The notes below the pieces were generated by a model, which saw only the letters and a list, made by a program, of their open reading frames with translations, searched no databases and was not told the origin of the DNA. A stretch of 63,804 nucleotides of DNA, counting the filler, from Reclinomonas americana ATCC 50394 (lineage: Eukaryota): the NCBI GenBank assembly GCA_048213135.1. It is 6 parts of 5 records of this genome, joined end to end, with 100 filler letters (N's around TTAATTAATTAA, not from the genome) between each part and the next. Parts side by side here need not be neighbours in the genome. Positions count along the whole stretch, not along the records: positions 1 to 13,617 come from PS015634.1; 5 more parts are not named here. One strand, 5' to 3'. The position numbers and the translations under genes were made by a program. Positions 1-63,804 of this stretch are shown here, in pieces. The stretch's first letter is position 1; every line of letters starts with the position of its first letter.

Positions 1-49
1 ATCGCCTCTCTCTCTATGTACACTCACTTTTATGCTTCCTTCTCGGCAG

Positions 50-3000
50 GTACTGGTGGTGTCCGGGTGGTCCGGTGGCGGCAAGTCCGTACTTCTGCGT
101 CAGCTGACCACTCGCCTGCACCGGCGCGACGACACATTGGTGCTTTCGGCTCGTCTGGCTGGCATTCCTCGCGCTGAAGTGCTGCGCAAACCTGAAGCTC
201 TGCTGCCTCACCTCTTGCGCGAGGCCAACGAAGCGGCAATGGAAGAACGACTTCAAATGACAGAGGACGAGGTGCGTATGTGTGGGTGTATAGGTGTGTA
301 TGTGTGTGTATCTTTACGGAGACTGCATCGTGCAGTTCCGGCGTGTCGGCACAGTCGTACTGGTCCTCGATGGATACGATGAGTGTGGCGAACCACCGGG
401 CAATTTGTATGTCCACCACGAACTCGATGTTGCGACGTGTCACAGACTGTCAGTGAGAGCGCAAGAAAGAGAGCTTAACCTTTCCACGAATGCAGAGATG
501 GCCAAATGTGTTGCTGGTGGTGTCGGTGCGACGCGAGTTCATCAGCCGACTCGGCAACTTGTGGGCCGAGGAGCACTTTGTGCCAGTGGATCCGCGCCTG
601 TCGCGTGCGGCGCGTTTGCAGCAGCCGGAGCGCACGATGGCGCGATGCATGCTGCGCCTGTTTTCGAAGGACGACATTGACCTCTTTCTGCAACAGTTGA
701 GTGTGATTTCGTTTTGTGTAATCTCTTGTGCCTTGGGCTCACACTGCGCTTGTGTGCGCGAGTAGATTTGTGGAGTCACGCGCGGACCACCCGCGTTCGT
801 GGCAGCAACACAAGCAACAGATCGAGCACACGCCTGGGCTGGACGGGCTGGCGTCGTCGGTGAGTCGCTGATTGCTGAAGGAATTCGATGCTCGTCTCGT
901 TTTGTTCGTTGACCTTTGTTTCGCACATGCAGCCACTCATGTTGAACATGATTGTTGTGGTGTCGGAGGATTTGGAAAGGCTGAATCACAGCCACGCTTC
1001 TGCGCCATCTGCGACGCGTGTGACTCGTGCACGTTTGTACGAGGCGTTTGCCAAACACAAGCTGCGATGGGAATTCGAGCATCATCAGGTGCACATTCGA
1101 CAGGTGTGTGGCAGGTATCGCTAATGAGCATCTCATGCGTGGGTACGTTGTGAAATGACCACTCGGCCCGCAGCTGTATGGCGACGGGGAGTCGGAAGAG
1201 GACTTTTGCCTTCGTGTGTGGGACTTTTGCTCGGATCTCGCCGGCGAAATGATGCAGCACTCACTGACATCTGTGCGGCAGGGCGAGGTACGTTGAACGG
1301 CAACCCTATTCTCTCACTGCGTTTATCGTCTCACGCTCTCGCTGGTTTTCTGCAGCGCGTCATTGCGGAGCGACACGTGTGGGACAAGTGGTTCGACCGT
1401 GATGATCCGTCGCAGAATTCGCTTGTGCGCGCTGTTGCGTCATTTTGCACTGTGCTTGCTGCGCCATCGACGCCGCTGTGTTCATTTGCAAGAGCTGGCG
1501 CAGGCGTTGCTAAAGTGGAGCCGACTGGGGGTATCGCAACAACGCGTGGAGTTTGTGCACAAGTCTGTGCTGGAGTACTTTGCTGCGCAATCGTGGCTCG
1601 CAGATGTGCATGTGTTGGCCAACGAGGAGGCCGATTGGGAGGTGGGCGACTGCTGTGTGCACTGAGCCTTGTGGCTCGCGCAATTTTTTTTATTGATTCG
1701 CTGGTTGTCGTTGTCGCCGGTAGGATCGAGTCGACAGACTGTGCTCCAGCTTCAGTGGCCAGCGAACATTGCTTACCTCGGACGAAGTGAGTGTACACAG
1801 TACGAGATGTCAGCATGTACTTTATGCTCACTCCGCTGCCGTTCATGCAGGGTCTCAGCTCCGTTCTGTCATTCGTCGCCGAGCAAGTACGAGCCGAGCC
1901 GTCGCTGCATGACGTGTTGTGGAATGCCACTGTGGCGTCACGGAAAGATGAGAGGATGGCGGCGCTGTCATCGAGTGCAGCCAGTGCGCTGTGCCTCGCG
2001 GAGGTGCCGTTCAGTGGGCGAGATCTGTCGGGTGTACGAGTGAGGGGAGCAGATCTGCGCGATGCGGTGATGCACCGAACGGTGTGGCGAGGAGCGGATT
2101 TGCGAGGGGCGAACCTGTGCATGGCGTTTGCGCGTGAGGCTGACTTTCGGGATGCGGATGTGACGAGTGTGATGTGGCCGCGGAAGCCGTTCAAGGGGCA
2201 CAGCGATACCGTGACCTCCATAGCTGTCACCCCCGACGGGCAGCACATTGTCAGTGGGGGTGACGACGAAAAGGTGCGTGTGTGGTCTCTGGCGACTGGC
2301 GCCGAAGTGCTAAAGTTTGCTGGACATGATGCCGGCGTGTCGTCTGTTACCGTCACTCCCGACGGCAAGCACGTNNNNNNNNNNNNNNNNNNNNNNNNNN
2401 NNNNNNNNNNNNNNNNNNNNNNNNNNNNNNNNNNNNNNNNNNNNNNNNNNNNNNNNNNNNNNNNNNNNNNNNNNNNNNNNNNNNNNNNNNNNNNNNNNNN
2501 NNNNNNNNNNNNNNNNNNNNNNNNNNNNNNNNNNNNNNNNNNNNNNNNNNNNNNNNNNNNNNNNNNNNNNNNNNNNNNNNNNNNNNNNNNNNNNNNNNNN
2601 NNNNNNNNNNNNNNNNNNNNNNNNNNNNNNNNNNNNNNNNNNNNNNNNNNNNNNNNNNNNNNNNNNNNNNNNNNNNNNNNNNNNNNNNNNNNNNNNNNNN
2701 NNNNNNNNNNNNNNNNNNNNNNNNNNNNNNNNNNNNNNNNNNNNNNNNNNNNNNNNNNNNNNNNNNNNNNNNNNNNNNNNNNNNNNNNNNNNNNNNNNNN
2801 NNNNNNNNNNNNNNNNNNNNNNNNNNNNNNNNNNNNNNNNNNNNNNNNNNNNNNNNNNNNNNNNNNNNNNNNNNNNNNNNNNNNNNNNNNNNNNNNNNNN
2901 NNNNNNNNNNNNNNNNNNNNNNNNNNNNNNNNNNNNNNNNNNNNNNNNNNNNNNNNNNNNNNNNNNNNNNNNNNNNNNNNNNNNNNNNNNNNNNNNNNNN

Positions 3001-3762
3001 NNNNNNNNNNNNNNNNNNNNNNNNNNNNNNNNNNNNNNNNNNNNNNNNNNNNNNNNNNNNNNNNNNNNNNNNNNNNNNNNNNNNNNNNNNNNNNNNNNNN
3101 NNNNNNNNNNNNNNNNNNNNNNNNNNNNNNNNNNNNNNNNNNNNNNNNNNNNNNNNNNNNNNNNNNNNNNNNNNNNNNNNNNNNNNNNNNNNNNNNNNNN
3201 NNNNNNNNNNNNNNNNNNNNNNNNNNNNNNNNNNNNNNNNNNNNNNNNNNNNNNNNNNNNNNNNNNNNNNNNNNNNNNNNNNNNNNNNNNNNNNNNNNNN
3301 NNNNNNNNNNNNNNNNNNNNNNNNNNNNNNNNNNNNNNNNNNNNNNNNNNNNNNNNNNNNNNNNNNNNNNNTCCCGACAGCCAGCTAATTGTCAGCGGAA
3401 GCTTGGACAACACGGTACGTGTGTGGTCACTGGCAAGTGGCGAAGAGGTGCGACGACTGCTGGGTCACACGAATATGGTGCGGTCTGTCGCCGTTGCTCC
3501 CAACGGCCAGCTTGTGGTGAGCGGAAGTGAGGACAAGACGGTGCGCGTGTGGTCGCTGGCGAGCGGCGAAGAAGTGCACCGGTTGGAGGGGCACACTGCG
3601 CCGATAAAGTCTGTTGCCATTACCACCGATGGTGAACGCATCGTATGCGGCAGTGGCAAGGCGATGTGGGTGTGGTCTCTGGCTGCAGCCGGGAGTGGCG
3701 GACTGCTCGTTCGTGTCATCGGGTCGTTTTTGCCTGACCTGCAGGGCGCGCTGTACAAGTAA
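50..3762 (+). CDS. STAND NTPase with NACHT + pentapeptide repeats + WD40 repeats (NWD/NLR-like); multi-exon, 5' end outside window, interrupted by N-gap 2375-3371
   Basis: Walker A SGWSGGGKS (exon from 50), Walker B VVLVLDGYDE, PLMLNMI, winged-helix motif EFVHKSVLEYFAA, pentapeptide run FSGRDLSGVRVRGADLRDAV..GADLRGANL..EADFRDADV, then GH-x-V-x-SVAVTPDG WD repeats to TAA at 3760-3762. GT-AG introns restore one reading frame. Confidence 0.9.
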
Positions 3763-3946
3763 TGTTGAAATGAACGCGACCATGCTGTTGCCAATGTGCG
3801 CGTCGTTCTCTGACATGAGCGCGTGTTCAGTATCCCTTCTTCATTCTCTGACACTGGCTCACCGATTTCGCGGCTTCGAGAACACACTCGGTGACGTTCG
3901 ATGACGTGTCCTCTGGGTGCATTGCAGCCTGATCGCTGCGCCAAGA

Positions 3947-5799
3947 ATGGCCGATAATCCCACGTTGCGCGCCTCATTCTCTATCCCTCTCTTCGGCATC
4001 TCTTCCAGTCCCTCCTCTCGCCACAAACGCCTCACCGAGTTCACATACTCCTGGCAAGCCGACAAGGAGATTGTGTTCTCGGTCGCCATCACACCCGACG
4101 GCCTACACATTGTCAGCGGCGGCGATGACAAGGTGGTGCGCCTGTGGCTGCTGAAGACTGGTCGGCGAGTGCGCCAGTACAAGGGCCACACTGGCCCTGT
4201 GTTCTGTGTCGCTGTCACCCCGGATGGGCAGCACATTGTGAGCAGCGGCGACGAGAGCACCATTCGCGTGTGGTCGCTGGCCACAGGCCAACAGGTGCGG
4301 CAGCTGAGTGGACACGGAGGAGGAGTTCCGTCGATCGCGATCACCCCCGATGGACGGCGCGTGGTGACCGCGGGCTACAACATGTTCGTGGGCGTGTGGT
4401 CGCTGGCGACTGGGAAGTGCGAGCACCGATTGCAGGGCATCTACGAAGGGGTCGATGCGGTCGCCGCGTCGCCAGTCGTCGACGAGGATGAGGGGCAGTA
4501 TGTGATCGGCGTCAGCCAAACCGGTTCCATGTGCCTGTGGTCGCTGGGGAACGGCGAGGAGCCGCTGTTGGAGCACTTTGGTTCGGTTAAATGCGCCGCC
4601 TTCAGTCCCGATGGCCGGCACGTGGTCGCCGGCGACTATGACGTGGGCGTGTGGTCTCTGGATGACGCCGCGGATGTGGATTCCGACGACGATGAGATGG
4701 GCGACTGGGATCCAAAGTTCGAGACCCAACTCAATTCGGTGAGCGCGCTCGCCGTCACCCCCGACGGCAAACACTTTGTCTACGCCGATAGCGAAGGCGA
4801 CTGCGGTATCTGTTCCATGGCGAATGGCAGAAAGGTACACGAGTGGCATGCGCACGAGGTAATCGTGCAAACGATCGCCGTCTCGCCTTGCGGCAAGTAT
4901 GTCGTGAGTGGCGACGCGCAAGGAGTTATCAGCGTGTGGCAGTGGCGGGAGGAGAACCCCAAGCGCGACGAAGAGGAGATGAAGGCCCTGGGCCTGATGG
5001 CCAGCGATGACGACGACGACGATGACGAGGCAGACGGCAAGGGCAAGAGTGGCAAGAAGGCGGCAATTGCAAGCGAGAAGAGCAACAAGGCAGCAACATC
5101 AGCAGCGCCGGTGGCCGAAGCCAGCAAGAAGAAGAGGCGGAGGAGGAGGAAGAAGAACAGCAATAAGGCAGGGGGCATCGAGGACGATGGAGCAGCGTCG
5201 GCATCATCATCTACAACTGCGACAACCGCGGCTGCACCAGCCAAGGCAGACGACGACGACAAGCTGCATGGCACGAGGGTGGTCGCGTCGAATCCGGCAC
5301 TGCCACCCTTGGAGAGGATGGCAGAGGTGGCGGCATCGTTGGGGATGATTGACGGCGGGCCACTCGGTAAGGCGACTCTCTCTCTGTTATGTGGGCGTGT
5401 ATGTCACTCACTGCTGGCGACACAGACTTCTCGGCATTGTCGGCGGATGCTCTGGCGCAGCTGGTCGCGTCGGTGGAGCCCGACGTGCTGGTGGATTTCA
5501 TCGAGAGCAATGGTCTCGACTCTCTTCTCGGCGACTACAACAACCGTCGGAAGCCGGGTTCCGCGGCCGTCGCGAGTGTCGTCAAGAAGGAGGACGTTGA
5601 CGATGGCGCGGATCCGGAGGATGAAGACGACGACGGGGAAGAGGAAGACGACGATGATGATGATGACGAGTACGCCGACTGCGACGAGTACGACGACGAC
5701 GACGACGACGAGTATGCCGACTTTGACGAGTACGGCGAGTACTATGGTAGCGGGTATGACGACGACGACGAGGACGACGACGACGAGGACGACGACTAG
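3947..5799 (+). CDS. WD40-repeat protein with Lys/Arg-rich linker and very acidic C-terminal tail
   Basis: About 7 WD-like repeats (SVAITPDGLHIVSGGDDKVVRLW etc.). Intron 5367-5425 joins to the D/E/Y-rich exon ending TAG at 5799. Possible in-frame 45-nt intron at 3964-4008. Start codon uncertain. Confidence 0.8.
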
Positions 5800-5999
5800 A
5801 GAGGTTCCATTCTACATTGTTTGCATTTGCATAGTTGTTGTTGGTGCACGGCCTTTTCCTCTCGCACTGCATCGCTGCCTACTCTATGCCCATTAATTAC
5901 AAAAGCCCTTCATTGCCTCACCACATCAACTTGAGCACGAGTGAATCGAATGAAGCACAACTTCATGTCCTCTCAATCATCCCTTCTTTGTTCCCCTCC

Positions 6000-6536
6000 A
6001 TGAGCGCCGAATCACCCGTCTCACCCTCCGACTCTGCAGTCTCCGTGGTGACTGCCTACCTCGACGCCTTCAACGCCGGCAACCTGGACGCCGTGCTCAG
6101 CGCACTGGCGCCCGACTGCAAAGTCACACTCAATGCCTCTGTGCTGGCCGCCTCCTCCACCACCACGACCACTGATGCACCACCACCAGCAGCTGCTGCT
6201 GATCATGAGGACACTCGTCAAGTGGTGTGCACCTCACGCGAGGAGATGGCACCGTCGTATGTCACCGACATGGAACGCAACCTGTGTGTGCGCGTGGAAG
6301 GGCGGCCACAGGTCGAGCGACACTACAGCAAGAACGCGGACTCGCGCGATGATGACGATGGAGTTGTCGGCGTGCGAGTGACGCTGGTGACTAATGATTC
6401 GCGGCGACTGGATGTGACCTATTATGTGCATGTGCCGAGTGAGGTGATGGTGGAGCACTACATTCGCTCGGTGCGCACGGTGGGTGGCGCCGCGGCGGCG
6501 GCGACAGGCGAGGATGTGCATGAGAAGACTGAGTGA
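6000..6536 (+). CDS. SnoaL-like / NTF2-fold small protein, apparently intronless
   Basis: N-terminal VVTAYLDAFNAGNLDAVLSALAPDCKV is the typical SnoaL/NTF2 helix motif, followed by beta-strand-like segments. ATG at 6000, TGA at 6534-6536. Confidence 0.7.
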   Translation: MSAESPVSPSDSAVSVVTAYLDAFNAGNLDAVLSALAPDCKVTLNASVLAASSTTTTTDAPPPAAAADHEDTRQVVCTSREEMAPSYVTDMERNLCVRVEGRPQVERHYSKNADSRDDDDGVVGVRVTLVTNDSRRLDVTYYVHVPSEVMVEHYIRSVRTVGGAAAAATGEDVHEKTE

Positions 6537-6942
6537 AGGAGATGGAGATTGTGAGAGAATCGTTGGTCGTCGTCAGAGTTGTCGTCGGAAAAATGCCGGT
6601 GGTGGTCGACTTGCAGGTGAGTGCTTGCGTCTGCGTGGTTAGCCTCGTTTCGTTGCTCATTGTCATGGTTGTTGCGATCAGAAGTCCTCTCGTGCCACGG
6701 CTGCCAGAGCGAAAGGAAGTTTTGCTCGTCCACTCCGCGGCTGCAGAAGCCAGGCGAATTCCGCTGACTTGCCTGGCTACTTGGCCAAGAGCACCCGTTG
6801 ATAACAGGCGTTGAGCGCGCTGTACGTTGCGAGGGGCCCACTAATTCAATGGGAGCAAAGGAGCACGACCACAAACTTCAGCGCTGTGCTCCACGGACGC
6901 TGCAATCGGGCCAGGATAAACAGCGCTCTGCAGAACAACAGG

Positions 6943-6986
6943 CAAATAAGCAACAGCTGTCTTGATGACCAAGTCCAACCGTATCC
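6943..6986 (+). repeat. Short dispersed intergenic element, copy 1 (copy 2 on the minus strand at about 53673-53720)
   Basis: AAGCAACAGCTG(T/C)CTTGATGACCAA(GT/CG)CCAACC..GTATCC is shared between the two loci, about 47 kb apart. Confidence 0.65.
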
Positions 6987-7183
6987 GACAGCGGCACGTG
7001 CACGGTTCTTGTGCGCGTTTGCTCTCGGAGCTTCGAACAAGGCGAGAAGGCACTGCGATCTTCATCGAATAACACAGACACATGCACTGCACTGGGCTGC
7101 TACTGGCCTCTGTTCCAGCAGGCGTCCACGCGTCCGTGCCCTTGGACGGTGAGCAACGCGAAACAAACAAAACACGTTCCAAC

Positions 7184-7803
7184 ATGCGACAAACGTCCAC
7201 AAATCCCTTGTCGAAATGGCTAGAGGAGGTGCACGACAGAACAGCTTCGTCGCCACTCAGCTCGGGTATCACAAGCATCACAAGTGACAAGGCGCATCGC
7301 ATCTCGTGCGTTGCCCACAAGAACCACGCGAAGTTGCTTGACCACGAAGGAGGACGCGCATATTTCCACTCATTCAATAGAGGAGCGTCGACAATGGATC
7401 GCCCTCTGCTCTCCTCCACCAACGGAGACGGGCCTGTCTCCGAGCACAAGCAGCAGAGCAGTGACTGGTCCTCCTTGCGCACACACACTCCTCACACGAA
7501 TGGATTCGCAAGAGGAGGAGGAGAGCAAGAGTTGTTTGATGTGACTGTTGGAGCACCGCGGTCGTTGTATACCTCGGATGAGGTGTTCAACTTGTTGGGA
7601 TGGGGAAGGTGTGTGTGTGTGTGAGAGAGAGGGGTGAATGCATGCATTTTCCTGTGCTGATCATGTGCATTGTTCTCGCATTCTTGTCTCCGGCAACTCA
7701 CTGGCATTCTCACTGTGTTTTCTTTTGATTGTGGTGCCTTTATGCTCCTGTTCTTTCCAGTACTTCTTTTTGCAGTTCTTTGTCTTGTCTCTCTTCTCGT
7801 TTG

Positions 7804-7879
<76 letters not shown>

Positions 7880-8600
7880 GTACTTCTCTCTCNNNNNNNN
7901 NNNNNNNNNNNNNNNNNNNNNNNNNNNNNNNNNNNNNNNNNNNNNNNNNNNNNNNNNNNNNNNNNNNNNNNNNNNNNNNNNNNNNNNNNNNNNNNNNNNN
8001 NNNNNNNNNNNNNNNNNNNNNNNNNNNNNNNNNNNNNNNNNNNNNNNNNNNNNNNNNNNNNNNNNNNNNNNNNNNNNNNNNNNNNNNNNNNNNNNNNNNN
8101 NNNNNNNNNNNNNNNNNNNNNNNNNNNNNNNNNNNNNNNNNNNNNNNNNNNNNNNNNNNNNNNNNNNNNNNNNNNNNNNNNNNNNNNNNNNNNNNNNNNN
8201 NNNNNNNNNNNNNNNNNNNNNNNNNNNNNNNNNNNNNNNNNNNNNNNNNNNNNNNNNNNNNNNNNNNNNNNNNNNNNNNNNNNNNNNNNNNNNNNNNNNN
8301 NNNNNNNNNNNNNNNNNNNNNNNNNNNNNNNNNNNNNNNNNNNNNNNNNNNNNNNNNNNNNNNNNNNNNNNNNNNNNNNNNNNNNNNNNNNNNNNNNNNN
8401 NNNNNNNNNNNNNNNNNNNNNNNNNNNNNNNNNNNNNNNNNNNNNNNNNNNNNNNNNNNNNNNNNNNNNNNNNNNNNNNNNNNNNNNNNNNNCGTTACGT
8501 TTACGTTACGTTTACGTTACGTTCGTTCGTTCTTCGTTCGTTCTACTACTTACTTACTTTACGTTTACGTTCGTTACGTTCTTCTCTTCTTCTTCTTTCT

Positions 8601-8665
<65 letters not shown>

Positions 8666-11231
8666 TCCCTGTCGCACTGTGCTGTCTCCGGCAACTCACT
8701 GCTGGTATTCACACTGCGTTTTCAGCTGTCTTTGCGCTCGTGTGCTCTCCAATACTTCTGCAATGCCTTGTCTTGTCTCCCTCTCCGTCGTCTGTCTCTC
8801 TCTCTCTCTCTCTCTCGCTCTCTCCTGTGGTTTCCCTTCGTCCTTGTCTCCTTTCCTCTCCTCTCGTCTCTCCGTCATCTCCTTCACGCTCTCACCCTCC
8901 TTTTGCCCCGCAGGTACCAATGGGGCATCATGTTTCTGTGTGGCTCCACATGGGCCGTGGACGCGGCGGTGCGTTTCCGCTCCCACTGCCCTCGCGCTGG
9001 TGCTGCTCTTGTTTGCTGACGAGTTTGTGATGAGCAGGAGGTGCTGCTCGTCTCCTTTCTCATGCCCATATTGCGCGACGAATGGAACATTTCGCGTGTG
9101 CAGGAGAGCTTGCTGGGAGGTGCGCGTCGCTTCCAATCACCTCGCGCGCGCGCTCTCTCTCATCGTAAAACACAGGACTGACCTTCTTCGGCATGATGAT
9201 CGGGGCGCTGACGTGGGGCATTGTCGGCGACAAGTTGCGCCGCCTCTCACCGCGGTGATTTCCTGTTGCCCGCTGCATCTCTCACCTTTGTGTTTCGCCA
9301 CAGATACGGCCGGAGACGTGGCTCACTGTGTGTGACTGCATTCACCGGTCTTTTCGGCTTTGTGAGCGCCTTCTCCCCCAATATCTGGGTGCTCATGGTA
9401 ATCGCAAGTCGCCCTCACACATCACGCATGCCTGCACAGTGGCTGACACGTGTCGTCCTCGCATTAGTTGTTTCGACTCCTGCTGGGCATCGGACTCGGC
9501 GGTGCGCCAGTCACCTTCAATTTGTTTGCAGAAATGGTGCCGGCATCCGCACGTGGCAAGACGCTGGTGGTGGTTGAGGGCGGCTTCTGGACGCTCGGCT
9601 CTGTGTTCATTGCGGGTCTTGCCTGGCTCGTGATACCACCACTCGGGTTGCGTGCGCTCGTCGCTGCGAGGGTGAGAGATAATACTCGTCCCTCACGTTT
9701 ATTTTCAGGTGGCGGTGGTTCCTCGCCCTCAGCGCCGTTCCCACCATTCTCACTTTCGTGCTCTACGTGTTCTTCATGGTGAGCGACTTGGTCAGCGTGG
9801 GCACCCGAAGAAAAGCAGCACCTAACACCTTGCTGTCATGCAGCCCGAATCACCTCGCTATCTATTAATCAGTGGTCGACATGCGGAAGCCGAGCGCGTG
9901 CTACGAGTGCGTTTTTCTCTCTCTCTCTCTCTCGCTTTGCGTGTGTTTGTGCCTCAGGATTTTTTATTCTCGCTGCATCCGTGTTCTCACTTCGTTTTCA
10001 CACAAATTTCTCTCTGCTCCCTGTTCCCTGCCAATCCTTCTCCCTTCCGTAGTGCCCTTCCATTTTTTCTCGATAGGCCTTTTTGTGTGCACCGTTCCCC
10101 TCCCTGGCTCCTCCCCTGCTCCTCTCCCTGCTCACCCGTCTGTCGCTGCTCTTCCCCAAGACATTCATCTCTCTGTCCACCCTTCTTCCTCTGTCCTCGC
10201 TCTTCTTTACCCATCTCTCTGTCCACCCCTCCCCCTCTGCCCCTCCCCTCGCCATGCTCCTCTCCCTGTCCACCCTTTTTTTCGTCTCCCCTCCCTTCTG
10301 TGCTCGTCTCCCTGCCCACTCTTGTCCCGCTGCGCTACCCCAATGCATCCGTTCCCTGTACACGCTTTTCTCTTCGCCCTTCCCCCTCTCTTCCCTCCGC
10401 TCTTCCCCCTCTCTTCCCTTCCCCTTCTATGCCCCTCTCCCTGTCCTTCCTCTTCCATGCCCCTTCCCCCTGCCCACCTCCCCTCCTCGACAGCGCGTGG
10501 GTCGCGTCAATGGACGACCCCTGGACGAAAACGTCGGCCTCATACCCTACACACCAAGCACTGAGGACGTGCGCGGCCGCGCTTCACTTCTCGAACTCTT
10601 CTCCCCCGAATACAGGCTCATCACGCTTCTGCTGTGGGTCATCTGGGTTTGTGCTCTCCCGCCTGCGCCTCATGAAAGCGACTCTTCTCACGATTCGTGC
10701 AGGCCGCGGACACGCTGTCGTACTACGGTGTCAGTCTGATCACGCCGTCGTACTTTGCCACCATCTCCTCCAGCATCTACCTCAGTGTGTTTCTGACTGC
10801 GATTGCTCAATTGCCGGCGCTCCTCGTCGTGTTCTTGATTGTGGATAAGTTTGGAAGGTGCGTGGGATTACCAACAAAAGACTCTGCTTGTGCACGTGCT
10901 CACCTCACCACATTCGACTTGCAGGCGGTGGACCCTGGCCCTCATGTTCTTCCTGTGCGGCGTGAGCATGGGTTTCCTGCTGATGGAACACATGGCACCG
11001 ACCTGGTTCCTCATCCTCATGGCCGTTATCGCTCGCGGTACTGGCCAGGGCGCCTTCACCACCACGTTGCGTCCTAGCGTATGGGGGTGGGCTGGTGGAA
11101 GTATGCCGACTCACGAGTCCAAACACAGCTACGTCTACACACCGGAGGTGTACGCCACGGTGGTGCGCAGCACGGGTCTCGGATCTGCCAGCGCAGTCTC
11201 TCGTCTCTTTGGAATCGCCACGTCGTTCATT
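7184..11231 (+). CDS. MFS transporter, SV2/SVOP (synaptic vesicle 2-related) family; multi-exon, 3' end in gap
   Basis: Spliced product contains LGWGRYQWGIMFLCGSTWAVDAA, GIVGDKYGRR, FRLLLGIGLGG, FAEMVP..RG, LGWRW, PESPRYL, DKFGRR and YVYTPEVYATVVRSTGLG. Confidence 0.9.
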
Positions 11232-11916
11232 NNNNNNNNNNNNNNNNNNNNNNNNNNNNNNNNNNNNNNNNNNNNNNNNNNNNNNNNNNNNNNNNNNNNN
11301 NNNNNNNNNNNNNNNNNNNNNNNNNNNNNNNNNNNNNNNNNNNNNNNNNNNNNNNNNNNNNNNNNNNNNNNNNNNNNNNNNNNNNNNNNNNNNNNNNNNN
11401 NNNNNNNNNNNNNNNNNNNNNNNNNNNNNNNNNNNNNNNNNNNNNNNNNNNNNNNNNNNNNNNNNNNNNNNNNNNNNNNNNNNNNNNNNNNNNNNNNNNN
11501 NNNNNNNNNNNNNNNNNNNNNNNNNNNNNNNNNNNNNNNNNNNNNNNNNNNNNNNNNNNNNNNNNNNNNNNNNNNNNNNNNNNNNNNNNNNNNNNNNNNN
11601 NNNNNNNNNNNNNNNNNNNNNNNNNNNNNNNNNNNNNNNNNNNNNNNNNNNNNNNNNNNNNNNNNNNNNNNNNNNNNNNNNNNNNNNNNNNNNNNNNNNN
11701 NNNNNNNNNNNNNNNNNNNNNNNNNNNNNNNNNNNNNNNNNNNNNNNNNNNNNNNNNNNNNNNNNNNNNNNNNNNNNNNNNNNNNNNNNNNNNNNNNNNN
11801 NNNNNNNNNNNNNNNNNNNNNNNNNNNNNNNNNNNNNNNNNNNNNNNNNNNNNNNNNNNNNNNNNNNNNNNNNNNNNNNNNNNNNNNNNNNNNNNNNNNN
11901 NNNNNNNNNNNNNNNN

Positions 11917-12445
11917 AATTGCTGATCGGCGGGCAGGCGCGCAGGATCGAGAAATGCAATCAGTTGTCGTCGATGAGCAAGCAGCTTGCGCGATCGGTAC
12001 GGCTCGTGTCGACCATAGAAGCCACCATTGATTACTGTGCTCACAATGAGCGAGTGAGTGAGTGTGAGTGTGTGCAGAGAGTCTCACCGGGAATCATTGC
12101 TTGCTCCAAGAATGCCTCTCCGTTGCGATAGTCGACAAAGGCACCGGCGAGAGACGAGGTTCCCGGTCGCTGAAGAGCCTTGACCTCCGATCCAAGCAGT
12201 GAGAGTCCACACTGCACGCACACACACACGCGTGTGGCACAGTCAGACAAGTCTCTCTCTCTCTCTCTCGCGTGCATGCATACACACACCTCAATGCTGT
12301 CCATGATGTGATATCGTTCAGCGACGCGCGGGTTGCGCACGAGCATGCGTCGCTCGTCGGAAGTCGATGTCGACAGCGCAGCGCTTTGTTGCCATGGTCG
12401 TCGAACAGTGGAGAGAAGTGCGAGTGCGCGTGAGCGAAGAAACAT
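11917..12445 (-). CDS. smpB: SsrA(tmRNA)-binding protein SmpB with N-terminal mitochondrial-type targeting presequence; exons 12445-12290, 12211-12088, 12034-<11917; C-terminus in gap
   Basis: Spliced: MFLRSRALALLSTVRRPWQQSAALSTS..LVRNPRVAERYHIMDSIE|CGLSLLGSEVKALQ..SLAGAFVDYRNGEAFLEQAMIP|VINGGFYGRHEPYRSRKLLAHRRQL. This follows the SmpB consensus N-x-x-A-x-x-x-Y-x-I..E-x-G-x-x-L-x-G-x-EVK, NGE and H-x-P-x-R-x-RKLL-x-H. GT-AG introns at 12289-12212 and 12087-12035. Confidence 0.9.
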
Positions 12446-12512
12446 TTCCGAATCAACAAGCAGGAGGACAGTCGTGAAGGCAACAGTGTTGGTGTTTACT
12501 GAAGTCTTCCTA

Positions 12513-27938: not shown

Positions 27939-30900
27939 CTCTCTCGTGCCCCCTGCCAGTCCGCTCACTGCATTCGCTCTCGCGCGCACGCACTCGCACA
28001 CACTCCACTCTCTTCTGCACACACGCGCACTCCTCTCTTTCCCTCTCATGCGTCCTCCCCGCCAGTCTGCTCATTGCATCCTCTCTCATTCCGACTTTCG
28101 CACACGTACGCACTCCACTCACTTTCCCACATGCTTCTCTTCTCCGTTTCTCGTGCCTTCTCGCATCCCCTTTCCGCTTACACAGGCCCCCGAACCACGC
28201 CCCATGACCAAGCTGCCGGCCAGACTCTTCCGCGATTACGCGCCCGAGGTCTTTCTCTCTCCAATGCACTCCTCTCAACCGGTGGTGGCTCACTTTAATT
28301 TCATGCAGGGCTCACTCCACACCATTCTTCGCACGTGCCTAGTGTGGAAGCAATCGCAAGGCTTGCGCGTGTTCAGCTTTGCCACGCTCAGCAAGCGCCA
28401 GCAGTATCTGGAGCTGCTGGACCTCATTCACACGTCGCTGAAGGTGTGTTCCTCTCGCTCTCTCTCTCTCCACGTGTGACCGCCGGCTGATCACCACTTC
28501 TCATCACTCGCAGGAGGCCAACCAAATGCCGTCGGTGCGCGTGTATCTCGACCCGCGAGTGCTCGAGGGCGAACGCCGCCGGTACGAGGAGATGGTGCAG
28601 AGCTTGGGTGCGTGACCATTCTGTCGATAGTTTCTCTCTCCTCATCCTCCTCCTTCCATGACTGACGAGGCCCTGCATGCGCACAGGAGGCGAGATGATC
28701 ACTGAGCCCTCCAGCGGGCGGAAGAAGAAAGGGTTGCGTCCGTGATGACCTGTCGCTCGCAGTTGACGCGCTGAAGATTCACATGGCCTGCGCAGACCCA
28801 CCACCACGCTGCTGGTGGAGCCGGATCCGCCGCACCTCACAGAGGAGGCCACGGGTGGTGATGATGAGCACCCGCTGGAGGAGCCGTGGCTACGTGTGCT
28901 GGAACGGACGGGAACGCAGAGCTACGTGCATTGGTGGTACTACCCGGACTCGTACGATGAGTGGCGGCCGAGTGCGGAGGTGCAGGTGAGTGGCAGAACT
29001 GGTTGTGTTTCGGCATCCGTCTTGTATCAGCGTGTGTGACTCTGCTGATTTGTTTTTGATCTCTCTCTCTCTCTCTCCTTCTTGCATTCTCCTGTGTTGG
29101 TGTACGCATCCTGCATGTCGCTCATTCAGATTGCACATGCACCACTCTTCTGATTTGTTTTTGATCTCTCTCTCTCCTTCTTGCATTCTCCTGCGTTGAT
29201 GTGCGCAGTTTTGCTCCAGGTCACACATTCAGATTGCATACGTGGCACTCTATTGTGCCATGTTGCCCTCTGTCCCCCTTCGCACCTGTGTTATTGATTA
29301 ATTTCCTTCTGAGTGTATTACTCCAACTCTGACGATGACCTTCTCTCCCTCTCCCGTCCTTCTCTCTCTCTCTCTCTTTCACCCTCTGCCTTCCCCATCA
29401 CCCTCACCTCTCTCTCTCTCCTCCCCCTCTCTCCTTGCAGGGCGAAGACCCCGTGCCGCCCGTGCACCGCGACGGAAAGCCTTGGCGTGTGGTGCGGCAT
29501 CCATTATGTCTCCCCGCACCTGACTCCTGTCTTAATTCCTCCACCACCACCACCACGCAGTACACGCGATACCTGCGCGACTCGCATCGTTTCAATGAAT
29601 GGATGAACGAGGAAGATTACGATCTGGATGCGGAGGACGCCGACGCCGATGCCGAGGCTGGCGTAGATGCTTCGTCATCTGCTCCGGTGGTGAGTCTATG
29701 TCCTCCCATCACCGGCGCACTTGCTCGTGTTTCCTTATGGGGTTTTCTCGTATCTAGCAGCGACGCTCGGGAAGGCCGCGCAAGCAGACGCAGCGAGTGG
29801 TGTGTTCTTTTGACCGCTCTCCGAAACACAATTCCCTGCCATCATTCTCACTGTGCCTCTGTTTGTATTTCATCTCAAGGCCGCCGTTGAGGTCAAGGTG
29901 TGTATCGGCATCGCGACTGCACATCGATCGCTCGTGGATCATACTTCTCATCCTTCTGCGCAGACGGAGGAGAGGAAAGTCGGTCGACCGCGCAAGCGTC
30001 CACTCACCACTTCCGGTGCGTTGTGTCTCCCTTTCCGCTCTCATGTCGTGCGCACACAATAACTGTGTTCCGGTTGGCAGATGATGAAGCCGACGGAGGC
30101 AAAGATGAACGCCCGAAGAAGCGACGTCGTCGTGCTGCTGGCCGCCGTGATGATGATGACGACGAGGATGGCAGCGATGACGATTATGTGGACGACGAGG
30201 AGGATGCAGCAGAGGAGGAGGAAGACGAAGACCGATCGATCGCATCGTCGGTCAGTGTGTGTTTTGTGCTCGCAAGAAAGTGATTCGCTCTTCCCTCAAT
30301 GTCGACAGCAGATGGACGTCGACGGTACCACAAACGTGCGCGGCACCCAGATCACCATCTCACGCTCCTCTGGCTCGGGAAGTGGCAGCGCGGCAGCGGC
30401 GTCGGCCGCGGCAGGCAGCAGTGGTGAGCGTGGTGTGCCCCAAGTCCGACCAGTTGTGGTTCCGTCGCATGCACGATGGTTCGAGCGCGAGGCCGTGAGC
30501 GATGTGGAGAAGACGGCGTTGCCGGAGTTCTTTGACAATCGCAATCCGCAGCTGACGCCGGAAATGTTGCGTCGCCACTGCGAGCGAGTTACACTGCGCT
30601 TCCACACACTCACACCCCGGGTTCATGCAGCTACATGAAGATTCGCAACTTCATGGTCGACGCGTACCGGTCGCGCCCAGAGGAATACTTGTCGGTCACA
30701 TTCTGTCGCCGCAACATTGCCGCCGACGCCTATCGTATCATGCGGTGAGTGAGCAGGTCTTGGTGCGCAGGTTGGGAGAGGTTGTGGCTCATGTCGCGCG
30801 CACGCAGTGTGCACCAATTCCTCGAGCACTGGGGTTTGATCAATTTCTTCGACCAGTTGCGGCGGCCATACTTCCCCGGTCCGCTCAGCTCGTCGACGAA

Positions 30901-32715
30901 TCCGTTGCAAGAGAGTGTGCCGCCGATGCCGCCGTCCACACTCATCTCCCCGCTCGTCAAGTTTGGTGCGGTTCCGCCGCCGCAGACGGGTGCTGGAATG
31001 GTGCGTGTTTTGAGGGGGAAGGTGGGAGGAGAGTGGAGATGTGAGCGATGCTGAGGCGGTAGTGCAGATTAGAAAAGTGCAACCCATGTCCAGCAACGAG
31101 TGAACGAGAGAGAGAGAGAGAGGAGAGTGATTGCACAACACAGACTAGCGAGCAGGCAGTGCAGTTGAAGTGATACAGAGGAGACGAGAGTGATCAAGCA
31201 GGCCTTGCAGTGATTAGCGATTCAGAACCAGAAGGTGCTTGAGTGGAGAGAGCAGAGAAGAGCTTTGCAGAGTCAGCCGAGAGGGATTGGAACACGCTGG
31301 TCGCCGACGACGCTGATGCGCGAGCAGAGAAAGAGCGATGCAAAGGCAGCCGTGAGTGATCGAGGGATGCAGATGAGCCAGCACGCCTTGCAGTGATCAG
31401 CGATTCGGAACCAGAGAGGATGGAGCCGAGAGAAAGAGAGAGAGAGAGAGAGGAGAGTGGGACGACGCAGGGGTACAAGAGTGATCGAGCAAACAGTAAT
31501 GGATGACCCAAGAGACACTTCAGGTCGAGATTACATGCAGAGATAACTATGAGCCAGCGATGAGCGAAACTGAGCCTTTGATGTCCAATGCAATGCCGCA
31601 CGAGCACATCGTGCGCTACGCAGACGTAAGCTGTCTTCTGTCATCTCATTCCGGTCCTCCCCCTTCCCCTTCCCCCTTTTCTCACCCTTCCCCTTCTCTC
31701 GCCAGGGAACCCCACTTCTCGCCAAGCGCGACATCCTCTCGTCGATGCCCAACCCGCCCGCCTTTATCAGCCAGCACCCGACGCAGTGGACCGAGGGTCA
31801 GACACTGAAGTTGCTGCTGGCGCTCGAGGAGTACGGCCGCGACTGGAGCAAGGTGGCCGAGGTGGTCGGCCGCACCGAGGAGGAGTGCATCTTCCACTTT
31901 ATTCGCCTGCCGATCGAGGATCCCACGCTGGAGAAGGAGCTGCAGGAGCGCATGAATCAGTACGGTAAGGCGATTGCACGAATCTCTTGCTGATGATGGG
32001 AGGCACTCATTGACCTTTGTTGCTGGCGCTTCAATAGGTTCCGCGTCGGGAGCGGCTGGCGCCAATGGCGACAGCAGCAACCCCGTGCTGCCGTTTGCCG
32101 ACACGGCCAATCCCGTCATGGCGCTGGTCACCTTCCTCAGCTCGGTTGATCAGCACGTGGCCGGTGCCGCTGCGCAAGCTGCCATTCGCGCCGTGGAGAG
32201 CGGTGGTGGCGAATCGTCATCGTCGTCATCTGCGCCGTCGAGCATCGAGGACATGGACATGCGTACTGCGGCGGCTGCCGCCCTCGGAGCCGCCGCCGCC
32301 AAGGCCAAGCGCGTGGTGGAGGCCGAGGAAGCCGGTCTCAAGGCACTGATTGCTTCAGTGGTCCAAAAGCAGATGCGCAAGGTGGAGGTGAAGCTGCGTG
32401 AGCTGGAGCGCGTACAGAACCTTGCCGTGCAGGAGCGACAGCAGCTGCGCACGATGCGCACCTCGCTAATCGCCGAGAGGATGAGTCTCAACGCACAGCG
32501 CCTGTCGCTGGAGCAGGCCGTGGCCCAGCTGCGTCAGCAACAACAGTCGGCTTCCGCTGCCCTCCCACCACCACCACCTCCGCCGCCGCCACCACCGCCA
32601 CCAGCCGCCCCTGCCGAGGTATGCCTCCGAGAGAAGAATACTCGAACACAGTCGCTCATTTCTTGTCTCCTTGCAGGTGTTGTCGATGGATGTCGACGCC
32701 TCTGCGCACCGATGA
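26654..32715 (+). CDS. SMARCC: SWI/SNF subunit SMARCC/SWI3 with N-terminal MarR-like/BRCT/chromo module, SWIRM, SANT and coiled coil
   Basis: [57 protein letters not shown] ([37 protein letters not shown]), SANT ([27 protein letters not shown]), [16 protein letters not shown] and QMRKVEVKL. Confidence 0.95.
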
Positions 32716-32835
32716 GGGAGCAGCAGGCCGAGTTGCGAGGAGCATGAATGAGAAGCTTGAAGGAGGAGGAGAAGAAGAAGGAGAAACACAATGAAATCCG
32801 ACAGTCGTGACAGCTTCATTCGTGTCGGAAATCAA

Positions 32836-33273
32836 ATGCTGTTCGCACGCGTGTGCACGGGCCTGTGCGCCGCCGCACTGGTGTATCCACGCACGCACAG
32901 AATGCAAGCGACAGAGAATGAGGTGAGGCAGGGGCCACAGAGAGAGAGAGAGACTGCATGTCTGATTCACACACATGTGCACGCACACAGGCTGCTCCTC
33001 CCTCGCCTCCACAAGAGCACTCTGCGCACTTGCTCTTGCCTGCGGGAAGTGTCGGCATTCTGCAGGGATCTCAGGCCTCCAACTGTGAGTGAGTGATTGT
33101 GAGTGCGAAAGAGTGGCAAGTGACTCTTGACTGTGTTCTCCTCAGATGCTCGTTTTGTGGCCTCGCAACCGGCTTCTGGGATGCTTTATGTGGCCTTGTC
33201 ATCAGTGCCGGTCGACCAGCGAGATGTGCGAGAGCGATTCTGTGCGCAAGTGATCGAGGTGCGCATCGCTCAC

Positions 33274-33311
<38 letters not shown>

Positions 33312-34979
33312 AAAGAGAGAGAAGGAGAAGGAGGGAGCTGACGTGCTGCGTGCAGTCGCTTGGACTTCGCGAGGAGGACTACAGCGATCGATTGTCGTCT
33401 CGACTTCGCCAAGTTCTTTGCATGCTTGCTTGCTTGCTCTCGCAACTCGTGTGTTGCATTTTCACTTGGCTCTCTGTGCATGCAGCTCTTCCTGCAGCCG
33501 GACTCTGCGTCCGAGAACAAGCGCTCCTCGTTGTCGCCAACAGACAAGCCTGTGTTTGAGATGCCGTTCTCGTCGGTGCACATGGTCGACCGTGTCAAGC
33601 AGGAGGTGGCAAAGGTGGCGCGCGAGATGGCGAGTTCTGGACCGCGTCCGTTCACGCTGGTGGTGGACGACTCTGACAGCACGGGCCTGCCTGGAGCCGA
33701 GCGGCAGCGGCTGCTGAGAGACGTGCGGGAGTGGACCACGGCGAACTCGGTGGTGTTGATTGTCGTCGTGACTGAGGCCCACCAGCTGCCGAAAGACAAC
33801 GACGCTGGCGCGTTGCAGCAGCTGGGCCACAGCTTCGATGCGATCTATCGCGTAATGGAAGGGACGGCACTGCAGAAGGATGTTGTTGAGCGACAGCAGC
33901 TTCTTGGTGGCAGCTCGGCGACGGCCGTCCACCTGCTGCAGGTGCCTCAGCTGAATGAGAGCGACGCCAAGCTGTACGTGCAGCAGGAGCGCGGTGTGGC
34001 GGACGCGTCGTTGGCGGCCAAGTATTGGCGGCTGATGGGCGGCGATCTCACGCTGCTGAGCAGCATCAACCCATCGATTTCGTATCGCGAGAACAAGCGA
34101 CTGGCGCTGGAGGGCATGACGAAAGAGTGGGAGCGCCTGTTGCACGAGTGTGCTGTGCGTCCGCACCGCCGTCGCTCCGACGCGGTCGTACTGAAAGTCG
34201 TGATGCTGGAGTGGTTCCGCAAGGTGATAGATTGCGTGTCGGGAGCAGGTCGACAAGTTGGCGCTGATGACTCCTGGCACAGATTTTGCTCAACGAGCCG
34301 ACGGCCACCCTGGCCGACTTTGCATCCGAGCTGTCGCGCCTGGAGTTCAACCCGGCAGCCATTTTGGGCGAGCATCCGATACTGACGGTGGTGGGTGACA
34401 GTCATCGGCTGGCGTTCTCTTCGCGGCTGGCCGCTCTGTGCGCCGTGCAGGAGTTGGCGCAAGAGGCGGCGGCACGGGCGAGGACGGCTGGTGAGCGTGG
34501 GATGCGTGAAGGAGAGAGAGAGAGGGAGGAATGAGAGTTGACACGCAGAGCGCAGATCATCACCCCGTCGTCGGCGTGGAGTCTGCCGAGTTTCACCGCG
34601 GCCTGCTCCATCGCCACAGCCAGGAGGATTGCCGCCGCTTCCTCTGCAAGAATGGATTGTGCGGTGCGGGCCCCCATGCAGACGCTCCGGGCGCCACTGC
34701 CAGCGGTATATTACTCGAAAAGGCTTGTGTCTCCTCCTGTTTTTCACTCATAGCTTTGTATGATTCGCCTGTGCAGACGAAGAGATGCTTGCCGCTTGGG
34801 GACGTGTGGCCGGTCTTGCAATGGCGGACAAATTGCGCGACTGCATTCGCCGTCTGCCTGCACCGACGCCGCGATGCACCCGCAGCGACGACTGCCGATG
34901 CATGGTACCGGCCATTGTGTGGTCCAGAGTGGTATACAAGCGCGAGCTCCGCAAGTGGAAGGCGCACATTGCAAAGTGA
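32836..34979 (+). CDS. Hypothetical multi-exon protein with a degenerate P-loop-like core, possibly organelle-targeted
   Basis: Long coding-like exons with GT-AG borders. Walker-B-like FTLVVDD is present but the candidate Walker A (GILQGSQASN) lacks GKT. N-terminus is Arg/Ala/Leu-rich and lacks acidic residues. Confidence 0.5.
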
Positions 34980-35096
34980 ATGGGAGAGGGGATGCTGAAT
35001 TAAAGAATGCGTAGCACATTTTCCGAGATGACAATCACGTGCAATAACTGCGCACATTTGCGTCACCGCCCCCTACTCCTTTTCTATCGCCCTCGC

Positions 35097-35940
35097 TCAA
35101 CCATTTTTCTGCAGAATCCCACGAACTTTGCCGAGGAACTTGAGATCCTCGGCGCTCTCCGTCTCAAAGTCGCTCCCCTCAAAGTCACCGGTGGCCGAGA
35201 GTTTGCCGCAGGTTCCAGGTCGTGGCTTTTGCCTGCAACATCAGCAGTGAGGGAGGGAGCGAGAAAGCGAGCAGTTGTGTGAAGCCAATCACTCACGCTT
35301 TGGCCTTTGGCAGCCACGACTCGACACGGAACGACTCGGCACTCTGTCGCAGCTGGCTCCCTTCTCCGTCATGCACACTGCTATTGTCGGCCTCAGAGCC
35401 GCCACCCAGCCCTTGCTGTTCACGCAAACCAAGCCACGTGCCGTCCTCCGAGCCAAAGTCCGAGTTGGTGGCCGTGACGAGCCGCCGTGCAGCGTTGTGA
35501 TGATGATGATGATGATGGTGGTGGCTATGCGCAGAGACAACTTGCGGCGACAACAAGGCACGAATCGGTGGTTGCATGGTGTCCGAACGGCCCACACTCT
35601 CCGCACCCTCATCGTCGTCGTCGCCGTCGACCGCCACCGATCGCGCACGAAGCTGCTGCAGCCCGTCGCACAGCTCGTCCTCCACGTCGGTGCCACACGA
35701 GCTGCCGCCGCAATCGCCAAAGGCCAGCGGTCGCGCAGTTTCCTCGCCGTCGGCCAGTGCTACCACTTGCAGGCACTGTCGGTGACGACCGCCGTTGCCG
35801 GCGCGTGTCTTGACTGGGGTGGTGGGCGCAGTGACGCCACTGGTGGTGATTGTCGTGGTGGTGGTCGTCGAAGACGACATGCTGGCGGGCGGTGGCACGC
35901 CGCAGACAATGGAGGCGATGGCGGAGGCGAGCATGACGGG
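35097..35940 (-). CDS. 3' exons of a low-complexity hypothetical protein (5' part across gaps, possibly including 37227-37544 and 38062-38545)
   Basis: Long open exon PVMLASAIASIV..ESWLPKAK spliced via GTGAGT..CAG to AQKPRPG..ILQKNG*. No family recognised. Confidence 0.5.
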
Positions 35941-36241
35941 CTGCGAGCAGAGGGGGAAAAGGGTGAGGAGGGAGGAAAGGGAGGGGAAGGGGGAAAGGAG
36001 GAGGAGGAGGAGGAGGAGGAGGAAGAAGAAGAAGGGAAGAAGAAGAAGAAGAAGAAGACGAAGAAGAAGGACGACGAGAAGAAGAACAAGAACAAAAACA
36101 AGAAAACAAGAACAAGAACAAAAAGAAGGAGAAGACGAAGAGGAAGAACAAGAACAAGAAGAAGGAGAAGACGAAGAGGAAGAACAAGAAGAAGAAGAAG
36201 AAGAAGAAGAACACGACAAGAAGAAGAAGAAGAAGAAGAAG

Positions 36242-36277
<36 letters not shown>

Positions 36278-38673
36278 AGCAGCAGCAGCAACGATGTCCT
36301 CTCAAGAAGAACAACAAGACCAAGAGCNNNNNNNNNNNNNNNNNNNNNNNNNNNNNNNNNNNNNNNNNNNNNNNNNNNNNNNNNNNNNNNNNNNNNNNNN
36401 NNNNNNNNNNNNNNNNNNNNNNNNNNNNNNNNNNNNNNNNNNNNNNNNNNNNNNNNNNNNNNNNNNNNNNNNNNNNNNNNNNNNNNNNNNNNNNNNNNNN
36501 NNNNNNNNNNNNNNNNNNNNNNNNNNNNNNNNNNNNNNNNNNNNNNNNNNNNNNNNNNNNNNNNNNNNNNNNNNNNNNNNNNNNNNNNNNNNNNNNNNNN
36601 NNNNNNNNNNNNNNNNNNNNNNNNNNNNNNNNNNNNNNNNNNNNNNNNNNNNNNNNNNNNNNNNNNNNNNNNNNNNNNNNNNNNNNNNNNNNNNNNNNNN
36701 NNNNNNNNNNNNNNNNNNNNNNNNNNNNNNNNNNNNNNNNNNNNNNNNNNNNNNNNNNNNNNNNNNNNNNNNNNNNNNNNNNNNNNNNNNNNNNNNNNNN
36801 NNNNNNNNNNNNNNNNNNNNNNNNNNNNNNNNNNNNNNNNNNNNNNNNNNNNNNNNNNNNNNNNNNNNNNNNNNNNNNNNNNNNNNNNNNNNNNNNNNNN
36901 NNNNNNNNNNNNNNNNNNNNNNNNNNNNNNNNNNNNNNNNNNNNNNNNNNNNNNNNNNNNNNNNNNNNNNNNNNNNNNNNNNNNNNNNNNNNNNNNNNNN
37001 NNNNNNNNNNNNNNNNNNNNNNNNNNNNNNNNNNNNNNNNNNNNNNNNNNNNNNNNNNNNNNNNNNNNNNNNNNNNNNNNNNNNNNNNNNNNNNNNNNNN
37101 NNNNNNNNNNNNNNNNNNNNNNNNNNNNNNNNNNNNNNNNNNNNNNNNNNNNNNNNNNNNNNNNNNNNNNNNNNNNNNNNNNNNNNNNNNNNNNNNNNNN
37201 NNNNNNNNNNNNNNNNNNNNNNNNNTTTTTTTCGCAATTCTCGCATGTTCCAGGAGAAGCGCGGGCAACACAAGACCTTCCAGCAGCAGCTTGCTGATCT
37301 GGAATGGCAGCAAAAGGAGAAGGAGCGACGCCGTCGTGAAAAGCGAAGGAAGAAGATGAGCAAGGCCGCTGCAGGAGGAGAAGACGACGACGACGATGAC
37401 GATGATGATAATGGAGCGCTGAGTGAGCAGCGCCGGAGACCATCGTCGCTTTCGTCGTCGTCGTCGGTGTCGTCGTGCACGTCGGAGTCGTCGGCGGAGG
37501 AGGAGAGTGAGGAAGAGGAGGAGAGAGAGGAGAAGGGAGCAAAGGTGAGGAGAAGAGAAGANNNNNNNNNNNNNNNNNNNNNNNNNNNNNNNNNNNNNNN
37601 NNNNNNNNNNNNNNNNNNNNNNNNNNNNNNNNNNNNNNNNNNNNNNNNNNNNNNNNNNNNNNNNNNNNNNNNNNNNNNNNNNNNNNNNNNNNNNNNNNNN
37701 NNNNNNNNNNNNNNNNNNNNNNNNNNNNNNNNNNNNNNNNNNNNNNNNNNNNNNNNNNNNNNNNNNNNNNNNNNNNNNNNNNNNNNNNNNNNNNNNNNNN
37801 NNNNNNNNNNNNNNNNNNNNNNNNNNNNNNNNNNNNNNNNNNNNNNNNNNNNNNNNNNNNNNNNNNNNNNNNNNNNNNNNNNNNNNNNNNNNNNNNNNNN
37901 NNNNNNNNNNNNNNNNNNNNNNNNNNNNNNNNNNNNNNNNNNNNNNNNNNNNNNNNNNNNNNNNNNNNNNNNNNNNNNNNNNNNNNNNNNNNNNNNNNNN
38001 NNNNNNNNNNNNNNNNNNNNNNNNNNNNNNNNNNNNNNNNNNNNNNNNNNNNNNNNNNNNNCGGTAACGGTAATTTTTGTGGGACATGTGATATCGAAAG
38101 GATGGCTGGAGAAGTAATTGCAAGGTGCAGGCCATGGGGGAGGGACTGCGTGGTGCCTGCAGCTTAGATAGCACAGTGCTGCATGCTCGATAGTGCAATC
38201 TGAAACCGCCGATTCGCAATTGCAATTGTGCTGCGAAGTGGATGCGGATCTTGAAGACACTCGAACTAGCCGGTTCAGAGGCATGCTCGAGGGCCGAAAA
38301 CCAGAGTACAGTGGGGAAGCAAGCGCATTGCAACGGTGCGATCTCTCGATCGATCGACTTCGATGCGATCGCAGCGAGACACCCACCTGGATTTGCAGAT
38401 CTGGAGCCCTTGCTAGGCGTGGACACTGTGCTATAATCGACAGCCACTCCGCTCCACCCATACATCCTCGTGCAAGCTTGCCGCTCCACGACGTCGCACA
38501 ATGCATCAGTTCGAATTCGAATTCCTCGCTAGTATCTAGCATCCATCGAAATCCACCAATCGCAATCTCCCGGACGCCTTCCCCAACACGCACGACCAGA
38601 AAGGCGGCAACTTCGCAACCTCATCTCTCGGACACCAAATTGCGTCACTTTCACTCGTCACCTCCAACACACA

Positions 38674-41600
38674 ATGTCATCGCGACCGCCGCCTCCGCCA
38701 CCACCACCACCACCACCCTCCGCCTCCTCCTCCATTGCCTCCTCACCACCCGCAGGAACCGTGCATCGACATCCGGCTCTGCGATTCGTCAACTTCAATG
38801 CAAGTTGGGATGACAAAAGTGCATCGCAAACCCCATCACAGTCGTCACCGTCGTCGGTGGCGACTGTGCCAATGCGAGTTGCTTCCTCTCCGGCGGCGAG
38901 CACCGCTACCACATGCACAACTGTCACTGATGGTGCGTGCGCGCGTTCTCCCCGACTGCTTGATTCTTTCACACACACGCACGCACGCACGCACACGAGC
39001 AACGATCAACAACGTGTTCTCTCCTTTGCTCCCTTGCTCTCCCTCTCTACTCACTCCCTCTCTTCTTTGGTCTCTGTGTCATCCATCACATGTTTCCAAT
39101 TTCAGTGCGCGCCACTGCCAATGGCGTGGAGAAGCGCACGACGTGCAGCTGTGCCGCGGACATTGTTGCGCTTCGGAAGCAGATGACGCAGTTGTGCGAG
39201 ATGGGTGCGTTGAGAGAGAGAGACGCGCTTGATGTGTGTCCTCACTCTATGCATGCCCATTGCAGTGACGCATCAGGAGCGCAGGAGCCGCCTGATTATG
39301 GAGAGCCTAGAGGTCTGTGTGCCCTCCCTCTCGCCTGTCTGCCATCCTCCCTCGCGCGCTTCTCATCATTCACTGCGCGTCGCCAGAAACTCTCGCGAGG
39401 CCAGCCGGTGGACTTTGCGTCGGCTGGTGATGGAGGCCAGCAGGCTGTACCGGCGGTGGTCGATGCACACCGCAAACGATCGCTGGAGGTGCGTGAGGGT
39501 GTGCGCTGCCTGTCGACTCAAGCGTCGGTACTGATTCCGTCGTCGACTCAGCAGCCCTCGCAGGCAGATGCAGCTGGTCGTGGCGAGGGCGAACATTCAC
39601 CGCCGAAAAAGGTGTGTCGACTGCGCAGCACGCACGCTGCATTTCTGTCGATGCACGCTTGTTTGGTAAACTTATTGTGCATGCGTAGCGCGGCAAGACG
39701 GGCCGTGCCGCGGTGGCAGGGAAGGTGAACAATACTGGCCAGCAAAAGAAGGAAAAACCGCAAGTTGCGCGTGTCTGCAAGTGTGTCTCCATCAATGCAA
39801 CGCACACATGTCGTAACTTGTCTCCTGTGCTGCTCGTAGCCGAACCAACGGAAAAAGTCGATGAAGAAGGAAAAGGAAGAGGCGGATTTCGTCGATGCCG
39901 GCAACAAGGTTGACGGATCGGTATGTTGGACTCGTTCGTGTGGTGGAGGGAGGACGACTGCAAAGTCAACGACCTCCTCTTGTGTCGTCTCTGCAGGTCT
40001 CTGGAATCGACCACGATGAGCACATGTCGCCGTCAAAGGTACGTCGATCAGCGCACAACGATCGACGCGATGATCCTCTTACCCTCCTCCAACTACTCGC
40101 AGAAATCCAGTCACGCGGCCGACGTGGAAGGTCTCAGTCGGGGTGACAAGAGGGTGCTGGAGGCGTTGCAAGTTGCGTTTGTGTGTGTGTGCTATGCATG
40201 TACCTCACCTAGGCCGCTCACCGCATGGTGTATGTGTGCGCTCATAGTGTTGCAACCGAAAGAGGGTATTGGTGAAGGCATTCGGCGTTGTGGCACCGTT
40301 TGTGCGGCCCGACACTGTTACCTGTCACAAGCACCTGCTGTGTGAAGTCGCTTGCGACGACTGCGGGGTGTGGCTGTCTGGATCGGAGCAGCTGTGGACA
40401 GCGATCATGATGTCCATGGGTCGCAGCCTCGACTCCATGGTCAGTCGTGCACGCCACAACATTCCACTGTCCGTAGAAGGCGTACTCAAGAGAATGAGTG
40501 ACTACATTGCGGTGCGTGTGTAAGTGTGCGTGGTCGTTTCGAGTCACCTCGTCAATGACACTGCCGTTTGCAGGAGAGTGGACTCCGTGGAACTGCACTG
40601 TCGGACGTTTTGGACAGTCCCTTGATTCCGTTGGACGCGAGTGGATACTCGGAGGTTTGACGAGTGCACGTTATGCGTGGGCGTATTTCATCGCTAATGT
40701 CCTCGGCAGGAGTCAATGCCGGCGGCGAACGGTGGCTCCCAAGAAGAGGACCCGCTGCGGGCGTTTATTGTGCTGGCCTCGGAAGCCATTCGCGAGTGCC
40801 CTGGCATCACAGCTGCTCTGGCCCGCGGCGGTTGCCTCTCGCCTGCGGAAATCACCCGTGCCGTCGAGTGGTGCAACTCGAGAGATTCGCAACCGTCTCC
40901 TGCACCCAAGATTGCAAAGAACAAGAAGTCGGGAGCGCAGGAGAAAAAGCTTGGTGCAGCGGCCGTGCCTTTGCCCAACGGCAACAGTGTGGCAAAGTCG
41001 GTAAGTAGGTGCCACAGGCAATGCTCTCGCCAACCATGCGCTGACCCCGTTGTTCTGCATAGGTTGATGGTGGCGCTCGACAGCAGCGTGCGGCACAGGT
41101 ATTGATTCGCGCGCACGTGTGTATGTGTGTGTGATTACTCAGCGCACCTTGTGGTTTGCACAGCCGCAGCCGCTGAGCGCAGAGGAGACGGAGCTATTAG
41201 AAAAACTGCTGGTATTTGCTTTGCCTTTTCGCTCTCCCCGAGATCCTGCAAGCGCTCAAAAAAAACCCTTGTGCGTGTATTGGCAGGCTTGCAATCGGAG
41301 GAAGATTCTGGTGCAGGCATTCGGTGTCATGGCACCGATTGTGCTCAAGTCCTGCATCTGCCGTCATCAGAGCATACTTTGCGAATTCGCCTGCAAAGAC
41401 GTGGGCATCCCGACGTCTGGAGCAGGATCTCCGTCACCCGCAGTCGTGCATGCGTTTGGTGATCGGCTTGGCGACNNNNNNNNNNNNNNNNNNNNNNNNN
41501 NNNNNNNNNNNNNNNNNNNNNNNNNNNNNNNNNNNNNNNNNNNNNNNNNNNNNNNNNNNNNNNNNNNNNNNNNNNNNNNNNNNNNNNNNNNNNNNNNNNN

Positions 41601-52825: not shown

Positions 52826-53997
52826 GGAGAGAGAGACAAGGAGCGTTCAGTCACTCACTGCACTCACTGCAATATCTATCTCAGTTGCTCATTCTCTCTC
52901 AATCACTCACTCACTCACTCCGTCCGTCCGTCCCTCACTGCACTCATTCCCTCTCACTCACTCACCCTCGCTCACTCACTCACTCACATTCACCGCCCTC
53001 GGTACTATATCTGTCTCTTTCTCTCTCTTTCTCTCTCTTTGCATCACTCTTCCGTTGTTTCCTTGCAACAGTGGACGTAACTGCTCACTCGAGGGTCCTC
53101 ACAGTAGCGCTGAATGAGCGCATTCCTCTCCGCTGCCATGACGATGCCGTGATCTCACCTGCAGAGGACAATGCGACGTTTGCTTTTTCTTGACCCGGCG
53201 GAATGCATTCAATACCAGGCAAGGTCGCCAACGCAAAGAAGCTCACGCGATCAGAGCGGATATTGCCGCAAGAGCTGCAGCGAAAAAAACCCTTGTGAAA
53301 CCTCGAGCTCGACGTCGACGTCGACAAGTGAGCAACTGCAACACAAATCGAATTCAAAGGGCGGCCAAGTCGGCGCTGGTGTTCACCTCCCACAACAGAG
53401 GCCTCCACGGTGCACATCGATGCACACGCATGCGGAAAATTGTCTTTCCCCGAATTCGAATTCCCGAATTCGATGCATGTGCCGCAGCGTGTACGATCGC
53501 AGAAAACGCTATGCGTCTATATGCAAGTGCGTCAAATCCACTGGTCAACCACGTTTATGCGCTGAAGATCGCAGTTCTCGACTTGTACGAAGCTCCGAGA
53601 GCGAATTCGAACACAGGTACAAAAGAAACCTGCTGCTTGCTGCCTCAAGATTGGTGTTTGTGTTGATGTTTTGGATACGCATGGTTGGCGTTGGTCATCA
53701 AGGCAGCTGTTGCTTGTCTGTTGGTGAATGATTTGTTGTCGAGGGCAAGTGGACATCGACATTCGTCTTTGAAACGACGGTCGATTGCAACTGCAAGGCT
53801 TTACTCAACATCGACAACACACTTTTAAGAATTTGTTGTTGGCTGCGATCGCTGGTGGATGCCATCTATTGTGTAACGTGGAGGTGTCGAAGCGAATGGT
53901 CTCTTGTGTAAATTGCATGAGTCACTTTCGTCGTGCACGTGTTTGTCATTGTCTCTTGCAAACACACGCGCACTCACTTTCCCCTCACGCACTCACA

Positions 53998-54417
53998 ATG
54001 CGCAGTGGAAGCTCTCGCGGTGACAAGCAGCAGAATGCAGCAAACAGTGCCAGTGGTGGGCATGTGACATCGCGCTCCTCTCTTGTGTTTGCGCCTGGTG
54101 CGCCCTCGGCGGTGGCGTGTGGAGGCGCGGCATTGGTGCTTGCGCTGGTGTTTGTGGTGTTGGGCGAGGTGTTGTTTGCGGGGAGTAAGCAGGCGACGGT
54201 GTTGGGCGGATTGGTGAGTCTATTGGGAAGATGGAGAGGAGGGGAGAGAGAGAGAGAGTGGGGAGAAGGGGAAGAGAAGGGGGTGAGAGAGTGTGGAGAG
54301 TGGCATGCACTTGCGATTCTCAATCTTTGTGAGTCGCATTCGTGACTCGTTCTTTTCTATCTCGCTGAGGCGTGCGTGTGTGCACTTCTCTTTCTCTCTC
54401 TTACACACACACACACG

Positions 54418-54449
<32 letters not shown>

Positions 54450-54684
54450 AGCGATTCTTAGGCCCTTGCAATCCTTGAGTCTTCTCTCCTTTTCCCTTTC
54501 TCGCTCACTCTCCGCATGCAGAGAGGCGTGCTTGTGTGTGTGTACTTCTCTCTCTTTCTCTCTCTCTCTCTCACCGATTCTCAAGCACTTGCCATCTTTG
54601 AGAGTCTCATTCGTCGCTCTTTCTCATTATCTCTTTCTCGACCACGTATCGTGCATGCAGAGAGAGATGCATGCTTTTGTTGCG

Positions 54685-54718
<34 letters not shown>

Positions 54719-55275
54719 GACCGAATCTCAGGCCCTTGCATTCTTTGAGTCTCTTCTCTCATTCTCTCTTTGTCTCGCTCACTCTTCGCGTATGCAGCGA
54801 AGCGTGCCTGTGTGTACAGCTCTCTCTCTCTCTCTCTCACTCACGCACTCAATCGTTCCTCAGGCAGTTGCTTCGATACATGTGATGTACGCCTCTCCTC
54901 TCTCGCTCTCTCTCTCTCTCACATACACACCCTCTTGCACACATCGTCTTAGCCCTTGCAGTCGTCTTCACGTGAGGTCTTCTTGCATGTGATTGTCTCT
55001 CTGTCGCTCTCTCGTGGACACTCCCTTTCTTTCTACTCTCATCTTCCGTGTCTCTCAGCACGCAAACATACTCCTCGCGTACACTGCGAGGCGTGCTTCT
55101 TTATCTCTCCCTTTTGATTCTAGGGCGGTAGTTCTCTTTCCTCGCCTCTTTCCCTCTTTCCATTCTCAGGCGCACGCACGAGATGCGTGGTTGTGTCCAT
55201 TTCAGTTCTCAGGCGCTCGCATTCGCCTGCGTGCACTCCGTCGTGATTGTATTGGTCTTGTTTCTTTGCATGCTT

Positions 55276-55364
<89 letters not shown>

Positions 55365-55480
55365 CNNNNNNNNNNNNNNNNNNNNCTTACCGTTCCTTCC
55401 GTCGTCGTCGTACCTACCGTCCGTTCGTACGTTCGTTACGTTACGTTCGTTCGTTTCGTTTCGTTCGTCTCGTCGTCGTC

Positions 55481-55525
<45 letters not shown>

Positions 55526-55940
55526 TCTCTCCTCGCCGTTCGTCCATTTTTTCCATTATTCTCACGACTCACCACCCTCCCATCCACAACCAGCTCGCCT
55601 CCGTCATGTTCCTGTGCCTGCTGTTGGTAAGTGCGCGCCTGCGTTTTCCAGCAATCCATCACGTGTAACACCCTTGCTTTCCCTCTGCCGCGACAGGCCG
55701 TCGGCAACCTTGAGGACATGTACCTGAAGGAGAAGAGGCCAATCGGCTGGCTGGAGGGTGCGTGTTTATCTCACCCAGTGCCACTCGCTTTGATCCCTCC
55801 CTCATTCTTCCGTCGCAGTCCTCGTATGTCTGTTTATCATGGTCGTCATTGCCGGTCGCGTGCACGGCGTGTGTGCCACCAGTGGCCTCATATTCAGCAG
55901 CGTCATTGTCTACTACCTCAATCTGCTCTTCAACAAGTAG
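53998..55940 (+). CDS. KRTCAP2: Keratinocyte-associated protein 2 homolog (oligosaccharyltransferase subunit KCP2); exons 53998-54213, 55594-55626, 55697-55757, 55819-55940
   Basis: Spliced ..ATVLGGL|LASVMFLCLLL|AVGNLE..WLE|VLVCLF..AGRVHGVCATSGLIFS..YYLN matches the KRTCAP2 pattern (GGLLGS.LF, AxxNLE, HRVCVTTCxIFS, YYIN). Confidence 0.85.
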
Positions 55941-56092
55941 GCAGCGCTCCGCGCGCGCTTGTCTGTGTTTTTTTGCAAGAGAGGGGGAGGAGAGAAGAGA
56001 GTAATTCGTTGCACACCAGTCTTACCGAAACAGAATACAGTTGTCGAAAACAAGAATATGTTCATTCACTACCACTCTCGCCATGGCCCCAT

Positions 56093-58052
56093 TCACCGGG
56101 CCTCTTTTGTCAGGAACGGGTTGTATTGTAGGCGCTTGATTTCCTCGATGCGCGTGTCCACCACCGTCTCGTGGGCCTTGATGCGGTCGCGCAGGTCGGA
56201 GAAGTCTTCGCTCTTGAGGTATTTGCAATCGCTGCATACGAAGGGGAAGGGCGTGAGGTTCACCGAAAAGAGCACAACAGATATGGAAAGCGGACGAAGG
56301 AGGAGGATTGTAATGATCAGAGCGGATCGCAGAATGGGCACAAAAGATGTCATGAGCAATGTCACAAGCAGACGACAGAGACATCTGACACTCACTCACC
56401 ACACACACATGCAGACTAAATGAAGGACTATTGTGGGGCAGAGTGACAAGCAAGAAAGCGACCCCCTACACATCACACACGTTGCCTTATGAACGAGAGA
56501 CAAGAAATCCGCTATGTGTCTCCTTCTCTCCCATGTACACGCACATATGGACAGAGATATCCCACTGTTGCTCACACCCATCGAGCCTGTCATCAACGAG
56601 TGACAAGAAATCCGCTCTGTCTCTCCTTCTCTCCCATGCACACGCACATGCGGACCCCACACATCGAGCCTGTCACAAACGCGTGACAAGAAATCCGCTC
56701 TGTCTCTCCTTCTCTCTCATGCACATGCGGACAGAGATGTCTCATTGTTGCTCACACCCATGGAGCCTGTCACCAACGCGTGGAGAAATCCGCTCTGTCT
56801 CTCCTTCTCTTTCAAGACGCATTCCGACTCACACTCACTTCCCTCTCACTCTCGCTTCCCTCTCACGATGCAGATTGGGCATGGGACAACAGACGACTCC
56901 TTCTCCTCCTCCTTTCCCCCAAGCCTTCCCTTCTCCTATCCACTCACCGATACAACTTCTTCTGCGGCATCAACCACAGCGCAATCATGTCGACCACCAA
57001 TGTCGACAGCGCAATCAGCGTCAGCGATGTCGTCAGCTGCACCAGCAGCGAGGTGATGGAAAAGTAACCGATTTGACCTGCAGTGACATGCGGTCAGGCG
57101 GCCGGCAGAAAGACGTGGACTGAACAGTTGCATACCTGTGATGACCACCAACATGCGCACGCCGTGTCGATTCTGGGTGGCGCGAATGTAGGGGTACTTG
57201 GTGTAAATGACCTGCGAGGCGCGTAAGATATGCAACGGCAATGAACACGCGGCGCGCAAGTGCGCTATTCACCTCCACGGCCTTGAAATCACTGTCGACG
57301 TAGATTGGCCGATACTGATACTCAATCATGTTGCCCCAGCCAATGTTCTGCAGGAGAAGAGTGAGTTATCCCTGCAGCGTACGCGACTGCATTGACTCTC
57401 CTCTCCCTTCCCCTCACGCACCGTGTAGTACACCTCCAGCACAAACGTGATGCCCTGATACCGATTCGACACTTGCATTCCATTGTTCAGGGTCGACGCT
57501 GTGTCAAGCGACACATGGTCAATACCTCACGAAACTCACAAGAACGAGTAACAGAGACGCAACAGATGGCATCCAGTTGAATTCCGGCCATGGAATTGAG
57601 CATGACCTTGATGGGGATCTTGTCGCCGTCTTGCGGAGGACCAAAGGTGTAGTCGGCATCGCGCTGCACGACGCGCATGAGGGGAGATCTCAGGTACGGA
57701 TACAACAGCACTCCAAAAAGACACGCAACAAGCCACGGTCCGTCGGAATGCTGCTGGTACCACAACGCGCCAAACATGTTGAACGGCGTGGAGGCCACCG
57801 TGCTGGAGCGCACGCGGTGCGTCATTTTGATCTGTGGAGAATGTGAGTGACCCAGGCACCAAATGTCACACCAACAGCACGGCACGAACGAAATTCTCTT
57901 CCACACCGGCCACCAGATACGCCTGTCCGCTCTGCGGGTCATTCTGCCACGTGCAGTTCGGGTCGGTGGGGAAGCAGTCGTTCGGGAGGTACTGGGTCTG
58001 GTTGGTGAAGCGGGTCGTGTAGAAAATGGCTTGCGTTTCGGGTGGGGGGACG
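56093..58052 (-). CDS. P2X receptor (ATP-gated cation channel), protist type; TM1/N-terminal exons lost in gap
   Basis: IFYTTRF..C....C.W, VAGVEENF, NRYQGITFVLEVYY, DFKAVE, NRHGVRMLVVITG|QIGYFS, TM2 LLVQLTTSLTLIALSTLVVDMIALWLM with the conserved Asp, and the C-terminal YxxxK motif (YRDCK). Confidence 0.88.
56490..56810. repeat. Intronic tandem repeat, about 85-100-nt unit x4, in the last P2X intron
   Basis: AGAAATCCGCT(A/C)TGT(G/C)TCTCCTTCTCT recurs near 56503, 56606, 56689 and 56784, with GAGCCTGTCA between units. Confidence 0.8.
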
Positions 58053-58147
58053 CTGTGGAATGACATGAAGAATGAGCGGGGAGGGTGGTGAAGGTGGACT
58101 GGGTGACAACATAACTCAGGCCCATGAAGATGCACAGAGAAACAGAC

Positions 58148-58236
<89 letters not shown>

Positions 58237-58689
58237 AGAGAGNNNNNNNNNNNNNNNNNNNNNNNNNNNNNNNNNNNNNNNNNNNNTTAATTAATTAANN
58301 NNNNNNNNNNNNNNNNNNNNNNNNNNNNNNNNNNNNNNNNNNTTGTCGTTGTTGTTGATATTGTTCTTGTTCGTCTTCTTCTTCTTCTTCTTCTTCTTCT
58401 TTTCTTCTTCTTTTCTTCTTCTTCTTCTTCTTCTTTTCCTCCTCCTCCGTCTTTTTCTTCTCCATTTTCTTGTTTTTTGTTGTTGTTGTTGTTGTTGTCG
58501 TTGCTGTTGTTGTTTTTCTTGTTGTTGTTCCTCTTCTTCTTCTTCCTCTTCTTTTTGTTCTTCTTCTTCTTCTTCTTGTGTTGTTGTTGTTGTTGTCGTT
58601 GTTGTTCTTGCTGCTGCTGCTGCTGCTGTTGTCGTCGTCCTTGTTGTTGCTCACTGTCTCTCTCTCTCCTTCTTCCCCTCTTTCTCCAG

Positions 58690-59240
58690 TGCGGCGCCAT
58701 GTGCATGCCCGAGGACACCTCGTTTCAGGATGCCGATTGTCCGTGTGGCATTCGCTTCTGTTTGCGCTGCGGTGGACGGTGGGTGAGTGGCGCTGGATCG
58801 CGTGGTCCCTGCGGCAATCCAGGCTGCATGTCAGCTTCGGACCTCCTCACCACGTGCGAGTGGGTGGTGAGTGTGCATGACCTTCGAAGAAGCAAAGGCC
58901 CTTCTCCTTGCTCATCACACGTTGCGCAGCGCATGTGGCCCTTCGACAAGGCCACCGACGATCCCGCTCCACGCCTGCGTGCTTGCCCGCGATGCCACCG
59001 CATTCAAGGTCTTGCAGCGGGTGGCATTATGTTTCTTGCGCGTCTCTCTCACTTCTTCCTTTTTTGGTGGTGGCAGATCACAATGACGGCTGCAAGCACA
59101 TGAAGTGTCAGGAGCCGACCTGCCTCGTCGAGTACTGCATGCGATGCTTGGCGGTGAAGGGGCCGCAGGGTTGGCCCGACACGTGCAGGAACTATGATTT
59201 TGCTTGCCCCGTGGCTCCTTGTCAGCAGTTGCCGAAATAG
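58690..59240 (+). CDS. 3' part of an RBR-type E3 ubiquitin ligase (IBR-like plus catalytic RING2/Rcat)
   Basis: CPCGIRFCLRC, then RACPRCHRIQ|DHNDGCKHMKC...C.VEYCMRC with the catalytic GC-x-HM motif. TAG at 59238-59240. Confidence 0.8.
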
Positions 59241-59337
59241 ATGGCAATGTAGTCAAAGCGTGCGGAATAGGCCGTCTCATGAGTGGGCCCTTTACTGTCT
59301 CTCTCTCTCTCTCTCTCTCTGAGTCTCCAGCGAACAG

Positions 59338-59520
59338 TCAGAAGCGAACATTGGCGAACTCTGCTTCAATATCTTCCCTCATCTCTCTCTCGAACGCCTC
59401 TGTCAGCTGCGCGTCCAGCGGCGGCACCGGCGGATCGGGAGACATGCGAGGCCGACTGAGAGACTTCAGCGCCGCAAGTCGACGACGCTCCGATTTGTAA
59501 AACTCAGGCGTCGGCGCCAC
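59338..59520 (-). CDS. Short coding-like exon or ORF of unknown affiliation
   Basis: Protein-like helical composition (FYKSERRRLAALKSL..FEREMREDIEAEF). No clear start codon or splice context. Confidence 0.25.
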   Translation of the reverse strand: MAPTPEFYKSERRRLAALKSLSRPRMSPDPPVPPLDAQLTEAFEREMREDIEAEFANVRF

Positions 59521-59701
59521 TGAGTGCGACGTCGAGTCCTGTGACTTCAGCGGCGATTCTCCAACAGGGTTGCTTTCTTCTCATCATCTTGCCGCCGACA
59601 CATATCGGGAGGGAACCCTCGAGCCGAGCTACAATGCACACCCATTCAAAACAGCAGGAGAGCGGTCGCGATCGGACTTCAATGGATCCGGAGGTTAGGA
59701 T

Positions 59702-62700
59702 TCACTGCTGAGATACTCTATTGTCGAACCCAAGTGGGCTGAGGTACGCGTGCGCTGACGTAGAGATAGGATAATTATCCATCAGAAAGATCGAAAAGTG
59801 GAGGATAGAAGAAAACACATACCGATAAAGTCAATGAGTTCTGTGAGCAGCGGTCCAAACCACTGCTTCGAGGCTGCGTCCACCACAACCAAACAACCAC
59901 AAGCATCCGAACCGACGTGCATCTCGTGGCACCTGACAGCGAGCGGCACAAACAGAACACGAGCAAAGTCCTCCATGGCAGACAACTCATTCTGCAAGGT
60001 CGCACAAGGTCGGATCGAGCAAACCAGGAGTGCATGCGACAATGCACGAACCACCAGCGCGATAAGTTGGTCGACATCCTCTTCAGCAGCATGGCGTTGT
60101 GCTTTCGCTTGCATGATAATGCACACGCGATCGTGCCGTGGCGAACTGTGAATGCGCAGCACAGTGAACGCATTGGCCCCCTCGTGGTTTCGCGTGGCAA
60201 GCCACGTGCAGCGGTCCGTCGGCAAGTCGCCAGTCATCAAATCCTGCAACATCAACAGGATAATGAAGCTATGCTCAAGAGGTGATGATCGCAAGTCACG
60301 CACGTGAAATTCCTGCAAGGGTCACCATTGATGAGTAACACGCGGCAGCACTCATAGAACACACGGCGACTCACCGGGGAGAGTGCAGACAATCGCTGCT
60401 CCAGAAGCTCATCTTCTGTCACCGGTTTACATTGTGACAGAGACACCTTGTACGCGGTGCACGTGGCGTTCAGGTTGGCGAGAGGCCCGGATACCAGCTG
60501 TCGCGGTTGGAGACAGAGCCCGCCCAACACCTCCGACAAATGCACGAGATCGTCCGTCGGCAACTTGACGCGGCGAACGAGCATGGACAACTGGAATGCA
60601 CAGACGACAGCCATTGCATACGAGGTGGCCTGTGCGAGAGATACATGTTGGCTTGGCACCCTTTTGAAAAAGGTACATACGTGAACAAACCAAGCGCTCT
60701 TCCACATCAGTGTCAGCCGAAGATGACGAGGACGACGAAGCAGATCGCGAGCGGCCAGCGCCCGCAGAGTCTGTGCAGGCCACTGGCGGAATGAAGGTCG
60801 AGGAAGCAGAGAGCATGGGGGCGGATGGATGTACAGAGTGATCCACTCTACGGTCGTGATCTGCAGTGTCGCGCACAAAGGCCGTTGCTACGTCGATGAG
60901 TGTCTCCACCTGGCGACAGACGGGTAGCCCTCTGTCCAACCGGCACAGTGGCACACACAGTCGACATGCGCCCGATTCAACAGCACGCGCCGAAGCATTC
61001 CGTATGCCATCTTCCGAGACTGGCTGCAGCAGCACGGCGCCTGCACTCTCCAACGCGACGAGGCGCTGTTCTCTGGTGGATCGCCTTGTGCCAAGCAGTG
61101 CGTCGGCGACAATGGTCTCCTCCAGCTCCCGCCCGTCCATTTCCTCCATTGCCCACTTGAATGCATCAGCAATGTCCACATCCTCAAGCGCAGAGTCTGT
61201 TCGATGGTGGTGAGCACATACTGATTTCGGTGGCCATACGCACAGTGAATTCACCATTCCTCAGCTGTGTCTCCACCGTCTGCAGAAAGGCGCTCAGCGA
61301 ACGAGGATGCCAGCCGACCAGACGCAGGTGCCACGCCAGCAATGGCGAAAGACGCCACTGGCTAAGCCATTGCCGAAACGCTGCATGGCAAGTTCGTCAT
61401 TTCAGGACTGGGTACGAGCACGACATGCTTTAAACGTACCCACATTCAGTGAATGCTCATTCGCCAACGCGTCAAGGATTCGCTCCGCGGCTTCCAGAGG
61501 GAGGAGTGGAACCACGATTTCCACGACTTTAATCTCCGTTGCGTGAGAGATGGCCTGCGGCAGCGCGCCGTCGTCGGTGCAAGTGCCGCTCATTGTCACA
61601 ATCACGCGAGAATTCGGAGGAGGTTGAATCATGGCATCGACGAGAACGTTGCTGATGGCAGACAGACGCGCTCGACTCGTCCGCCGGCTGTGCAGATGCA
61701 ATCCATCGTAGAGCTTTTGCACCTCGTCCACTGTGATGACCACGACCACACTGTGCGCACAACAGGCTGATCAGTGCACGACGCACGAATGACATGATCA
61801 TGTGCGATTCGCGGTCGTACCTTTCGTCTTCCGGCCACTCACAGCGCCGCCGATGAGTCGCTACCACTGCAGACAGAGCACTGGAGAGCGAACAGAGCGG
61901 CATCTTCTTCGGCTGGTCAGCAGCGGGAGGCCACTGTGCCAAAACGCGCCTGGTGAAGCCATCCTCCCATCCATCCGTGATACAAAAGTATGCACGGATC
62001 AGGCGCCATGCCAGCGCGGACGACGCCAGTGCCTTCAAGCCGTCTGGTGAGTACGCCTCCGCAGCAGTGTCAGTGAAGAACTCACGCATGGGATTGATGG
62101 CGTCGCCATTGCTGAACTTGAAGTACAGATGCAGAATACGAGCTGGGTGGGGAGGAAGATGAACACAACAACGCAAGCAGCCGAGAGATCACCTGCGTGG
62201 TGCATCATCGTACCTTGAGGACAACAGTGTTTGCGGGCACACGTCACCGCCTCCATCGCCAGTCGCGTTTTGCCAACCCCGGGCACGCCCGTGATGTATG
62301 GCAGCCGCATGCTCCGTCGCTCCCGTCGAGGACCAAGACTTGCAGCAATGGCCGAGCTGAGGTCGCTGTCGCTCTCTCCTCGCGCCTGGTACTGGAACGC
62401 GTCGCCGAGCAGCACCATGCCCCAGTACGAAGGAGGTGGCTATGCGGCTGGATAAGCAAAAGCCGGACTTGATCATGGCACTGCCATGCCTGTTGTACCT
62501 TGTCTCTGCCACTGCATGGATATGTCGCCTCCAGAGTGCTCAGAAACTCATCGAGTTCCTCTGGAGAAATGCACTCGGGGAGGGGGCGAAAGGTCTGACC
62601 TGAGACATGCAGTGAGGAGGAAATGGAAGAAAGAAGGCAAGATGAGTGAGAGGAGAAGACTCACTCACCGCGACTGTGTGCGCAGCCCATTCGCGGAGGA

Positions 62701-62945
62701 GGTGCTGCCAGAATGTGAGTGAATGGTGTCCTACAAAATATCGAACGTTCGCTGCAATCCCAGATCAACGCCGACCTGCACTGGTGAAAGAGTGGTATAC
62801 CACCTGCTCTCAATGTCAACGTGCGCGGCAAGATCAACAGCGCCTTGTGTAAACCTCGCAATCGAGCAACTTCGGCCGCGGCACAATCGAATCGGAAGTG
62901 TGCATGCAACGATACACAGAGGCCGTCCTCTCCACGAGTGCCATG
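59702..62945 (-). CDS. Crinkler/RHS-type P-loop NTPase plus C-terminal restriction-endonuclease-fold domain; multi-exon, 5' end uncertain
   Basis: Walker A YITGVPGVGKTRL (about 62266-62289), YFKFSNG, ALAWRLIRAYF, Walker B VITVDEVQ, LVGWHPRSL, and C-terminal RNHEGANAF..IIMQAK..KQWFGP resembling a PD-(D/E)xK/QxK REase. Confidence 0.72.
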
Positions 62946-63097
62946 ATGAAGAACATAAGATGCGTCATGACTCGCGTGACCTTGCACGACGTCAAACATC
63001 ACAACGTCGAGTGCTGTCCGCCAAGGCGCCTCTCACATTCTTCCGACCCTCCCTTCGTGAGAGCAACACACAGCAGCAAGCAGCACACACCGACACA

Positions 63098-63392
63098 ATG
63101 GGCTCCGATAACTCCAAAGGTACCCTCACAGCACAAGCATCTGCGCGCATCTCACTTCCTCATTATTATTGTCCGCTATTTTATGCAGCTGCTTCTCCTC
63201 CTCCTCCACCACCTGCGCCTGCGCCTGCTCCAGTTGCTCGACCTCCAGCAGCAGCACCAAAGCAGGCGTCTTCTCCGACTGAGAAAGCCGCAAAGAGTGA
63301 GTGTTTTGTGTGTGGAGTGTGAGTGATTGTTGCTGACTGAGCTGGTGTGTTCGGTTTCGTTGCAGAGGCGCCTGCTCGACAGGCGACACAAG
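63098..63392 (+). CDS. 5' exons of a gene continuing beyond the window; N-myristoylation-like start with Pro/Ala-rich linker
   Basis: MGSDNSK|AASPPPPP..TEKAAK|EAPARQATQ| with GT-AG borders. Gly2 and Ser6 fit the myristoylation consensus. Confidence 0.55.
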
Positions 63393-63804
63393 GTGAGAGT
63401 GAGAGAGAGAGGGGAACGGGGGAAAAGGTTGAAGGGAAGTAGAAGAAGAAGAGAAGAAGAAGAAGAATAACAACAACAAAAGCAGGAAGAAGAAAAACAA
63501 GGAGGAAGAAGAGCAAGAGTAAGCACAACAGAGATGAGAGGAGAAGAAGAGGAAGAAAGGAGGAGGAGGAGGAGGAGGAGGAGGAGGAGGAGGAGAAGAA
63601 GAAGAAGGAGGAGGAGGCAAGAACAAGGAGATCACGAAGAAGAAGAAGAAGAATAAGAAGAAGAAAATCAAAGGAGATGGGAGGAGATGAATGAGCAACA
63701 GAGATGAGGAGGAGGAAAAGAGAGGGTGTCATGCAACGAGTCATCTTGCTTCGTATTCTGGAAAACTTCTCCTTCTCTCATCTCTGTTCTTGATCTGTTC
63801 TTCC

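Follow-up and report, generated by a model that had tools for sequence, protein, structure and literature searches.

Most mitochondria, as well as the plastids of land plants, have lost the bacterial type of ribosome rescue. Organellar tmRNA genes are frequently missing from annotations and difficult to detect. With each additional eukaryote shown to retain SmpB, another organelle still encoding tmRNA is marked, and an SmpB gene is a cheap pointer for seeking ssrA in the organelle genomes of such an organism. Here, we ask whether a candidate smpB, located in a window of 63,804 nucleotides (the whole stretch of DNA analyzed), genuinely belongs to a eukaryotic nuclear genome, and in which organelle its product might act.

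Gene structure

The candidate gene is located on the minus strand with its ATG at 12445; it comprises three exons, and the coordinates 11917..12445 proved to be exact. Exon 1 (12290..12445, 52 codons) encodes a leader (residues 1-33) followed by the start of the SmpB fold (residues 34-52), which includes the invariant N38 and E52. Exon 2 (12088..12211, 124 nt) carries the SmpB core with G-S-E-V-K, R-x-G and G-E-A-F-L...I-P, and the visible 118 nt of exon 3 (11917..12034) encode H-E-P-x-R-x-R-K-L-L and the start of the next loop, before the exon is cut by an assembly gap. The exons are separated by two GT..AG introns on the same strand. Intron 1 (12212..12289, 78 nt, phase 0) is rich in (GT)n and (GA)n; being in frame and free of stop codons, it could be taken as coding by a gene caller. 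Intron 2 (12035..12087) has a length of 53 nt and is in phase 1. The initial annotation had named the motifs E-CGL-L-GSEVK, NGE and HEP-R-RKLL-H, all of which are present in the spliced three-exon product.

The ATG at 12445 is the first one in frame, with none further upstream before the stop codon at 12719-12721. On the minus strand, a spacer of 67 nt (12446..12512) extends from the stop codon of a WD40 gene (12513-12515) to the SmpB ATG, and the SmpB promoter and 5′ UTR must be located within this spacer or inside the WD40 gene. Such a short distance between two genes on the same strand implies either very compact UTRs or their co-transcription.

At the other end, exon 3 runs into 685 Ns (11232..11916), and the C-terminal part of the protein is hidden in this gap, as had been noted at the outset. 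For positions 90-149 of our SmpB profile (described below), no piece of the window matched with an E below 0.5; the back half of SmpB, with its final β-strands and basic C-terminal tail, should therefore lie in the gap. A multi-exon transporter-like gene on the plus strand (9826-11231), whose exons are our own reading and which gave no Pfam match at the thresholds used, enters the same gap from the other side, so that the gap must hold the 3′ ends of two converging genes.

Relationship to bacterial SmpB

Profile searches bore out the assignment to the SmpB family. The read-through piece, which spans exons 1 and 2 with intron 1 retained, matched PF01668 with 31.4 bits (E 2.1e-7; residues 77-122, profile positions 17-61), above the Pfam cut-off of 27 bits, with the match falling on exon 2. 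The frame of exon 3 matched positions 60-85 of the same profile with 13.7 bits; this second match is collinear and starts where the exon 2 match ends. The top NCBIfam matches were the smpB equivalogs TIGR00086 and PRK05422 (35.8 and 36 bits), which is far under the full-length cut-offs of 119.1 and 130 bits, respectively, because only one exon of a partial gene was submitted. In a PDB search, SmpB chains accounted for 15 of the 17 sequences at E ≤ 1 (best E 2.9e-4).

In addition, we used a profile of our own (length 149), constructed from 93 bacterial SmpBs cut from retrieved loci. The spliced product reached 70.9 bits in one domain, with residues 34-121 aligned to profile positions 3-89 and the front ~60% of SmpB visible. 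Lower scores were obtained for the read-through piece with intron 1 retained (38.0 bits), for exon 2 (35.0 bits), for exon 3 (12.0 bits; alone, it aligns to profile positions 70-90) and for exon 1 (1.2 bits). When intron 1 is read through, the profile match splits in two pieces, and its removal brings back the bacterial spacing between N38 and G54. Splicing of intron 2 shifts the frame, and I92-P93 and R107 then fall in one gapless stretch aligned to the bacterial profile. The alignment of the spliced product contains one insertion of a single residue (Q66) and no indel at either exon junction, and both introns can therefore be placed to the base by homology. Across all 1661 ORF pieces of the window, a six-frame scan with this profile scored only the SmpB exons, the next best piece having an E of 0.58.

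At the level of single residues, 20 near-invariant columns show at least 90% conservation among 88 distinct bacterial SmpBs; the protein retains the conserved residue in 16 of them and differs in the remaining four (A41V, S64A, N89Q and L113A). The position of N89 is occupied by N in 82/84 alphaproteobacterial and Patescibacteria sequences and by Q here. R39, found in 29 of the 31 alphaproteobacteria, is replaced by P, and the N-K/R-K-A-R motif reads N-P-R-V-A. The profile match stops at residue 121, and the last 11 visible residues are unaligned.

Searches against sequence collections returned few matches. The 134-residue read-through piece gave no scored match at E ≤ 0.01 in a homologous-protein search, and its residues 40-134 gave none at E ≤ 10. 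Against 1.84 billion protein representatives, the same piece obtained three matches, namely two spurious repeat proteins and, as the best one (35 bits), a bacterial SmpB fragment. Exon 2 is 60% identical to a bacterial SmpB fragment across 41 residues and 45-63% identical to 60 bacterial SmpB loci, mostly from Patescibacteria MAGs, the latter range being in part a product of the search itself, whose patterns had been derived from exon 2 and the bacterial fragment. When metagenomes were scanned with the exon 1-2 piece, 458 stretches fitted the patterns and none was a relative; the exon 3 piece yielded four loci, two of which are ordinary bacterial SmpBs and two not SmpB.

Genomic setting

The N-free stretch 11917-13617 carries both the SmpB gene and the intronless WD40 gene (12516-13466, minus strand). 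Beyond it, the plus strand carries the chromo and helicase exons of a CHD1 gene (about 14600-17473), which is interrupted by eight introns or more, several of them ~50-76 nt in length. The C-terminal HTH domain of CHD1 follows past a gap (17648-17794) at 17795-18547 on the minus strand; as this is the strand opposite to the other CHD1 exons, the contig 17795-19561 is probably inverted. The inferred CHD1 introns (15176-17359) start with GTGAGT, GTGTGT or GTGCGT, i.e. with G at +3, a possible clue to the lineage. An SWI3-like gene with Myb and SWIRM-associated domains was found at 31574-32744. The non-N GC content is 56%.

Two further genes, both on the plus strand, are a STAND-NTPase/pentapeptide/WD40 gene (2-3759) and a WD40 gene (3905-5000). 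Together with the gene at 12516-13466, they form a set of three paralogous WD40 genes with very regular repeats, which in the first gene stand behind a STAND/AAA NTPase and pentapeptide repeats in an NLR-type-like arrangement. The product of 12516-13466 shares 48% identity over 245 residues with the WD40 part of an NB-ARC protein encoded on a plasmid of Acaryochloris marina. An exact counterpart of the WD40 and WD40-like ORF products was not present in the protein collection searched. The window also contains five identical joints of 100 nt (13618-13717, 23394-23493, 43699-43798, 51059-51158 and 58243-58342), each composed of 44 N, TTAATTAATTAA with stops in all six frames, and another 44 N, which looks like an artificial linker by which scaffolds were strung together into a pseudomolecule; a literature search for it gave no lead. 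Other gaps in the window have estimated sizes of 20-997 N.

That the gene is nucleus-encoded and spliced, with its introns speaking against contamination, was confirmed by the two GT..AG introns and the eukaryotic genes alongside. A bacterial smpB of a contaminant or endosymbiont, assembled into a eukaryotic scaffold, could explain why exon 2 is 45-63% identical to 60 bacterial SmpB loci, a set chosen by patterns from exon 2 and the bacterial fragment. However, identity of the whole core to any bacterial SmpB is 42-45% at best, the reading frame is broken by two introns, the second of which shifts the frame, and a 33-residue leader is present. Besides that, the WD40 gene is only 67 nt away without intervening Ns, and GC content as well as repeat style agree with the rest of the scaffold. 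We consider this origin hardly conceivable, and the gene structure, together with the intron-bearing eukaryotic genes nearby, rules it out. A different alternative accepts the eukaryotic gene and takes it for a decaying or truncated pseudogene no longer used in any organelle, or for an SmpB fold recruited to some other RNA-binding task. Here, the 3′ part within the gap, the changes at near-invariant residues (including N89 and the N-P-R-V-A motif), the very long branch in the SmpB tree and the unaligned end beyond residue 121 would all fit. Against this, all three exons are open, their exact GT..AG borders restore the bacterial spacing with zero indels at the junctions, and four fifths of the near-invariant columns are intact. 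Moreover, the mitochondrial SmpB of Andalucia is, compared by eye, equally divergent at N89 and L113, and the unaligned end corresponds to a variable loop. A relic or a recruited fold is therefore improbable in our view. Judged by sequence and setting, the gene descends from a bacterial smpB and genuinely belongs to the nucleus of a eukaryote, and the encoded protein is divergent.

N-terminal leader and target organelle

Position 3 of the bacterial profile falls on residue 34, which gives the protein ~31 additional residues ahead of the bacterial SmpB start. The leader (residues 1-33) contains 6 R, 0 K, 6 S, 5 L, 4 A and 3 T. It had been described as about 30 residues rich in R, S, L and A with no acidic residue in the first 29, and D30 is indeed the first acidic one. 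Arginines are found at positions 4, 6, 15 and 16. A single hydrophobic run of eight residues (7-14, mean Kyte-Doolittle 2.2) is followed by R-R-P-W, in which R-P-W at 16-18 presumably resembles an R-3 processing site. By its composition, we read the leader as an import presequence fitting either a mitochondrion or a primary plastid. As a signal peptide it would be poor, being too short and having no small-residue cleavage region as in the bipartite signal of complex plastids, which makes a red-derived complex plastid unlikely. Of the mitochondrial-type presequence proposed in the initial annotation, the N-terminal import-type extension stands; the mitochondrion as its target is not established by the leader, which fits a primary-plastid transit peptide too.

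Next, we compared the protein with a mitochondrial and with bacterial SmpBs. About 31 of 85 positions (~36%) agree with the mitochondrial SmpB of Andalucia godoyi in a comparison by eye, by which the latter also departs from the near-invariant N89 and L113. Three states common to both proteins (V36, C53 and S56) each occur in 0-1 of 31 alphaproteobacterial and 0-1 of 53 Patescibacteria sequences and may also occur in cyanobacterial, plastid-type or oomycete SmpBs. The evidence from these common states leans towards the mitochondrial type. In a FastTree phylogeny of 89 rows, based on the N-terminal 100 residues and including 31 alphaproteobacterial and 57 other bacterial rows, the protein has a branch of 1.88 changes per column; it shows no supported tie to the 31 alphaproteobacterial rows in this tree and is located outside the main Patescibacteria clade of 46 rows. 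BLASTP of the spliced core gave best scores of 68.9 bits for alphaproteobacteria, 65.5 for Deferribacterales, and 62.4 each for gammaproteobacterial MAGs and Patescibacteria, values that do not separate the groups, and identity to these bacterial SmpBs, alphaproteobacterial and others, is 40-45%. Cyanobacterial SmpBs were found neither among the 60 genome loci nor among the best 60 of 70 smpB matches in the plasmid collection. The window contains no tmRNA and no other Rfam or ARAGORN match, and a tmRNA gene is not expected in nuclear DNA.

We favour the mitochondrion as the place where SmpB would act, at about even chances, and count towards it that basic residues start right at the N-terminus of the leader, along with the likeness of R-P-W to an R-3 site and the states common with Andalucia. 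Arginines at positions such as 4 and 6 are more typical of mitochondrial presequences, while Ser/Thr/Arg/Ala-rich leaders with almost no acidic residues also fit algal transit peptides. The same gene and mechanism could thus serve a plastid: the leader would be a simple stromal transit peptide in an alga with a primary plastid, e.g. a chlorophyte or prasinophyte, and the partner a plastid tmRNA with a tag frame. This reading, which we regard as possible but rather doubtful, draws on several observations. The leader is Ser/Thr/Arg/Ala-rich with almost no acidic residues, as in a transit peptide of the green-algal type. We take the GTG(A/T/C)G starts of the introns, together with an abundance of low-complexity coding sequence and (GT)n repeats, to be weakly reminiscent of green algae. 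The three WD40 genes resemble cyanobacterial WD40 repeats, with the 48% identity to the Acaryochloris plasmid gene mentioned above, and plastid tmRNA with a nuclear SmpB is, going by extracts of the tmRNA literature, the commoner eukaryotic case. The best named matches of the CHD1 exon include streptophytes and red algae, in a search limited to proteins of 309-2000 residues in which long chlorophyte CHD1s could be missed. This search gave 699 matches without a close relative among them, the best having 65% identity over 39% of the query; those with names came from streptophytes, red algae, animals, Cyanophora and Arcella, and none from fungi, which makes a fungal source unlikely. However, in a FastTree CHD1 phylogeny (91 rows, with 30 of 120 proteins left out for a matched region of less than 430 residues), the CHD1 of the window has a long branch and falls outside the rows of red algae (27), streptophytes (16) and Cyanophora. 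It is outside the animal clade as well and pairs with a metagenome protein (56% over 499 columns, SH-like 95), a pairing flagged as a long-branch join. Furthermore, none of the 316 ORFs scanned, a small sample, contains a domain for photosynthesis or plastid function, the arginines at 4 and 6 are more mitochondrial-like, and no signal peptide is found, with red-derived complex plastids being unlikely.

Proposed function and implications

Going by what the gene encodes, the organism probably still rescues stalled ribosomes in the bacterial way, in its mitochondrion or plastid. The SmpB precursor would be made in the cytosol and imported into the organelle, where the leader would be cut off. According to extracts of published accounts of trans-translation, mature SmpB would then bind the tRNA-like domain of an organelle-encoded tmRNA (ssrA), in place of the missing anticodon arm, and enhance alanylation of the tmRNA. 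In the same accounts, as far as extracted, alanyl-tmRNA-SmpB enters together with EF-Tu the empty A site, here of organellar ribosomes that would be stalled on broken mRNAs, and the basic C-terminal tail of SmpB, here expected in the gap, would probe the vacant mRNA channel. If the organelle is the mitochondrion, the partner would probably be a reduced mitochondrial tmRNA. An extract of PMC11915505 describes mitochondrial tmRNA as lacking a tag frame and as occurring alongside nuclear SmpB, and rescue would then proceed without the classical degradation tag.

Whether the gene extends the known range of the system depends on the lineage. We think it unlikely, though worth stating, that it represents the nuclear half of a mitochondrial tmRNA-SmpB system in a lineage without a record of it, i.e. 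outside jakobids, oomycetes, Palpitomonas, Ancoracysta/Provora and vannellids. If this were true, the lineage would be another independent survivor of ancestral bacterial trans-translation, with an unannotated ssrA predicted in its mtDNA, and the map of independent trans-translation losses would change slightly. Should the organism be an alga whose plastid carries ssrA, the finding would be a routine one.

Comparison with known SmpB proteins

SmpB targeted to mitochondria, together with ssrA in the mtDNA, is on record for Andalucia, oomycetes, Palpitomonas, Ancoracysta and vannellids (Gray et al. 2020, Table S3B, PMC7050145). Mitochondrion-targeted examples are Andalucia godoyi ANDGO_03389 and the proteins of Phytophthora infestans, Albugo laibachii, Saprolegnia parasitica, Palpitomonas bilix, Ancoracysta twista and Vannella spp. 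(PMC7050145; extracts of Hudson et al. 2014, PMC4131195). The initial annotation had given jakobids and oomycetes as the notable mitochondrial cases; both are on record, but its list was incomplete, as Palpitomonas, Ancoracysta and vannellid amoebae belong to it as well (PMC7050145). On the plastid side, extracts of Hudson et al. 2014 (PMC4131195) list targeted SmpBs for Thalassiosira, Phaeodactylum, Nannochloropsis, Guillardia, Ectocarpus, Aureococcus and Cyanidioschyzon and report that algal plastid SmpBs group with cyanobacteria, and an extract of PMC12574857 adds plastid-targeted SmpB in pedinophytes. The 2025 tmRNA database holds 416 unique tmRNA sequences from plastids versus 73 from mitochondria, according to the part of PMC11915505 that gives these counts. 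Within the extent of these sources, plastids are served by nuclear SmpB genes at least as widely as mitochondria are.

With bacterial SmpB (PF01668, TIGR00086/PRK05422; 1zc8_K, 1k8h_A and 1p6v_A), the protein shares the same fold signature over profile positions 3-89, including the invariant N38, E52, G54, L57, E61-V62-K63, R67, G69, G83, I92 and L112 and the near-invariant R109. It is unlike its bacterial counterparts in its spliceosomal introns and leader, in an identity of 40-45% at best and in four altered near-invariant columns, with the back half and tail located in the gap. Like mitochondrion-targeted SmpBs, it is encoded by a nuclear gene of bacterial smpB descent and combines a short basic N-terminal leader with a divergent core. 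The gene has two introns, whereas none is listed for the SmpB gene of Andalucia, where introns occur in 12% of 864 genes, and its scaffold is intron-rich in contrast to the intron-poor oomycetes and Andalucia, which speaks against an origin in either. It likewise resembles the algal plastid-targeted SmpBs, which are products of nuclear smpB genes with an N-terminal targeting extension and whose partner RNA is left in the organelle genome. However, the majority of the listed proteins depend on a signal peptide in addition to a transit peptide, a combination not evident here. Nucleus-encoded organellar SmpB is thus already known for both mitochondria and plastids, and the gene described here adds what appears to be an unannotated case.
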